DNA of 64,000 nucleotides from an uncultured Bacteroidales bacterium (GTDB lineage Bacteria > Bacteroidota > Bacteroidia > Bacteroidales > CAYTAU01). Location of the stretch: NCBI GenBank assembly GCA_964442075.1, contig CAYTWH010000008.1, positions 1,828 to 65,827 of the forward strand. The letters are read 5' to 3'. Position 1 is the stretch's first letter. Each line of letters starts with the position of its first letter. The notes below the pieces were generated by a model. That model was not told the DNA's origin. It worked only from the letters and a program-made list of their open reading frames with translations, and ran no database searches. The position numbers were made by a program, and so were the translations under genes. Shown piece after piece: positions 1 through 64,000 of the stretch.

Positions 1-360
1 AAAATAATACGTGAAGCAGGAATACAAGTTCATACTCCAGAAGGAGCATTTTATCTTTTTCTCGATTTTTCACCATTATCATCAAAGATGAAAGATAAAG
101 GTATATATAACAGCACACAACTTTGCGAAAAATTATTAAAGGAGACTGGAGTAGCAATATTGTCTGGTGATGCCTTTTTGCTACCCCCTGAAAAATTAAC
201 TGCCCGTTTGGCTTTTGTTAATTTTGATGGTTCAAAAGCCTTGGCGATGAGTGAGACAATACCTCTTAGTGAAAATCTTCCTGAAGATTTTGCAAAGAAT
301 TATTGTATTTCTGTGATTCAAGCCGTACAGAAAATTGCTGATTGGGTAAATTCTAAATAG
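1..360 (+). CDS. Class I/II PLP-dependent aminotransferase, C-terminal fragment (5' end lies off-window)
   Basis: Frame 1 is open from base 1 (KIIREAGIQVHTPEGAFYLFLDFS...) and runs into the listed 88..360 ORF. The segment PEGAFYLF...GVAILSGDAF...RLAF is typical of the C-terminal small domain of aspartate/aromatic-type aminotransferases. Confidence 0.75.
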   Translation, partial: KIIREAGIQVHTPEGAFYLFLDFSPLSSKMKDKGIYNSTQLCEKLLKETGVAILSGDAFLLPPEKLTARLAFVNFDGSKALAMSETIPLSENLPEDFAKNYCISVIQAVQKIADWVNSK

Positions 361-541
361 AATTAAAACATTTGAAATACTCATAACAATGCATAATAGC
401 GCATGCCTCGGTTCGTAGAGGTTTTATAATTTAGCTAATATGTTTAACTTCGTAACAGTATGAAAAAAATCTACGGAAAGTACGGCACAGCAACATATGC
501 TAACCGTTTGCTGAAAAATAATAATTAAAAATTATTAATTG

Positions 542-569
542 AGAGGGAATCAATATTTCCCTTTTTTTA
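542..569 (+). terminator. Rho-independent terminator-like hairpin
   Basis: GGGAA-TCAATAT-TTCCC stem-loop (545-561) is followed directly by a run of seven T. Confidence 0.55.
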
Positions 570-639
570 TTATCTTTAAGCAACCTTTTGCACTAATTTA
601 TAGTCTACTAATAAACCTTAACTATTAAAAAAAAATATT

Positions 640-2394
640 ATGAAAAAGAAATTTTTACTTATTGCAATTAGTTTCTTGCTTTATTTTAGTGGCATTAGTC
701 AAACACCTATTGATATAATTTATGCCAATGACTCATTAATGTTTAATGATTGTCCATCAGGGACACCACCTGTATCAACAGGATTTACCGTTATGTTTGA
801 TGATTCTTTATATATTCTACCCGACACTATTATGCTTACAGTATATTTTGGTGATGGTGCATATCAAACTGTTTATACAAAATTTGCAATTACAGTTGTA
901 AGTCATACATATTTAACATTAGGGATTTTTGACGTAACATATATTGCTTCTGATATGTATGGAAATACGGATACAGTATTTCATCCTGCAGAAGTATTTG
1001 TAACTAATAACTGCTCATCATTATTATCCTACGTCTTTGTTGATAATAATTCAAATTGTATTTATGATGCCGGCGATTCATTAATTAATAATGTTCCTTT
1101 AACTCTTTACAATGGAATATCACATTATGGCATATTTCCTTCAGGGTCTGTTTATTTAGATATTCCAGACACTATTAATTATACTGCTGTAATTAATGTT
1201 AATGCAATTCAGCAATTAGGCTATAATATGACATGTCCTGCATCAGGATTCATTAATTTTACTGCTTCAGGTTCAGATATTCTTTATTTTGCAGTTAACT
1301 GTAATAGTAATTACGATTTGTCTATTACATCATCTGGCAATCCATTTAAAGTGGCAAATTCATCGCTAATTTCTGTTGGAGTAAGTGATTTATCATGTAT
1401 TCCTATGTCTGGAACATATACACTTATTATGGATTCGCTTTTAAGTTTTGTATATGCTTTACATCCTCCTTCAACAGGAAGCGGTCAAATTTATTCCTGG
1501 GATTTTTCAAACTTGGCTACTGTCGGATCTGGACAGGGCAGTATTTCTAATATGATGTATTTTAATCTTGCACCAAGTGTTCAGATTGGTGATACGGTTT
1601 GCTATTCATTTTCGGTTTCCCCTACTTTAGGAGATATAAATACAACTAATAATATTGTAAATTTATGTTATCCTGTTTTAAATGCATGGGACCCAAATTA
1701 TAAAGATGTATATCCGAAAGGAAATGGTATTGAAGGATATATTCCTGCAAATACAAAATTAACTTACACAATAGGTTTTCAAAATACAGGTAATGATACA
1801 GCAAATCATGTTTACGTTCTTGATACACTTGACTATGATTTAGACATAAATTCACTACAAATTATTTATACAAGTCACTCAATGCATTTTTACATCATAA
1901 ATGGAAATATACTTAAATTTGATTTTAATAATATTCAATTACCCGATAGTGGAACTAACCAAATGTTAAGTCATGGTTTTATTGTTTATGAAATTAATCA
2001 AAAATCAAATCTTCCACCACTAACACAAATAATAAACGAAGTAGGTATTTATTTTGATTCAAATCCAGCAGTAATTACAAATCAAACTTTAAATACTGTT
2101 GAACAAACTTTATTTGTATCAGAAAACATAAAAACTGTTGATTCTTTTTCAATCTACCCCAACCCCACAACTGGAAGAATTACAATAGAGGCAGAGGGCG
2201 TTATAGGAATTGAGGTAATGGATATTACAGGGAAAATCATTATTAAACATTCCCGTGAAAACGGGAATCCAGAAAAATGGATACCCGATCAAGCCGGGCA
2301 TGATATTAACTTGGGTTCACAGCCCAAGGGTATATACTTTATAAAAGTAACAACACAAAAAGGTGTTGTGGTTGAGAAGGTTGTTTTGGAGTAA
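640..2394 (+). CDS. Secreted protein with a DUF11-like conserved repeat domain and a T9SS type-A C-terminal sorting domain
   Basis: It has an N-terminal signal peptide (MKKKFLLIAISFLLYFSGISQ) and a GFQNTGNDTANHVYVLDTLD segment typical of DUF11-type repeats. The C-terminus FSIYPNPTTGRITIEA...GIYFIKV is the T9SS type-A CTD signature. Confidence 0.85.
   Translation: MKKKFLLIAISFLLYFSGISQTPIDIIYANDSLMFNDCPSGTPPVSTGFTVMFDDSLYILPDTIMLTVYFGDGAYQTVYTKFAITVVSHTYLTLGIFDVTYIASDMYGNTDTVFHPAEVFVTNNCSSLLSYVFVDNNSNCIYDAGDSLINNVPLTLYNGISHYGIFPSGSVYLDIPDTINYTAVINVNAIQQLGYNMTCPASGFINFTASGSDILYFAVNCNSNYDLSITSSGNPFKVANSSLISVGVSDLSCIPMSGTYTLIMDSLLSFVYALHPPSTGSGQIYSWDFSNLATVGSGQGSISNMMYFNLAPSVQIGDTVCYSFSVSPTLGDINTTNNIVNLCYPVLNAWDPNYKDVYPKGNGIEGYIPANTKLTYTIGFQNTGNDTANHVYVLDTLDYDLDINSLQIIYTSHSMHFYIINGNILKFDFNNIQLPDSGTNQMLSHGFIVYEINQKSNLPPLTQIINEVGIYFDSNPAVITNQTLNTVEQTLFVSENIKTVDSFSIYPNPTTGRITIEAEGVIGIEVMDITGKIIIKHSRENGNPEKWIPDQAGHDINLGSQPKGIYFIKVTTQKGVVVEKVVLE
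2249..2300. repeat. Chain of overlapping small palindromes lying in frame inside the T9SS CTD
   Basis: ATTCCCGT-GAAA-ACGGGAAT is a perfect 8-bp stem (2249-2268). GGAATCCA-GAAAAA-TGGATACC pairs 7 of 8 (2264-2285), and TACCCG-ATCAAGC-CGGGCA pairs 5 of 6 (2282-2300). Together they encode HSRENGNPEKWIPDQAGHD and lengthen the CTD spacer relative to other CTDs in the window. Confidence 0.6.
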
Positions 2395-2419
2395 ATGTTA
2401 AAACATCAGTAAATTATTA

Positions 2420-3529
2420 CTACTTAAAACAAAAAGCACCGGGAACAATACCTACTTTAAAAGTATCAATTGCTATAGCCTGTGAGTTGTATCTGTAAAT
2501 ATTTCCGTTTTGTGTTTGGTCTATTGCATCAGAAACATAAATATCGGAATTAACAGGGCTTATTCCTAAACTGTAAAATAACTTTGTTCCTGATTCAATA
2601 AATGCAGATTGAGGTAAAATATTATTATCAACAGGCATTTGATATACACCGCTGTTTGCAATGTTTCCGCCTCCCCAATCGCTATATATAAAATATAATG
2701 TGTCTTTTTGTTTATTGATACAAAGGTCGAAAAGAGATGATTCAATATCGGGAAATTCAAATACACTTTCTACCTGAAGCGAAGCAATATCAATTTTTGT
2801 TAATGCCGGATTTACTTGTCCATAAGGGCTTCCTGCAAAACCGCCATCTGATAATACCCACAGTTTATTGTTTTTGTCAATTACCATGCTATTGGGCTGT
2901 TTTGCAAGTTCAATAGAATCTGTTAGTTCATCAAACTGAGAGTTAATAACCAATATTTTATTATCGAACGACCAACAGTTTACAAAAACATAATTGCCCC
3001 ACGAAAGCATTTGCTCGGTTGGATGTTGATAAAATTGCGATTCGTTATTGTTTACATCTATACTTCCAATAATTGAACATGTAATTGGGTCAACTATGGT
3101 AATTGATTTTGCATACAAATCGGTAATATATGCTTTTTGAGCATTAATAAAATGGATGTATCGCGGAGAAGTTAATCCTGTAATTTTTCCTACATATTCA
3201 AAAGTATTAATATTTATAACGTAAACTTTTCCAGAATTATTAAGAACAATATATCCCAAAGAATCGTTAATTGTCATCGATTGTGCAACATCGCCAAGCG
3301 GCAAAGCATTGGTATAATAAAAAACATTGTTAAGTATTTCTTTAGTTTCAGTATTATAATAAGACAGAGATGCATTGCTATACATAAAATTTCCCTCATT
3401 AATAATAAATAATCCTTTTTGGTTTTGTTCTCTGCGTAGTTGATCAAAATCGCGTAAAGCATCATCGTCCATACACGATTGCAAAAAAATAAGAGCAATA
3501 AAGATTAATATATAATAGATATTTTTCAT
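2420..3529 (-). CDS. Beta-propeller surface lipoprotein, YncE/DUF5074-like (sits where a B12-capture accessory would)
   Basis: It has a lipoprotein signal (IALIFLQSC). The segment GLFIINEGNFMYSNASLSYYN matches my recollection of the DUF5074/YncE family. It is the last gene of the riboswitch-controlled operon, 23 nt downstream of the TonB-dependent receptor. Confidence 0.75.
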   Translation of the reverse strand: MKNIYYILIFIALIFLQSCMDDDALRDFDQLRREQNQKGLFIINEGNFMYSNASLSYYNTETKEILNNVFYYTNALPLGDVAQSMTINDSLGYIVLNNSGKVYVININTFEYVGKITGLTSPRYIHFINAQKAYITDLYAKSITIVDPITCSIIGSIDVNNNESQFYQHPTEQMLSWGNYVFVNCWSFDNKILVINSQFDELTDSIELAKQPNSMVIDKNNKLWVLSDGGFAGSPYGQVNPALTKIDIASLQVESVFEFPDIESSLFDLCINKQKDTLYFIYSDWGGGNIANSGVYQMPVDNNILPQSAFIESGTKLFYSLGISPVNSDIYVSDAIDQTQNGNIYRYNSQAIAIDTFKVGIVPGAFCFK

Positions 3530-3552
3530 TTAATCATTTAAGCATTTACACA

Positions 3553-5538
3553 TTAAAACCTCATACCAAATAAAATCAAATAATTTCTTTGAGGCATTGG
3601 TCTGAATAAAATAGAACGATATTCTTCGTTAAATAAATTATATATTTTGAATTGTATGCTTAGGTCAAACTTTTTGAATTCAAAATTTTTACCAATAAAT
3701 AAATTATTCATATAATACGGATAAAGCCAATCGCGTAACGAATAATTGTTAGTTGATGTTGTAAAACGTTCGCTATACGAATTATGAATATACGATACAG
3801 AGTATCCATTTCTCGATATATTTAAAAATACATTTCCTGAATGTACAGGAACATATACAAGTTGTTTACCATACGATTCTTCTCCCCATATTTCAGTATC
3901 ACCATAATTTAACGAACTTGTATATGCATAATTTGCATTAGCTTTTACTGCATATTTGCCTACACTAAAATTTAATTTAATATTATATTCCAAGCCTTTT
4001 GAAACTACATTACTTATGTTTTTTGGTGTCCAGTAGCCTTTAACTGTTGGTATCCATATTATCCAATTGTTAATGTCAGAATAAAAACTTGTAATAGAAT
4101 TTTCAATTAATATATTGTTGACTTTACTTGAAACAGATAATCCAATATCACCCGAAATACCATTTTCGGGTAATATATCGGGGTTTCCACCAGGTTGCCA
4201 GTATAAATCGTTGAGGCTAGGAAAATGATAATTATTTCCAATATTTCCTTTAATAAAAAATTGATGTTTATCAGAAATTAAATAATCAAAACCAAAATAA
4301 GGAATTAAAGGAATTGATCCAGAACTGATAAAATTTTTCCTTATCATTACAAGACAAGCTAAACGTTTGCCAAATTTTTGATTTAACGATACAAATGATA
4401 AATGTTCAATTCTTGTTGTATCGTAACCTGTTTTACTAATAGTGTCGGTTGTGTTTACTTTATGAAAATTAGTACTATAATTAAAATTTAAGTGTGTGTT
4501 TTCACTCAATTTATATTTGTAGTATAGCTTGTTATATGAGCTTATAGAATTACTTTCAGAATATATTGCATTTTCATAATCGTAGCCCGAAATAAAATTT
4601 TCCAGAGAGTATGTCATATCTTTTAAAATTAAACCTGATGTAAATCCTATTTTTGAGCTTTCTCCCGATTTTGAAATTTCACCTATCAATCTGTTGCTAA
4701 TATCAATTTGCTTGCTAATATTAGAGTAATCAGTGCCTTCGTAGGTGTTTAATCTTGGCAGACTCCTGTCTGATGTTTGATGCCAGTATTTTAATGAAGC
4801 TGTAATATTATTTTTTAAACGCAAATAAAACTCCTGTAATAAGCCATATTGTTGATATTCTGCATTCATATTTTCCTGAACAGGATAAATATATTGTCCA
4901 GTAAGGGAATCAATATCTGCAATATTCTTATTTTTAAATTTAAAATTGTTTTTCGAAAAAGAATAGAATGCTCTTGTTTTTGTTTGAAACTTTTTGTTCC
5001 CAAAATTTATTTGCAGAAAATCGCTGTAAGTTCGATAACTACCAAATCCCTGCATAAATTTACCGCTAAATTTATTATTCCAGTCAGGTTTATTATTGAT
5101 ACTTATACTTCCCCCCAAAGCACCACTTGTATTTTGAATTGAACCTGCTCCGTGTAATAATGAAACATCATCAATAAAATAAACCGGAATTAGCGAAAAA
5201 TCAACCTGACCAATCATAGGCGAACTAATACTTATATCATTCCACAATACATCGGTATGAGAAGGACTGGTACCACGAAACGAAACAGTTGCCAATGCTC
5301 CACGTCCTGATGTTTTAACAAATACAGGAGTGCTTTCCGAAAGTATATCAGATAATGATGCATTAATCGATTTCATTAATATCAATGTATCAATTCTGGT
5401 AATTTTAATACCAGTTTCATCAATAGGTCGTTTTGCAGTAATTTTAACTTCGGGAATATCAATTGTATCTCTGCTTATTTGCGAATAATTATAAAAAGGT
5501 ATTATTAGAAAAAATAATATGATAACTGAGATTTTCAT
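3553..5538 (-). CDS. TonB-dependent outer-membrane receptor, BtuB-like (under a cobalamin riboswitch)
   Basis: It has a signal peptide, a plug-domain segment (SLSDILSESTPVFVKTSGRGALATVSFRGTSPSHTDVLWNDISI) and a long beta-barrel ending in a terminal aromatic (...LILFGMRF). Confidence 0.9.
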   Translation of the reverse strand: MKISVIILFFLIIPFYNYSQISRDTIDIPEVKITAKRPIDETGIKITRIDTLILMKSINASLSDILSESTPVFVKTSGRGALATVSFRGTSPSHTDVLWNDISISSPMIGQVDFSLIPVYFIDDVSLLHGAGSIQNTSGALGGSISINNKPDWNNKFSGKFMQGFGSYRTYSDFLQINFGNKKFQTKTRAFYSFSKNNFKFKNKNIADIDSLTGQYIYPVQENMNAEYQQYGLLQEFYLRLKNNITASLKYWHQTSDRSLPRLNTYEGTDYSNISKQIDISNRLIGEISKSGESSKIGFTSGLILKDMTYSLENFISGYDYENAIYSESNSISSYNKLYYKYKLSENTHLNFNYSTNFHKVNTTDTISKTGYDTTRIEHLSFVSLNQKFGKRLACLVMIRKNFISSGSIPLIPYFGFDYLISDKHQFFIKGNIGNNYHFPSLNDLYWQPGGNPDILPENGISGDIGLSVSSKVNNILIENSITSFYSDINNWIIWIPTVKGYWTPKNISNVVSKGLEYNIKLNFSVGKYAVKANANYAYTSSLNYGDTEIWGEESYGKQLVYVPVHSGNVFLNISRNGYSVSYIHNSYSERFTTSTNNYSLRDWLYPYYMNNLFIGKNFEFKKFDLSIQFKIYNLFNEEYRSILFRPMPQRNYLILFGMRF

Positions 5539-5564
5539 TTATCTTTTTTTTCCATTTGAGTAAA

Positions 5565-6599
5565 TTAATTAATGATTATTTTTTTATTAAAAATCTTACT
5601 GTTGCTAAGAATATTCGCAAAATAAATGCCCTTGGCTTGTTTGCTTAAATCAACCTCTATTAAACCTAACAGGTTTTCGAAACCTGTTAGGTTTCTTATC
5701 ACTTGACCATTAGCATTCATTACTTTAATAGATTGAATATTCTTACCTTGAATAAAAAATATTCCATTTGTGGGATTAGGAAAAATTGAAATATCTTCTT
5801 TTATATCAGATAGTTCATCTATATCGTTATTTTTGACATGAATAACTCCAACAGCATCCAGATCAAACCCACAAGTGTTAAAAGGTGTTGGCCAAGAGTC
5901 GTTTATTTTATTGTTTTGAGAGTCATAATTTACAAACTCATTTTGGATACATCCTATTACATCAATTATTTTCATATAATTAATACTGTCAATATCAATT
6001 CCTGTACTATCAATTAGGTCTTCCAGATCGAAAGGTGTTCCATAATTTATTTCATATTTTCCTGCAAGATTATGAATTTGTTTTGGGTCTAACTGACCAT
6101 AAGTACCAACTTGTGCGGTATATTGTGTTAAGGAAACTGACGGAAAACGAACATAGTTTATTCCATTAGAGCTAACTTCTACAAAAGCTAATTCAAGAAA
6201 ATATTGATACGGGGGTATATTTGCTATAAAACCATTTTCAAAAATTGCAAAATCAGGTCCTGTGCCATTTGTTATAGCATGCTGAAAACTTAGAATTGCT
6301 TCTCCCCCATCTCCAAGACTAACTGTATTTCCAGCTACTCCTGGTTCTCCTGTTGCAAATATATCGCTCCCCGAAAATGCGTAATTTGATGTCGTTTCGT
6401 TTTGTGTGTATGTAAAAGATGTATCGGCAATATTTATATAACCACGCATTACCTCGCATCCTGTAGCCCATGCCTGAAATATTAAACTATCTTTATGTAT
6501 TGCTGTTGAACCTGTTTCTCCTGCAGCAGGTGCAAATTGCGAATAAACACTTGTATAAATTAAGATAGTTAATATTGAAATGGAAATTTTCATATTCAT
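5565..6599 (-). CDS. Secreted protein of unknown function with a T9SS type-A CTD
   Basis: It has a signal peptide and a C-terminal ISIFPNPTNGIFFIQG...GIYFANI sorting domain. It is tightly packed in the riboswitch operon, with a 1-nt gap to the upstream gene. Confidence 0.85.
   Translation of the reverse strand: MNMKISISILTILIYTSVYSQFAPAAGETGSTAIHKDSLIFQAWATGCEVMRGYINIADTSFTYTQNETTSNYAFSGSDIFATGEPGVAGNTVSLGDGGEAILSFQHAITNGTGPDFAIFENGFIANIPPYQYFLELAFVEVSSNGINYVRFPSVSLTQYTAQVGTYGQLDPKQIHNLAGKYEINYGTPFDLEDLIDSTGIDIDSINYMKIIDVIGCIQNEFVNYDSQNNKINDSWPTPFNTCGFDLDAVGVIHVKNNDIDELSDIKEDISIFPNPTNGIFFIQGKNIQSIKVMNANGQVIRNLTGFENLLGLIEVDLSKQAKGIYFANILSNSKIFNKKIIIN
5662..5694. repeat. Perfect 15+3+15 palindrome in frame within the T9SS CTD (encodes NLTGFENLLGL)
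   Basis: The sequence is AAACCTAACAGGTTT-TCG-AAACCTGTTAGGTTT. A near-identical copy lies at 15951-15985 in another CTD. Confidence 0.8.
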
Positions 6600-6600
6600 A

Positions 6601-7560
6601 TCAATTCTTAATTATCTTTTTAGTAATTACTTTATCATTATTGCTTATTGTTATAAAATAAATACCTCTGTTAAGTTCTGATAGATCAATTTTCTCAACA
6701 TTAGTATTTGTTTGTTTTAAATAAACCGTTTTACCTGAAATATCATAGATCATAATTTTTGAATTTTCAATATTTTCAATTGTTAAAATATCTTTAACAG
6801 GATTTGGATAGATATTCATGTCGTTTTTAGAAACAGTTTTAATACTTGTTGTAAATTCAATATCATCAAGACAAAAATAAGCGGGAGTATTCATTCCGAA
6901 TGCTCCATTATCGGTAGAACTTAATTCAAATACAATACTATCGGCAAAATATATAGGACTAAGATCTACAAGTGTCCAGTCTTTAATAATATAATCCTGG
7001 TTATTGTTGGTAAAACGATAATCTGCAAGGTAAAATCCTACAGAATCTATAAAAGTATTTCCTAAATACCCTATCATATTTAGCTTAAACCAATCGGGGT
7101 CATCACCGGAAACTCCTCCAAATTTTTTACTAAATGCATCACCGTCTTTCATGCTATAATACGCATAAGCATTATTTGTAATATATATTGCGTCAATATT
7201 TGAACCTATATGATCTGATCTAATATAAGTTATACCAGAGTAATCTAAAATATAACCTACTGCATAGTTTTCTGAATTGTTGTTGCCACTACCTGCCATT
7301 GCGCTATACATATTTCCGAAACCTGATGTAACAGTATCAATCATATTTGAGTAAGCAAAACCTGCCCATGAATAATAAGCAGTATCATAATAGTTAACAA
7401 AATATGAGACTCCTCCACTCATAAATCCTCCTGTCAGATCAGAGCCATTCCAAAATGTATCAGTCTGAAGACTTAAATCTTCAAAATCTGTTTGTGCATT
7501 TACATTAAATGTAAATACAAGCATTGCAAGTATACTTGCGAAAAAAAATCTTTTTTTCAT
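6601..7560 (-). CDS. DUF4465-like protein with a T9SS type-A CTD
   Basis: It has a signal peptide, and FEDLSLQTDTFWNGSDLTGGF...WAGFAYSN matches my recollection of DUF4465. The C-terminus reads NIYPNPVKDILTIEN...GIYFITI. It is the first gene downstream of the cobalamin riboswitch. Confidence 0.85.
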   Translation of the reverse strand: MKKRFFFASILAMLVFTFNVNAQTDFEDLSLQTDTFWNGSDLTGGFMSGGVSYFVNYYDTAYYSWAGFAYSNMIDTVTSGFGNMYSAMAGSGNNNSENYAVGYILDYSGITYIRSDHIGSNIDAIYITNNAYAYYSMKDGDAFSKKFGGVSGDDPDWFKLNMIGYLGNTFIDSVGFYLADYRFTNNNQDYIIKDWTLVDLSPIYFADSIVFELSSTDNGAFGMNTPAYFCLDDIEFTTSIKTVSKNDMNIYPNPVKDILTIENIENSKIMIYDISGKTVYLKQTNTNVEKIDLSELNRGIYFITISNNDKVITKKIIKN

Positions 7561-7694
7561 TTTTTTAATTTAAAAGTTAAACATTACAAATAATTGATTG
7601 ATAACAATCAACACTCATAAGCTAACTCGGGGAAATTTAATGATATTGTTTTTGTATCATTTTGCTTTTTACCCGAAAGCTTCAAGAATATTGA

Positions 7695-7855
7695 AATAAT
7701 AATGGTAGGTCTTCTGACTTTCCCTTTTTGACGCCTTCCCGCCCCAATTACGTGGAGCAGTGGCTAAGACTGTCAAATAAACTCAATAAAGAGTTGGGAT
7801 TACAGCAGCGGGTACTGTACAGGATTTTCACCTGTTTCCCTCTTAGTCACTTATT
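7695..7855 (-). promoter_or_regulatory. Cobalamin (B12) riboswitch
   Basis: The minus strand reads AGAGGGAAACAGGTGAAAATCCTGTACAGTACCCGCTGCTGTAATCCC...AGCCACTGCTCCACGTAATTGGGGCGGGAAGGCGTC...AGTCAGAAGACCTACC. It therefore contains the conserved GGGAA/GGTGAAAATCC/CCCGC-CTGTAA core, the GCCACTG element and a B12 box close to the AGYCMGGAGACCKGCC consensus. Confidence 0.9.
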
Positions 7856-7886
7856 GTAAATACAATATTGTGAACCATCAACTGTA

Positions 7887-7894
7887 CAAATGTA
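7887..7894 (-). promoter_or_regulatory. Candidate Bacteroidota -7 promoter element (TAnnTTTG) for the riboswitch operon
   Basis: The minus strand reads TACATTTG, with a TTTG 17 nt further upstream (7912-7915). It lies about 30 nt upstream of the riboswitch 5' end. Confidence 0.4.
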
Positions 7895-7976
7895 AATAAA
7901 TTTTTTGAAAGCAAATACAAGTATTTGAAAATAATTATGAATATTTATTAATTATCTAATCACAAGTAAAGAGCAC

Positions 7977-9230
7977 CTATTCATCTGTTTGTTTTTCAAT
8001 AAAGCTATCGTAGGCTCTTAAAAATGCGTTAAACATTAAATCCCCTTGCAATATATAACCACTACCATTAAAATGCAACTTGTCATTAGCAGTTAAGCCT
8101 GCCCGATGCCATAAAATAACAGAATTCAGTCCACCCATTACCGAGAAAAAATCCCAAACAGCACAAGAGTGTTTTTCTGCCTGCCTGTATATTATGTTTC
8201 TTACTTTAGGTATATTTCTGTTTATATATCTACGATATCTGTAACTGTCTCCAGGCGTAGTTAAGAGTATTGGTACTCCGGGGGCTGCATCTTTTATTTT
8301 TAATATCAAAGTATTAAAATTGTTTTCTACAGCATTTGTGTCAACGGTTTTCATATAAGCATCGTTTGTACCAAGCGATATTATTACAAAATCGGGAGCA
8401 AGAGCTTTAAGGTGCTGCGAAAACAGATTACAACACAAATACGCATCAACATCGGCACCGTTTACCCCTACTGTGTGATATATTACTCCAGGGTCTTCAG
8501 TTTCAAAACTAATACCATGCAACACAAATTTTTCCTGCAAACCGTCTGTTCTTACAAACTTCAGATATAAAGTATCGTCAATATATGTATCGAAATAAAA
8601 CTTTGTGTATCCAAAGGTATCGTTATCGCAAACTGTAATTTTGTTAATACTGTTTTTAATTTCAACTTTAAAACTTAAACTATCGGTATTATGAAAAACT
8701 TTAACAGTATTAAAATCATATTTCAGATAATCTTTATCTCTTAAAAACACATTTATTGTTGATATACTATCGTAGGTTGTTACAGACATTCCCGAAAGAC
8801 CAAGATCACATTTCTTTATTTTTTCTACATTTTTGCAAGCTTCCCAATTACCAGTTGAACTTGTTCGCAAATTAAAAGGATTATTTGTTTTTGCAACTCT
8901 GTATGGGAAAATAAATCCTCTGCCGCCAAGCCCTCCCTGAAAAAATGTTTGCATACGATGTCGCATTCTGCCCGAAAAAAAATCTGCCTGCAAATGACTG
9001 TCTCCAATATGAAGAACTTTTATTTGCCCCTCTCCTTTTAATATTAATCTATTGAAAGATTGAAAAAGTTTTTCGTAAGCAGTGCTGTCATTATAAAAAT
9101 CAACTCTGTTAGTATCGTAATTAATAAAATCGTAATTAGAAATATCGTAAGGATAGTCTTGCGAAAAAGCACTAATTACTGTAGTGAATAAAATTAAAAA
9201 TGCTATTGCTGCTTTTTTTATAATCGACAT
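7977..9230 (-). CDS. SGNH/GDSL-family hydrolase, secreted
   Basis: It has a signal peptide and the SGNH blocks VLHIGDSHLQADFF (block I) and IISLGTNDAY (block III). Confidence 0.8.
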   Translation of the reverse strand: MSIIKKAAIAFLILFTTVISAFSQDYPYDISNYDFINYDTNRVDFYNDSTAYEKLFQSFNRLILKGEGQIKVLHIGDSHLQADFFSGRMRHRMQTFFQGGLGGRGFIFPYRVAKTNNPFNLRTSSTGNWEACKNVEKIKKCDLGLSGMSVTTYDSISTINVFLRDKDYLKYDFNTVKVFHNTDSLSFKVEIKNSINKITVCDNDTFGYTKFYFDTYIDDTLYLKFVRTDGLQEKFVLHGISFETEDPGVIYHTVGVNGADVDAYLCCNLFSQHLKALAPDFVIISLGTNDAYMKTVDTNAVENNFNTLILKIKDAAPGVPILLTTPGDSYRYRRYINRNIPKVRNIIYRQAEKHSCAVWDFFSVMGGLNSVILWHRAGLTANDKLHFNGSGYILQGDLMFNAFLRAYDSFIEKQTDE

Positions 9231-9443
9231 TAAACAAAACCTTAAAAATAATGCTGCGAATTTAATGATTTATACCAACTTCTTAACTGGTTTACGAAAT
9301 AAAGATATTTAGGAATCCTACTTAAGGTTAGGCATGCATTAACAAGTTAGTAGTTCTTGGATTAAACAAATAATAAACAACTAACAAATTATTATTTATT
9401 GTTTAATTCGATTAATTCTATTATTTTTGGACAAAGAATTTTT

Positions 9444-9914
9444 ATGGGCTTATTCAATAAAATACATCACCACAAAGAGAACCATTTTAATGGGAACTTA
9501 TTGCACAGTAATCCTTATTCTATAATTCCTCCTAATATTCCATCGGGTGAAGTTTATCATTTTACTACCGATAGCGGACTTGAATATGAAGTACGAGTTG
9601 GTAAAATTAAGAACTCTTTAAGTCGTGTTGTAAACTTTAATGTTTTAAACGACGAATATTCCGACAATGAATACGCTGCTACAAACAAGGGTGAAATTTA
9701 CAGAGTGGTTTCTACAGTTATAGAAATTCTGAAAATGTATATGAATATTCATGAGCTTGTAAAACAATATGAGTTTTCAGGAGAATTTAAAAATGAAAAC
9801 GAAGATAACGAAACAAGCATACGCACACGTTTCTTTTGCCGTGGATTAGCAAGAGCATTTCCTACCTGGAATGTAAGAATTGAAAGTAACCACGGAGTAT
9901 TAAATAGAAAGTGA
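9444..9914 (+). CDS. Hypothetical protein
   Basis: The listed ORF starts at a TTG (9399). The first ATG (MGLFNK...) is at 9444. I recognised no motif and no signal peptide. Confidence 0.55.
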   Translation: MGLFNKIHHHKENHFNGNLLHSNPYSIIPPNIPSGEVYHFTTDSGLEYEVRVGKIKNSLSRVVNFNVLNDEYSDNEYAATNKGEIYRVVSTVIEILKMYMNIHELVKQYEFSGEFKNENEDNETSIRTRFFCRGLARAFPTWNVRIESNHGVLNRK

Positions 9915-10022
9915 TGTAACAATTTACCACCTAACCCAGTACTAGAAACAAAACAACATAAATTTAAATGTTTTGTTAATATTTATATATTTTAAATTTT
10001 AGTCATTTTAACTTATTATCAT

Positions 10023-10030
10023 TATATTTG
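10023..10030 (+). promoter_or_regulatory. Candidate -7 promoter element (TATATTTG)
   Basis: It matches TAnnTTTG 31 nt upstream of the ATG at 10062. Confidence 0.35.
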
Positions 10031-10061
10031 TTTCTTAAATAATCCTAAAAATTAATCTACA

Positions 10062-13000
10062 ATGAAAAAATTAACTACATTATTAATTGCAAGCATCTTT
10101 ATTACAAACTGTTTACTATCGCAAATGGGTTTTACGGTTGACACTAATCAAGGATGTACCCCTTTAACTGTAAATTTTACTAATACAAGTCCTGTTGGTC
10201 CAACTTACACATGGGATTTTGGAGATGGCTCTCCAATTTACACAGGATATCATGCAACACACACTTTTTATACAGGCGGTCATTGGGTAACACTTTCTGG
10301 TAATGAGGGTAATATACACACAACAATTGAGGTTATTGGAGCAGATGAATTTAATCCAACAGATGGAAGCCAATTCTGTCCGGGAGAAGAAGTTGAATTT
10401 GCTTTTGAAAGATCTTGTTCCTATACAATATGGGATTTCGGAGATGGAATTATTGACACTTCTAATCATAATAAGTCATCTCACATATATAACACACCCG
10501 GATTTTATGATGTTACTTTAATTGTTGATGGCGAATGTGGAGTTGATACTGTAACACAAACTTATGAAGTTACAAGCTCTGCCATTCCAAGTGTAAATGC
10601 TTATCGTAATAATGGCTCCTTATGCCCTGGCGAAGAAATTGCATTTGGTTGTTATGAGAATTCAGAAAGTTATTTTTGGGATTTTGACGATGGTACAAAT
10701 TCAACAGAAAAGAGTCCACATCATGTATTCAATACAATAGGAAGTAAAAGAGTAATATTAACATTAACAAATATTTGTGGAAATTCAAATTCCGACACAT
10801 TATATATACATGTGATGGATAATATGCCTGCATCTGCAGATTTTGATTATTCAAGCCCATCATGTCCAAATGATTTTATAAACTTCAATAGTGTTTGGTA
10901 TGGCACTTATGAATGGGATTTTGGACCATTAGGAACTTCCAGCCTAAGTGATCCTGCGATAATGTATACAGATACAGGTACATATAGCGTTCAATTGATT
11001 TTAACAAATTATTGTGGTAATTCAGATACAGTTCAACACGATATTGTAGTAGAATATGACACTTTAAATAAACCTCAAGCAGATATTTCTTTTGATATAA
11101 ACAATGGTTATGGTGTGGATACTCTTAAAATATGTCCAAACCAAGAAGTAAAATTTAGAAATGACACCTGGAGTGGAAGCGATTTATATTTCCATTGGGA
11201 TTTTAATGATGGCAACTATTCATATTCAAAAGATGCAATTCATACTTTTACTACAGCAGGATTATATGAAGTTATTATGACAGCTACAAATAATTGTAAT
11301 GGGCAAAGATCTGCATCCCTGTGGGTTGACGTAGACCCTACAACAATGCCAAATTCAAGTTTACAGGCAATGCCAGATACTATTTGCCCGGGTGAAAGTG
11401 CATTTTTCTATAATGAAGAAGGAGAAAATGATGACGATAATACAAGTTATTTCTATTCAATATGGTTTGGCGATGGAGATTCAATTGTTAATGTAACCTC
11501 TACACCCGATTCTCTTCCTTTCTTTCATCATACTTATAATACACCAGGAACTTATAATTATACTTTTACCGTTTCCAATTTATGCAATAACTCAGAAAAT
11601 AATTCTGGAACAATAATAGTTGATGACACAGGAAATCACGAAACTTTTTATTTTATTGGTAACTCTGCTGATACATCATCTTCAGGAATGGGCCATGAAG
11701 ATCTTCCATGTCCCGGCGATCTGATAGAATTCTTTGGAATAGGTGGAGCTTCAATAATTTGGGATTTTGGTGATGGTACATTAGATACAGGAATGCATGT
11801 ATTTCACTCTTATCCCGACACAGGAACATACACAATATTACTTTATGCAACTGATGGATGCGGTCTTACTGACACATTAGAAACTTATGCAACTGTAGAT
11901 GATTCTTCATTTGCAGATTCTTGGTTTGATGTTGATAAAGAGTATGCCTGTGTAGGTGATACAATTAATTTTGATTACCATAGAGATGGTTTTGAAATAA
12001 TGAGCTATGATTTTGAATGGCAATTTGGTGATGGAATTACTTCAAATTATGTTAATCCACGACACATATATGCATCAGCAGGCGACTATTTTGTAAAACT
12101 TATTGTTACTAATGGTTGTGGGGCAGATTCTTCTACACGAATGATACATATTGATGCTCCAACAATTGATTTTACAGTTGATCAAAATATTATAGCACCA
12201 AGTACAACAGTAAATTTTACAAATCTAACAACTAATGCAACAGCATATTTATGGTATTTTGGTGATGGAACAAGTAGTACTTTACAAAATCCATCTCATA
12301 CATATACAAACTTTGGTTCTTATAATGTTACCTTAATTGCTGCTTCATCAGGCGGATGTACTGATTTCCTGAAAAAGAATAACTACATTCATGTTCACAA
12401 TATGGAAATATCATATTCATCTGTTAATGATATTACATGTAATGGAGATGATGATGGCTCAATTGATATTGTAGTATCCGGAGGTCAATATCCTTACTCT
12501 TATTTATGGTCTAATGGTGATATAGCTCAACATATTAGCAACTTACCATCGGGAGGCTATTCTGTAACAATTACAGATTATAATGGAGCAACAACAACAG
12601 GAACTTATACAATTACTGAACCTCCTGCATTTTCTGGTGGAATTTCTAAAACCGATATTACTTGTTATGGACTTAATGATGGTTCTGCAAGTATTAGTTT
12701 AACAGGAGGAAATCCTCCTTATGAATTTTTATGGTCTAATGGAGCAACAAGTCCGAGTATTTCAAATGTTATAGCAGGATATTATTTTGCAATTGTAAAA
12801 GATGCTAATACCTGTGTCGTTAATCAAGGAATTACAATAAATGAGCCTATTGAATTAGCAGTAAATCATAATGGTTCAGTGAACCCTTCTACATGTGGAG
12901 GAGCAGATGGTTGGATTAATGTTAATGCAACAGGAGGTTCAGGTGGTTATTCATATGTTTGGAGTGCAAATGCTGGCGGAGCTTCAGGAACTGGAGCATC

Positions 13001-14837
13001 AAATTTAGCTGCTGACGTATATTCAGTAACAGTTTATGATAGTAATATGTGTTCAGATATACTTTCAGAGGGATTGAGTGATCCAACAGGACCAGTTATT
13101 GACCCAACACACAATATGCAAGGTGTTTCTTGTCATGATGGTAGTGATGGATATATAATAATCTCTGCTACAGGAGTTGCTCCACTATCATTCTTATGGT
13201 CTAATACTGCAACTGACTCAATGATTACAAATATAACTGCAGGAACTTATAGTTTAACAATTACTGATGGAAATTTATGTAAAAGTACTTGTGTAAGAGA
13301 AATTGATAATCCTGATGAGTTAGTATTATCAATTTTACCTGATTATCCAACTTGTTATGGAGGTTATGATGGTGGTGCACAAGCCTTTGTTTCTGGAGGA
13401 ACTACGTGGGGTAATTATAATTACCAATGGTCAAACGGCTCTCAAGATTCTATTATGGTAAACAGGCCTGCAGGAAATTATTCTCTTACTGTTACGGATG
13501 GTCCAGGTTGTACAATCGTTGGCAACACAACACTTACTAATCCTCCACAAATAATAATTGATATGTATCCTTCAAGTGTAACATTTTATGGACAATCTGA
13601 TGGTTATATTGATATTATGGTAAATAATGGAATACTTCCATACCAATTCTTGTGGTCGAATGGAGAAACTACAGAAGATATTGGTGGATTATCAGCAGGT
13701 GTTTATACCGTTACAATTATAGACGATAATTCTTGTCAAAATATTGCAACAGATACTGTTCATCAACCACTAGCTCTTAATGTTAATATTACATCTAGTG
13801 GAAATACAACTTTCTGTTCAGGAAATGGGATTATTCTTGATGCAGGTGCGGGTTACGTAGATTATCAATGGTCTGCTAATGCAAATAATGCAACTACAAG
13901 GATGATTCCTGTTAGTATATCTGGCACATACTATGTTACAGTAACATCAATAAATAGTTATGGAATTGGTTCAATAATAGTTGATGTAAAAGAACCTTAT
14001 GCAAATCAGGAAATTTGTATTGTAACTATTGATAGCACTACTGGAAAAAATCTAGTAATATGGGAAAAAGCTTATAATGAAGGAATAGAATCATTCAATA
14101 TCTACAAAGAATCTACCGTTTCAAACGTTTACGATTCAATAGGCAATCTTCCTTTTGATGACATGAGTGAATTTATTGATTACACTTCAAATCCTCAAAC
14201 TGTTGCAGCAAGATATAAGATATCTGTTGTTGACACCTGTGGTAACGAATCGGCATTAAGCCTTGCTCACAAAACAATGCACTTAACTGTTAGCACCGGT
14301 CTTGGAGTATATAATCTAATTTGGGAAAATTACGAAGGTTTTACTTTCGGTTCCTATACAATATTTAGAGGAACTGACCAGAATAATTTGTTGCCTATTG
14401 GAGCAATACAAAGCACACTAACAACATATACCGATTATCAGCCAATAGGTCTTTATTATTATCAAATTTCTGTTGAAAAAACATCACCATGTATTCCAAC
14501 AAGTAGTGCTAAGGCAAACGGAGGTCCTTATAGTCATTCTGTTTCAAACCTTGAGGATAATGGTATGAATCCAACAGGTATTGAGCAATTATATGTTTCT
14601 GATGATATGTTAATTTATCCTAATCCTTTTACAAATTCAACAACAATAAAATTCAATAACTCTGATAATTCTGACTTTGATCTTACATTGTTCGATATAT
14701 CGGGCAAAATAGTAAAAATTATCAGTAATATTAATACCGGTTTAATTCATCTTGATAGAGATGAACTAACTGCAGGATTTTATACTGTTGAATTAAAAGG
14801 AAATAAAACACTTAGAGGGCGTATTATTATTAAATAA
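10062..14837 (+). CDS. Giant T9SS-secreted surface protein with PKD-like repeats, SprB-type repeats and a type-A CTD
   Basis: About ten WDFGDG-containing PKD-like modules are followed by about seven C-x-G-x-x-DG...GG..PY.(F/Y)LWSNG SprB-type repeats. The C-terminus reads LIYPNPFTNSTTIKF...GFYTVEL. Confidence 0.9.
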   Translation: MKKLTTLLIASIFITNCLLSQMGFTVDTNQGCTPLTVNFTNTSPVGPTYTWDFGDGSPIYTGYHATHTFYTGGHWVTLSGNEGNIHTTIEVIGADEFNPTDGSQFCPGEEVEFAFERSCSYTIWDFGDGIIDTSNHNKSSHIYNTPGFYDVTLIVDGECGVDTVTQTYEVTSSAIPSVNAYRNNGSLCPGEEIAFGCYENSESYFWDFDDGTNSTEKSPHHVFNTIGSKRVILTLTNICGNSNSDTLYIHVMDNMPASADFDYSSPSCPNDFINFNSVWYGTYEWDFGPLGTSSLSDPAIMYTDTGTYSVQLILTNYCGNSDTVQHDIVVEYDTLNKPQADISFDINNGYGVDTLKICPNQEVKFRNDTWSGSDLYFHWDFNDGNYSYSKDAIHTFTTAGLYEVIMTATNNCNGQRSASLWVDVDPTTMPNSSLQAMPDTICPGESAFFYNEEGENDDDNTSYFYSIWFGDGDSIVNVTSTPDSLPFFHHTYNTPGTYNYTFTVSNLCNNSENNSGTIIVDDTGNHETFYFIGNSADTSSSGMGHEDLPCPGDLIEFFGIGGASIIWDFGDGTLDTGMHVFHSYPDTGTYTILLYATDGCGLTDTLETYATVDDSSFADSWFDVDKEYACVGDTINFDYHRDGFEIMSYDFEWQFGDGITSNYVNPRHIYASAGDYFVKLIVTNGCGADSSTRMIHIDAPTIDFTVDQNIIAPSTTVNFTNLTTNATAYLWYFGDGTSSTLQNPSHTYTNFGSYNVTLIAASSGGCTDFLKKNNYIHVHNMEISYSSVNDITCNGDDDGSIDIVVSGGQYPYSYLWSNGDIAQHISNLPSGGYSVTITDYNGATTTGTYTITEPPAFSGGISKTDITCYGLNDGSASISLTGGNPPYEFLWSNGATSPSISNVIAGYYFAIVKDANTCVVNQGITINEPIELAVNHNGSVNPSTCGGADGWINVNATGGSGGYSYVWSANAGGASGTGASNLAADVYSVTVYDSNMCSDILSEGLSDPTGPVIDPTHNMQGVSCHDGSDGYIIISATGVAPLSFLWSNTATDSMITNITAGTYSLTITDGNLCKSTCVREIDNPDELVLSILPDYPTCYGGYDGGAQAFVSGGTTWGNYNYQWSNGSQDSIMVNRPAGNYSLTVTDGPGCTIVGNTTLTNPPQIIIDMYPSSVTFYGQSDGYIDIMVNNGILPYQFLWSNGETTEDIGGLSAGVYTVTIIDDNSCQNIATDTVHQPLALNVNITSSGNTTFCSGNGIILDAGAGYVDYQWSANANNATTRMIPVSISGTYYVTVTSINSYGIGSIIVDVKEPYANQEICIVTIDSTTGKNLVIWEKAYNEGIESFNIYKESTVSNVYDSIGNLPFDDMSEFIDYTSNPQTVAARYKISVVDTCGNESALSLAHKTMHLTVSTGLGVYNLIWENYEGFTFGSYTIFRGTDQNNLLPIGAIQSTLTTYTDYQPIGLYYYQISVEKTSPCIPTSSAKANGGPYSHSVSNLEDNGMNPTGIEQLYVSDDMLIYPNPFTNSTTIKFNNSDNSDFDLTLFDISGKIVKIISNINTGLIHLDRDELTAGFYTVELKGNKTLRGRIIIK

Positions 14838-14866
14838 TAGTTGTTCCGTAAAAACATTCTATGTTC

Positions 14867-14889
14867 GGCGTAGGCTTTCTGCCTACGTC
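14867..14889 (+). terminator. GC-rich hairpin downstream of the 1591-aa gene
   Basis: GGCGTAGGC-TTTCT-GCCTACGTC lies 30 nt after the stop in otherwise AT-rich DNA. The T-tract after it is weak. Confidence 0.5.
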
Positions 14890-15164
14890 GTTAAATATTA
14901 TTTTATTATTTCTGTATCTATAAAGTTATCAATAATTAACTTGTCTCCTACTTCTGCCTTTTTAAAGAGCATTAACAGATAATGAGGCTCATTGAGTCTT
15001 AAATATGCTTCAAATGTTTCTGATTTAAATTATGCGGCGCTATTGTCTACTTATACAAACATACAATAACTATACCTATTGCGTATAAATATTATTGAAT
15101 TTATTAACAAATGTTAAACGTTTTTTTAATAAATATGACATATATTGGATAAATAGCTATACGC

Positions 15165-15808
15165 CAACCTACAAACATAGGGCACTTTCTTAACAAAGTG
15201 GGGTCAGCGAGTAACTCGTTAAGAGCAATTTCTTAAGAAAACGTGCTTCCCGAGTTACTTGCAGACCATGTTTTTTTAGCAAAATGGGGTTCCCGAGTTA
15301 CTTAAATAGGGTATTTTCTATGCAAATTGAGGTCATCGACTTACTCGATAGCTGTGTTTTTAACCAAAATTGGGTACTAAACTTACTCGTTAAGGGCATT
15401 TTTTTACCAAAGTGGGGTTAACGAGTTACTTGCAGACCATGTTTTTTTAGCAAAATGGGGTTCCCGAGTTACTTAAATAGGGTATTTTCTATGCAAATTG
15501 AGGTCATCGACTTACTCGATAGCTGTGTTTTTAACCAAAATTGGGTACTAAACTTACTCGTTAAGGGCATTTTTTTACCAAAGTGGGGTTAACGAGTTAC
15601 TCGTTAAGTACACTTTCTTAAGAAAACATATGTTGCGAGTTACTCGTTAAGGGCAGTTTTTTACTAAAGTGGGGTTAGCGAGTTACTCGTTAAGGGCACT
15701 TTTTTACTAAAGTGGGGTATGTAAGCTGCCAACAAAGGGCAAATTTTTGATAATGTTGCCTCATCAAGTTACTCGTTAAAGGCATATTTTAATAAATCGG
15801 GACAGGCT
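15165..15808. repeat. Tandem array of about 15 units of 43 bp, each with a dyad-symmetric core
   Basis: The anchor CGAGT(T/A)ACTCG recurs at 15208, 15251, 15294, 15337, 15379, 15422, 15465, 15508, 15550, 15593, 15636, 15679 and 15765. The best units read CGAGTTACTCGTTAAGGGCAyTTTTTTACyAAAGTGGGGTTAr. Segments 15251-15421 and 15422-15592 are identical. Confidence 0.9.
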
Positions 15809-15853
15809 CTAACAGTGGAGAAAGTCCTACTCTTAGGATGATTTAGGGGGTTA

Positions 15854-16744
15854 TTACTGTTTAATTATCTTCTTTATTACTGTCTCTTTATCAGTTATTA
15901 TTTTTATAAAGTAAATGCCTTGTGGCTCATGGCTTAAGTCTATTTCTTTTAAACCTAACAGGTTTTCAAAACCTGTCATGGTTTTTCCTGTAATATCTAA
16001 AACCTCTATTCTCTTGATTCCATCTGCCTCTATTGTTATTAATCCTGTTGTGGGGTTTGGGAATATTGAAATATTACTTAATGTTTTTCCGGCATCTTTT
16101 ACGTTTGTAAGGATATAACATGAATTATATGAAGGATTTTGATATTTAAGTGTGTCATTTTCTGAAAAACATAATAAATCAAAAGAATCACCACCTACTG
16201 TTCCATTGGTATAATGCAATATACCACTTAAACTGCCAAGCCCTTCAACCCATCGTTCTATTCCACAACCCATGGTGTCGCCAAAAATTGGGTTCATATG
16301 AAATTGCCTTTTATAATTTCCTCCTATTAATATACTGTCAATTTCGCAAACTATAAATTGTATTGAATTAAAATACCAATTACTGCCAAAACTGTTTATA
16401 CCTGCAATATATAGTGTGTCATTTATATTTGCTCCAAAATCATAAATAAGGCTTTCTTGTAATGATGTATCTGTTCTGTAATAAACTTCTTTGTCTATGG
16501 TTTCCCGTATATAGCCATATGGTAACCAACTTGTCTGAAACTCATCAGTTGAACGAAATACTTTCTTATAGTTTTCTAAATCAATAATTGTATCCTGTTC
16601 TATTTTAATATATTCTGTTATTATAGTAAATGAAGGCAAGCGATGTATAACTGTACTCCAAAGTTTATTGGTATCAACTAAAGTCTGACTAATTGCAATG
16701 CTTGAGATCAATATTATTACTAAAAAAGAAATTTGTTTTTTCAT
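15854..16744 (-). CDS. Secreted hypothetical protein with a T9SS type-A CTD
   Basis: It has a signal peptide and the C-terminus ISIFPNPTTGLITIEADG...GIYFIKI. Confidence 0.85.
   Translation of the reverse strand: MKKQISFLVIILISSIAISQTLVDTNKLWSTVIHRLPSFTIITEYIKIEQDTIIDLENYKKVFRSTDEFQTSWLPYGYIRETIDKEVYYRTDTSLQESLIYDFGANINDTLYIAGINSFGSNWYFNSIQFIVCEIDSILIGGNYKRQFHMNPIFGDTMGCGIERWVEGLGSLSGILHYTNGTVGGDSFDLLCFSENDTLKYQNPSYNSCYILTNVKDAGKTLSNISIFPNPTTGLITIEADGIKRIEVLDITGKTMTGFENLLGLKEIDLSHEPQGIYFIKIITDKETVIKKIIKQ
15951..15985. repeat. Second, slightly decayed copy of the CTD palindrome (encodes TMTGFENLLGL)
   Basis: The sequence is AAACCTAACAGGTTT-TCA-AAACCTGTCATGGTTT. It sits at the same relative position in the CTD as the copy at 5662-5694. 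Confidence 0.75.
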
Positions 16745-16943
16745 AAGTAAATGTTTTGCTTATTCTTTATATTAGACTCAAAATGTAATAGAAAGGTTGC
16801 ATAATAATGATAATATAATTTATTCTTTGCAATCTATTATTTTCAAAGATACAAAATTTATAATAATTTGCAAACTACTATTTACCTATTCTGAAAAATG
16901 CCTAACTTTGTAAACTAAAATAATTGAAAATAATTGAAATAAA

Positions 16944-18155
16944 ATGAATAAACTAAAAGTAGGTATTTTAAAAGAAACAAAAACTCCTCCAGACAGAAGA
17001 GTTGCTGTTGCTCCAAAACAAGCAAAAGAATTAGTAGCTCGTTTTAAAAATGTTGAATTAGTAATACAATCTAGTGATAATAGATGTTTTAAGGATAATG
17101 AATATACCGATTTGGGATTAACTGTAGTTAATGATGTTAGCGATTGTGATATTTTACTTGGAGTTAAAGAAGTTCATATTCCTGAATTACTGGAAAATAA
17201 AAAATATCTTTTCTTTTCTCATACTGCAAAAATGCAAGCATATAATCAACCATTATTAAAACAAATGATTGATAAAAATATTCAGATGATAGATCATGAA
17301 TGTTTAACAGATAAAAATAATATTAGAGTTGTTGCTTTTGGAAGATGGGCAGGTATTGTTGGCGCTTATAATGGACTGATAGCTTTTGGGAAACGCAGCA
17401 ATTTGTTTGATTTAAAACGTGCAAAAGATTGCCACGATATGGAAGATATGCTTAATGAGGTAAGAAAAATAAAACTTCCTGCAATTAAAATCCTTATTAC
17501 AGGAACAGGTAGAGTTGGTATGGGTGCAATTGAAACTCTTGCACCATTAAATTTAAAACAAGTTACATACAGTGATTTTTTAAATAATAAATACGACGAA
17601 GCTGTTATTTGTCAGATTGATGCTGATGTTTACACAAAACGTAAAGATGGAAGCAAGTTTGAGTTTCAACATTTTTTCAAAAACCCGGATATGTATGAAG
17701 GTACTTTCAAAGCATTTACAAAAGTAACAGATATTTATATCCCTAGTCATTTTTGGGCTAAGCGTTCACCTGTATTTATGACAGCAGAAGACTATAAAGC
17801 TTCCGATTTTAAAATTTCAGTAATTGCAGATATTAGCTGCGATATAAAAGACCCTATTCCATCTACTTTAAGAGCCTCAACTATTGCGGAACCGTTTTAT
17901 GGATATAATCCAAGTACAGGAGAAGAAGGCGATGCATGGGATTTAAAAAATGTTACAGTTATGGCTGTTGATAATCTTCCCGGAGAATTACCACGCGATG
18001 CTTCAGTTGATTTTAGCAAAGCATTACTGGATAAAATTTTCCCATCTTTATTTGGCGAAGATAGCGATGGGATAATTGAACGTGCAAGTATTACAAAAGA
18101 TGGAAAATTAACAGCTATATATGCTTATCTACAGGGTTTTTTGAATGGAAAATAG
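16944..18155 (+). CDS. AlaDH/PNT-fold NAD(P)-dependent dehydrogenase, saccharopine dehydrogenase (LOR/SDH)-like
   Basis: The N-terminus GILKETKTPPDRRVAVAP is typical of the AlaDH/PNT N-domain. There is a Rossmann motif ILITGTGRVGMGA, and the length is about 400 aa. Confidence 0.75.
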   Translation: MNKLKVGILKETKTPPDRRVAVAPKQAKELVARFKNVELVIQSSDNRCFKDNEYTDLGLTVVNDVSDCDILLGVKEVHIPELLENKKYLFFSHTAKMQAYNQPLLKQMIDKNIQMIDHECLTDKNNIRVVAFGRWAGIVGAYNGLIAFGKRSNLFDLKRAKDCHDMEDMLNEVRKIKLPAIKILITGTGRVGMGAIETLAPLNLKQVTYSDFLNNKYDEAVICQIDADVYTKRKDGSKFEFQHFFKNPDMYEGTFKAFTKVTDIYIPSHFWAKRSPVFMTAEDYKASDFKISVIADISCDIKDPIPSTLRASTIAEPFYGYNPSTGEEGDAWDLKNVTVMAVDNLPGELPRDASVDFSKALLDKIFPSLFGEDSDGIIERASITKDGKLTAIYAYLQGFLNGK

Positions 18156-18190
18156 TTGTAAAATGTTTAAATTTTATAATGCCGTTCTTT

Positions 18191-20395
18191 CTACCTGATT
18201 ACAGAGATCTTTTTTATTTCTTTTTCTGTTCCATTATTAATGTGGACAAAATACATACCGCTGTTTAATCTTGTGAGATTAAGTTCAACTTTTTGGCTGT
18301 ATGTATTAAAATCTTTTTTAAGTACTACTTTACCAAAAACATCATAAATCTTAATGTTTACATTTTTAAGATCAGTATTTCCTAAATTAACATATACAAT
18401 ATTATTTACAGGGTTTGGATATACATTTATCTCGTTAGATACAAATTTTGGATTGTTTGTTTTAGGATGTGAAACATTCATTGGCGATATTTTTGTAATA
18501 GTTCCATCAGAAAGTTCAGAAACACAAGTCCTGACATCTAATCCTAAGGAAGTAGCCAAACCTAATGAACTGTAACTTTTCCAACTACCATCATAAATAT
18601 AAGAACTGTTTACTCCTGTATATCTGTCATGTGCCTGATAAATTGCAAAATTATCATGTGGAGTATTATATAAAATTTCATATCCAACATAAAAATTCCC
18701 GTCGGTTAAAATTGGAGGGTCAAAAGCTAAATAATTCCACGAATCAACTATAAAATCACTAATTAAAACACTTACTGATTCTAGCTCAGCACCGGGTTGT
18801 GTTCCTCCCTCCCACACCTTAAAAGTAATAAAAGAAGAACCGGAATTATCTTCAGCTACTGCACAAGGAATATTAATTCCATGAACATAATGATATGTAG
18901 TGTTAGTGTATTTATCGGCAAATTTTGTCCAAGCATATTCGTTATGACCTGTCCAGTAACCCCACTTGCTAGTGCTAAAATCATAATATGTTAAAGGGTC
19001 ATTAGCAAAATTGTTGATAAAATCGCATGCAACAATAGCTCCGCCGTTTGGGTCATATCCGTCTAAAGTAGTTGGATTAGAACCAGCAGGATCAAGCCAT
19101 GATTTTAATTGTTTTGCACTCGTAGAATAATAATCCCACGAAATAGTAAATTTTGCATAATAATCATTTATAGAATTTGCACATGATGCCTGACCTCCTG
19201 TTAGATCACCAATTATTCTATGGTTTTCATCAAATAAAGGAGAACCCGAAGAACCTCCTTCTGTAGTACCCAAATCCCATTCAAGTACTTGCCAATGTGC
19301 ATTATCGCCAAAACTTCCATAATCTCCTGTTACAGGAGCGTCGTTGTCTTTAGATATTTTTTTCACATCTCCACTTGGATGATGTATTCCTATTGTATTA
19401 CTCGCTGCTGCTGTCCCTTTATTCCATCCTGCATAATATGGATTATAAGCAGATTCTGGAGTACTTGATAATTCCACAAGACAGAAATCCAAATTTTGTG
19501 CATCAGAAGCACTTGTAGTTGCTCTTAATTGACATCCTGAAACAGTTTGGCTTATAGAGCCATCAACTCCATTACATATAGGACTCTCATAATTAAAATA
19601 AAAAACCCAGGTATTATAAGGTTCTCCTGTGCAATGGTGTGCTGTTAAAAAATAAGGTGTTTCATCACTGTTTGTATTGTTTATTAATGCTCCTGTACAT
19701 AAAGTTGATCCTCCCATAATAATTCTGCAAACAGCATGTTTATCAACTTGCCATGCATCACCATCCGGGCAATTAATATCAATATTACAAGCTCCCGACT
19801 GACCAAAACTACCATCTTTCTCAAAATTGAAAATTCCTCGATAATCATGCCCTATTTGTCCAATATGTAATTTGCCATTAAATTTCACGTTTGAAGGCTC
19901 ATAATATTCAATAAATATTTTATCTCCAGGAACTAATTCTGTTGGCAAAACTTTAGATTCCTTATTATTTAAATTTGTAAAAGCTCCAATAATAAATGAT
20001 TTATCTTCATTGTACAAGTACAGAGCAGCATTTTCAGGTAATTCATATTCATCAAATATTAGATTTAAAGAATATGCATTGTCTGATTTTATTGATAACC
20101 TCCATAGTTTATCACCATTAGGTAAAATTTCCCATGTTCCTGAATTTTCTGGACTTAAATCCAGTTGGAATGTTTTTGCAAATCTAAATGCTGTTGCTTT
20201 TAAGTCATTATTTATTTCATCTTCTAAAAGCATTTCCTCAATGTTAAAATCAGGCATGTTAACATTCGCGATACTATTATCTTTCAATTCAAATATTATA
20301 CTTGGAGGTGTTCCCTTCGAACTTATTTGAGCAAAAAACTTATAATTTGTTATTAATAAGGAAATTATTATTAGAATAATGTATTGTCTTTTCAT
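18191..20395 (-). CDS. Secreted trypsin-fold (S1) serine endopeptidase with a T9SS type-A CTD
   Basis: It has the catalytic His motif LTAHHC, the Ser motif GGSSGSPLF, and the C-terminus NVYPNPVNNIVYVNL...GMYFVHI. Confidence 0.85.
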   Translation of the reverse strand: MKRQYIILIIISLLITNYKFFAQISSKGTPPSIIFELKDNSIANVNMPDFNIEEMLLEDEINNDLKATAFRFAKTFQLDLSPENSGTWEILPNGDKLWRLSIKSDNAYSLNLIFDEYELPENAALYLYNEDKSFIIGAFTNLNNKESKVLPTELVPGDKIFIEYYEPSNVKFNGKLHIGQIGHDYRGIFNFEKDGSFGQSGACNIDINCPDGDAWQVDKHAVCRIIMGGSTLCTGALINNTNSDETPYFLTAHHCTGEPYNTWVFYFNYESPICNGVDGSISQTVSGCQLRATTSASDAQNLDFCLVELSSTPESAYNPYYAGWNKGTAAASNTIGIHHPSGDVKKISKDNDAPVTGDYGSFGDNAHWQVLEWDLGTTEGGSSGSPLFDENHRIIGDLTGGQASCANSINDYYAKFTISWDYYSTSAKQLKSWLDPAGSNPTTLDGYDPNGGAIVACDFINNFANDPLTYYDFSTSKWGYWTGHNEYAWTKFADKYTNTTYHYVHGINIPCAVAEDNSGSSFITFKVWEGGTQPGAELESVSVLISDFIVDSWNYLAFDPPILTDGNFYVGYEILYNTPHDNFAIYQAHDRYTGVNSSYIYDGSWKSYSSLGLATSLGLDVRTCVSELSDGTITKISPMNVSHPKTNNPKFVSNEINVYPNPVNNIVYVNLGNTDLKNVNIKIYDVFGKVVLKKDFNTYSQKVELNLTRLNSGMYFVHINNGTEKEIKKISVIR

Positions 20396-20488
20396 ATTTA
20401 AGAGTTTTAACTTTAAACAATAAAATTATAACAATAATATGAAAATTACAAATAATGAAAATAAAATAACTCTATAGACAGACTCAAA

Positions 20489-21568
20489 CTATTTGGATTT
20501 TCTCTTTAAATCAAGAAAAACAGGAAGATGATCGCTAAATCCGTTATTAAACTTAAATCCAATATAAGTTCTAAAAGGTTTTTCGCCGATATTTCTTTCA
20601 TCTTTTTCAAGAAGGAAATCTGCATTAAAAACATGAACATCATTAAGCGATGTATTAATTCTGTTATTTGAATTAAATAAATTTCCTGAAACAATAAACT
20701 GATCTAAGATGCCCCAATTTCCTTGATATTTGTGAGAACCAAGTCCTTTTTTGTCTTTAAGGTAAAAAGATAAATTGTATAATTCATTAGCTTTGATATC
20801 TGTATATTTTGTTTTTGCACCTAATGCTTCAATTAAACTTTTATTATCAGGTTCATCGTTAAAGTCGCCAGTAATAATAATATTTGCATTTTTATTAGCA
20901 GTAAAAATTGAATCAACAACGTCTCTTAAAACATTAGCCACGAAAATTCTTTTAGGTTCTGATTCTAATTGTCCACCCCATCTCGAAGGCCAATGATTTA
21001 TGAAAATATGCAAAGTATCATTTTTTGTTGTTTTGCCTTCAACATATAAAATATCTCTGGTTTTTCGGGCATTATTAGGAAAATTAATTGATATAGACTG
21101 ATATTTAATAGGAGTAAATTTATCTTGTTGGTACAATAATCCAACATCAATACCACGTTTATCGGGCGATTCATCATGAATTATCCTGTATTTATATTTT
21201 TTAAGAGGCGTAAACTTTGTAATTCCGTCAAGTACATATCTGTTCTCAATTTCACATAAACCTATAATTTCCGGTGGTTCCCAACCTCCAACAGCAGTAA
21301 TAACCTTGCTAATATTGTTTATTTTTTTATAATATTTTCTATTATTCCAATATTTGTTGCCATTTGGTAAAAATTCATCATCATTCTTTAATGTATCATC
21401 AAAAGTGTCAAAAAGATTTTCAACATTATAGAACATTATTCTAAAATATCCCCTTTCAATATCATTAAATGATGTTTTGTCATCATTTTTTGATGCTTCT
21501 TTATTTGTAGAGCAAGAGATACTTGCAAAAAGAATTATAATTAGCGTTATTTTATAAATATGCTTCAT
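20489..21568 (-). CDS. Endonuclease/exonuclease/phosphatase (EEP) family lipoprotein
   Basis: It has a lipoprotein signal (ASISCS). The N-terminal FRIMFYNVENLFD and C-terminal SDHLPVFLDL are EEP hallmarks. Confidence 0.85.
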   Translation of the reverse strand: MKHIYKITLIIILFASISCSTNKEASKNDDKTSFNDIERGYFRIMFYNVENLFDTFDDTLKNDDEFLPNGNKYWNNRKYYKKINNISKVITAVGGWEPPEIIGLCEIENRYVLDGITKFTPLKKYKYRIIHDESPDKRGIDVGLLYQQDKFTPIKYQSISINFPNNARKTRDILYVEGKTTKNDTLHIFINHWPSRWGGQLESEPKRIFVANVLRDVVDSIFTANKNANIIITGDFNDEPDNKSLIEALGAKTKYTDIKANELYNLSFYLKDKKGLGSHKYQGNWGILDQFIVSGNLFNSNNRINTSLNDVHVFNADFLLEKDERNIGEKPFRTYIGFKFNNGFSDHLPVFLDLKRKSK

Positions 21569-23004
21569 TCAACAAACTCGTAAGCTCCAAGATCAGGAGT
21601 TGAGGTTCTGTTTTCTTCGTTTAAATCATTATATATATGTACGTCAGGATATTGACTATTGACATCATTAATAATGTTAATATCGCCCTTATCCTTAGCA
21701 TTAGAGGAAACTTTTATTTGATAATCGTTTTCACTGGGATCAATAAATTCCGGTGAAAGATTAATATATACAGAGTTAAAATGTGTTGCATCAGATGTAT
21801 TTACATCTTCATTAACTTTTAAAAGACAATGATCGAAATTATAATTAAACTCATCATCATATCCGGGAAACATATCCAGATCAATTTCATTTTCTTTATT
21901 TCCGTATATTATACAATTTCCAAAATTTGCGTTTTCAAGAGGTCTAATCTGATAAACTCCATTTATATCTTTATAATAATTATTTAGGAGTAAGGATCCG
22001 TTTGTCCTAGTTGAGTATGTCCAATAATTACCAATAGTACAATGGTACATTTCATAAGTGCCGCCAATAGCAAACCCTACAGCATACTGACCACAATTTG
22101 AAAAAACACAATTTGTTGCCAAAACATTTGAACCAAGAGCGTATAGCCCAACAGCATTCATGTTTTGTATAATTGTATTTGTAAGTGTTAACGATGGATT
22201 TGAAAAATCATTAAGTGTATCTATTTCTATTCCTATAATTGCATTTTTAATTATTGCATAATCAATGGTATGATTAGAGTTATTTGAACCCCATAGCCAA
22301 ATTCCAACCCATTGTCCAGGAATATCATCATACATCGACTCTAATCTGTCACCCTGAAAAACTACGGGATTATCTTTTGTTCCGTCAACTATTAAATTTG
22401 CAGTTGGATAAACATAAAAACGTGAATTTCTATGAAAATGGATCTGCACACCTTCCTGTATTGTTAATGTCTCACCACTGTCAAGAGCCATCGAATTATA
22501 AACCAAATATGGTCTGTCGTTAACCCAAGTACCTCCGGAAATTACTTCACCATTAATATAATGTGCATCCTGTCCCCAGGCAACAAGGTCAATATCCTGA
22601 ATGTTTCCATTAGTAGTAAATACAATTGAATCCTGGATTACAAAAGGATTATCTAGATCGTGAGGATTAACTGTAACTTCAACAAAAATAAAAATACTGT
22701 CTTTAGCAGGTATTTCAATATCACTTGCTTTATAAGAAGCAATTCCGTTTATATTTAGTCTGAAATTAGAACTACTGCCTTTTGCCAAAGTAATTGAGCT
22801 AATATTAATTGCTTGTTTATATGGGTTGTAAACTTTTAATCTGTTAGTTGTAGAACCAATATTAGTAAAGACAGTATCAAACATTACTGTATCAACAGAG
22901 AAATTTAGTTTAGCCGTATTATCAGTTAAAAGTTTTTCTTTTCTACAAAATGATAAAAGAAGAACAAAACTAATAAGTAATAATATTTGAATAATCCTTT
23001 TCAT
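21565..23004 (-). CDS. Hypothetical lipoprotein, probably with parallel beta-helix repeats
   Basis: It has a lipoprotein signal (LLLSFC) and repetitive segments of the form N-x-I-I-x-N...G-x-x-A...N-C-x-F-x-N. A 4-nt overlap with the downstream EEP gene suggests an operon. Confidence 0.7.
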   Translation of the reverse strand: MKRIIQILLLISFVLLLSFCRKEKLLTDNTAKLNFSVDTVMFDTVFTNIGSTTNRLKVYNPYKQAINISSITLAKGSSSNFRLNINGIASYKASDIEIPAKDSIFIFVEVTVNPHDLDNPFVIQDSIVFTTNGNIQDIDLVAWGQDAHYINGEVISGGTWVNDRPYLVYNSMALDSGETLTIQEGVQIHFHRNSRFYVYPTANLIVDGTKDNPVVFQGDRLESMYDDIPGQWVGIWLWGSNNSNHTIDYAIIKNAIIGIEIDTLNDFSNPSLTLTNTIIQNMNAVGLYALGSNVLATNCVFSNCGQYAVGFAIGGTYEMYHCTIGNYWTYSTRTNGSLLLNNYYKDINGVYQIRPLENANFGNCIIYGNKENEIDLDMFPGYDDEFNYNFDHCLLKVNEDVNTSDATHFNSVYINLSPEFIDPSENDYQIKVSSNAKDKGDINIINDVNSQYPDVHIYNDLNEENRTSTPDLGAYEFVE

Positions 23005-23153
23005 AAAAATTTAGAATGTAAAAATATACAAAATTATTAACGTAGCCATTATATAAATATTTTGGCAACTCTAATATTTACATTTTTTTATTACTTAAAA
23101 TTTAATATCTTTACATATAGTAATATTTCGTTAATTAAATTAAAATATTGATT

Positions 23154-24836
23154 ATGAATAATTTTAAAAACAAATCTGCATTACTTCTAATTTTAGTAAT
23201 GTCCTTTTTTATGAAAATTGATGCTCAAAATAATAATGTGGGAATTGGAACAAATACACCAGATGCATCTTCAATATTGGAATTATCAGCTACTGATAAA
23301 GGCTTATTAATTACACGAGTTGCTTTAAATGATGCAAGCACTGCAGCACCCATTACCTCGCCTGTTGAAGGCTTATTAATTTATAATGCTACCGGTTCAG
23401 AGGCTCACGGTTTCTGGTACTGGGATGGTACAGAATGGTTACAAGTAGGCTCCGGTAGTTCAGGAGGAGGAACTCTTGATGATGCTTATAATTTTGGTGG
23501 TAATGGTTTAGGACGAGCAATTGCAGCAGATTACGGTTCTGTCGAAATAAGTCTTTCAAATACTACAAATGGAACATCTGCACTTGATGTAATTTCAACA
23601 ACAGGAACATCAGGAACGCCATCTTTAGCAATAATTGCTCAAAACAGTGGAGTTGGCGGAAGCATTTATTCTGAAAACACAAATACAGCAAATGCATATA
23701 ATTCTATAGAAGGTTCAACAAATAGTACTAACGCATATACATCTGCTGTTGCAGGATATTATGATGGAACAGGACAAGGTGTTGGCGTTTATGGTAGTGT
23801 ATATGATCCTGCATCAACAGGAGTTGCCGGAGTAATGGGAGTAAATAACAGAACAAGTGGTGGACATGGAGTTTTTGGACAAGGTGTTAATGGTGTTGTT
23901 GGAGAAACAAATGATGCAGGTGGAGCAGGCCTTTGGGGACAGAATAACGATGGAACAGGAACAGGAAATGCATGCGGTGTTATAGGCGATGGAAACTATG
24001 GTATTTGGGGACAAACATCGTATGGACAAGCAGGAGTTTTTGGCATAAACACAAGAGTAACTGGCGGTCATGGTGTTTGGGGACAAGGTGTTAATGGAGT
24101 TGTTGGAGAAAGTGTTGATGTTAATGGTTATGGAGTATTTGGACAAAATTCTGCAGCAATTGACCCTGGTGCAGGTGTAGCAGGACTTGGAATAACAGGA
24201 GTTATTGGTCAAAGTACAAACCTTTCTTTAAGTTATGGGTTATTTTCTTATGATGATTGTGGAATTACACAGCATATTGATATTGGAGGAAACCTCTCGG
24301 TTGGTGGCACAAAATCTTTTGTAATAGACCACCCAAATGATCCAGACAATAAATTTTTAAAACATTTTTGTATTGAATCACCTGAAGTATTAAATGTTTA
24401 TAGAGGAGTAACTATTCTTAATGCTAGTGGCGAAGCAATAGTTGAACTGCCTGACTATTTTACTGACATTAATACTAATTTCTCATATAGCTTAACTCCA
24501 GTTGGATCATCTGCTCCAAATCTTTATATCAAAGAAAAAATTAATAATGGAAATTTTGTAGTTGCTGGAGGTAGTGCAAATCAAGAAATTAATTGGGTTG
24601 TATATGCTGAAAGAAATGATAAATATATGCAAGCAAACCCAGATTCTAAAGAGGTAGAAGTTACAAAAACGGGTAGATATAAAGGCAAGTATATGCACCC
24701 TGAACTATACGGCAAAACTAGAGACAATAGTATATTCCCTAATGTCAATTTAAAATTAACTTCCAAGAAAAATACAATTATCAATAATGAATCAATTAAA
24801 CTTAAAGATGTTAAACAAACCAGAAATAATAAATAA
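23154..24836 (+). CDS. Secreted glycine-rich fibre-like protein with a conserved C-terminal module
   Basis: The listed start 23148 is a TTG, and an ATG follows two codons later. It has a signal peptide and the N-terminal segment NNVGIGTNTPDASSILEL. There are duplicated GGHGV(F/W)GQGVNGVVGE modules, and the C-terminus reads KSFVIDHPNDPDNKFLKHFCIESPEVLNVYRG. Confidence 0.8.
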   Translation: MNNFKNKSALLLILVMSFFMKIDAQNNNVGIGTNTPDASSILELSATDKGLLITRVALNDASTAAPITSPVEGLLIYNATGSEAHGFWYWDGTEWLQVGSGSSGGGTLDDAYNFGGNGLGRAIAADYGSVEISLSNTTNGTSALDVISTTGTSGTPSLAIIAQNSGVGGSIYSENTNTANAYNSIEGSTNSTNAYTSAVAGYYDGTGQGVGVYGSVYDPASTGVAGVMGVNNRTSGGHGVFGQGVNGVVGETNDAGGAGLWGQNNDGTGTGNACGVIGDGNYGIWGQTSYGQAGVFGINTRVTGGHGVWGQGVNGVVGESVDVNGYGVFGQNSAAIDPGAGVAGLGITGVIGQSTNLSLSYGLFSYDDCGITQHIDIGGNLSVGGTKSFVIDHPNDPDNKFLKHFCIESPEVLNVYRGVTILNASGEAIVELPDYFTDINTNFSYSLTPVGSSAPNLYIKEKINNGNFVVAGGSANQEINWVVYAERNDKYMQANPDSKEVEVTKTGRYKGKYMHPELYGKTRDNSIFPNVNLKLTSKKNTIINNESIKLKDVKQTRNNK

Positions 24837-24842
24837 TTAAAG

Positions 24843-27791
24843 ATGACAGCAAATAAATATATATTTATATTAGTATTCCTGTTTTCTGCATTATTTGTTA
24901 AGGCACAGTTTGTATATAATAACGGAGCAATTTTTCATATAGATAATATTATTGTACACGTAAACGGTGATCTTGAAAATGGAACTTCCGGAAATATTAC
25001 AAATGAAGGTGACTTTTATATTACAAGTGATATTACAAATAATGCTCTAATTGGCGGAAACGGAACATACAATATCTCAGGCGATTGGATTAACAACAAC
25101 AACTTTAATCCGGGTTTAAGTAGTGTTTTTCTTGAAGGTGCCAATCAATTTATTACAGGAACTGTGTCAACAACATTTAATAACCTTAATTTAATTGGTA
25201 CAGGAATAAAAACATTGCAGATAAATACTGCTCTTGATGGCATTTTAGCTTTAAACGACAGAGAACTTGCTACCAATGACTATACAATGTCTATATTAAC
25301 AACAAATATTAATGCAATTACACGTACAACAGGTTTTGTAAGTAGTTTAAATAACGGAAATTTATTAAGAGCTACTTCAAGTAATTTAGTTTATGAATTC
25401 CCTGTTGGCTCAAGTATTGGAACATTAAGATACAGACCAGTTGAATTGCTTCCTGCTTCTTCTAGTGTTAACACATTTACTGTTCAAATGGTTAATGATG
25501 ATGCAACAAGTGATGGTTATGACAGAACTCAAACAGATACCACTATTTGTGCAACAGATCCTGATTTTTATCACAGAATAAACCGAACAACAGGAAGTGA
25601 TGCTGCTGATATTTCAATTTATTTTGATGAACTTGTTGATGGTTTATGGGATGGAATGGCTCAATGGAACACAACACCATTAACATTATGGGAAAATATG
25701 GGATTGGCAAATGTTATTTCAGCAAGTCCATTAAGTAGTGTAACTGTTCAAAACTGGAATGATTTTTCTACTGACCCATATATTTTAGCATTAGAAATGC
25801 CAAATGTTGACCTTGGTCCGGATACATTTTTTTGTGATGGCAGCTATATTACTATAGATGCAGGTACAGGTTTTGATTCGTATGCATGGTCTGATGGATT
25901 AACGACAACACAAACAATTGATATTACTACACCGGATACATATTATATTACTGTCACAACTCAAGGTTGTACAGCTATTGATAGTATTACTGTTATTCAA
26001 TATCCAAATCCTGTAGCTGATGCAGGTGAAAATGCTAGTATTTGTGCAGGAGAATCAATAACTTTAACAGGTAGCGGTGGTATATCTTATGAATGGAGTA
26101 CTACTGAAACAAATCAAAGCATTATTGTGAACCCTAATGTTACTACAACCTATTGGATAACAGTTACAGATAATTATTGTTGGGATGATGATAGTGTTAT
26201 TGTAACAGTTACTCCTCTTCCTAATGCTTATGCAGGTGTTGATCAAACTATATGTTTAGGAGATACAATATCACTTACGGCAACAGGTGGTTCAAGTTAT
26301 GAATGGAGTACAGGTTCGTTTAATCAAATTATTGATGTAAATCCTACATTTACTACAATTTATTATGTTACTGTAACAGATAATAGTTGTAATGAAGTCG
26401 ATACAGTTATAGTTAATGTTATTCCTTTTGTTACTGCCGATGCCGGTATTGATCAATCTATATGTGAAGGCGATACACTTGTTTTAACTGCTACCGGTGG
26501 AGTAAATTATTTGTGGAGTACTGCTGAAACCACAATCAGTATTACAGTTAATCCATCAAATACAACAACATATTATGTAACAGTTTCTGCAGGCACTTGT
26601 GGTGATATTGATAGCGTAACAGTTAGTGTTACTCCAATTCCTACAGCCGATGCGGGCTTTGACCAAACAATTTGTGAAGGAAACTCAACTACACTTACTG
26701 CCACAGGAGGAGGAACTTACTCATGGAGCACAGCACAAACCGGAGCAACAATCACAGTTATCCCAAATAGTACAACCATGTATTTTGTAACAGTTACTGT
26801 TAATGGATGCACCAATACTGATAGTGTAACTGTATATACAAATACTAATCCTACTCCAAGTATTACAGGAACATTAAGTTTCTGTACTGGAGGTTCTTCT
26901 ACTTTAGATGCCGGAGCTGGATATACAACTTATTCATGGTCACCTTCGGGTAATACTCAAACAATAAATGTAACTACAGCAGGGACATATTATGTTACTG
27001 TTAGCGATGCAAATGGATGTACAGGAAGTGATAATGTTGATGTGATAGTTCTACCAATACCAAATGCTTTTGCAGGACAGGATATTAATATTTGTTTTGG
27101 AGACACTATTCAACTTAATGCCTCAGGTGGAACAAGTTATCAATGGTCACCTGTCTCCGGTTTGTCAAATCCAAACATTAGTAATCCTTATGCAAACCCT
27201 TCTATAACAACTGAGTATTTGGTTATTGTATCAAATGGTACTTGTGCTGATAGTGATGCGCTTATAGTTAATGTATTGTCGCAACCTAGCATTTTTGCTG
27301 GAAATGATACTTCAATATATTTAGGTGATGAATATCAGATTAATGCAACTAATCAGTCAACATATTCTTATTTGTGGACTCCAACAAATTATTTAAGTAA
27401 TCCTTTAATATACAACCCTATCTCAACACCAGATATTGATATAACATACACTGTTGAAGTTACAGATGAAAATGGATGTAAGTCTTCTGACGATATTACA
27501 ATCTATATTATAGAAAAACCTGGAGGTAATTTAATTATTTATAACACTTTTACTCCAAATGGCGATAATGTAAATGATTTCTGGGAAATTGATAATATTG
27601 AACAATATCCTAACAATATTATTGAAGTATATAACAGAAATGGACACAAAGTGTTTGAAACCACCAATTATCAGAACAATTGGGATGGAAAATATTTTGG
27701 CAATAATTTGCCAGCCGCCACATATTATTATATAATAGACCTGGGAAACGGAACAGAAGTGCATAAAGGTAATGTAACAATAATACGATAA
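24843..27791 (+). CDS. Large adhesin-like protein with a T9SS type-B (gliding-motility-associated) C-terminal domain
   Basis: It has tandem modules of about 70-75 aa (ADAG.DQ.IC.G....LTA.GG..Y.WST). The C-terminus IIYNTFTPNGDNVNDFWEIDNIEQYPNN.IEVYNRNGHKVFE...GNVTIIR matches the type-B sorting domain. Confidence 0.9.
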   Translation: MTANKYIFILVFLFSALFVKAQFVYNNGAIFHIDNIIVHVNGDLENGTSGNITNEGDFYITSDITNNALIGGNGTYNISGDWINNNNFNPGLSSVFLEGANQFITGTVSTTFNNLNLIGTGIKTLQINTALDGILALNDRELATNDYTMSILTTNINAITRTTGFVSSLNNGNLLRATSSNLVYEFPVGSSIGTLRYRPVELLPASSSVNTFTVQMVNDDATSDGYDRTQTDTTICATDPDFYHRINRTTGSDAADISIYFDELVDGLWDGMAQWNTTPLTLWENMGLANVISASPLSSVTVQNWNDFSTDPYILALEMPNVDLGPDTFFCDGSYITIDAGTGFDSYAWSDGLTTTQTIDITTPDTYYITVTTQGCTAIDSITVIQYPNPVADAGENASICAGESITLTGSGGISYEWSTTETNQSIIVNPNVTTTYWITVTDNYCWDDDSVIVTVTPLPNAYAGVDQTICLGDTISLTATGGSSYEWSTGSFNQIIDVNPTFTTIYYVTVTDNSCNEVDTVIVNVIPFVTADAGIDQSICEGDTLVLTATGGVNYLWSTAETTISITVNPSNTTTYYVTVSAGTCGDIDSVTVSVTPIPTADAGFDQTICEGNSTTLTATGGGTYSWSTAQTGATITVIPNSTTMYFVTVTVNGCTNTDSVTVYTNTNPTPSITGTLSFCTGGSSTLDAGAGYTTYSWSPSGNTQTINVTTAGTYYVTVSDANGCTGSDNVDVIVLPIPNAFAGQDINICFGDTIQLNASGGTSYQWSPVSGLSNPNISNPYANPSITTEYLVIVSNGTCADSDALIVNVLSQPSIFAGNDTSIYLGDEYQINATNQSTYSYLWTPTNYLSNPLIYNPISTPDIDITYTVEVTDENGCKSSDDITIYIIEKPGGNLIIYNTFTPNGDNVNDFWEIDNIEQYPNNIIEVYNRNGHKVFETTNYQNNWDGKYFGNNLPAATYYYIIDLGNGTEVHKGNVTIIR

Positions 27792-27794
27792 GCC

Positions 27795-28703
27795 ATGAAA
27801 ATATATATATTAATACTAATAATTTTAGGATTGACGATTACAGTTAATGCTCAGCAATTGCCACAAATAAGTCAAAGAACTACTGATATAATGGTATATA
27901 ACCCTGCTTATGTAGGTGCAACAGAAAATCCTGAAATAATACTGCATCACCGTAGTCAATGGGTTGGTTTTACGGGAGCACCTACAACTCAGCTATTAAG
28001 TTATAATGGAAAAGTAAAAGGGAATATGGGTCTTGGAGGCTATATAGTTAATGATATTACAGGACCATCAAGACGTATTACATTTAATGCAAATTATGCC
28101 TATCATTTGGAATTTGATAATTTTAAACTATCGCTTGGAATTGCTGCAACTGTTATGCAATATGGTCTCGATGGGAATAATATTACTATAAAAGATCAAA
28201 CAGATGTTTCTGTACAGCAAGGAGTTTCAGACAGAGCATGGAAACCGGATGCTTCTTTTGGTGCTTATCTTTATAGCGAGAAATATTTTGTTGGACTATC
28301 AGTAATGCAACTAATTGGCTCAAAAATTAAATTATACAATAGTGATTTTGAAGGAGAAATACCCCTTGCAAATCATTTCTACATTATAAGCGGTTATCAT
28401 ATTGATTTTGAGGACGAATTGGTATTTACACCTTCGTTTTTATTTAATACAACAATTGGCAGTCCAAGTCAGATAGACTTTAATTGTAAGCTAGACTATT
28501 TAAATAAAGTGTTTGGAGGAATAACATTCAGGTACAACGATGCCGTTGTTCTAATGGGAGGTATAAAAATTAAAGAACAGTTCAGCATTGCTTATTCTTA
28601 TGATATTGTAACATCTAATTTAAGAAAATATAATAGTGGTTCTCACGAAATAATTTTATCGTTTACAATATTGCCTGCAAATAGTGATGATTCTTTATTA
28701 TAA
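27795..28703 (+). CDS. PorP/SprF-family T9SS outer-membrane protein
   Basis: It has a signal peptide followed by QQLPQISQRTTDIMVYNPAYVGA...LHHRSQWVGFTGAPTT, the typical PorP/SprF N-terminus. It lies 3 nt downstream of the type-B cargo gene. Confidence 0.9.
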   Translation: MKIYILILIILGLTITVNAQQLPQISQRTTDIMVYNPAYVGATENPEIILHHRSQWVGFTGAPTTQLLSYNGKVKGNMGLGGYIVNDITGPSRRITFNANYAYHLEFDNFKLSLGIAATVMQYGLDGNNITIKDQTDVSVQQGVSDRAWKPDASFGAYLYSEKYFVGLSVMQLIGSKIKLYNSDFEGEIPLANHFYIISGYHIDFEDELVFTPSFLFNTTIGSPSQIDFNCKLDYLNKVFGGITFRYNDAVVLMGGIKIKEQFSIAYSYDIVTSNLRKYNSGSHEIILSFTILPANSDDSLL

Positions 28704-28711
28704 ATTTTGTC

Positions 28712-29851
28712 ATGGGAAAATATAAAATGCCTGAAGGCTCTCTTATAAGTTTTTTTAGCAATAAGGTAAAACAAGATGGTGGGATTAATTTTGCACAAGG
28801 TATTCCAGGATATAAACCCCCAAAAGAATTGCTTGAGATATTACATAATGTAATAGACACAGATATTCACCAATATGCACCGGGGAAAGGTAACGGTCTC
28901 TTACTGGATCTTTTAACAGAGCATTATAAAGAACATTATTCTGCCAAAAAAAATGATTTTTTAATTCTTCAAGGTGCGACAGAAGCAATTTCGCTGGTAT
29001 TCACATACTTGCATAATAAAATTGGTAAAAAATATTCTGTTTTAGCAATTGATCCTGTGTATGAATCGTATAATAATCTCCCGAAAATTTTCAATAATAA
29101 CTTTATTGCATTTCATCTAAATAATGACGGTACAATTGATTTTGAACTTTTACGTAGAGCAATAATAATAAATAATGTTAAGATAATTTTTATTAGTTCA
29201 CCAGGAAATCCTTACGGGAAGGTGTTTACAAAAGATGAACAGGAGAAAATTCTACAGCTTGCCAAAAAAATTAATGTTTATGTAATATTTGATGCTGTTT
29301 ATAAAGATCTGTATTATCACAAAAAGCCATTTATTCCTCTTAAGAATCTTGACGAAAATTTATTTTATGTAAATAGTTTTAGCAAAATGCTTTCAATAAC
29401 AGGCTGGCGTGTAGGATATTTGATTGCTCACAAAAAACACATGTCTAATATTCAAAAAATACACGATTATATTGGATTATGTGCTCCTTCACTATTACAG
29501 GAAGCAATAGCTCAATATCTTGATAAATACAATTATGCCGAAAATTATTTGAAAGAAATAAGAAAAAAACTTAACACATCTTATAAACTAATGTCTGAAG
29601 CTCTTGTAAAATTTGGGTTTAGAATTCTTGATACAGATGGTGGTTATTTTATATGGGCTGAACTACCTCAAAAGTTTGCAGATGGGTTTGATTTTGCAAT
29701 TGAACTTTACGAAAAAGAAAAAGTTGCCGTAATACCCGGCATACATTTTTCTGAAAAAGGCAAAAAATATATTCGTTTTAACATTGCACGAGAAGAGCAA
29801 GAGATTAAAAAAGGAATACAAGGTATTAAACGCTTTGTAGGAAAAGTATAA
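28712..29851 (+). CDS. Class I/II PLP-dependent aminotransferase
   Basis: It has INFAQGIPGYKPP near the N-terminus and the PLP-lysine motif NSFSKMLSITGWRVGY. Confidence 0.85.
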   Translation: MGKYKMPEGSLISFFSNKVKQDGGINFAQGIPGYKPPKELLEILHNVIDTDIHQYAPGKGNGLLLDLLTEHYKEHYSAKKNDFLILQGATEAISLVFTYLHNKIGKKYSVLAIDPVYESYNNLPKIFNNNFIAFHLNNDGTIDFELLRRAIIINNVKIIFISSPGNPYGKVFTKDEQEKILQLAKKINVYVIFDAVYKDLYYHKKPFIPLKNLDENLFYVNSFSKMLSITGWRVGYLIAHKKHMSNIQKIHDYIGLCAPSLLQEAIAQYLDKYNYAENYLKEIRKKLNTSYKLMSEALVKFGFRILDTDGGYFIWAELPQKFADGFDFAIELYEKEKVAVIPGIHFSEKGKKYIRFNIAREEQEIKKGIQGIKRFVGKV

Positions 29852-29903
29852 ATTTATACAAGATTCACTAATTTCTTAATACCAAAAAATCTGAATAAAA
29901 CAA

Positions 29904-32900
29904 TTATCGAATTATAGTAACAGCACCAGCTTCTTGATGTTCAACACTTCTAAGGTCTTTATAAATAACAAGCCATGTGTAGGTACCATTTTTACCAATA
30001 TCACCACCATTTACCCTGCCATCCCAGCCTTCATAAATGTCATTTGTTTCAAAAATCACTTCTCCCCACCTATCGTAAATTAACATATGGAAATTTCTTT
30101 TGTCAATGCCATTTCCTTTAACAACAAAACGATCATTTATTCCATCAAAATCAGGTGAAAATGCTGTAGGAGCATAAAAAGTATATTCATTTTGAACTTG
30201 TACTATTATGAATGTAGTATCTTTACATCCGTGAATAGTTGATACAATTAATTCAACATTATAAGTACCTGTTGGATATGTTGGATAAATATGACAAGGG
30301 TTTTCTGCACTAGAAGAATCTCCATCACCAAAGAACCAGAAATTTATATCATTTAATGACGAATGATTAATAAAATTGATCATCGGTTTGATTATACTTA
30401 CAACTTCAGGGTCTGCAATAAATTTTGCAATAGGCTGTGGATATACTGTTATCAAATTGAGTTTCGTATCAGTATTAACACATCCATCTACTGAAGTAAC
30501 TGTTAATGTAACATCATAAATACCCGGATCATCATAAGTATGTACAGGAGATTTGTCGTAAGCAAGATTATTGTTGTCAATGTCTCCAAAATTCCAAACA
30601 AATGTTTGTCCATCGTTAGGACTGGTTTCATTAAATTGAACTTCTAATGGTTGACATCCGTTAGTAATATTGGGAGCAAAACTAATAGGAGGAAGCTCGT
30701 GAACATAAATTGTAATAGATTCTGTTGCTATTGAACCACATGCGTCCATTGCTGCAACAACATATGTTGTTGCTAATGATGGATATACAGTAAAAGGGGA
30801 ATCTTGTACATTTCCATCAACATAAGTTAAGTATGGAGGTCCGATTCCTGCAGAAGGTGAAATTGTAATAAGAGCAGGGTCTCCCGGACAAACATATTCA
30901 TTTTGCGTATTAAGTTCCAATTGAACAGGTGGAGAAACACTAACTGTAGAAGTTACAGTTGAACTAACGCAACCATTTGCGTCCACAACATATACACTAT
31001 ATACTGTTTCTGTTGTAAGAGTAACATAAATAACAGGTGAATTTATAGATGCATGACTCCAGTTATATGTGTAGGGTTGGTTACCTCCAACTATTGCAGC
31101 ATTAATTGTTGCTGTTTGTCCGTTACAAACCAATTGATCAGGAGTTATAGATATCAATATCTCAGGAGGTGTTGTTATTGTAAATCCTGCCGTATTCGTG
31201 CAACCATTAACATCTGTAACTGTAACAGTATAAATACTGGGAGGTAAATTTGTAAAATCTCCTACTGATTGCTGATTACCATCAATTGAATAAGTTAATC
31301 CTCCTGCACCTCCGGATGCTGCAATCGTAATACCACCATCATTATAACCATAACACGAAACATCTGTTGATGATTGAGAATCAATAATAATATCAGCAGG
31401 TTCAACAACAATTAATGCACTGCTTGTTGTTGTACATCCATTTCCATCAGTTATAGTAACAATATAAGTACCTCCACCAAGTCCGGGAAAACTTCCTGTT
31501 TGATTTGAACTTGTTCCATCAGTATAAGTTAAAGGAGGAGTACCTCCCGTTGCACTTACAACTACAGCACCATCATTATCACCAAAACAAGTAACATCAC
31601 TTGCTGTTTCAGAATTTATGGTAATTCCTGCTGCTTCACTTATTGTAACACAAACATTACCAGTGCATCCGTTATTATCAATTACAGTAACACAATATTG
31701 TCCTACACATAAATTGGAAATTGATTGTGATACAGCACCATTATTCCATATATTACCGCCGGGGTAAACTAAATCTACACTTGCTGTTCCGTCACATGCC
31801 CCATTACACGTAACATTTGTAGAACTTAATGTTGGAATAGGTTCTGCAAACACTTCAATTGTTATTGTAGTAGTAGTATTACAACCTCCAAGATGTGTTG
31901 TTTGCGTTACATCATATTGTCCGGGAATAGTCCATGTTACGCCTGTTGGATTTTCATTTGCTGAAGACGACGGTGTTCCACCTGAAAAAGACCATGTCCA
32001 TGTAATTCCACCACCTGTATCTCCTGTATTTGTAAAATTAAAAGAATTACCTGTTAAACACTGATCTGCACTGGCAGTAAAACCTGAAGTAACGGTACCA
32101 CTTGTACCTACTGTTACTAATTCTGTAATAGTACAACCATTAACATCTGTAATTGTAATGGTATATGGACCTGCAAGAAGACTTGTAAAATTGCCTGTTG
32201 CCTGTCCGCCTGAGCCAATATCATAGCTTAAAGCTCCAGTTCCTCCTGTTGCAGTAACAGATATTGTACCATCAAATGCTCCACATACTTCCGGTGTAGA
32301 ACTTGAAGAAGATACTGTTATTTCTGTAGGAATTGTAACACTGATGTTTATTACGTTCGGTGCACAAGTTGGATCGGTTACTGTTAAAGTAATATTTGGT
32401 GTTGAACCGGGTGTGGAATAAGTTACAGTATGTGATCCAACTGTATTTGCTGTAGCAGGAGTTGCACCTGTTCCAAAATTCCATAAATAGGTAGCACCAG
32501 GATCAACAGTACCGGGAACATAAGTAAATGTAATAGGTGAATCATAACAGTCTGGTGTCGTTGCAGTAATACTGCCGGGAGGCGTTACACAACCCATGCA
32601 AGGAGCAGGAGCAGTATATGTTATAGTATAATTACAACCATCATCAGTAAAATAAGAGTATAAAGTATGTGTGAGACCATCAGCCGGAATACCAGTTATA
32701 CTAAAATTAGTAGGACTAAAAAAGTTTGGAGTAGGTATAAAAGAATCAAAAAAACCGGGACCTGCATCGTCTTCAATAATTAAACTTCCTGTTGCAGGTG
32801 GATTAATATATACAATCGTACCTGTAATATCATAAGTATTTGTAACAGGATCACATGGACCAACATTTACTGTAATATTTGTCATTGTACAAGGAACAAC

Positions 32901-33413
32901 AATACTGCAATCAGTTTCGCCGGTACTTGTTCCAGATGAAAATTCCACATCAGTTGTACTATTAGAATAATTTGTTAAAAGAAACATATAAAATTCACCA
33001 ACTTGGGCATTTGGAATATAACAATCTTCCACAGACGCTGTGCTATAGCTACAATCTACAGTGTTACCAGCTGTTAATCCTGCTGTACATGCACCTGTTG
33101 CAGTAGTAAATGGTCCCCAACATATAAAATCAATATCGTATGAACCCGGTGTAGATTCCATATGAATGTTAATATCTCCGGCAACAGAAATTTGAAGGAA
33201 ATACCAAACAGGGTTAGGTTGAGTAAGCAAACAACCATAGTCAGGTCCGGCTTCTGAAGTTGTTCCAGTTGCAAGAGGATAGTTGTAAATCGAATCTGTA
33301 CAAAATGGATCTGCATCATCGCAAAAGGGTTGCTGTGCATAAATATTTTGAAAAAATAATCCGAATAATAATATAATTAAAAAAAAACGTTTCATAGTTT
33401 TATTTTTTTTCAT
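29904..33413 (-). CDS. Giant surface protein with PKD/SprB-type repeats and a T9SS type-B C-terminal domain
   Basis: It has a signal peptide (the start may be the second Met, MKRFF, at 33395) and several SprB-type C.G..DG...V.A.GG..PL.Y repeats. The C-terminus reads FYAPTAFSPDFDGINDRFVVKG...IYDRWGEVIFE...GAVTIIR. Confidence 0.9.
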   Translation of the reverse strand: MKKNKTMKRFFLIILLFGLFFQNIYAQQPFCDDADPFCTDSIYNYPLATGTTSEAGPDYGCLLTQPNPVWYFLQISVAGDINIHMESTPGSYDIDFICWGPFTTATGACTAGLTAGNTVDCSYSTASVEDCYIPNAQVGEFYMFLLTNYSNSTTDVEFSSGTSTGETDCSIVVPCTMTNITVNVGPCDPVTNTYDITGTIVYINPPATGSLIIEDDAGPGFFDSFIPTPNFFSPTNFSITGIPADGLTHTLYSYFTDDGCNYTITYTAPAPCMGCVTPPGSITATTPDCYDSPITFTYVPGTVDPGATYLWNFGTGATPATANTVGSHTVTYSTPGSTPNITLTVTDPTCAPNVINISVTIPTEITVSSSSSTPEVCGAFDGTISVTATGGTGALSYDIGSGGQATGNFTSLLAGPYTITITDVNGCTITELVTVGTSGTVTSGFTASADQCLTGNSFNFTNTGDTGGGITWTWSFSGGTPSSSANENPTGVTWTIPGQYDVTQTTHLGGCNTTTTITIEVFAEPIPTLSSTNVTCNGACDGTASVDLVYPGGNIWNNGAVSQSISNLCVGQYCVTVIDNNGCTGNVCVTISEAAGITINSETASDVTCFGDNDGAVVVSATGGTPPLTYTDGTSSNQTGSFPGLGGGTYIVTITDGNGCTTTSSALIVVEPADIIIDSQSSTDVSCYGYNDGGITIAASGGAGGLTYSIDGNQQSVGDFTNLPPSIYTVTVTDVNGCTNTAGFTITTPPEILISITPDQLVCNGQTATINAAIVGGNQPYTYNWSHASINSPVIYVTLTTETVYSVYVVDANGCVSSTVTSTVSVSPPVQLELNTQNEYVCPGDPALITISPSAGIGPPYLTYVDGNVQDSPFTVYPSLATTYVVAAMDACGSIATESITIYVHELPPISFAPNITNGCQPLEVQFNETSPNDGQTFVWNFGDIDNNNLAYDKSPVHTYDDPGIYDVTLTVTSVDGCVNTDTKLNLITVYPQPIAKFIADPEVVSIIKPMINFINHSSLNDINFWFFGDGDSSSAENPCHIYPTYPTGTYNVELIVSTIHGCKDTTFIIVQVQNEYTFYAPTAFSPDFDGINDRFVVKGNGIDKRNFHMLIYDRWGEVIFETNDIYEGWDGRVNGGDIGKNGTYTWLVIYKDLRSVEHQEAGAVTIIR

Positions 33414-34056
33414 AATTTTTAATAAATTTTTCTTTATCAGCTTTTAGTTGCATAAGTTTTTTATCAGCATTTTCGAACCAACCGCTTTTAATTGCCTTAT
33501 TAATTTCTTTTTTATCGTGCTGTACCCAGAATATTTTATATTCTGCATCAGTAATTCGCTTATCATAATAATCTAATGAATTTGGGTCTGAAGCATTTTG
33601 AAAAACAACTGGAGAAGATAATTTGTCTAAAGTATTTTTAGAAATAGCAGAAGAAGGTAATGGATCTGTTTTATACTCCATATATTGTATTTTTGTTGTT
33701 TTGCCATTTACTTCTATGGCAGAAACTCCATTATCTTTAAAAAGATTATAAAAATAGTTAATGTCTGCTTTTTCAAATGCAGCATCTACCTGAATTTCAG
33801 AATTTTCATTTTCTGTTGTATTGAATTTTAAAACACCGGTACTTTGAGTGAAAGCTGTAATAAACTCTGTCAATTGACTTTCATCTAAATTTTTCATAAT
33901 AAAAGCACAATGCAAATTATTGGCCGCATCCCTACTAAATAGACTATTATCTTTTAATTCAAAGCTTAATATTGTGTTTGAAACTTGTGAAAAACTAACA
34001 AAGGTTAACAATAACAAAACTATTGTAACAAACTGCTTTAATAATATCTTTTTCAT
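33400..34056 (-). CDS. Hypothetical secreted protein
   Basis: It has a signal peptide (VTIVLLLLTFVSFSQ) and no recognisable motif. Its stop overlaps or abuts the start of the type-B adhesin gene. Confidence 0.65.
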   Translation of the reverse strand: MKKILLKQFVTIVLLLLTFVSFSQVSNTILSFELKDNSLFSRDAANNLHCAFIMKNLDESQLTEFITAFTQSTGVLKFNTTENENSEIQVDAAFEKADINYFYNLFKDNGVSAIEVNGKTTKIQYMEYKTDPLPSSAISKNTLDKLSSPVVFQNASDPNSLDYYDKRITDAEYKIFWVQHDKKEINKAIKSGWFENADKKLMQLKADKEKFIKNYEKK

Positions 34057-34303
34057 AATATGTATGTTTTAAGTTTTAATATTTACTGTTTAGACGTAAA
34101 AAATCAATAAAGGTTGCCTAAAATATATTGTAAAATTAATAAAAAAAGTGGGTTTTATTGAAAAATTAAATTGTTGATATTAACATTTATTTGTTGATTA
34201 CAAAGTAAACCCAACTCACTCCAGCTATAAGGAATGAGTTTTCAAATAGTTAAAATATAATTCTTGTTTTTAGAAAAACTGGGAAATATTTATAAATATT
34301 TGA

Positions 34304-36175
34304 TTAATTCTCCGTGATTTTCCAATCACCATTTGCTTTTATAAGCTCAATAAGTTCATTAATTGCATTATCTTCGGGAATATTCTTTTTAATTACTTCT
34401 TTCCCTTTATATAAAGAGATTTTATTTATTCCAGAACCTACATATCCATAATCGGCATCAGCCATTTCTCCGGGACCATTAACTATACATCCCATTATGC
34501 CAATTTTTATATTTTTTAACTCTGATGTTTTTTCTTTTATTTCTGCACAAATTTTTTCAATATCAAAAAGAGTTCTGCTACACGATGGACATGAAATATA
34601 TTCCGGCTTAGTAAATCTAATTCTACTTGCCTGCATAATATTAAAAACCGTGTTTCTTACTTTTGAAGTTTCGGATGTTAAAATATTTGATACCCAAACT
34701 CCTTCACCAAAACCATCAATTAATAATCCTCCAATATCACATGTACATTTAATTTGCATATTTTCAATATCTTGCTCTGTATAAACCCTATGTATTATTA
34801 CAGGTATTTTACAATTATTATTTTTCAATATATTAAAAAATTCATAATGTTCATTTATTGATATTTTATTTGTTGTTGTTAAAATTAAAACTATTGTTTT
34901 GTTATTTTTTAAATTATTAATAATGTCGTAATTGAGCTTATTATAGGATATTGTAACAAAATTTAATACTTCCGATTTTCTATCACAATTTAAAAATTCT
35001 TTAATTGTAAATAATGGATAAGTATTGTATTGATTTTTCCATGCATTATAATTACAAATTAATTTCACAATCTTACAAGATCCTATACTATAAGGGTCTG
35101 ATGCGGCATAAACATAGTCAACTGCTGTATCTTCTTTTTTCCAGATATTATCATTAAAAAAATAACCCAGTTCATTTAAAGAGTCTTCATCAATACATGG
35201 TTTTGAGCCTAATCCTGCAATTACAACAGGTTTATTATTCCCCCCAATTTCATCAACTACAAAGGTTTTTCTTTTTAAATATTCAACAGATTTTTGAATA
35301 TTTGTTGTGTTTTCCTGATCTAATGAATATTCAACAATTTGTTTAGCAACAGGGATTTCATATTCAGGAGCCTCGGTTAGCGACACACGTATAGTATCAC
35401 CTATTCCATCTGTAAGCAATGTACTAATTCCAACTGCAGACTTTATTCTCCCCTCTTCTCCAAAACCGGCCTCAGTAACTCCTAAATGCAATGGATAAAC
35501 AATACCGTTTGTTTTCATCCTCTCAAAAAGCAAACGATTAGCGTAAACCATTATGCGAGTATTACTTGATTTTATTGATAAAACAATGTTGTGAAAATTT
35601 TCATCTTCACATATTTTTATATATTCCATTGCAGATTCTACCATACCAGCAGGTGTATCACCATATTTGTTTATTATTCTTTCCGACAATGAGCCGTGAT
35701 TTACACCAATTCTGATAGCCGTATTATGTTGTTTGCAAGTTTGTAATAATGGAATAAATTGTTTTTTAATCTTTTCCAACTCTTCCTGATACTGAGAAAG
35801 TAGAAACTCTCTTGTATATTCTTTTTTCTTATCAACAAAATTCCCCGGATTAATTCTAATTTTATCAACTATTTTTGCAGCAATTTCAGCAATTTTAGGA
35901 TTAAAATGAATATCTGCCACCAAAGGAATATTATAACCTTTTTGTAAAAGTTTTTCTTTAATATTTTTTAAATTTTCAGCATCTTTTATTGTTGGTGTTG
36001 ATATCCTGACAATATTAGCTCCTGCATCAACAATTCTAATTATTTGCTCAACAGTTTCAATTGTATCAATTGTTTTTGTATTGGTCATTGATTGAATAAG
36101 AACAGGATTATCTCCTCCAATTTCAACATTGCCAATTTTTACAATTTTACTTTTATATTTATTTTTAACTTCCAT
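34304..36175 (-). CDS. ispG: 4-hydroxy-3-methylbut-2-en-1-yl diphosphate synthase (long form with an insert domain)
   Basis: It has GNVEIGGDNPVLIQSMTNT at the N-terminus and the cluster-ligand region CPSCSRT...GCIVNGPGE at the C-terminus. The length of 623 aa fits the long IspG type. Confidence 0.9.
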   Translation of the reverse strand: MEVKNKYKSKIVKIGNVEIGGDNPVLIQSMTNTKTIDTIETVEQIIRIVDAGANIVRISTPTIKDAENLKNIKEKLLQKGYNIPLVADIHFNPKIAEIAAKIVDKIRINPGNFVDKKKEYTREFLLSQYQEELEKIKKQFIPLLQTCKQHNTAIRIGVNHGSLSERIINKYGDTPAGMVESAMEYIKICEDENFHNIVLSIKSSNTRIMVYANRLLFERMKTNGIVYPLHLGVTEAGFGEEGRIKSAVGISTLLTDGIGDTIRVSLTEAPEYEIPVAKQIVEYSLDQENTTNIQKSVEYLKRKTFVVDEIGGNNKPVVIAGLGSKPCIDEDSLNELGYFFNDNIWKKEDTAVDYVYAASDPYSIGSCKIVKLICNYNAWKNQYNTYPLFTIKEFLNCDRKSEVLNFVTISYNKLNYDIINNLKNNKTIVLILTTTNKISINEHYEFFNILKNNNCKIPVIIHRVYTEQDIENMQIKCTCDIGGLLIDGFGEGVWVSNILTSETSKVRNTVFNIMQASRIRFTKPEYISCPSCSRTLFDIEKICAEIKEKTSELKNIKIGIMGCIVNGPGEMADADYGYVGSGINKISLYKGKEVIKKNIPEDNAINELIELIKANGDWKITEN

Positions 36176-36593
36176 TCCATATTAGTTTTTTCCCAAAACC
36201 TAACTTATTATGTGTCATTTTTAGAAAATTAATATTAACAGCCCAAAGAGTTGTTTTCATTAAAACAGCATAAGGGAATCGTTTCATATATGCTTTTCTA
36301 CCAATTTTCAGTTCTTCATTTTCTAATTTTGATATTATACCATTAAACTGAATACCTTGAATTTTACTAATAGTTTTAGTTTCTAATACAATTGAACCTG
36401 CTACATTTTTGTTTTTAAAAAAATCTTGTGCATGTTTTGTGTCAATATCTGAAGTAAAGATAAACACATTTTCTTTTTCAAGATAAACATAAAAACAATT
36501 TGCACAATAAGGTGCATTTTTAATACTGGTAGCAATTGTTAATACATGGTGTTCTTTTATAAAACTAACAATTCTTGAATCAATTTTATTCAT
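36165..36593 (-). CDS. Pyridoxamine 5'-phosphate oxidase-like FMN-binding protein (YhbP-like)
   Basis: The listed ORF starts at a TTG (36650), and the first ATG gives MNKIDSRIVSFIKEHHVLTIATS.... Size and N-terminal pattern resemble the general-stress/PNPOx split-barrel family. It overlaps the ispG start by 11 nt. Confidence 0.6.
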   Translation of the reverse strand: MNKIDSRIVSFIKEHHVLTIATSIKNAPYCANCFYVYLEKENVFIFTSDIDTKHAQDFFKNKNVAGSIVLETKTISKIQGIQFNGIISKLENEELKIGRKAYMKRFPYAVLMKTTLWAVNINFLKMTHNKLGFGKKLIWNGS

Positions 36594-36674
36594 CAATATG
36601 TTATAAAAAGATTTTTTTGTATTTTTACAAAAATAAATTTTAATCTGCAAAATTAATTAAAATCTTGACCAAGC

Positions 36675-38633
36675 ATGAAATTCCTGCAATTATTAGTTCT
36701 ATCTGTATTATATTTATTATGTAATCTTGATATTAAAGCTCAAACAAAGTTCCCTGTAGATATTATTGATCAAATTGCTTTATCTAAACAAAAAGCTTAT
36801 AAACACACTTTTAATTATAAACAATTAAATAGTGTTGGAGACAATTACGATATTAAATATCACTGCTTAAACATTAATGTAGATCCAAATGTTCGTTTTA
36901 TTTCAGGTTCAATAACAACGCATTTTCTTATTAGTCAAAATGGTGTTTCTCAAATAACTTTTGATCTTTCAGATACATTATTTGTTGATTCTGTAATCTA
37001 TAATAACAATAACGTTTTTTATAATACAAATAACGATATTCTCACTATTGACCTTCCTGTAAGTCTAAATTTAAACGATTTTGATTCAGTATGTGTTTAT
37101 TATCATGGTGTTCCCAGATATGATGGCAACAGGGCATTTGGACAAGCAATGCACGACACAATTAATCCTGTACCAATTATATGGACATTATCACAACCAT
37201 ACAGCGCAAAAGAATGGTGGCCTTGCAAACAAGATCTGAATGATAAAATTGATTCAATTGATGTAATTGTTACAAGTCCTTCCGAATATAGAGTTGCATC
37301 AAATGGTTTATTAATTTCGGAAACTTTAAATGCAGGATATACAAGTTATCATTGGAAACACAAATATCCAATTACTGCATATCTTATTGCTTTTGCCGTT
37401 ACTAATTATGCCGTTTATTCTGATTATGTTCCTTTTTCTGCCAACGACTCTCTTGAGGTATTGAACTATGTTTATCCTGAAGACTCAGCAACACTATCTA
37501 CAAAAAAAGATATTATTGATATAATTCAATTGTATAATAACTTGTTTATTGAATATCCTTTTAAAGAAGAAAAATACGGGCATGCACAATTTACATGGCC
37601 AGGTGGAATGGAACATCAAACAATGAGTTTTATGTACAATTTTAGTTTTCATCTTGTAGCTCATGAAGTTGCTCATCAATGGTTTGGCGATTATATAACC
37701 TGTGGCAGTTGGCAAGATATATGGCTTAACGAAGGTTTTGCTACATATTGCAATGGTCTTAGCTACGAACATCTTTTAAATGGCTATTATTGGCCCTACT
37801 GGAAAATTGACTTACTTGATAAAATAACAGATGAGCCTGATGGTTCGGTATTTTGTGAGGACACAACAAGTGTTGAAAGAATTTTTAGCAGCAGATTATC
37901 TTATTCAAAAGGGGCATACGTATTACACATGTTGAGATGGGAACTTGGCGATTCATTATTTTTCGAATCTGTAAAAAGCTATTTAAACGATACTCTATTA
38001 AGCAATAATTTTGCAAAAACAAATGACCTAATATATCATTTTGAAACAGTTGGAGACACAAATCTTACTGAATTTTTTAACGATTGGTTTTATGGCGAAG
38101 GGTTTCCTTATTATTCAATTTTATGGAGTCAAAATACTGACAGTATTGTAAATTTCTCAATAGAACAAACTCAATCTCACACATCTGTTTTGTTTTTTGA
38201 AATGCATGTTCCATTACAATTTTGTGGCAATTCTGTTGATACTATTATTAAGTTCATGCACAATTCTTCGGGAGAAAACTTCAGTTTTAAAGCTCCTTTT
38301 ATGATAGATTCAATTGTGTTTGACCCTGAAATGTGGATTATTACTAAAGACCCTTTAATAATTGAATATATTAAAAAAACTGAAAAAGATGATGAAAGAT
38401 TAATAGTTTATCCTAATCCTGTTAAGGACGAATTAATAATCCAGACACCAAAAAACCTCAATATCAATAAAATAAATATAATTGATGTTAACGGGAAATT
38501 AATAAAAGAAGTATACATAACAGATTTTACACAAAATATTGTTATTGATCTGTCAAGCATTAAAGCAGGGAGTTATTTTGTTGAAATAATTACTGATTAT
38601 GGAAAAATAAGCAAGAAGATCGTTAAGCAATAA
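36675..38633 (+). CDS. M1-family zinc aminopeptidase with a T9SS type-A CTD
   Basis: It has the gluzincin motif HEVAHQWFGD followed by WLNEGFATY. The C-terminus reads IVYPNPVKDELIIQT...GSYFVEI. Confidence 0.9.
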   Translation: MKFLQLLVLSVLYLLCNLDIKAQTKFPVDIIDQIALSKQKAYKHTFNYKQLNSVGDNYDIKYHCLNINVDPNVRFISGSITTHFLISQNGVSQITFDLSDTLFVDSVIYNNNNVFYNTNNDILTIDLPVSLNLNDFDSVCVYYHGVPRYDGNRAFGQAMHDTINPVPIIWTLSQPYSAKEWWPCKQDLNDKIDSIDVIVTSPSEYRVASNGLLISETLNAGYTSYHWKHKYPITAYLIAFAVTNYAVYSDYVPFSANDSLEVLNYVYPEDSATLSTKKDIIDIIQLYNNLFIEYPFKEEKYGHAQFTWPGGMEHQTMSFMYNFSFHLVAHEVAHQWFGDYITCGSWQDIWLNEGFATYCNGLSYEHLLNGYYWPYWKIDLLDKITDEPDGSVFCEDTTSVERIFSSRLSYSKGAYVLHMLRWELGDSLFFESVKSYLNDTLLSNNFAKTNDLIYHFETVGDTNLTEFFNDWFYGEGFPYYSILWSQNTDSIVNFSIEQTQSHTSVLFFEMHVPLQFCGNSVDTIIKFMHNSSGENFSFKAPFMIDSIVFDPEMWIITKDPLIIEYIKKTEKDDERLIVYPNPVKDELIIQTPKNLNINKINIIDVNGKLIKEVYITDFTQNIVIDLSSIKAGSYFVEIITDYGKISKKIVKQ

Positions 38634-38635
38634 TT

Positions 38636-39385
38636 TTAAGCAAACAAATTATATTTAATAATACACCAAAAAGCTCTAAATCCGTCTATCATTTTTATTT
38701 TTTTACCTTCTTTATATGTTCTGCCATAGTATGAGATACCAACTTCGTATACTCTAATATTTTTTATTTTAGAAATTTTAGCAGTTACTTCAGGTTCAAA
38801 GCCAAATCGCTTTTCCTTTAGCTTTATATTTTTAATAATATCCGATCTAAAAAGTTTGTAGCATGTTTCCATATCCGTTAAATTAAGATTTGTAAACATA
38901 TTAGACATTTTTGTCAGTAATTTATTCCCAATTGAGTGCCAGTAAAAAAGTATTCTATGTGCTTCTCCTCCTGCAAACCTTGAGCCGTACACAACATCAG
39001 CAAAACCTTTAACAAATGGATTTAACAATATATTGTATTCCTCAGGATCGTATTCAAGATCTGCATCTTGTATAATAATTAGCTCGCCTGTTGCTTCTTT
39101 AATTCCTGTATGAATTGCAGCTCCTTTTCCCTGATTTTTTGATTGCTGAATCAAATTTATGTCATAATCGGGATTTTCTTTTTTAAAGTTTTTTACAAAA
39201 AAAGCAGTATCGTCAGTAGAAAAATCATCAACTATTATAATTTCTTTTTTAATATCATTTATCAATTTAACATTTAAAACAAGTTTTAATATCTCAACTA
39301 TTGTTGCTTCTTCATTAAACACAGGAATTATAATTGATAATTTTTTAAAATTTTCCAAAATCTTAATTTTTATTTGGTTTTGCAA
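38636..39385 (-). CDS. Family 2 glycosyltransferase (polyprenol-phosphate sugar synthase-like)
   Basis: It has LSIIIPVFNEE, VDDFSTDDT and the DXD region IIQDADLEYDP. Confidence 0.85.
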   Translation of the reverse strand: MQNQIKIKILENFKKLSIIIPVFNEEATIVEILKLVLNVKLINDIKKEIIIVDDFSTDDTAFFVKNFKKENPDYDINLIQQSKNQGKGAAIHTGIKEATGELIIIQDADLEYDPEEYNILLNPFVKGFADVVYGSRFAGGEAHRILFYWHSIGNKLLTKMSNMFTNLNLTDMETCYKLFRSDIIKNIKLKEKRFGFEPEVTAKISKIKNIRVYEVGISYYGRTYKEGKKIKMIDGFRAFWCIIKYNLFA

Positions 39386-40235
39386 TGCAAATCACACTTA
39401 AACCCATACTATTAAACAAAAGTTTATCAATGATTTTGAATAAAGGTACTAATTTATTATAAAATTTCATCTGATTTTCAGGAATTGTTTTTTTTCTTAA
39501 AATTTTACCGGAAATAAACCAGCCAATAATACCGATTGTGTTAAAATAAAAAGAACGAGTAATTGCAAAACCCTCTTTTATTAGCACATTTTTCAAACTC
39601 TTTTTTGTATACCTTCTAAAATGCTTAAGCTCTTTATCAAATTTACAATATAATGTTTTATATGCAGGCACCAGTGTTATTAGTACACCATTATGTTTTA
39701 ATAATTTTTTACAATTAGCAATTGCCTCTTGCTCATTTTCAATGTGCTCCATCACATTTAGAGAAAATACAGAATCAAATTTATTGAAATATTGAGAATA
39801 TTTTTTATCAAATTCTTTATCAACAATATCAAGCTGAATTACAGAATTCAAATTACTGTATTTATTAAAATTCGTTTCAAGATTTTGGCAATAATTATTT
39901 CTAATATCACTTAAAACAATTTTACTTCCATTTTCAAGAAAAAACAAAGAAATATTACCAATACCACTTCCAATTTCTAAAATTTCACCTTTTGTATAAG
40001 GCAATATGGTGTTAAACATCCAATAATTAAATTTATCGGCTTTTGATATAACATCAAGCGTTTTTTCTCCTCTAATATCTTCTTCCTGATATGTGAAATT
40101 CTTATAAATCAAAATAAAGCGTAAATTTATCAATAATAATAATGATAAATTTAAAAAATCAAATATAAACTTATTAATTTTGTTTGCCTTTAGAATAAGA
40201 AAAATATTGGTGTATTTAATTTTTTCAACAAGCAA
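39363..40235 (-). CDS. Class I SAM-dependent methyltransferase with hydrophobic N- and C-terminal segments
   Basis: It has SAM motif I, ILEIGSGIGN. The listed start is a TTG that shares base 40235 with the holA ATG, so the true start is uncertain. Confidence 0.7.
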   Translation of the reverse strand: MLVEKIKYTNIFLILKANKINKFIFDFLNLSLLLLINLRFILIYKNFTYQEEDIRGEKTLDVISKADKFNYWMFNTILPYTKGEILEIGSGIGNISLFFLENGSKIVLSDIRNNYCQNLETNFNKYSNLNSVIQLDIVDKEFDKKYSQYFNKFDSVFSLNVMEHIENEQEAIANCKKLLKHNGVLITLVPAYKTLYCKFDKELKHFRRYTKKSLKNVLIKEGFAITRSFYFNTIGIIGWFISGKILRKKTIPENQMKFYNKLVPLFKIIDKLLFNSMGLSVICIAKPNKN

Positions 40236-41242
40236 TGGATCATAACAGTATTATTAAAGACCTAGCAAATAAAATCTATAAACCTATTTATTTATTATCG
40301 GGTGAAGAACCGTACAATATTGATATTATTACCGATTATATTATAGAAAATATTCTTACAGAGTCAGAAAAAGGCTTTAATCAAAGTATAATTTATGCTA
40401 CAGAAGAAACAAAAGATTCTACAATTGTTGAAATGGCTTTAAGGTTTCCAATGATGGCAAATCATCAGGTAATTATTGTTAAAGAAGCTCAAAATTTGAA
40501 AAAACTTGAAAGTTTAGAAAAATATTCCAAAAATCCTTTAAAATCAACAATTCTCGTATTAAACTATAAGTATAAAAAAATTGATAAAAGAACAAAATTT
40601 TATAAAAACGTAAAAGACAATGGTGTTGTTTTTGAATCAAATAAACTGCGAGATTATGAGATTACAAAATGGATAGACGAATACTTGAAAAATAAAAATG
40701 TAAAAATTTCACCAAAAGCATCTTCTTTACTTGCCGAATACTTAGGGGCAGACTTAAGTAAATTAGTAAATGAAATTGAAAAATTGATAATTACATTACC
40801 AAAAGATGTATTTACTATTAATCCGGAACACATTGAAAAAAATATTGGAATTAGCAAGGATTTCAATAGTTTTGAGTTACAGAATGCCATTGGGATTAAA
40901 AACAAATTTAAAGCAAACAGAATAATTGATTATTTTATAAAAAATCCTAAAAACAATCCTGCAATAGTAACATTGGCAGTTCTATATCTTTACTTTGTAA
41001 AATTAATTCTTTTTCATCAGATAGAAAATAAGTCTGATAACAGGATTGTTGCAAGCATAATAAAAACTAATCCATACTTTGTTAAAGATTTTAAAATTGC
41101 AGCTCGTAATTATTCTCCCTCAAAACTTATTCAAATAATGTCCTTATTGCTCGACTACAACATGAAACTTGTTGGAGTTGGAAACAGCTCAACAGAAGGT
41201 GGTGAATTATTAAAGGAATTAGTTTTTAAAATCATGCATTGA
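40235..41242 (+). CDS. holA: DNA polymerase III subunit delta
   Basis: At 335 aa it has the N-terminus IYKPIYLLSGEEPYNIDII, and its overall pattern resembles HolA. Confidence 0.75.
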   Translation: MDHNSIIKDLANKIYKPIYLLSGEEPYNIDIITDYIIENILTESEKGFNQSIIYATEETKDSTIVEMALRFPMMANHQVIIVKEAQNLKKLESLEKYSKNPLKSTILVLNYKYKKIDKRTKFYKNVKDNGVVFESNKLRDYEITKWIDEYLKNKNVKISPKASSLLAEYLGADLSKLVNEIEKLIITLPKDVFTINPEHIEKNIGISKDFNSFELQNAIGIKNKFKANRIIDYFIKNPKNNPAIVTLAVLYLYFVKLILFHQIENKSDNRIVASIIKTNPYFVKDFKIAARNYSPSKLIQIMSLLLDYNMKLVGVGNSSTEGGELLKELVFKIMH

Positions 41243-41385
41243 TATTCATATTTTGTGTAAAAAACAAGCTATATTGCAATTTTCCAGCTTTATTTTTCAC
41301 ACAGTAATTGGCTGAAACACAGGCGCAATCCCTTATTGCCTAATAATCAATTATGTATTTATTTTTATTTTAAAAAAAAATTACA

Positions 41386-41393
41386 TAGTTTTG
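41386..41393 (+). promoter_or_regulatory. Candidate -7 promoter element (TAGTTTTG) for rimP-nusA-infB
   Basis: It matches TAnnTTTG 68 nt upstream of the rimP ATG. Confidence 0.35.
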
Positions 41394-41420
41394 CACGCTT
41401 AATAGTAGGGTTTGATTTTA

Positions 41421-41446
41421 AGGGGACAAAAGTCCCCTATTTTATT
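41421..41446 (+). terminator. Terminator-like hairpin in the rimP leader (or a distal holA terminator)
   Basis: AGGGGAC-AAAA-GTCCCCT is followed by ATTTTATT, 15 nt before the rimP start codon. Confidence 0.55.
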
Positions 41447-41460
41447 GAAATAATAATTTA

Positions 41461-41925
41461 ATGAATTTGCAGGAAGAAATATTAAAATTGGTTATTGACT
41501 TTAAAGAGCAAGATATTTTTATTGTTGATCTTACAATTAGTTCTGCTAAAAAAATAACATTACTAATTGATAGTGATAAAGGAATTGCAATAAAAGACTG
41601 TTCCAAAATAGGCAGGCATATTTTAAAAAGCTTTGAAGAAAAACTTGATGAATATGAGATTAATGTTTCTTCGCCGGGAATAGGGCAAGCATTTATGGTT
41701 GAGGAACAGTATTTTAAGAATGTGGGAAATGATGTTGAGTTATTATTAAATAATGGAGAAAAACAATTTGGGAAATTGATAGGATTTGAAAATAATATTA
41801 TAAAAATTGAAGAGAGTAAAAAGGTTCAAAATAAAAATAGCAAAAAAAAAGAAACAGTAATCAAGGCTATTGAATTTGATGAAAAAATTATAAAATCAAC
41901 AAAATTAGTTGTAAAGTTTAAATAG
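41461..41925 (+). CDS. rimP: Ribosome maturation factor RimP
   Basis: At 154 aa it has the ...EINVSSPGIGQAF motif. It lies immediately upstream of nusA, the canonical position. Confidence 0.85.
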   Translation: MNLQEEILKLVIDFKEQDIFIVDLTISSAKKITLLIDSDKGIAIKDCSKIGRHILKSFEEKLDEYEINVSSPGIGQAFMVEEQYFKNVGNDVELLLNNGEKQFGKLIGFENNIIKIEESKKVQNKNSKKKETVIKAIEFDEKIIKSTKLVVKFK

Positions 41926-41931
41926 AAAAAA

Positions 41932-43170
41932 ATGGAAAATTTAAATTTAATAGAAACTTTTTCTGAATTTAAAGAGTTGAAAAATATTGATCGTGCAACA
42001 ATGATGACAGTGTTGGAAGATGTATTTAGAAGTATTTTAGAAAGACGATATGGTACCGATGAGAATTTTGATATTATTATAAATATTGACAAGGGTGATT
42101 TTGAGATTTGGAGAAATCGTGAAGTTGTAGAAGATGATAAAATTGAGGATAAAAACCTACAAATTACTTTATCTGATGCCATTAAAATAGATGATGATTA
42201 TGAAGTAGGTGAGGATTTTACAGATGAGGTAAAACTTGCTGATTTTGGAAGAAGAGCAATTCTTTCATTAAGACAAAATTTAGCATCAAAAATACTTGAA
42301 CTTGAAAAAAATAATGTTTTTTCAAAATACAAAGACAAAATAGGAGATATTGTTACGGCAGAAGTATATCAGATATGGAAAAAAGAAATATTATTGTTAG
42401 ATGACGAGGGTAACGAACTTATTTTGCCAAAAACAGAACAAATACCTATTGATTTTTTCAGAAAAGGAGATACATTAAGAGCTGTTGTGATAAATGTTGA
42501 AATGAAAAACAATATCCCATTAATTACTTTATCACGCACCACTCCTCTTTTAATTGAGAGACTTTTTGAATTAGAAGTACCTGAAATATTTGATGGATTA
42601 ATTACAATTAAAAAAATTGTGAGAATTCCCGGCGAAAGAGCAAAAGTGGCTGTTGAATCTTATGATGAAAGAGTAGATCCTGTTGGAGCATGTGTTGGGA
42701 TGAAAGGCTCAAGGATTCATGGTATTGTAAGAGAGTTGAGAAACGAAAATATTGATGTAATAAATTATACAAACAATATGCATTTGTATATTACAAGATC
42801 ATTAAGCCCTGCAAAAGTTACTTCAATTAAATTTAATGAAGAAGAAATGAAAGCTGAGGTTTTTTTAGATCCAGATCAAGTTTCTCTGGCAATTGGAAAA
42901 GGTGGATTAAACATTAAATTAGCAAGTTTATTGTGCGGATATGAATTAGATGTTTATAGAGATATTGAAGAGAGTGACGAAGATGATGTAAATCTTGATG
43001 AATTTGTTGATGAAATTGAAGATTGGGTAATTGATGGATTAAAAGCAATTGGTTGTGATACAGCAAAAAGTGTTTTAGAATTATCCGTTGAAGAATTGGT
43101 GAAGCGTACCGATTTTGAAGAAGAAACAATAGAAAATGTTTTAAATGTTATTAAAGCTGAATTTGAATAA
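41932..43170 (+). CDS. nusA: Transcription termination/antitermination factor NusA
   Basis: It has an S1-like segment (GDIVTAEVYQIW...), KH-domain segments (VGACVGMKGSRI, AIGKGGLNIKLAS) and rimP-nusA-infB synteny. Confidence 0.95.
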   Translation: MENLNLIETFSEFKELKNIDRATMMTVLEDVFRSILERRYGTDENFDIIINIDKGDFEIWRNREVVEDDKIEDKNLQITLSDAIKIDDDYEVGEDFTDEVKLADFGRRAILSLRQNLASKILELEKNNVFSKYKDKIGDIVTAEVYQIWKKEILLLDDEGNELILPKTEQIPIDFFRKGDTLRAVVINVEMKNNIPLITLSRTTPLLIERLFELEVPEIFDGLITIKKIVRIPGERAKVAVESYDERVDPVGACVGMKGSRIHGIVRELRNENIDVINYTNNMHLYITRSLSPAKVTSIKFNEEEMKAEVFLDPDQVSLAIGKGGLNIKLASLLCGYELDVYRDIEESDEDDVNLDEFVDEIEDWVIDGLKAIGCDTAKSVLELSVEELVKRTDFEEETIENVLNVIKAEFE

Positions 43171-43225
43171 AGAATTATATATATATCAATTTAGATTAAT
43201 TATTCGATAAGATTTTAATCAGTAT

Positions 43226-46084
43226 ATGGCAAAAGAAGGCAAAGGAACAAGGCTAAGTAAAGCTGCAAAAGAATTTAATGTTGGAATTTCAACTATTATT
43301 GAATTCCTTAACAATAAGGGGATTGAAGTAGAATCTAATCCAAATACTAAAATTTCTTCAGAGGTATATGATATACTTTTCGGCGAATACAGTTCAGATA
43401 TTTCTATCAAAAAGAAATCAGAAGAATTGAGTCAAAAACTTCATCAGGAAAAACAAGAAAATATTTCATCTGACGACAATATTGATGAACAAGAAATTGA
43501 AGAGGAAGAAGACCAATTAATTATCAAAGACCTTAGCAGTTCTAATGTTTTATCAGAAACCCAAAAAGAAAAGCCAAAGGTCATTGGAAAAATAGATATT
43601 GACCCGGTTAAAAAACAAAAAACTGAGAAAGTAGAAGAAAGTCAAGAACAAAAAATTGAAGATGTTGAAGTCAAAGTTGAAGAAGAAAAAGAAGAAGTAA
43701 TTAAACCTGATACTTCAAAAAGTAAAGATGACGTTACTGTAGTTGGTAAAATTGACCTTGAGTCTATGAATCAAAAAACCAGACCTACAAAAAAAACCAA
43801 AGAAGAAAAAGAAACAGAACGACAAGCAAAGTTTAAAACTAAAAAAGTAGAAAAAAGTACAAGCAAAGAGAAATTGCAAACAGAAGAGATACGGGAAACA
43901 ATCATAGAAACAGCAGAAGAAGTAGGAAAAGTTATTAAAGCTGAAGCTGAAAAATTAACAGGACCAACTGTTGTCGGAAAAATTGAACTACCTCAAAAAC
44001 AAGAAAAGAAAAAAGAAGAAGAGAAAAAAACTCATAAACAAACAGAATATAATAAAAAGAGAAAACGTAAACGCATAAAAAAACCTGTAGCTGTTACTAA
44101 TGAAAAAGTAAAACAGGAAGATGACAAAAAGGGCAAGAAACAATTTACAAAAGGGAAGAAGAAACATTTCAGAAAAGAAGTTGATCAGGAAGATGTACAA
44201 AAGCATATAAAAGAAACTCTTGAAAAACTTACTTCAAAAAGTAAATCGAAAGGGGCAAAATACAGAAGAGAAAAACGTGATGCAGATAAAGAAAAAGTTA
44301 TAGCTGACGCAGAAAAGCAAGAAAAAGAAAAGAATATTTTAAAAGTTACAGAATTTGTTTCTGTAAGCGAGTTATCTACAATGATGAATGTACCGGCAAA
44401 CGAAATTATTGCTACTTGCATGAATTTAGGCTTATTTGTTTCTATTAATCAAAGGTTAGATGCCGAAACAATGTCATTAGTTGCAGATGAATTTGATTTT
44501 AAAGTAGAATTTGTAAGCATTGAAATTCTTGAAAATATAAAAACAGAAGAAGATAAACCTGAAGACCTTGTGCATCGTTCTCCAATTGTTACTATAATGG
44601 GGCATGTTGACCATGGTAAAACAAAACTACTTGACCATATTAGAAATACAAATGTAGTTGCAGGTGAAGCAGGCGGCATTACTCAACATATAGGAGCGTA
44701 TAGCGTTGAGGTAGATGGCGGTAAGAGAATAACCTTTCTCGATACTCCCGGTCATGAAGCATTTACTGCTATGAGAGCAAGGGGAGCGCAAATTACTGAT
44801 ATAGTTGTTGTTGTTATTGCTGCTGATGATGGCATTATGCCTCAAACTGTTGAAGCAATAAATCATGCATCTGCCGCAGGTGTACCAATAATTTTTGCTA
44901 TTAATAAAATAGATAAACCTGCTGCAAATCCGGAAAAGATAAAAGAAGAACTCAGTAAAATGAATTATTTGGTTGAAGACTGGGGTGGAAAATATCAATC
45001 GCAGGAAATATCGGCAAAAAAAGGTTTAAATATTGATGAATTATTAGAAAAAATTCTTTTAGAAGCTGAAATGCTTGAATTAACAGCAAATCCTAACAAG
45101 CAAGCTATTGGTACTATATTAGAATCTGAACTTGATAAAGGAAGAGGATATATTTCTACATTATTAGTTGAGGCGGGAACATTAAAAATTGGGAATTTTA
45201 TACTTGCCGGTAATTATACAGGACATGTCAAAGCATTATATAATGAACGAGAAACAAAAATTAAAGAAGCAGGACCTGCAACACCTGTACAAATATTAGG
45301 ATTGAATGGTGCACCGCAAGCCGGAGACAAGTTCAATATAATGGAAAGCCACAGTGAAGCCAAAGAAATTGCAAACAGGCGTATACATCTTGCCAGAGAA
45401 CAAGGTTTACGAACTCAAAAACATATTACATTAGATGAAATTGGAAGAAGAATTGCAATTGGTAACTTCCAAGAACTTAATATAATTATTAAAGGTGATG
45501 TTGATGGTTCTATTGAAGCACTTACCGATTCACTTATAAAACTTTCTACTGAAGAAATTCAAATAAATGTTATACACAAAGCAGTTGGACAAATTTCAGA
45601 ATCTGATGTTTTACTTGCATCTGCTTCTGATGCCATAATTGTTGGTTTCCAGGTTAGAGCTTCTATTGGCGCTAGAAAACTTGCCGAAAAAGAAGAAATA
45701 GATATCAGACTTTATTCAATTATATATGATGCTGTAAATGAACTTAAAGATGCCCTTGAAGGTATGCTTTCTCCAGGAATCAAAGAAGAAATTGTTTGTT
45801 CCGTAGAGGTGCGTGAGGTATTTAAAATCACAAAAGTAGGATCAATTGCTGGTTGTATGGTTCTTGATGGTAAAATAAGCCGTAATACTAAAGTTCGCGT
45901 TATAAGAGACGGCATTATTGTTTATACAGGTGTACTTGGCTCACTTAAGCGTTTTAAAGACGACGTAAAAGAAGTAGGAACAGGTTATGAATGTGGTCTT
46001 AATATTGAGAAATATAACGATATTAAAGTTGGAGATATAATAGAAGGCTACGAAGAAAAAGAATTTAAAAGAACTTTAAAGTAA
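43226..46084 (+). CDS. infB: Translation initiation factor IF-2
   Basis: It has a long K/E-rich N-terminal region. The GTPase motifs are [20 protein letters not shown] and NKIDK. Confidence 0.95.
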
Positions 46085-46190
46085 AAACAATCTGAGTTTA
46101 TTGGCTCCATTGTTGCTCATAGACAGCATTTTGTTAAATGCTAGTTCATTACAAGAATTTAATATTCAACATTGAATATTAAATTTATTA

Positions 46191-46994
46191 TTAAACAATT
46201 TTTCTAACTATCCAAATATCCTGAGGCAACCAATTGCTTTCTGGTTCTTTCTCCACATGCTCAAGAATTTCAACATTATCAAACAATTTTATCATAAATT
46301 CTTTTGGCTGAAACGCAGAATATGTTCTATGCCCCTCTTTCACTTGCCCTCTAACTATTAATTTTCCTGTTTCAAATCTGCTTTTTTCAATATCGGTGAA
46401 TTTAACATTGAAAATATTGCCTTGCGTTGTTAAAAATAATATTCCGTTTTTATTCAATATTCTGTGTAATTCTTTATACCAGTCGTAATGCATTTGTTCC
46501 GATAAATGTGTAAAAATTGATATACCGTATATTACATCAAAAAAATTATCGGGATAAGGCAGTTTTGCTTTTAGATCGTTCTTATTAAATTTAATTCCGG
46601 GCAAATTTTCTGCACACCATTTTATTGAATTTTCATTATAATCTGTACCATAAAACTCGCAGTTGTTACCAATTATTTTTGGCAAATGGCGTATTATTCT
46701 TCCTGGTCCACATCCCCAATCAAGAATTTTCAAGTTTTTTAGTTCCTTATACTTAGAAAAATACTCTTCTATCCATTTTGCTGTATCAATACCATCAGTA
46801 TAATATTTTTTGTAATTTACCTGAAACGATTCATACATTAAGTAATCTGATGGAAGAATAACATCAGTATTATTTTTTTTAAATTCTTTATTTATATACC
46901 TATTCGTTAATTTCTGATTATAATAGCGTAGCCGGTCAACTAAATGCATTAATCTTAAAGACCTTAATAAATTTGATATTTTTCCTTTTTGCAT
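46191..46994 (-). CDS. Class I SAM-dependent methyltransferase
   Basis: It has SAM motif I, ILDWGCGPGR, and the post-I/II pattern FDVIYGISIFTHL. Confidence 0.8.
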   Translation of the reverse strand: MQKGKISNLLRSLRLMHLVDRLRYYNQKLTNRYINKEFKKNNTDVILPSDYLMYESFQVNYKKYYTDGIDTAKWIEEYFSKYKELKNLKILDWGCGPGRIIRHLPKIIGNNCEFYGTDYNENSIKWCAENLPGIKFNKNDLKAKLPYPDNFFDVIYGISIFTHLSEQMHYDWYKELHRILNKNGILFLTTQGNIFNVKFTDIEKSRFETGKLIVRGQVKEGHRTYSAFQPKEFMIKLFDNVEILEHVEKEPESNWLPQDIWIVRKIV

Positions 46995-47045
46995 TTTGTA
47001 ATTTAAATATATTTATATAATGCTTACTGCAAAACAATCAGCATA

Positions 47046-49070
47046 TTAATCAATTTTTTGTTTGCCTTTCAACAAGTCTTGTAACACAATAATTTCATCT
47101 CTATAACGAGCAGCATCAATAAAGTTTAATTCTTTAGAAGCTCTTTTCATTGACCTTTCTGCTTTCTCAATAGCTTTTAGCAAAGCATCATTATTCATAT
47201 ACTGCACAACAGGGTCGGCAGCAATATTTACATTATTATTTTCAATGTACGCTTTACCTTGTTTTAGTTTATCAATAATTTTATCCATTACATTCTTAGA
47301 TGCTTTAATTATCTGACGAGGTGTAATATCGTTTTCCTGATTATACTTAAGTTGTTTCTCTCTACGGCGATTGGTTTCATCGATAGTAATTTGCATTGAA
47401 CGAGTAATTTTATCAGCATACATTATTACTTTTCCATTAATGTTTCTCGCAGCCCTTCCAGATGTTTGCGTTAATGAACGTGCATCTCTTAAAAAACCCT
47501 CTTTATCAGCATCTAATATAGCTACAAGCGATACTTCGGGCAAATCCAAACCCTCGCGAAGCAAGTTTATGCCTATTAGAACATCGAACATGCCTTTGCG
47601 CAACTGCTCCATAATTTCTACACGTTCAAGAGTATTGATATCGGAATGGATATATCGGCAACGAACATTTAATTTGGTAAAATATTTGGTCAACTCTTCT
47701 GCCATACGTTTTGTAAGAGTTGTTACCAAAACCCGCTCATCAATTTCTGCTCTTTTATTTACTTCTGCAAGCAAATCATCAATCTGGTTTATACTTGGCC
47801 TTACATCTATTTCAGGATCGAGCAAACCTGTGGGGCGAATTATCTGGTCAACAACTACTCCATCGCACTTTTGCATTTCGTAGTCGGCAGGTGTGGCGCT
47901 AACAAATATTGTTTGATTCATTATTGTCTCAAATTCATCAAAACGTAAAGGCCTGTTATCCATTGCGGCAGGCAAACGAAAACCATAATCTATCAGATTT
48001 TCTTTACGAGACCTGTCGCCACCATACATTGCCCTTACCTGTGGCATAGCAACATGGCTTTCATCAACAATAAAAAGATAATCTTTTGGAAAATAATCTA
48101 ACAAACAAAAAGGGCGAGCTCCTTTTTTTCTTCCGTCAAAATATCTTGAATAATTTTCAATACCCGAACAATGTCCAAGTTCTTTTATCATTTCAATATC
48201 AAAAGTTACACGGTCTTCAATCCTTTTAGCTTCCAAACTCTTACCTGCATCCTTAAAATACTCAATTTGTTTAAACAGATCATCTTGAATTTGCTTTATT
48301 GCAGAATTCATTCTGTGCTTTGAAGTTATAAAAATTGTTGCAGGAAATATTATAGCTTGCTGTACTACTTCAATAGTATTTCCGTTATGCGGATCAATAG
48401 TTGAAATTTCTTCAATTTCATCGCCCCAGAAAACCACCCTGAAAGCAATATCATCATATGCAAGGTAAATATCAACCGTATCGCCACGCACACGAAATTG
48501 CCCTCTTGCCAACTCCATTTCTGTTCTTGAATAAAGAGCATCAACTAAGTTTCTTAAAAATTGATTTCTACTAACTACCTCTCCTTGCTTTATCTTTATC
48601 AGATTTTCATGAAAATCATCAGGGTTTCCAATACCGTATATGCACGAAACAGATGAAATAACAATAATATCTTTTCTGCCAGAAAGCAAAGATGATGTTG
48701 TGCTTAATCGGAGTTTTTCAATTTCATCGTTGATAGAAAGATCTTTTTCTATGTAAGTACCCGTAACAGGCATATAGGCTTCCGGTTGATAATAATCATA
48801 ATACGAAACAAAATATTCTACTGCATTGTTAGGAAAAAATTGTTTAAACTCTCCGTAAAGCTGTGCTGCAAGAGTTTTATTATGACTCAATACCAATACG
48901 GGTTTTTGAACTTGCTGAATTACATTTGCAACGGTAAATGTTTTACCGGAACCTGTAACACCAAGCAGCGTCTGGAACTTATTACCATTGTTTACACCTT
49001 CTACAAGCTGCTGAATTGCTTCGGGTTGGTCACCTGTTGGTTTGTAATCCGATATTAGCTTAAAATCCAT
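47046..49070 (-). CDS. uvrB: Excinuclease ABC subunit B
   Basis: It has Walker A LGVTGSGKTFT, DESHV, the helicase motif QTSGRAARN and a C-terminal UVR domain (AARYRDEI). Confidence 0.95.
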   Translation of the reverse strand: MDFKLISDYKPTGDQPEAIQQLVEGVNNGNKFQTLLGVTGSGKTFTVANVIQQVQKPVLVLSHNKTLAAQLYGEFKQFFPNNAVEYFVSYYDYYQPEAYMPVTGTYIEKDLSINDEIEKLRLSTTSSLLSGRKDIIVISSVSCIYGIGNPDDFHENLIKIKQGEVVSRNQFLRNLVDALYSRTEMELARGQFRVRGDTVDIYLAYDDIAFRVVFWGDEIEEISTIDPHNGNTIEVVQQAIIFPATIFITSKHRMNSAIKQIQDDLFKQIEYFKDAGKSLEAKRIEDRVTFDIEMIKELGHCSGIENYSRYFDGRKKGARPFCLLDYFPKDYLFIVDESHVAMPQVRAMYGGDRSRKENLIDYGFRLPAAMDNRPLRFDEFETIMNQTIFVSATPADYEMQKCDGVVVDQIIRPTGLLDPEIDVRPSINQIDDLLAEVNKRAEIDERVLVTTLTKRMAEELTKYFTKLNVRCRYIHSDINTLERVEIMEQLRKGMFDVLIGINLLREGLDLPEVSLVAILDADKEGFLRDARSLTQTSGRAARNINGKVIMYADKITRSMQITIDETNRRREKQLKYNQENDITPRQIIKASKNVMDKIIDKLKQGKAYIENNNVNIAADPVVQYMNNDALLKAIEKAERSMKRASKELNFIDAARYRDEIIVLQDLLKGKQKID

Positions 49071-49163
49071 TAATCTTTATTAGAGTTTGTAAAATTAGTA
49101 AAAAGTTAAAGGGTCTTCTAATAAAAAAATGCTTTATATTTTTAATAAAAAGTTCTGCAAAAT

Positions 49164-49187
49164 AAAAAAAGCTCTGTTATACAGAGC
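49164..49187 (-). terminator. Rho-independent terminator downstream of tRNA-Pro
   Basis: The minus strand reads GCTCTGT-ATA-ACAGAGC followed by TTTTTTT, 17 nt past the tRNA 3' end. Confidence 0.65.
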
Positions 49188-49204
49188 CTTAAGACTGCAT
49201 TTTG

Positions 49205-49280
49205 TCGGAGTGAAAAGATTTGAACTTTCGACCCCTGGTCCCCCAGACCAGTACTCTAAACCATGCTGAGCTACACCCCG
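49205..49280 (-). tRNA. tRNA-Pro (anticodon GGG)
   Basis: The minus strand reads CGGGGTGTAGCTCAGCATGGTTTAGAGTACTGGTCTGGGGGACCAGGGGTCGAAAGTTCAAATCTTTTCACTCCGA. It has a 7-bp acceptor stem, an anticodon stem CTGGT/ACCAG with loop CTGGGGG, and a T-loop GTTCAAATC. No CCA is encoded. Confidence 0.9.
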
Positions 49281-49300
49281 ATCGTTTTAAAATTACTGTA

Positions 49301-49308
49301 CAAATTTA
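49301..49308 (-). promoter_or_regulatory. Candidate -7 promoter element (TAAATTTG) for tRNA-Pro
   Basis: The minus strand matches TAnnTTTG about 20 nt upstream of the tRNA 5' end. Confidence 0.4.
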
Positions 49309-49406
49309 CATAAAATTCTTAAATCATAATATAGGTAAAATAAAAAAGATTCACCTTATGTCATATCTCATTTTTTATAGTTAATTATTTTTAACAATTT
49401 TGCAAT

Positions 49407-51620
49407 ATGAAAATCATAATACAATTGATTTCAATAAAAAAACATGTACTTTTTGTTCTATTATTTTTAATAAGTTTTGCATTTTTCTCTCAAAATCCAA
49501 AAATTGACAGTTTAAAACAATTACTAGTCAACGCAAAAGACACATTAAGAATTGACGTATTAAATCAACTTACTTATGATGAAATGTATTCTGATCCTGC
49601 AAACAGTATTAAATGGTCTAAAGAAGCCTACTTGTTAGCTGATAGCCTTAATGATATAAAAAGAAAAAATACAGCTGCCACTAATCTTGGCATACTACAT
49701 ATTGAAAAAGGAAATTATAAAATTGCCAGAAAATATTATAATGATTTTTTGGAATATTCAATACAAGAACAAGACTCAATTAATATTGCACGTTCTTATG
49801 GTAATATTGGAAATACCTACTATCGTGAAGTTGTTGAAGACAAAGCTCTGGAAAATTATTGGAAAGCACTAAAAATATTTGAAGCTTTAAATCATGAAAA
49901 TGGTATAGCAATGACACATGCTACAATTGGAAATTTATATTTATTATTAGAAAAACATGATGAAGCATTAGAATATTACAAAACAGCTTATAAAATATTC
50001 GAAAAATTGGGGAAAAAAGGTGTTTGTGCTATAACGTCGATGAATATAGGTATTATTTATAAAAGAACCCGGCAAAATGAAAAAGCAATCTTATATTTTT
50101 CAAAAGCTTATAAAACCTTTAAAGAATTGGGATATAAAAGACATTTTGCTCAATGTCTTGCAAATATTGGAGATATTTATTTATTTAAAGAAGAATACAA
50201 CAATGCAATTAATGAATATAACCGGGCTTTAAAAGTTTTTAAAGAGTATGATTTTAAAGAAGATGTTATTCTTTGTATTTCCGGCATTGGTAAAGCATAT
50301 AAAAATCTTAATAAACCAAAATTAGCTATTGTTTTTTTTAAAGAAGCTTTGAAACTATCTAAAGGATTAAATTCAATTCAATATGAAGAAGGTGCAAATT
50401 ACTACCTATATTCAACATATAAAGATATTGGAGATTATAAAAACGCTCTATTGTCGCATGAAGAATATTTGCTAATTCACGATTCTATATACGATATTAC
50501 TGAACAGAAAAAATTATCCGAGTTAATGACGGAATTTGAAACAGAAAAAAAAGAAAAAGAAATTGAACTGTTAAATAAAGATAAAAAATTACAAAAATTA
50601 GAAATTGAAAAAAATCAGGCACAAATTAATAAACAACAAATTATTATTTATGTTGTTATAATTGGAATAATACTTATTCTTATATTTTTCATTGTTCTTT
50701 ACAAGCAATTTCGCGATAAAAAGAAAAAAAATATACAACTTGCTTTAAGAAATGAAGAAATATCACAACAAAAAGAAGAAATAGAAACTCAAAAAGATGA
50801 AATTGAATCGCAAAGAGATGCGATTTTTGATCAGAATAAAGATATTACAGACAGTATTGAATATGCAAAGCGTATTCAGAATGCAATGCTACCTGTCGAG
50901 AACGATTTTCACAACATTTTACCGGAAAGTTTTATTTTATTTCTTCCTCGTGATATTGTAAGTGGCGATTTTTACTGGTTTCATAAATATAACAATAAAA
51001 TTATTATTGCTGCTGCAGATTGCACAGGACATGGAGTACCCGGAGCTTTTATGAGTTTAATAGGAATTACATTTTTAAACGAAATTGTTATTGAAAAAAA
51101 CATCTTAAAACCTTCTGATATCCTTGATCTTTTAAGAAGAAATATAATTGATTCTCTTCATCAAACTAAAGTTGATTACAATAAAATTGAAAATATGTCA
51201 CAAATAGTTAAAGACGGAATGGATATTTCTGTTTGCACTATAGATACTGACAATAATATGGTAGAATTTGCCGGAGCACATAATCACTTATACATAATAA
51301 GAAACAATGAATTAGAAATATTTAAAGCAGACAGAATGCCTGTTAGTGTATCGCCAAAACAAGATGTGCCTTTTACAAACCACAGAATAAAAATTAATAA
51401 AGATGATATTTTATACCTATTTTCAGATGGTTATATTGACCAATTTGGAGGAGAATATGGTCATAAATTAAAATCGAAAAATTTCAAAAAACTGCTTTTA
51501 GAAATTCATAAGGAAAACATGAAGAAACAAAAAGAGATTCTTGAAAATAATTTTAATATCTGGAAAGGCGATTTAGCACAACTTGACGATGTACTAATAA
51601 TTGGTTTAAAAATTAAATGA
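49407..51620 (+). CDS. TPR-repeat / transmembrane / SpoIIE (PP2C)-family protein phosphatase
   Basis: N-terminal TPR-like repeats are followed by a TM helix (IIIYVVIIGIILILIFFIVL) and a coiled-coil region. The SpoIIE hallmark AADCTGHGVPGAFMS follows, and a later DG...D segment. Confidence 0.85.
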   Translation: MKIIIQLISIKKHVLFVLLFLISFAFFSQNPKIDSLKQLLVNAKDTLRIDVLNQLTYDEMYSDPANSIKWSKEAYLLADSLNDIKRKNTAATNLGILHIEKGNYKIARKYYNDFLEYSIQEQDSINIARSYGNIGNTYYREVVEDKALENYWKALKIFEALNHENGIAMTHATIGNLYLLLEKHDEALEYYKTAYKIFEKLGKKGVCAITSMNIGIIYKRTRQNEKAILYFSKAYKTFKELGYKRHFAQCLANIGDIYLFKEEYNNAINEYNRALKVFKEYDFKEDVILCISGIGKAYKNLNKPKLAIVFFKEALKLSKGLNSIQYEEGANYYLYSTYKDIGDYKNALLSHEEYLLIHDSIYDITEQKKLSELMTEFETEKKEKEIELLNKDKKLQKLEIEKNQAQINKQQIIIYVVIIGIILILIFFIVLYKQFRDKKKKNIQLALRNEEISQQKEEIETQKDEIESQRDAIFDQNKDITDSIEYAKRIQNAMLPVENDFHNILPESFILFLPRDIVSGDFYWFHKYNNKIIIAAADCTGHGVPGAFMSLIGITFLNEIVIEKNILKPSDILDLLRRNIIDSLHQTKVDYNKIENMSQIVKDGMDISVCTIDTDNNMVEFAGAHNHLYIIRNNELEIFKADRMPVSVSPKQDVPFTNHRIKINKDDILYLFSDGYIDQFGGEYGHKLKSKNFKKLLLEIHKENMKKQKEILENNFNIWKGDLAQLDDVLIIGLKIK

Positions 51621-51635
51621 AGAACATTTGTAAAT

Positions 51636-52163
51636 TTAATGTTCTAACATAAAAAACAATAGTGCTGTAACAGCAATTATTCCCAATACAATAAAAAAGA
51701 AATGTCTTGTTATTCTATGAGAATGTTTTTTACTTTCAAGATCCTTTTGACTAATTATCCAATTTATATTATTCTGAATTCTGGTAAAAGAATTCTCATT
51801 TTTTTTCACAAATGTAATTGCTCCATAATGCATTGCAGTTGTAACTATATTAACATCATCCATTCCCGATAACATAATTACCTCAATAGAAGGGTTTATT
51901 TCTTTAATTATTTTTAAAATTTCAATGCCGTTTTTTGAATCACTATTTTCATTACTATTTAAGTAATAATCAAGAATAACAATTTGATAAATATTTTTTT
52001 GGGTTTTCTTTTTTATAAGCTTATCAAGGAACTCTTCGCCTGTTTTATATGAATAAAATTCATAATTTGATGATGTGCTAAATTTTCCCTGAATAATTTT
52101 TAAATGAAATTCATCATCATCAATGAAATATAAAACAACTTTCTTTTCCTTTTTTTCAAACAT
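51636..52163 (-). CDS. Single-domain response-regulator receiver with a C-terminal transmembrane anchor
   Basis: The REC motifs are the acidic pocket FIDDDEF, the phospho-acceptor context IVILDYYL, MLSG and FVKK. The C-terminal hydrophobic helix is HFFFIVLGIIAVTALLFFML. Confidence 0.8.
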   Translation of the reverse strand: MFEKKEKKVVLYFIDDDEFHLKIIQGKFSTSSNYEFYSYKTGEEFLDKLIKKKTQKNIYQIVILDYYLNSNENSDSKNGIEILKIIKEINPSIEVIMLSGMDDVNIVTTAMHYGAITFVKKNENSFTRIQNNINWIISQKDLESKKHSHRITRHFFFIVLGIIAVTALLFFMLEH

Positions 52164-52206
52164 CCTTAAAGAAAATTAAATAACAAATCTAATCTTTTTA
52201 ACACAA

Positions 52207-53145
52207 TCAAATTACAAACTTATCACTTATTGATTTATAGTTATATACATTACTTATTACTTCCGAAAATATTTTCGCAATAGATAAAACTTTTATTTTA
52301 TCGCACTTTTTCTTAAGCGGAATAGTATCAGCAACCACTAATTCTAATAAAGATGATTCTTCAATTCTTTCATAAGCAGGTCCCGATAATACCGGATGAG
52401 TTATTATTGCTCTTACACTTTTGGCTCCTTTATCCATCATCATATCAGCAGCTTTAGTAATTGTTCCTGCTGTATCTACCATATCATCTAATATAATAAT
52501 GTTCCTGTCCTCAACATCACCAATAGCAGTCATTTCTCCAACAACATTAGCTTTTTCACGAGATTTATGACAAAATATCATTGGGGTATTAAAATATTTT
52601 GAGTATGCATTTACTCTTTTTGCTCCTCCCATATCGGGTGATGCCATAGATAAATTTTCTAAATTTAAACTTTTAATATATGGAACAAATATTGATGATG
52701 CATACAAATGGTCAACCGGCACATCAAAAAATCCTTGTATCTGATCGGCATGTAGATCCATTGTCATAACCCTGTCAACTCCTGCAGCACAAAGCAAATT
52801 TGCAACTAGTTTTGCGCCAATAGAAACTCTTGGCTTATCTTTCCTGTCTTGCCTGGCAAAACCAAAATAAGGAATCACTGCTACAATTTTATACGCAGAT
52901 GCTCTTCTTGCTGCATCAATTAATAACAGCAATTCAAAAAGATTTTCAGTTGGAGGAAAAGTAGATTGAATAATAAAAATTGTTGCTCCTCTAACAGACT
53001 CATCATAAGAAGGCTGGAATTCGCCATCCATAAATTTCAAAAATGAAGTTTTGCCTAATTTAATACCATAGTTTTCTGTTATCTTCTCTCCAATATTTTT
53101 TGAAGCAGAACAAGCAAAAACCTTAATAGGGGAATTTACTGACAT
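52207..53145 (-). CDS. prs: Ribose-phosphate pyrophosphokinase
   Basis: It has DLHADQIQGFFD and the PRPP-binding loop IIILDDMVDTAGT. The length is 312 aa. Confidence 0.95.
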   Translation of the reverse strand: MSVNSPIKVFACSASKNIGEKITENYGIKLGKTSFLKFMDGEFQPSYDESVRGATIFIIQSTFPPTENLFELLLLIDAARRASAYKIVAVIPYFGFARQDRKDKPRVSIGAKLVANLLCAAGVDRVMTMDLHADQIQGFFDVPVDHLYASSIFVPYIKSLNLENLSMASPDMGGAKRVNAYSKYFNTPMIFCHKSREKANVVGEMTAIGDVEDRNIIILDDMVDTAGTITKAADMMMDKGAKSVRAIITHPVLSGPAYERIEESSLLELVVADTIPLKKKCDKIKVLSIAKIFSEVISNVYNYKSISDKFVI

Positions 53146-53227
53146 TGTTTAATATTTTTTATTTATAAAGGTATAAATTAACAAATAATAATATTAATTA
53201 AAAAAAAATGATTTGAATTTTTATGCA

Positions 53228-53830
53228 CTATATTTTAACAGTTTTATTTGTTTCTTCAATAAAATCAAGAATTTCATCTTTCCCTGTTTTTTTAACAGAA
53301 GATGTTACAATCATGCGTGGGTGTTCTTGCCAGATTTCCAGTAATTTATTTTTATAAATACTAATATTTTTTTCAAGTTCTGAAGAAGTTAATTTATCTG
53401 ATTTTGTAAAAGCTATTATAAATGGAATTTCCATTTCTCCTAAGCGATTTATAAATTCCAGATCACTTTGAATTGGATTATGCCTAATATCAATTAGAAG
53501 AAAAATATTTATTAAATTTTTTCTTCTATTAATATATGCATTAATAAACTTATGCCATTTTGCTCTTTCAACTTTTGATGCTTTTGCGTATCCGTACCCC
53601 GGTAAGTCAACAATATACCAATTTTTATTTATAAGAAAATGATTTATTAATCTTGTTTTGCCAGGTGTTGAAGATGTTTTAGCAAGTTTTTTATGATTAG
53701 TGAGCATGTTTATTAAAGAAGATTTACCAACATTTGACCTGCCAATAAAAGCATACTCAGGCATAACAGGCTCAGGCAATTTTTTTAAGTCGGTATTACT
53801 AATAACAAATTCTGCCGTTTTGATTATCAT
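53228..53830 (-). CDS. engB: Ribosome biogenesis GTP-binding protein EngB/YsxC
   Basis: It has G1 GRSNVGKSSLIN, G3 DLPGYGYA and G4 TKSDK. The length is about 200 aa. Confidence 0.9.
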   Translation of the reverse strand: MIIKTAEFVISNTDLKKLPEPVMPEYAFIGRSNVGKSSLINMLTNHKKLAKTSSTPGKTRLINHFLINKNWYIVDLPGYGYAKASKVERAKWHKFINAYINRRKNLINIFLLIDIRHNPIQSDLEFINRLGEMEIPFIIAFTKSDKLTSSELEKNISIYKNKLLEIWQEHPRMIVTSSVKKTGKDEILDFIEETNKTVKI

Positions 53831-53847
53831 TTTCTTGTTAAATTTTC

Positions 53848-53876
53848 AAAAAAAAAGCTCCGAAATTTCGGAGCTT
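53848..53876 (-). terminator. Rho-independent terminator (perfect 10-bp palindrome plus T-run)
   Basis: The sequence is AGCTCCGAAA/TTTCGGAGCT, flanked on the plus strand by nine A. On the minus strand this is a hairpin followed by nine T, downstream of the 53898..55874 gene. Confidence 0.7.
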
Positions 53877-53897
53877 TTTAATACAATAAATTATATT

Positions 53898-55874
53898 TTA
53901 TTTAACTAAAGTAATTTTCTGTGTTGAGATACCTTGATCTGCAACAACTTTTACAATGTAATTACCATTAGATAAATCAGAAATATCAATTTTGTTGATA
54001 TTTTGTTCAACTGTTTTTACAATATCTCCCATAATATTATAAATATAAACAGTAGCATTATCTGCATTAGCAATATTTAAAATACCTGTTGTTGGGTTTG
54101 GAAACATCTTTACATTTTCTAATTTTGAAATTGTAGCAACATCTACAGTAATACAAGGCTGAAATATAGCATGCAACATCATGCTTTTTTCATAATTTCC
54201 GAATCTTGCAAAATCAGCATCTGAGGGCTGTTTCCAAAAAGTTGCCATTGAACTTTGTGGAGATGCACCATCTTCACCAACATAAAAATCGCCACCATTA
54301 TATGCAGTTATTTCAAGAACTGCTAAATAAAATCCTTCTGCTAAATATTCTGAAAATCCATCTGTTTGTAAATCAAGAGTTACCCATTGTGAAGAATCTG
54401 TTGGCTGAATATCATAATAATCAGTAGTAAGTATCTCACTGAAAGTACCTGCTCCTCCATCATACATGGAAATTGCACCTCTAATTGTTGGTGGTGTTCC
54501 TGTAAAGGTAGTTTGTGAATGAACATAAAATCGAAGTGACTTTATTTCACCTGGTGTTGTCGCACCCGTGCATGCTCCTGCTGTATCATTATTTATATCA
54601 AAAGAAGAAGCAAACATATCTCCGTCAGTTCCCCAACCAGACCAATCGGATGGACTAACTCTACCTGTTAAAATACCACCATCACGTGCATAAACGGTGT
54701 CTGTTACTTCAAAAGTACGAGATGCAGAATCATTTGCAGGAATATTGTCAACAGCATCCATAAAAATACTATATGAAAATTCATAAGTACCAAATTCATC
54801 AGCATTAAATGCTGTTGGCAACCAAGCAGAGCCAGGTATATCTACACCAAGAGTAATTGTATCTCTTGCTAAGCTGGCTAAACTAACTACAGGATACTCT
54901 GCAGCACTGTTTTCTGAATAGTAAGGAGCTCCAAAATGTGTAACATCTACATTTAAACCTACATTTGCTGCAGCAGTATTACCATTATTATAAACTGCGG
55001 CTCTAAATGCCATTGGCATATACCTACTTTGTGTTAATGGTATTTGTCCGTACCAACCATTTTCTAATGAAAAAACATCAGCATAATCTTTTTCTAAAAC
55101 AATGTCATCAGCATATCCTTCAACAAACTCAACATCATCAATCATCCAGTAATAATGACTAACTCCAAGCATATGAAATCTAACATAAACAGTTGATTCA
55201 CCACCTGCAATATTAGAAATATTAATTTCAACCTGAGTAACATCAAGATAACTGCCAGGAACATGATCATTTATGAAACCAAAAGGTGAACCTACTTCAA
55301 AAGCAGTCCAGGTAGTACCATCATTACTAACTTCAACAAACAAATCGTCAGTTGCATCCCAAATACAACAACATCTAAATCTTTGTTGGTAAGTTAAAAT
55401 GACTGATGATTCTGCTGAAAGATCGATAGCATCAGTTTGGATATAAGAATCCTGATCTACAACGGTACCAACAATTACACCTGTTCCTTGGTCGGTATTA
55501 TAGTTATCTGCTTGAAATAACATAAAACCATTTGCACTTGTTGTTGATGCAATAGCATCAATTGGGTCATCCCAATTTGGATTTCCTGTATAAGCACCAA
55601 TAGGACCAATATCAGACCAAATCCATACATAGCTATTTCCTGTATTGTCTGTTGTTGTCCAACCAGCAGGTAAAGCAGCATTAAAGTCGTAAGAGTAAAT
55701 TACATCACCCGGAGCTTTTGTCTGTGATGTTGGCGAGTTCTGATAAAATTTAACATTTTCTTTGTTAAGATTTTTCACAACTTTCTCAGCAGGGAAAGTA
55801 TTAGCCTGTTGAGCATAAGTAAAACTAGCTATTAAAAACATAGCCATAATAAAAGTAATCTTTTTCATAATCAT
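53898..55874 (-). CDS. Secreted hypothetical protein with a T9SS type-A CTD
   Basis: It has a signal peptide (ITFIMAMFLIASFTYAQ) and the C-terminus KMFPNPTTGILNIAN...GNYIVKV. Confidence 0.85.
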   Translation of the reverse strand: MIMKKITFIMAMFLIASFTYAQQANTFPAEKVVKNLNKENVKFYQNSPTSQTKAPGDVIYSYDFNAALPAGWTTTDNTGNSYVWIWSDIGPIGAYTGNPNWDDPIDAIASTTSANGFMLFQADNYNTDQGTGVIVGTVVDQDSYIQTDAIDLSAESSVILTYQQRFRCCCIWDATDDLFVEVSNDGTTWTAFEVGSPFGFINDHVPGSYLDVTQVEINISNIAGGESTVYVRFHMLGVSHYYWMIDDVEFVEGYADDIVLEKDYADVFSLENGWYGQIPLTQSRYMPMAFRAAVYNNGNTAAANVGLNVDVTHFGAPYYSENSAAEYPVVSLASLARDTITLGVDIPGSAWLPTAFNADEFGTYEFSYSIFMDAVDNIPANDSASRTFEVTDTVYARDGGILTGRVSPSDWSGWGTDGDMFASSFDINNDTAGACTGATTPGEIKSLRFYVHSQTTFTGTPPTIRGAISMYDGGAGTFSEILTTDYYDIQPTDSSQWVTLDLQTDGFSEYLAEGFYLAVLEITAYNGGDFYVGEDGASPQSSMATFWKQPSDADFARFGNYEKSMMLHAIFQPCITVDVATISKLENVKMFPNPTTGILNIANADNATVYIYNIMGDIVKTVEQNINKIDISDLSNGNYIVKVVADQGISTQKITLVK

Positions 55875-56013
55875 CTAATTTTAGTTATTAATTTAAAAAA
55901 ACAAAAGTATAATTTTTTTATTGAAAAAAAAACTATTGTAATTTAATGACGCAAGTTTTTATAATAAGGTTGCATTTTCTTTTAAAAAAATTAGATAATA
56001 TCAAGTATTTATT

Positions 56014-56021
56014 TACTTTTG
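56014..56021 (+). promoter_or_regulatory. Candidate -7 promoter element (TACTTTTG)
   Basis: It matches TAnnTTTG 37 nt upstream of the ATG at 56058. It overlaps the TTG start listed for the ORF, which argues for the downstream ATG. Confidence 0.35.
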
Positions 56022-56057
56022 CATGTTTTCAAACATAATGTTTATAAAATTATTTTC

Positions 56058-56756
56058 ATGATAAATAGTAGCAAGTCAAAGAATTGCATTTACGGATCTA
56101 AATCCGTTTTCAATGTCCTATCTGAAGAAGAAAAAGAAGAATTATCAAAAAAATTAATAATTACTTCTTATAAAAAAAATGAAGTAATATATAAAGAAGG
56201 TGATAAACCTTGTGGCTTAATGTGCCTTTCGGAAGGAAAAGTAAAAATATTTAAAGAAGGTGTTGGAGGTAGAGATCAAATAGTACGCATGGCAAAACCT
56301 GTTGGTTTTATTGGCTATAGAGCATTATTTGCTGAAGAAAATTATATAGCATCAGCAATAGCAATTGAAGATTCTATTGCATGTATTATAGAAAAAACCA
56401 GTCTTTTTAAAATATTAAAATCCAATCCTGAATTTTCTTTAGTAATAATTCGCTCTCTTGCAAGAGAATTAGGATTTTCAAATAGTAGAACCATTACTCT
56501 AACTCAAAAACATATTCGTGGAAGATTAGCCGAATCATTATTATTTCTAAAAGATACTTATGGATTCGAAGAAAATGGTAAAACAATAAAAATTTATCTT
56601 TCACGAGAAGATATTGCAAATTTATCTAATATGACAACAGCAAATGCAATTAGAACTCTTTCAATTTTTGCAAATGAAAAAGTTATAAGTATTGATGGTA
56701 GAAAAATATCAATAAATAATATTGTAGAACTTGAAAAAATAAGCGAATTAGGATAA
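56058..56756 (+). CDS. Crp/Fnr-family transcriptional regulator
   Basis: It has a cNMP-binding-like N-domain (...YKEGDKPCGLMCLSEGKVKIF...) and a C-terminal HTH (SREDIANLSNMTTANAIRTLSIF). Confidence 0.85.
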   Translation: MINSSKSKNCIYGSKSVFNVLSEEEKEELSKKLIITSYKKNEVIYKEGDKPCGLMCLSEGKVKIFKEGVGGRDQIVRMAKPVGFIGYRALFAEENYIASAIAIEDSIACIIEKTSLFKILKSNPEFSLVIIRSLARELGFSNSRTITLTQKHIRGRLAESLLFLKDTYGFEENGKTIKIYLSREDIANLSNMTTANAIRTLSIFANEKVISIDGRKISINNIVELEKISELG

Positions 56757-56827
56757 TTATTCAAAATCTCTTTGATAGTAAATTGTATAAAATATAATAT
56801 CATAAAAACCCGATATTACAATTACAA

Positions 56828-57343
56828 ATGAAAGCTTTATTAACTTTTTTCATATCTCTATTCTTTTTTTTCAACATTATTTCATTAAAAAGTCAGGAAG
56901 ATAAAAGTAAATATTATTTAGGATTTAATCTTGTACAAACCATGTCAGGTGAAATGGTTCATTATGGAATTGCTCGTGTTTTTACAGATGGAGAAGTTGA
57001 AATTACATATATTACCAGAAGAAATTTCTTGCTTCAGATTACCGGCCAACAAATCTCTAAAGCTAATCCTAACAAAGAAGATTTTTTTGAGACACACAAA
57101 ATTAATTATCTTATAATAAATAATTTATGGATGATAAAATATTCTGAATATCCATATAGAAGTCAGGATTATGAATTTGGTTGGGCTAAAAAATCTTATA
57201 AACCTTCCGATACACAAATGAAATTTCTTAAAAAATATGGATTTAAGCATATCAACAGTTTTATATATGGTGACAATGCATTTCGTTTATTAAAAGATAT
57301 GATGAGTTTAGAATGGGTAAATAATTACAAAAGTTTAGAATAA
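56828..57343 (+). CDS. Hypothetical secreted protein
   Basis: It has a signal peptide (LLTFFISLFFFFNIISLKSQ). I recognised no motif. Confidence 0.6.
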   Translation: MKALLTFFISLFFFFNIISLKSQEDKSKYYLGFNLVQTMSGEMVHYGIARVFTDGEVEITYITRRNFLLQITGQQISKANPNKEDFFETHKINYLIINNLWMIKYSEYPYRSQDYEFGWAKKSYKPSDTQMKFLKKYGFKHINSFIYGDNAFRLLKDMMSLEWVNNYKSLE

Positions 57344-57408
57344 AAAATTGCTTAAGCAGTTTCTAATAATATTATATGAATGTTCGTTTATGTACCTAAA
57401 ATTTGGTT

Positions 57409-57494
57409 TGATTTTCTTCATTTATCCCATCCCTAAGGTGTGTGAAGAAAATCAATTTGCTCCCTTTAGGGTTTGGGGTAAACAAATTGATTTT
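57409..57494 (+). other. Two overlapping, mutually exclusive 12-bp stem-loops in the 5' region of the Omp85-family gene
   Basis: TGATTTTCTTCA (57409-57420) pairs perfectly with TGAAGAAAATCA (57443-57454). AAAATCAATTTG (57448-57459) pairs perfectly with CAAATTGATTTT (57483-57494). The two stems share 7 nt. Confidence 0.6.
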
Positions 57495-57557
57495 TAGAAT
57501 CTTATTAAAATATTTAGATATTAATACGGATACTCATTTAATAATACATATAATATA

Positions 57558-59330
57558 ATGATTCTTAATCTTATATTTAAAACATTGCTTTTGAGTAAAA
57601 AAAATATTAAAATATTAATTTTATTACTTCTGATATCACATAATATCACCGCTCAAAAAAATAAAATACATTTACAAATTATTACAAACGATCAAGACAT
57701 TGATCTTAATAGAAAATATTTAAACAAAACATTTAACGATACACTTGTAATTTATAAAGAAATTAATTCTATCAAAAACGAGTTAATTAACGATGCTTAT
57801 ATTTTGGCATCGCTTGATAGTATTATTAATGATTCTACAATAATAAAAGCGTATTTTCATATTGGAGAACAATATAAATGGGGTAATTTTTCTCTGCTAA
57901 ATTTCGAGAATTTTATTTTGCGAAAATTAAATATCAATTATAAAAAAATAAATAAAAAAACCATTAACATCAACAAACTGAACAACACTATTGAAAAATT
58001 GCTTCAGTATTATGAAAACAATGGATACCCTTTTGCTGAGATTTATTTGGAAAATATAAAGATAAAAAACGACAGTGTGTTTGCTGATTTACAAATTTCA
58101 AAAAATAATTTAATAAAAATTGACAGCATAATTATAAAAGGAAATGCAAAGATATCTGACAATTATATTCAAAAACATATTGGAATTAATCAAGGAGATT
58201 TTTACAACGAAAAAAAAATAATTGCTGTAGAAAATAAATTAAAAGAACTCATATTCATAAAGCAAATAAGAAGTTCTGAAGTTGGTTTTGGCAAAAAAAA
58301 TTCTAAAATATATTTATATATAGACGATAAAAAAGCAAATCAATTCAATGGAATACTTGGTATAGTTCCAAATGACAAAACAACAGGTAAATTATTGTTA
58401 ACAGGAGAATTAAGATTGTTTTTAATTAACTCCTTTAAAAAAGGTGAAATTATTTCCTTCAATTGGAAAAAACTTGAATCATTATCACAAAATTTAGATG
58501 CAAAATTTATGTATCCTTTCCTATTTGATAAACCAGTTGGCATTGATGCAACATTTGCTTTAATAAAAAAAGATACCAGCTATTTAAATGTAAACAGTAA
58601 TTTAGGCTTACTCTTTCTAATAGATGGAACAAATTATATAAAAGGATATATTGAAAACAAAAACTCATCATTAATTTCCACTGCCGGGTTAGAATATACC
58701 ACCACCCTACCCCAATATGCTGACATAAATACTACATTGTATGGGATTGGTATCTATACTGAATATCTTGATTACAAATTCAATCCTCGCAAAGGGTTTT
58801 CACTTATTATGAATATTGGCGCAGGAAATAAAGAAATTAAGAAAAATAATAATATCAATCCTGAAATTTATGAAGATATTGACCTAAACACACAACAATT
58901 AGAAGGACAAATTGATGTATCTGTTTTTGCACCTATTTCTCAAAACACAGTAATTAAATTTAGAAATCATTCAGGATACATGTATAGTAATACATTATTT
59001 GAAAATGAATTATTTAAAATAGGGGGTTTAAAAATACTTCGTGGATTTGATGAAGAATCTGTTTTTGCATCAGCTTTTTCAATAAGCACAATTGAATATC
59101 GTCTTATAATAGAACAAAACAGCACCATATATGCTTTTATTGATGGAGGATTTTATGAAAAAGATATAAACAAATATGTTTCAGATACACCATTTGGATT
59201 TGGATTTGGGTTAGATTTTGAAACAAAAGCAGGAATTTTCACTATAAACTATGCACTTGGAAAACAATTTGATAATCCAATAGAATTTCGTTCTGCAAAA
59301 ATTCATTTTGGATTTGTAAATAGATTTTAA
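57558..59330 (+). CDS. Omp85/BamA-TamA-family outer-membrane protein
   Basis: It has a signal peptide, a POTRA-like N-terminal region, and a C-terminal beta-barrel with alternating pattern that ends ...KIHFGFVNRF. Confidence 0.75.
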   Translation: MILNLIFKTLLLSKKNIKILILLLLISHNITAQKNKIHLQIITNDQDIDLNRKYLNKTFNDTLVIYKEINSIKNELINDAYILASLDSIINDSTIIKAYFHIGEQYKWGNFSLLNFENFILRKLNINYKKINKKTININKLNNTIEKLLQYYENNGYPFAEIYLENIKIKNDSVFADLQISKNNLIKIDSIIIKGNAKISDNYIQKHIGINQGDFYNEKKIIAVENKLKELIFIKQIRSSEVGFGKKNSKIYLYIDDKKANQFNGILGIVPNDKTTGKLLLTGELRLFLINSFKKGEIISFNWKKLESLSQNLDAKFMYPFLFDKPVGIDATFALIKKDTSYLNVNSNLGLLFLIDGTNYIKGYIENKNSSLISTAGLEYTTTLPQYADINTTLYGIGIYTEYLDYKFNPRKGFSLIMNIGAGNKEIKKNNNINPEIYEDIDLNTQQLEGQIDVSVFAPISQNTVIKFRNHSGYMYSNTLFENELFKIGGLKILRGFDEESVFASAFSISTIEYRLIIEQNSTIYAFIDGGFYEKDINKYVSDTPFGFGFGLDFETKAGIFTINYALGKQFDNPIEFRSAKIHFGFVNRF

Positions 59331-59372
59331 TAAATAAAAAAATATAATATTGTTTAAGAAATAAAGTTTTTA

Positions 59373-59380
59373 TACTTTTG
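59373..59380 (+). promoter_or_regulatory. Candidate -7 promoter element (TACTTTTG) for rplU-rpmA
   Basis: It matches TAnnTTTG 32 nt upstream of the rplU ATG. Confidence 0.4.
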
Positions 59381-59411
59381 CAGTCCTAAATTTTGTAAAA
59401 TTTTATATAAA

Positions 59412-59915
59412 ATGTACGCAATAGTAGAAATAGCAGGACAACAGTTTAAAGTTGAGAAATCACAAAAAATATTTGTTCATCGTTTAAACAATGATGAAGG
59501 TTCAAAACTTAATTTTGACAAAGTTTTGCTAATTGATAATGATAAAGATGTAATTGTTGGCGATCCAATTATAAAAAACGCTAGTATAAAAGCAAAAGTG
59601 ATAACTCACCTTAAAGGAGATAAAGTAAAAGTTTTTAAAAAGAAAAGACGAAAAGGGTATAAAGTATTAAATGGTCACAGACAATTTTTTACTGAAATAT
59701 TAATTGAAGATATTCTTGAAAAAGGCAGTACAAAAAAAGAAACTCCTGCAAAGGAAGAAAAACCCGAAAAAGTTGTAAGCAAAGCTAAAGTAAAAGAAAC
59801 TCCAAAAGCAAAAGCAGAAGTAAAAGCAAAGGCAAAACCAGCAGTAAAAAAAGTTGCAAAAAGCTCTGACGCAAAACCTAAAGCAAAAAAAGCAAAACCT
59901 GAAGCAAAAAAATAA
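59412..59915 (+). CDS. rplU: 50S ribosomal protein L21 with a Lys/Ala-rich C-terminal extension
   Basis: It has the N-terminus MYAIVEIAGQQFKVEK and ...KKRRKGYKVLNGHRQ. The last 65 aa or so are a K/A/P/E-rich tail. Confidence 0.9.
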   Translation: MYAIVEIAGQQFKVEKSQKIFVHRLNNDEGSKLNFDKVLLIDNDKDVIVGDPIIKNASIKAKVITHLKGDKVKVFKKKRRKGYKVLNGHRQFFTEILIEDILEKGSTKKETPAKEEKPEKVVSKAKVKETPKAKAEVKAKAKPAVKKVAKSSDAKPKAKKAKPEAKK

Positions 59916-59938
59916 TATAATTTTAAAAACATAGAGAA

Positions 59939-60202
59939 ATGGCACATAAGAAAGGAGCCGGTAGTTCAAGAAACGGTAGAGAATCGGAAAGTAAAAGACT
60001 TGGCGTTAAAATATTCGGCGGGCAATATGCAAAAGCAGGTAATATACTTGTTAGACAAAGAGGAACAAAACATCACCCAGGAGATAATGTTGGTTTAGGT
60101 AAAGATCATACCTTATTTGCACTTTGCAATGGGACAGTTGTTTTTAGAAAAAGACAAAATAATCGTTCATATGTTTCTATTGACCCTGTTAAGGCTGAAT
60201 AA
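59939..60202 (+). CDS. rpmA: 50S ribosomal protein L27
   Basis: It reads [24 protein letters not shown]... and lies immediately downstream of rplU. Confidence 0.95.
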
Positions 60203-60227
60203 TAATAATAGTTTAAAAATATATTAT

Positions 60228-60278
60228 AAATCTCCTGCATTGATCTAAATAGATTAATTTAGGAGATTTTTATTTTAT
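60228..60278 (+). terminator. Terminator-like hairpin after rpmA
   Basis: AAATCTCCT (60228-60236) pairs with AGGAGATTT (60261-60269). There is an inner ATCTA/TAGAT pair, and TTATTTTA follows. Confidence 0.55.
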
Positions 60279-60304
60279 ACAAGTCTTAAAAAAACAATAA
60301 CATT

Positions 60305-61576
60305 ATGCTTACCATTAAATATATAATTGATAAAAAGGAAGAAATTATTGAGCGTCTGGCAATAAAAAACTTTGATGCATCAAAAATTATTAATGACATA
60401 ATAAATTTGGATAAAGAACGACGTTCTGTTTTATCCGAACTTGAAGATATTCAATCTCAAATGAATATTATTGCTAAACAAATTGGGCAGCTTTTTAAAA
60501 ATGTCAAAATAGATGAAGCAAATAAGGCTAAAACAAAAACTTCAGAACTTAAAAATAATATTAAATCATTATCAACAAAATTATCTGATATTGAAAAACA
60601 AATTACAGATTTTTTAATACAAATACCCAACATTCCACACAAATTAGTTCCAAAAGGCAAAGGTGAAAAAGATAATAAAATTATAAAACAAGATGGGGAT
60701 ATAAAAGAACTTGGGCAAAATGCACTCCCCCACTGGGAACTTGCTGAAAAATATAATATTATTGATTTTAAATTAGGAAATAAGATAACAGGTGCAGGAT
60801 TTCCTGTTTATTTGGGAAAAGGTGCTAAACTACAAAGAGCGTTGATAAATTTTTTCCTTGACGAAGCTGAAAAAACAGGATATAAAGAAATTATTCCACC
60901 TTACTTAGTTAATAAAGAATCGGGGTTTGGAACAGGACAACTACCCGATAAAGAAGGTCAAATGTATTATATACAAGAAGATGATTTTTATCTTATACCC
61001 ACAGCAGAAGTTCCTGTAACAAATATTTATAGAGATACATTATTAAATGCAGACCAATTTCCAATAAAAAACACAGCTTATACCCCTTGTTTTCGCAGAG
61101 AAGCCGGCTCATATGGAAAAGATGTAAGAGGACTAAACAGATTACATCAATTTGACAAAGTAGAAATTGTTAGAATTGAACACCCCGACAACTCATATGA
61201 TGCCCTTAATGAAATGGTTAATTATGTTGAATCTTTAATCAAAAAACTTGAATTGCCATACAGAATTACAATACTTTGCGGAGGTGATCTTAGTTTTACC
61301 TCATCATTAACTTATGATTTTGAAGTATATTCAATTGCTCAAAAAAAATGGCTTGAAGTAAGTTCTGTTTCAAATTTTGAATCATATCAATCAAATCGTT
61401 TAAAATTACGATTTAGAGAAAAAGGAGAAAAAAAGACTAAACTTGCACATACATTAAATGGAAGTGCACTTGCATTACCAAGAATAATTGCTGCATTATT
61501 AGAAAACAACCAAACTGAAGAGGGTATTATTATTCCAAAAATTCTTGTAGATTACACTCATTTTGAAAAGATATAG
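60305..61576 (+). CDS. serS: Seryl-tRNA synthetase
   Basis: It has an N-terminal coiled-coil arm and class II motifs (FRREAGSYGKDVRGLNRLHQF, GSALALPR). Confidence 0.95.
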   Translation: MLTIKYIIDKKEEIIERLAIKNFDASKIINDIINLDKERRSVLSELEDIQSQMNIIAKQIGQLFKNVKIDEANKAKTKTSELKNNIKSLSTKLSDIEKQITDFLIQIPNIPHKLVPKGKGEKDNKIIKQDGDIKELGQNALPHWELAEKYNIIDFKLGNKITGAGFPVYLGKGAKLQRALINFFLDEAEKTGYKEIIPPYLVNKESGFGTGQLPDKEGQMYYIQEDDFYLIPTAEVPVTNIYRDTLLNADQFPIKNTAYTPCFRREAGSYGKDVRGLNRLHQFDKVEIVRIEHPDNSYDALNEMVNYVESLIKKLELPYRITILCGGDLSFTSSLTYDFEVYSIAQKKWLEVSSVSNFESYQSNRLKLRFREKGEKKTKLAHTLNGSALALPRIIAALLENNQTEEGIIIPKILVDYTHFEKI

Positions 61577-61626
61577 TAGATAATAATAAGCCTATAGATT
61601 AGGGTTTTAATCCCAAGTACTCTGGA

Positions 61627-64000
61627 TTAATTACTCTTGGTAAAATCTCTTACCTGTACAAATATTTCGTCAGAATTTAATTTTGATAATCTTGCTTCAA
61701 AATTTCTTATACCTTTAGAAGTATCTAAATCATAACGAATATGCTGTACACCTAAATCTTGTAAAACATCATTTATTTTTTCCAAAAACTCTTTCTCCTT
61801 TTCTTTATCGAAGAAATCTTTTAAATTTTTGCCTATTACCTTATCCTGCTGCCCCTCAGAACGAAGCTGGTAATCAGGCTTATAGTCAAGATAGTTTCCG
61901 TTTTTATCAAGAATAAATATAGTATCAGGCATTGATTCAAGTAAACTACGATAACGTTCTTCACTTATGCGCAGATCTTTTTCAATTTGCTTTCTCTCTG
62001 AAATATCTCTTATTATTGCTTGCAAATAATTTTCCCCATCCAATTCAACAGTAGACAAACTAACTTCAGCATCAAACAATTTGCCTTCTCTATGTTTATA
62101 CTGCCAATAAAACGTATCGGATATGCCATCATAGGCCTCGTTTATTTTTTTAGTTCTTCTTTCATCACTGGTTTCACCATTAGGCTGAACTTTTGGTGAA
62201 AGTTTTATTATATTCATTTTTAATAATTCTTCTTTTGAATATCCAAATAATTCTTCAGCCTTAACATTACAATCAATAATACGTTGTTGATCAATTAACA
62301 AAATTGCATCATTTGCCTGCGAAAAAAGATTAAAATATTTTTTTTGATTTTCAACTATTTTTTCTTCAATTTTTTTCTCCGATGTTACATCTATAAAATA
62401 ACCTAAAAGTTCAATATTATTATTATCCTCATTTTTAATTACTGAAATAAAATCTTTTACATAAATAAAATTGCCATTTTTATGTTTTAATCTATATATA
62501 GAGAATTCAGTATGCAGTTCCTTTTTCATTAAAACAATATCACGTTCTTCCTTATATATATCTTTGTCTTCATCAACAATTAAGGTTAATAAAGAAGTTT
62601 TATTAGCTATCAATTCATTAGCAGAATATCCGAGTACTTCATCTATGTTATCTGAAAGATATTCAATAATAAATCCATCACTGTTTAATCTGAAAACTAC
62701 TACATTTCCTTTTATAAACATGCTTCGTTCCTGAAGCAAGGCTTTATTTAATAATTGTAATTCTTCTTCATTCTTTTTTCTTTCAGAAATATCAGTAATA
62801 GTTCCAGCCATTCTATATGGTTTTCCATCTTTATCTCTTAAGGCAAGTCCTCTTTCGTGAACCCATAAGAATTCGCCACTTTTATGACGTAATCTGTATT
62901 CATTGATATATATTTCTGTTTCGCCTTTTAAATGCTTTCCAATATTTGCTTTTGTATGCTCAATGTCATCAGGATAAATAAATAATTCACGAGCATCATC
63001 CCGACTAATAAATTCATTTTCATCATATCCTAATACAGATTTCCATCTTGGTGATAAAAACAATTCATCAGTTTTCAAATTCCAATCCCAAAGTCCGTCA
63101 TTACCTCCCTTAGCAACAAGCGAGTATCTATCTTCACTTTCTTTCAATGCCAATATTGTTTTTTCACTTTCGGTAATATCCAAAGTCCATAAAAGGACTC
63201 TTGAGATATCTCCTTTATCATTTACAATAGGTTCTAAATGAACTTCAGAATAATTAAAATCATTTTTCACTTTCTGCTTTTCCTTAAAAATCACATGATT
63301 TCCTTTTTTAGCAGACTCAAAATGTTTAATAAATTCTTCAGATGTCATATCAAGAGAAATAAAATCTACAATGTAATCTCCCTTTCTTAAGGATCTATTA
63401 AATTCTCGCTGAATGGTATCATAAGCAGATTTATTAAATGCGAGTAATTTATAGTTAACTCCAACCAAATAAAACCTTTGAATACTACTGTCAAACATCG
63501 GTTTTAATTCACTTTTCGTATCTTCTAATTCTCTTTCAATTAACTTTTTTTCAGATATATCTAAAAATGAAATGTAAAAATGTTCAACATTATCATTCTT
63601 TATATTAATTATCGGATGAATATTAATTATAAAAAACTTTTTGTATTTTTCAAATCTAACTATTCTTTCCAAATAATGTGATACACCATCAAAAATACTA
63701 TTAAACAAATCAATTAATTCTCCTTTGTTTAAAAAGAAAATTACATCAAAAACAGAAATATTATGTTGTAAGGGTTTATTAAAAATGTTTTTTGAATATT
63801 TAATTGCAGCTTTATTATAATCAATAATTTGAAACTCTTTATTAATTATAAATATTGCCTCTGAACTACCATGAAATATTGCTTTAAAATTAGCTTCTGC
63901 ATGAATACAGACTGTTTCCAGGTTTTCATCAAATGACACATTATGACAATAACAAACAATATTGAAAATTTTACCATCATCATTTCTAAGTGCAGTTATT
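61627..64000 (-). CDS. Multi-PAS/PAC domain sensor protein, N-terminus off-window
   Basis: PAC-end motifs recur (LDISEKK, LDITESEK, ITDISERK, IDVTSEKK, IRDISERK). The listed start at 63939 is a GTG, and the frame stays open to base 64000 (...ITALRNDDGKIFNIVCYCHN-). The C-terminus ends in a PAS-like fold with no kinase or output domain. Confidence 0.85.
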   Translation of the reverse strand, partial: ITALRNDDGKIFNIVCYCHNVSFDENLETVCIHAEANFKAIFHGSSEAIFIINKEFQIIDYNKAAIKYSKNIFNKPLQHNISVFDVIFFLNKGELIDLFNSIFDGVSHYLERIVRFEKYKKFFIINIHPIINIKNDNVEHFYISFLDISEKKLIERELEDTKSELKPMFDSSIQRFYLVGVNYKLLAFNKSAYDTIQREFNRSLRKGDYIVDFISLDMTSEEFIKHFESAKKGNHVIFKEKQKVKNDFNYSEVHLEPIVNDKGDISRVLLWTLDITESEKTILALKESEDRYSLVAKGGNDGLWDWNLKTDELFLSPRWKSVLGYDENEFISRDDARELFIYPDDIEHTKANIGKHLKGETEIYINEYRLRHKSGEFLWVHERGLALRDKDGKPYRMAGTITDISERKKNEEELQLLNKALLQERSMFIKGNVVVFRLNSDGFIIEYLSDNIDEVLGYSANELIANKTSLLTLIVDEDKDIYKEERDIVLMKKELHTEFSIYRLKHKNGNFIYVKDFISVIKNEDNNNIELLGYFIDVTSEKKIEEKIVENQKKYFNLFSQANDAILLIDQQRIIDCNVKAEELFGYSKEELLKMNIIKLSPKVQPNGETSDERRTKKINEAYDGISDTFYWQYKHREGKLFDAEVSLSTVELDGENYLQAIIRDISERKQIEKDLRISEERYRSLLESMPDTIFILDKNGNYLDYKPDYQLRSEGQQDKVIGKNLKDFFDKEKEKEFLEKINDVLQDLGVQHIRYDLDTSKGIRNFEARLSKLNSDEIFVQVRDFTKSN

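Follow-up and report, generated by a model that had tools for sequence, protein, structure and literature searches.

The 43-bp array in the window (the whole 64,000-nucleotide stretch of DNA that was analysed) is real and constrained, and it is one member of a multi-locus family that occupies at least four gene neighbourhoods in one species-level clade and belongs among the dispersed repeat elements of bacteria. A phased protein-binding array is the best mechanism for this family, as yet unproven. The preliminary description had treated the array as a single locus, a view that gave way to a family found at several chromosomal loci with a polarity from leader to tail.

Other copies were identified using pattern scans, which need an exact match to the anchor. 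The genome scan, run with a two-anchor pattern on one genome per species for 185,579 species, returned 74 loci, of which one was a homologous array (L023, in the 'Bacteroidales' MAG GCA_964435855.1) and the remaining ones were 42-bp coding repeats or chance matches, with no Porphyromonas locus among them. Scanning JGI metagenomes with a one-unit pattern gave four further copies, L098 (the L023 locus again), L100, L102 and L103. The sister-strain loci L107, L108 and L109 were found through the neighbouring AlaDH-like protein, and their genes were 96% identical in DNA to those of the window. L108 lies in the MAG of L023, so two arrays seem to be present in that genome. On the question of relatives, which the preliminary description had raised, homologous arrays were present at several loci of closely related genomes; among the 185,579 species representatives the family was found in only one narrow clade, a confinement that is typical of selfish repeats too. 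Blastn searches and two pattern scans of viral sequences, covering collections of plasmids, phages and viruses, returned only chance matches or 42-bp coding repeats, and in view of this lack of a true match a phage or plasmid origin was rejected. The anchor also retrieved Paludibacter arrays with a 21.5/43-bp period, which probably form a family of their own. The window genome is that of a Bacteroidota with 30% G+C, and the source labels of the homologues disagreed on its order, being Bacteroidales/Marinilabiliales for AlaDH and Flavobacteriaceae for RlmF.

The arrays shared a layout of leader, 8–15 units of 43 bp and degenerate tail, flanked as follows.

Window locus: PKD/SprB protein (1591 aa) on the leader side; 296-aa T9SS protein on the tail side.
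L098/L023 locus: SBBP protein on the leader side; PorP-like protein on the tail side.
L103 locus: BNR T9SS protein on the leader side; 176-aa lipoprotein-like protein on the tail side.
L102 locus: contig end on the leader side; 170-aa protein on the tail side.

A tail motif, TAAGT.G.T..ATGGGTATGGATTTTT, was common to L098, L100 and L103. The tail-side gene pointed into the array at 5/5 copies (four gene neighbourhoods), and no neighbour gene was common to all loci beyond T9SS C-terminal domains. The genomic context was chromosomal (nusA, infB, uvrB, prs).

Within the window, the array and its surroundings comprised the following features, with the basis of each in brackets.

10062–14837, + strand: left neighbour, a protein of 1591 aa with PKD/SprB repeats and a C-terminal sorting domain of T9SS type (Pfam PKD, SprB, Por_Secre_tail).
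14838–15100, no strand: AT-rich ORF-free spacer with little similarity to the leaders of other loci (sequence).
15101–15164, + strand: leader (blastn of window 15101–15430 against L103; leader alignment).
15165–15807: the 43-bp array, 15 head-to-tail units made up of 13 x 43 bp and 2 x 42 bp (in-register unit tables).
15165–15250, + strand: units 1–2, identical in L103 and variant in L102 (unit tables).
15251–15421, + strand: units 3–6 (43+43+42+43 bp), the first 171-bp copy (TRF).
15422–15592, + strand: duplicate of units 3–6, the second 171-bp copy, with its copy number taken from the source assembly (TRF).
15589–15607: perfect 9+1+9 dyad, TTAACGAGT-T-ACTCGTTAA, crossing a unit junction and the sole perfect one (sequence; pair counts over 39 distinct units).
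15593–15721, + strand: units 11–13 (unit tables).
15722–15807, + strand: two degenerate terminal units, similar to the pair of units that opens the L098/L023 array (unit tables, alignment).
15808–15853, no strand: non-repeat tail, ending at the stop codon of the right neighbour and absent from the sister strain.
15854–16744, − strand: right neighbour, a T9SS cargo protein of 296 aa whose gene points into the array.

The earlier count of about 15 units held, while its end at about 15808 and its single 42-bp unit became an end at 15807 and two 42-bp units, one starting at 15337 and its copy at 15508. TRF placed period-43 repeats at 15228–15796 and a period of 171 (2.1 copies) on a four-unit block, in which 15251–15421 and 15422–15592 are 100% identical; with this perfect 171-bp duplication, 11 of the 15 units are therefore distinct. 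The preliminary description had overlooked the duplication. Unit 1 is degenerate, with CAACCTACAAA where the anchor would be expected, and unit 2 has its T-run replaced by the TTTCTTAAGAAA palindrome, a variant that unit 11 also carries; the consensus is best represented by units 12 and 13 (CGAGTTACTCGTTAAGGGCAnTTTTTTACTAAAGTGGGGT...). Each anchor position given previously was right, and both of the reported dyads were present, the perfect one at 15589–15607 and a second at 15675–15693 with one mismatch. Allowing at most one mismatch, CGAGYNRCTCG had nine matches in the window, all within the array (shuffles expect 0.48; 0/100 reached 9), and no solitary copy of the operator-like palindrome was found outside the array in the 64-kb window.

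Both flanking genes encode Por_Secre_tail domains according to Pfam, in agreement with the earlier placement of the array between the convergent 3′ ends of two T9SS-cargo genes. The left gene has its 3′ end toward the array and is carried by independent contigs (L104–L106) that enter the array, and an inverted repeat able to form a hairpin lies immediately after it at ~14865–14893, not clearly conserved at other loci. The leader of ~65 bp was 71% identical to that of L103 (47/66), conservation between the window and L103 extended over ~65–100 bp, and the last ~30 bp of the leader (ATAAAT..CTATA.G.CAA) were recognisable at 4/4 loci. The gap at 14838–15853, previously called the largest, is the longest stretch separating the ORFs listed for the window (100 aa or more) and, as also stated before, holds no ORF of 60 aa or more. 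A peptide repeat or small ORF was rejected, with stops throughout all six frames; the sole 45-aa ORF in the array differed in the L102 copy by non-synonymous changes only, and the interrupted frames together with these changes bear out the earlier view that this is not a peptide repeat. An oriC or DnaA-box array was likewise not supported, since on reading the units only a few resembled a DnaA box and the gene context gave no hint of an origin.

Support for the two halves of the array came from independent assemblies of seven samples. The left flank and units 1–6 were reproduced to 15223, 15403 or 15422, and the right flank from 15522, 15536, 15543, 15635, 15693 or 15728 on, by independent metagenome contigs at 99.98–100% identity, and both halves of the array are therefore real. 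The contig stops at 15403/15422 and starts at 15522/15536 are as expected at a true repeat branch after unit 6. All these short-read contigs end inside the array, and because of these breaks the join 15422–15522 and the copy number of the 171-bp block come from the source assembly alone, as does the assignment of the two flanks to one another. Such breaks, and a duplication and join known from one assembly, speak for an assembly artefact or a young neutral minisatellite private to the window locus; we consider this highly improbable, because homologous arrays occur in other assemblies and at other loci, including a GenBank MAG, and because the units are old (40% diverged) and conserved between loci. 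The evidence in hand largely refutes it, and the concern over a short-read artefact in the preliminary description is settled for both halves, with the join remaining a product of the source assembly.

We assessed constraint on the units from their lengths, substitutions and base pairing. Across all arrays, 46/52 units were 43 bp long and 6/52 were 42 bp, and the 38 distinct units differed on average at 17/43 positions (~40%). A minimum spanning tree of these 38 units required at least 282 substitutions, compared with three one-base deletions. In bacterial non-coding DNA, an order of magnitude more indels would be expected. The arrays are strictly phased, at 4.1 helical turns per unit (10.5 bp per turn), and this 43-bp phasing is strongly constrained. 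Each unit carries, at fixed positions and on a fixed strand, a dyad core (C-G-A-G-T/C-N-A/G-C-T-C-G), a GGG(C/T)A followed by a T5–7 tract, and a GGGG run; the most conserved columns were A7, C12 (invariant), T27/T28 (invariant), T30/T31, G22 and T44, and low-information columns occurred in runs of at most 3 nt.

Pairing between dyad columns 1–9 and 11–19 was found in 71.9% of cells, compared with 29–43% for slid partner columns, and among 500 shuffles none reached the pairing percentage and one reached the covariation score. The innermost pair, 9–11, covaries (T-A in 28 units, C-G in 7, with independent support thin because the C-G variants may descend from few events), and because it flanks a single central base it is not a pair of an RNA hairpin. 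Mismatches in the dyad were balanced (35 G-T vs. 31 A-C), so there is no strand bias. These results indicate that the dyad CGAGT-N-ACTCG is a selected feature. Its right arm is less conserved than its left and the palindrome is perfect in one unit only, which counts against reading the units as sites for a dimer. The G3/T-run/G4 module, of constant strand, was conserved as strongly as the dyad, and a simple dimer-site model does not account for it. A second inverted repeat, CAC TTT ... AAA GTG (columns 23–28/35–40), was 75.6% paired (44–58% when slid) and missing from AGTTTTGTGGGG-type units; its G-T excess on the + strand (31 vs. 7) also counts against the dimer-site reading.

The strand of the G-runs and T-run, the polarity of leader and degenerate tail and the orientation of the tail genes are needless for symmetric dimer sites and would fit a transcript. 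The array could be transcribed as a G/U-rich (+) lncRNA with hairpins and single-stranded G-runs, serving as a sponge or yielding unit-length RNAs by a CsrB-, ToxI- or TIGR/CRISPR-like logic, or its C/A-rich strand could form a structured 3′ UTR of the tail-side gene, which reads toward the array at all five copies in the four neighbourhoods. We judge such transcription unlikely. Beyond the L103 tail, reading in the direction of the array, there is a terminator-like hairpin with a T-run behind it, and the pairing and G-U excess of the second inverted repeat on the + strand are consistent with RNA, but the AGTTTTGTGGGG-type units lack this second hairpin, the dyad pair 9–11 covaries while being impossible in RNA, and the wobble counts of the dyad are balanced. 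The fold of the whole array was well below that of shuffles (z = −5.2 on the + strand), but this was equally so for the other strand (z = −5.7), and RNAalifold on 39 units gave 0 consensus pairs. Rfam gave no match at the gathering score, only sub-threshold miRNA noise, and the sole match to CRISPR-DR was outside the array (E = 2.1). Among the loci compared, no Bacteroidetes-type promoter was conserved in the leaders in the array direction; a TAnnTTTG box was present in unit 1 on the minus strand at 3/4 loci. A DNA-level element fits better than an RNA fold and is favoured.

The arrays resemble those of CRISPR and TIGR in their leader–array–degenerate end polarity and the palindromic element in each unit, with 43 falling within the range of TIGR unit lengths (PMC12045711; bioRxiv 10.64898/2026.09.09.750476). 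CRISPR was rejected, as it had been previously, because there is no split into constant repeat and unique spacer, the variation spreads across the whole unit with variable segments homologous between units, and no cas gene or Cas domain was found in the 64 kb or beside the other copies. In TIGR arrays, two alternating 8–12-nt repeats (or stems) separate two variable 8–12-nt spacers (PMC12045711); no such spacers were found here, the low-information runs being at most 3 nt, and no tas gene or Nop-domain match was present in the window or beside the other copies (a divergent Tas could escape Pfam), so TIGR-Tas was set aside. A type III toxin–antitoxin locus of ToxI type was likewise rejected, since the genes on the tail side point into the array, show no relationship to one another and gave no ToxN match.

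Recognisably the same units follow one another in unchanged order in the arrays of the window, L103, L102 and L100/L107. Units 3–6 are present in L103 and L102 as a single occurrence with their order kept, and units 11–12 are identical in L107/L100, with unit 11 identical also in L103 and both variant in L102. Over units 1–7, the window and L103 were identical at 299/300 positions, with 71% identity in the leader (65 bp) and unrelated genes, while the window and L107 were identical at 177/177 positions over units 5–12 and divergent from unit 13, with genes 96% identical. Identity to the window was 90% for L102, without an indel over 343 bp, and ~72% for L098. The copies have evolved in concert, and recombination or gene conversion between them, on top of constraint on length and site, is the simplest account, although loci may also be nearly identical through recent duplication or cross-joined assemblies and not through selection, and contigs that cross an array could be cross-joined via the shared core.

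Strain breakpoints fell inside or at the edge of arrays, and the arrays themselves border blocks of T9SS cargo genes that vary between strains. Positions 3674–5976 of L107 correspond to window 15853–18155 at 96.2% identity (blastn), with synteny resuming exactly at 15853, and the sister-strain array, which is identical to L100, has three extra genes between it and the 296-aa gene. Both arrays of the L023/L108 MAG adjoin a PorP-like gene, in 1.35-kb segments that are 91.7% identical before the flanks diverge. The RlmF protein of L103 recurred with exactly the same sequence in three samples that hold the organism of the window, and L116, the sister-strain version of the L103 locus, was without both the 176-aa gene and the array. 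In a protein search with the L103 BNR gene, longer repeat-rich proteins ranked above the query, which was not among the matches listed.

Strain-variable presence, as at L116 and at the array border where L107 and the window are three genes apart, and duplication of the 1.35-kb segment of array and PorP-like gene would both be natural for a selfish or relic family of dispersed minisatellites of BrickBuilt/PgRS, BOX or MIRU type, spread or shuffled by recombination or by a transposase from elsewhere and affecting only neighbour genes and rearrangement. The modular leader, tandem units and tail at several intergenic loci of one clade fit such a family, and the layout is the same as that of BrickBuilt in P. 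gingivalis (PMC4596501) and modular like that of BOX elements, boxA-boxB(n)-boxC (PMC3049150). We nevertheless consider it somewhat unlikely. Presence and absence involve whole gene blocks and not clean insertions, neither terminal inverted repeats (IS5-like or other) nor target-site duplications were found, and 281 kb of related DNA contained no solitary units or leader–tail copies. The units, moreover, are 40% diverged, invariant in length and individually conserved, compared with 0–11% mismatch and 0–6% indels within BrickBuilt elements (PMC4596501), and a neutral array would be homogenised by slippage or dephased by indels.

By analogy, the nearest described kind of genomic object is the leader–minisatellite–tail element represented by BrickBuilt and PgRS, together with pneumococcal BOX. 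BrickBuilt of P. gingivalis has 23-nt units, a leader, a tail and 19 intergenic copies, many of them beside PorSS-CTD genes, and PgRS (MITE464) has 41-nt units (PMC4596501). The likeness is one of layout, in that both occur in the same phylum and consist of spacer-less tandem units between a non-repetitive leader and tail, with several intergenic copies per genome in one species group, often near T9SS-CTD genes. In contrast to BrickBuilt and PgRS, few copies of the present family were detected, terminal inverted repeats and TSDs are lacking, and the units are 43 bp and not 23 nt, strongly diverged, invariant in length and individually conserved in order. A MITE with IS5-like ends was rejected, given that no IS5-like TIR was found with up to three mismatches and that an inverted repeat between leader and tail was not above chance; the possibility, named in the preliminary description, of a fragment of a known IS or MITE found no support in terminal inverted repeats of IS5-like or other MITE type. 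Dispersed modular intergenic repeat families also include the BIME/REP clusters of E. coli and the MIRU loci of mycobacteria. Like BOX, BIME/REP and MIRU, the array family is dispersed, intergenic and palindromic, with a tandem inner module of a few tens of bp and strain-variable copy number; unlike them, it keeps unit order across loci and comprises a handful of loci with no solitary units, whereas in those families copies number tens to hundreds and short single-module forms also occur.

The closest match in unit architecture is sopC, which has 12 x 43 bp with an inverted repeat per unit, a spacing of ~four helical turns and variant sites that are mostly terminal (PMC3177203). The window array is alike in having direct repeats of exactly 43 bp, ~12–15 units with an inverted repeat each, ~four-turn spacing and variant units concentrated at the ends. 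It differs in its odd palindrome of 5+1+5 to 9+1+9, compared with the 16-bp inverted repeat of sopC, in units that are 60% alike and not near 100%, in the extra strand-fixed G3/T-run/G4 module, and in being chromosomal at several loci without nearby sopA/sopB or ParA/ParB. When the main window ORFs (100 aa or longer) and the genes beside four other copies were scanned with Pfam, no par, sop, rep, cas, tas, recombinase or HTH-partner gene was found near the arrays, which agrees with the earlier statement that parA/parB/sopAB, replication and recombinase genes are absent. Blastn against 72,556 plasmids revealed no sequence similarity to sopC. The absence of par genes, the chromosomal position at several loci and the lack of sequence similarity refute membership of the sopC/partition family, so the analogy drawn in the preliminary description stands for architecture (43-bp units with a dyad each) and not for partition.

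Our tentative reading, quite possible though short of probable, is that the units are phased DNA sites at which a dimeric protein encoded in trans would bind, with a likeness to sopC confined to architecture, and that they are carried on a dispersed element family of BrickBuilt/BOX-like kind. The array of the window would then belong to a multi-locus, lineage-specific family of intergenic elements with a modular build, whose units, ~four turns apart, would be bound by a DNA-binding dimer with its gene at another place in the genome. The T-tract, which is in phase, may add intrinsic bending, such that the loaded array would take on a regular higher-order nucleoprotein structure, resembling the sopC–SopB architecture without being a partition centromere, and recombination or gene conversion may keep copies at different loci alike. 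Protein binding, bending and any cellular role of the arrays are what we infer from this layout. The absence of a candidate binder (ParB, HTH partner, Rep, recombinase) beside any copy counts against the dimer-site reading.

A bolder version, which we regard as quite unlikely, is that the family represents a new chromosomal cis-element, with several strictly phased sopC-like arrays per genome loaded by a lineage-specific dimeric protein, forming nucleoprotein barriers at the 3′ ends of genes for surface proteins and acting as switch-region-like recombination sites that exchange T9SS cargo blocks between loci and strains. Its proposal of recombination sites follows from the near-identity of the array cores.

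Even on the ordinary reading, the arrays are useful in defining a family of repeats at which short-read assemblies break in fixed positions, and they show that a minisatellite can diverge and still hold its period exactly and its units in order from locus to locus. Should the units prove to be protein sites, the family would be a chromosomal, multi-copy counterpart of the plasmid centromere-type array without partition genes, and would point to a new system that organises or insulates DNA in Bacteroidota. Should the arrays drive the exchange of surface-gene blocks, they would offer T9SS-bearing bacteria a means of varying their surface from strain to strain.

Four units of the array (window 15251-15592) are tandemly duplicated as two perfect copies of a 171-bp block, which is single-copy in the homologous arrays of contigs L103 and L102 and whose edges coincide with the break points of short-read contigs.

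A promoter-like element of 50-100 bp, which contains a -7 box of the Bacteroidetes type (TATATTTG), is found repeatedly on L103, L116 (the sister-strain version of the L103 locus, without array) and the array-bearing contigs L102, L098 and L107, at the following positions:

L103: 11476-11576, promoter-like element
L103: 7837-7925, promoter-like element
L116: 6397-6497, promoter-like element
L116: 11125-11176, promoter-like element
L116: 12266-12316, promoter-like element
L116: 13178-13229, promoter-like element
L102: 3969-4021, promoter-like element
L098: 9895-9957, promoter-like element
L098: 11796-11856, promoter-like element
L107: 1352-1411, promoter-like element

Genes lie directly downstream of the copies for which gene positions were checked, and include those reading into the L102 and L103 arrays. 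The element of these five contigs was not found in the window.

T9SS cargo genes are very dense across window 640-55874 (no fewer than 11 carry a Por_Secre_tail or CHU_C domain), with the housekeeping genes nusA, infB, uvrB, prs, ispG and serS interspersed among them. In this set a CHU_C protein precedes PorP/SprF (24843-28703), and DUF4465/T9SS, T9SS-tail, TonB-dependent receptor and DUF5074 genes form a minus-strand cluster downstream of a riboswitch. Further window features were:

7687-7894, minus strand: this cobalamin riboswitch (94 bits)
49204-49280, minus strand: tRNA-Pro (GGG)
59412-59915, plus strand: ribosomal protein L21 gene

The L21 protein carries a Lys/Ala/Pro-rich C-terminal tail of 60 aa, coded by short AAGCAA-type repeats.

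A 1.35-kb segment comprising an array tail and a PorP-like outer-membrane gene occurs in two copies with 91.7% identity (129-1467 of sister-strain contig L107 versus 6431-5093 of array contig L023); their contexts differ, and one MAG apparently holds both.

Non-coding tandem arrays were also observed on four contigs of the Paludibacter MAG CAZMQV01 (L066 3053-3428; L028, L041 and L070), with half-units of 21-22 bp and a TRF period of 43. Both the 9-mer CGAGTTACT and AAAGTG occur in these arrays as well as in the unit of the window; the arrays may be a distant relative, or the resemblance may be a chance effect of the search pattern.
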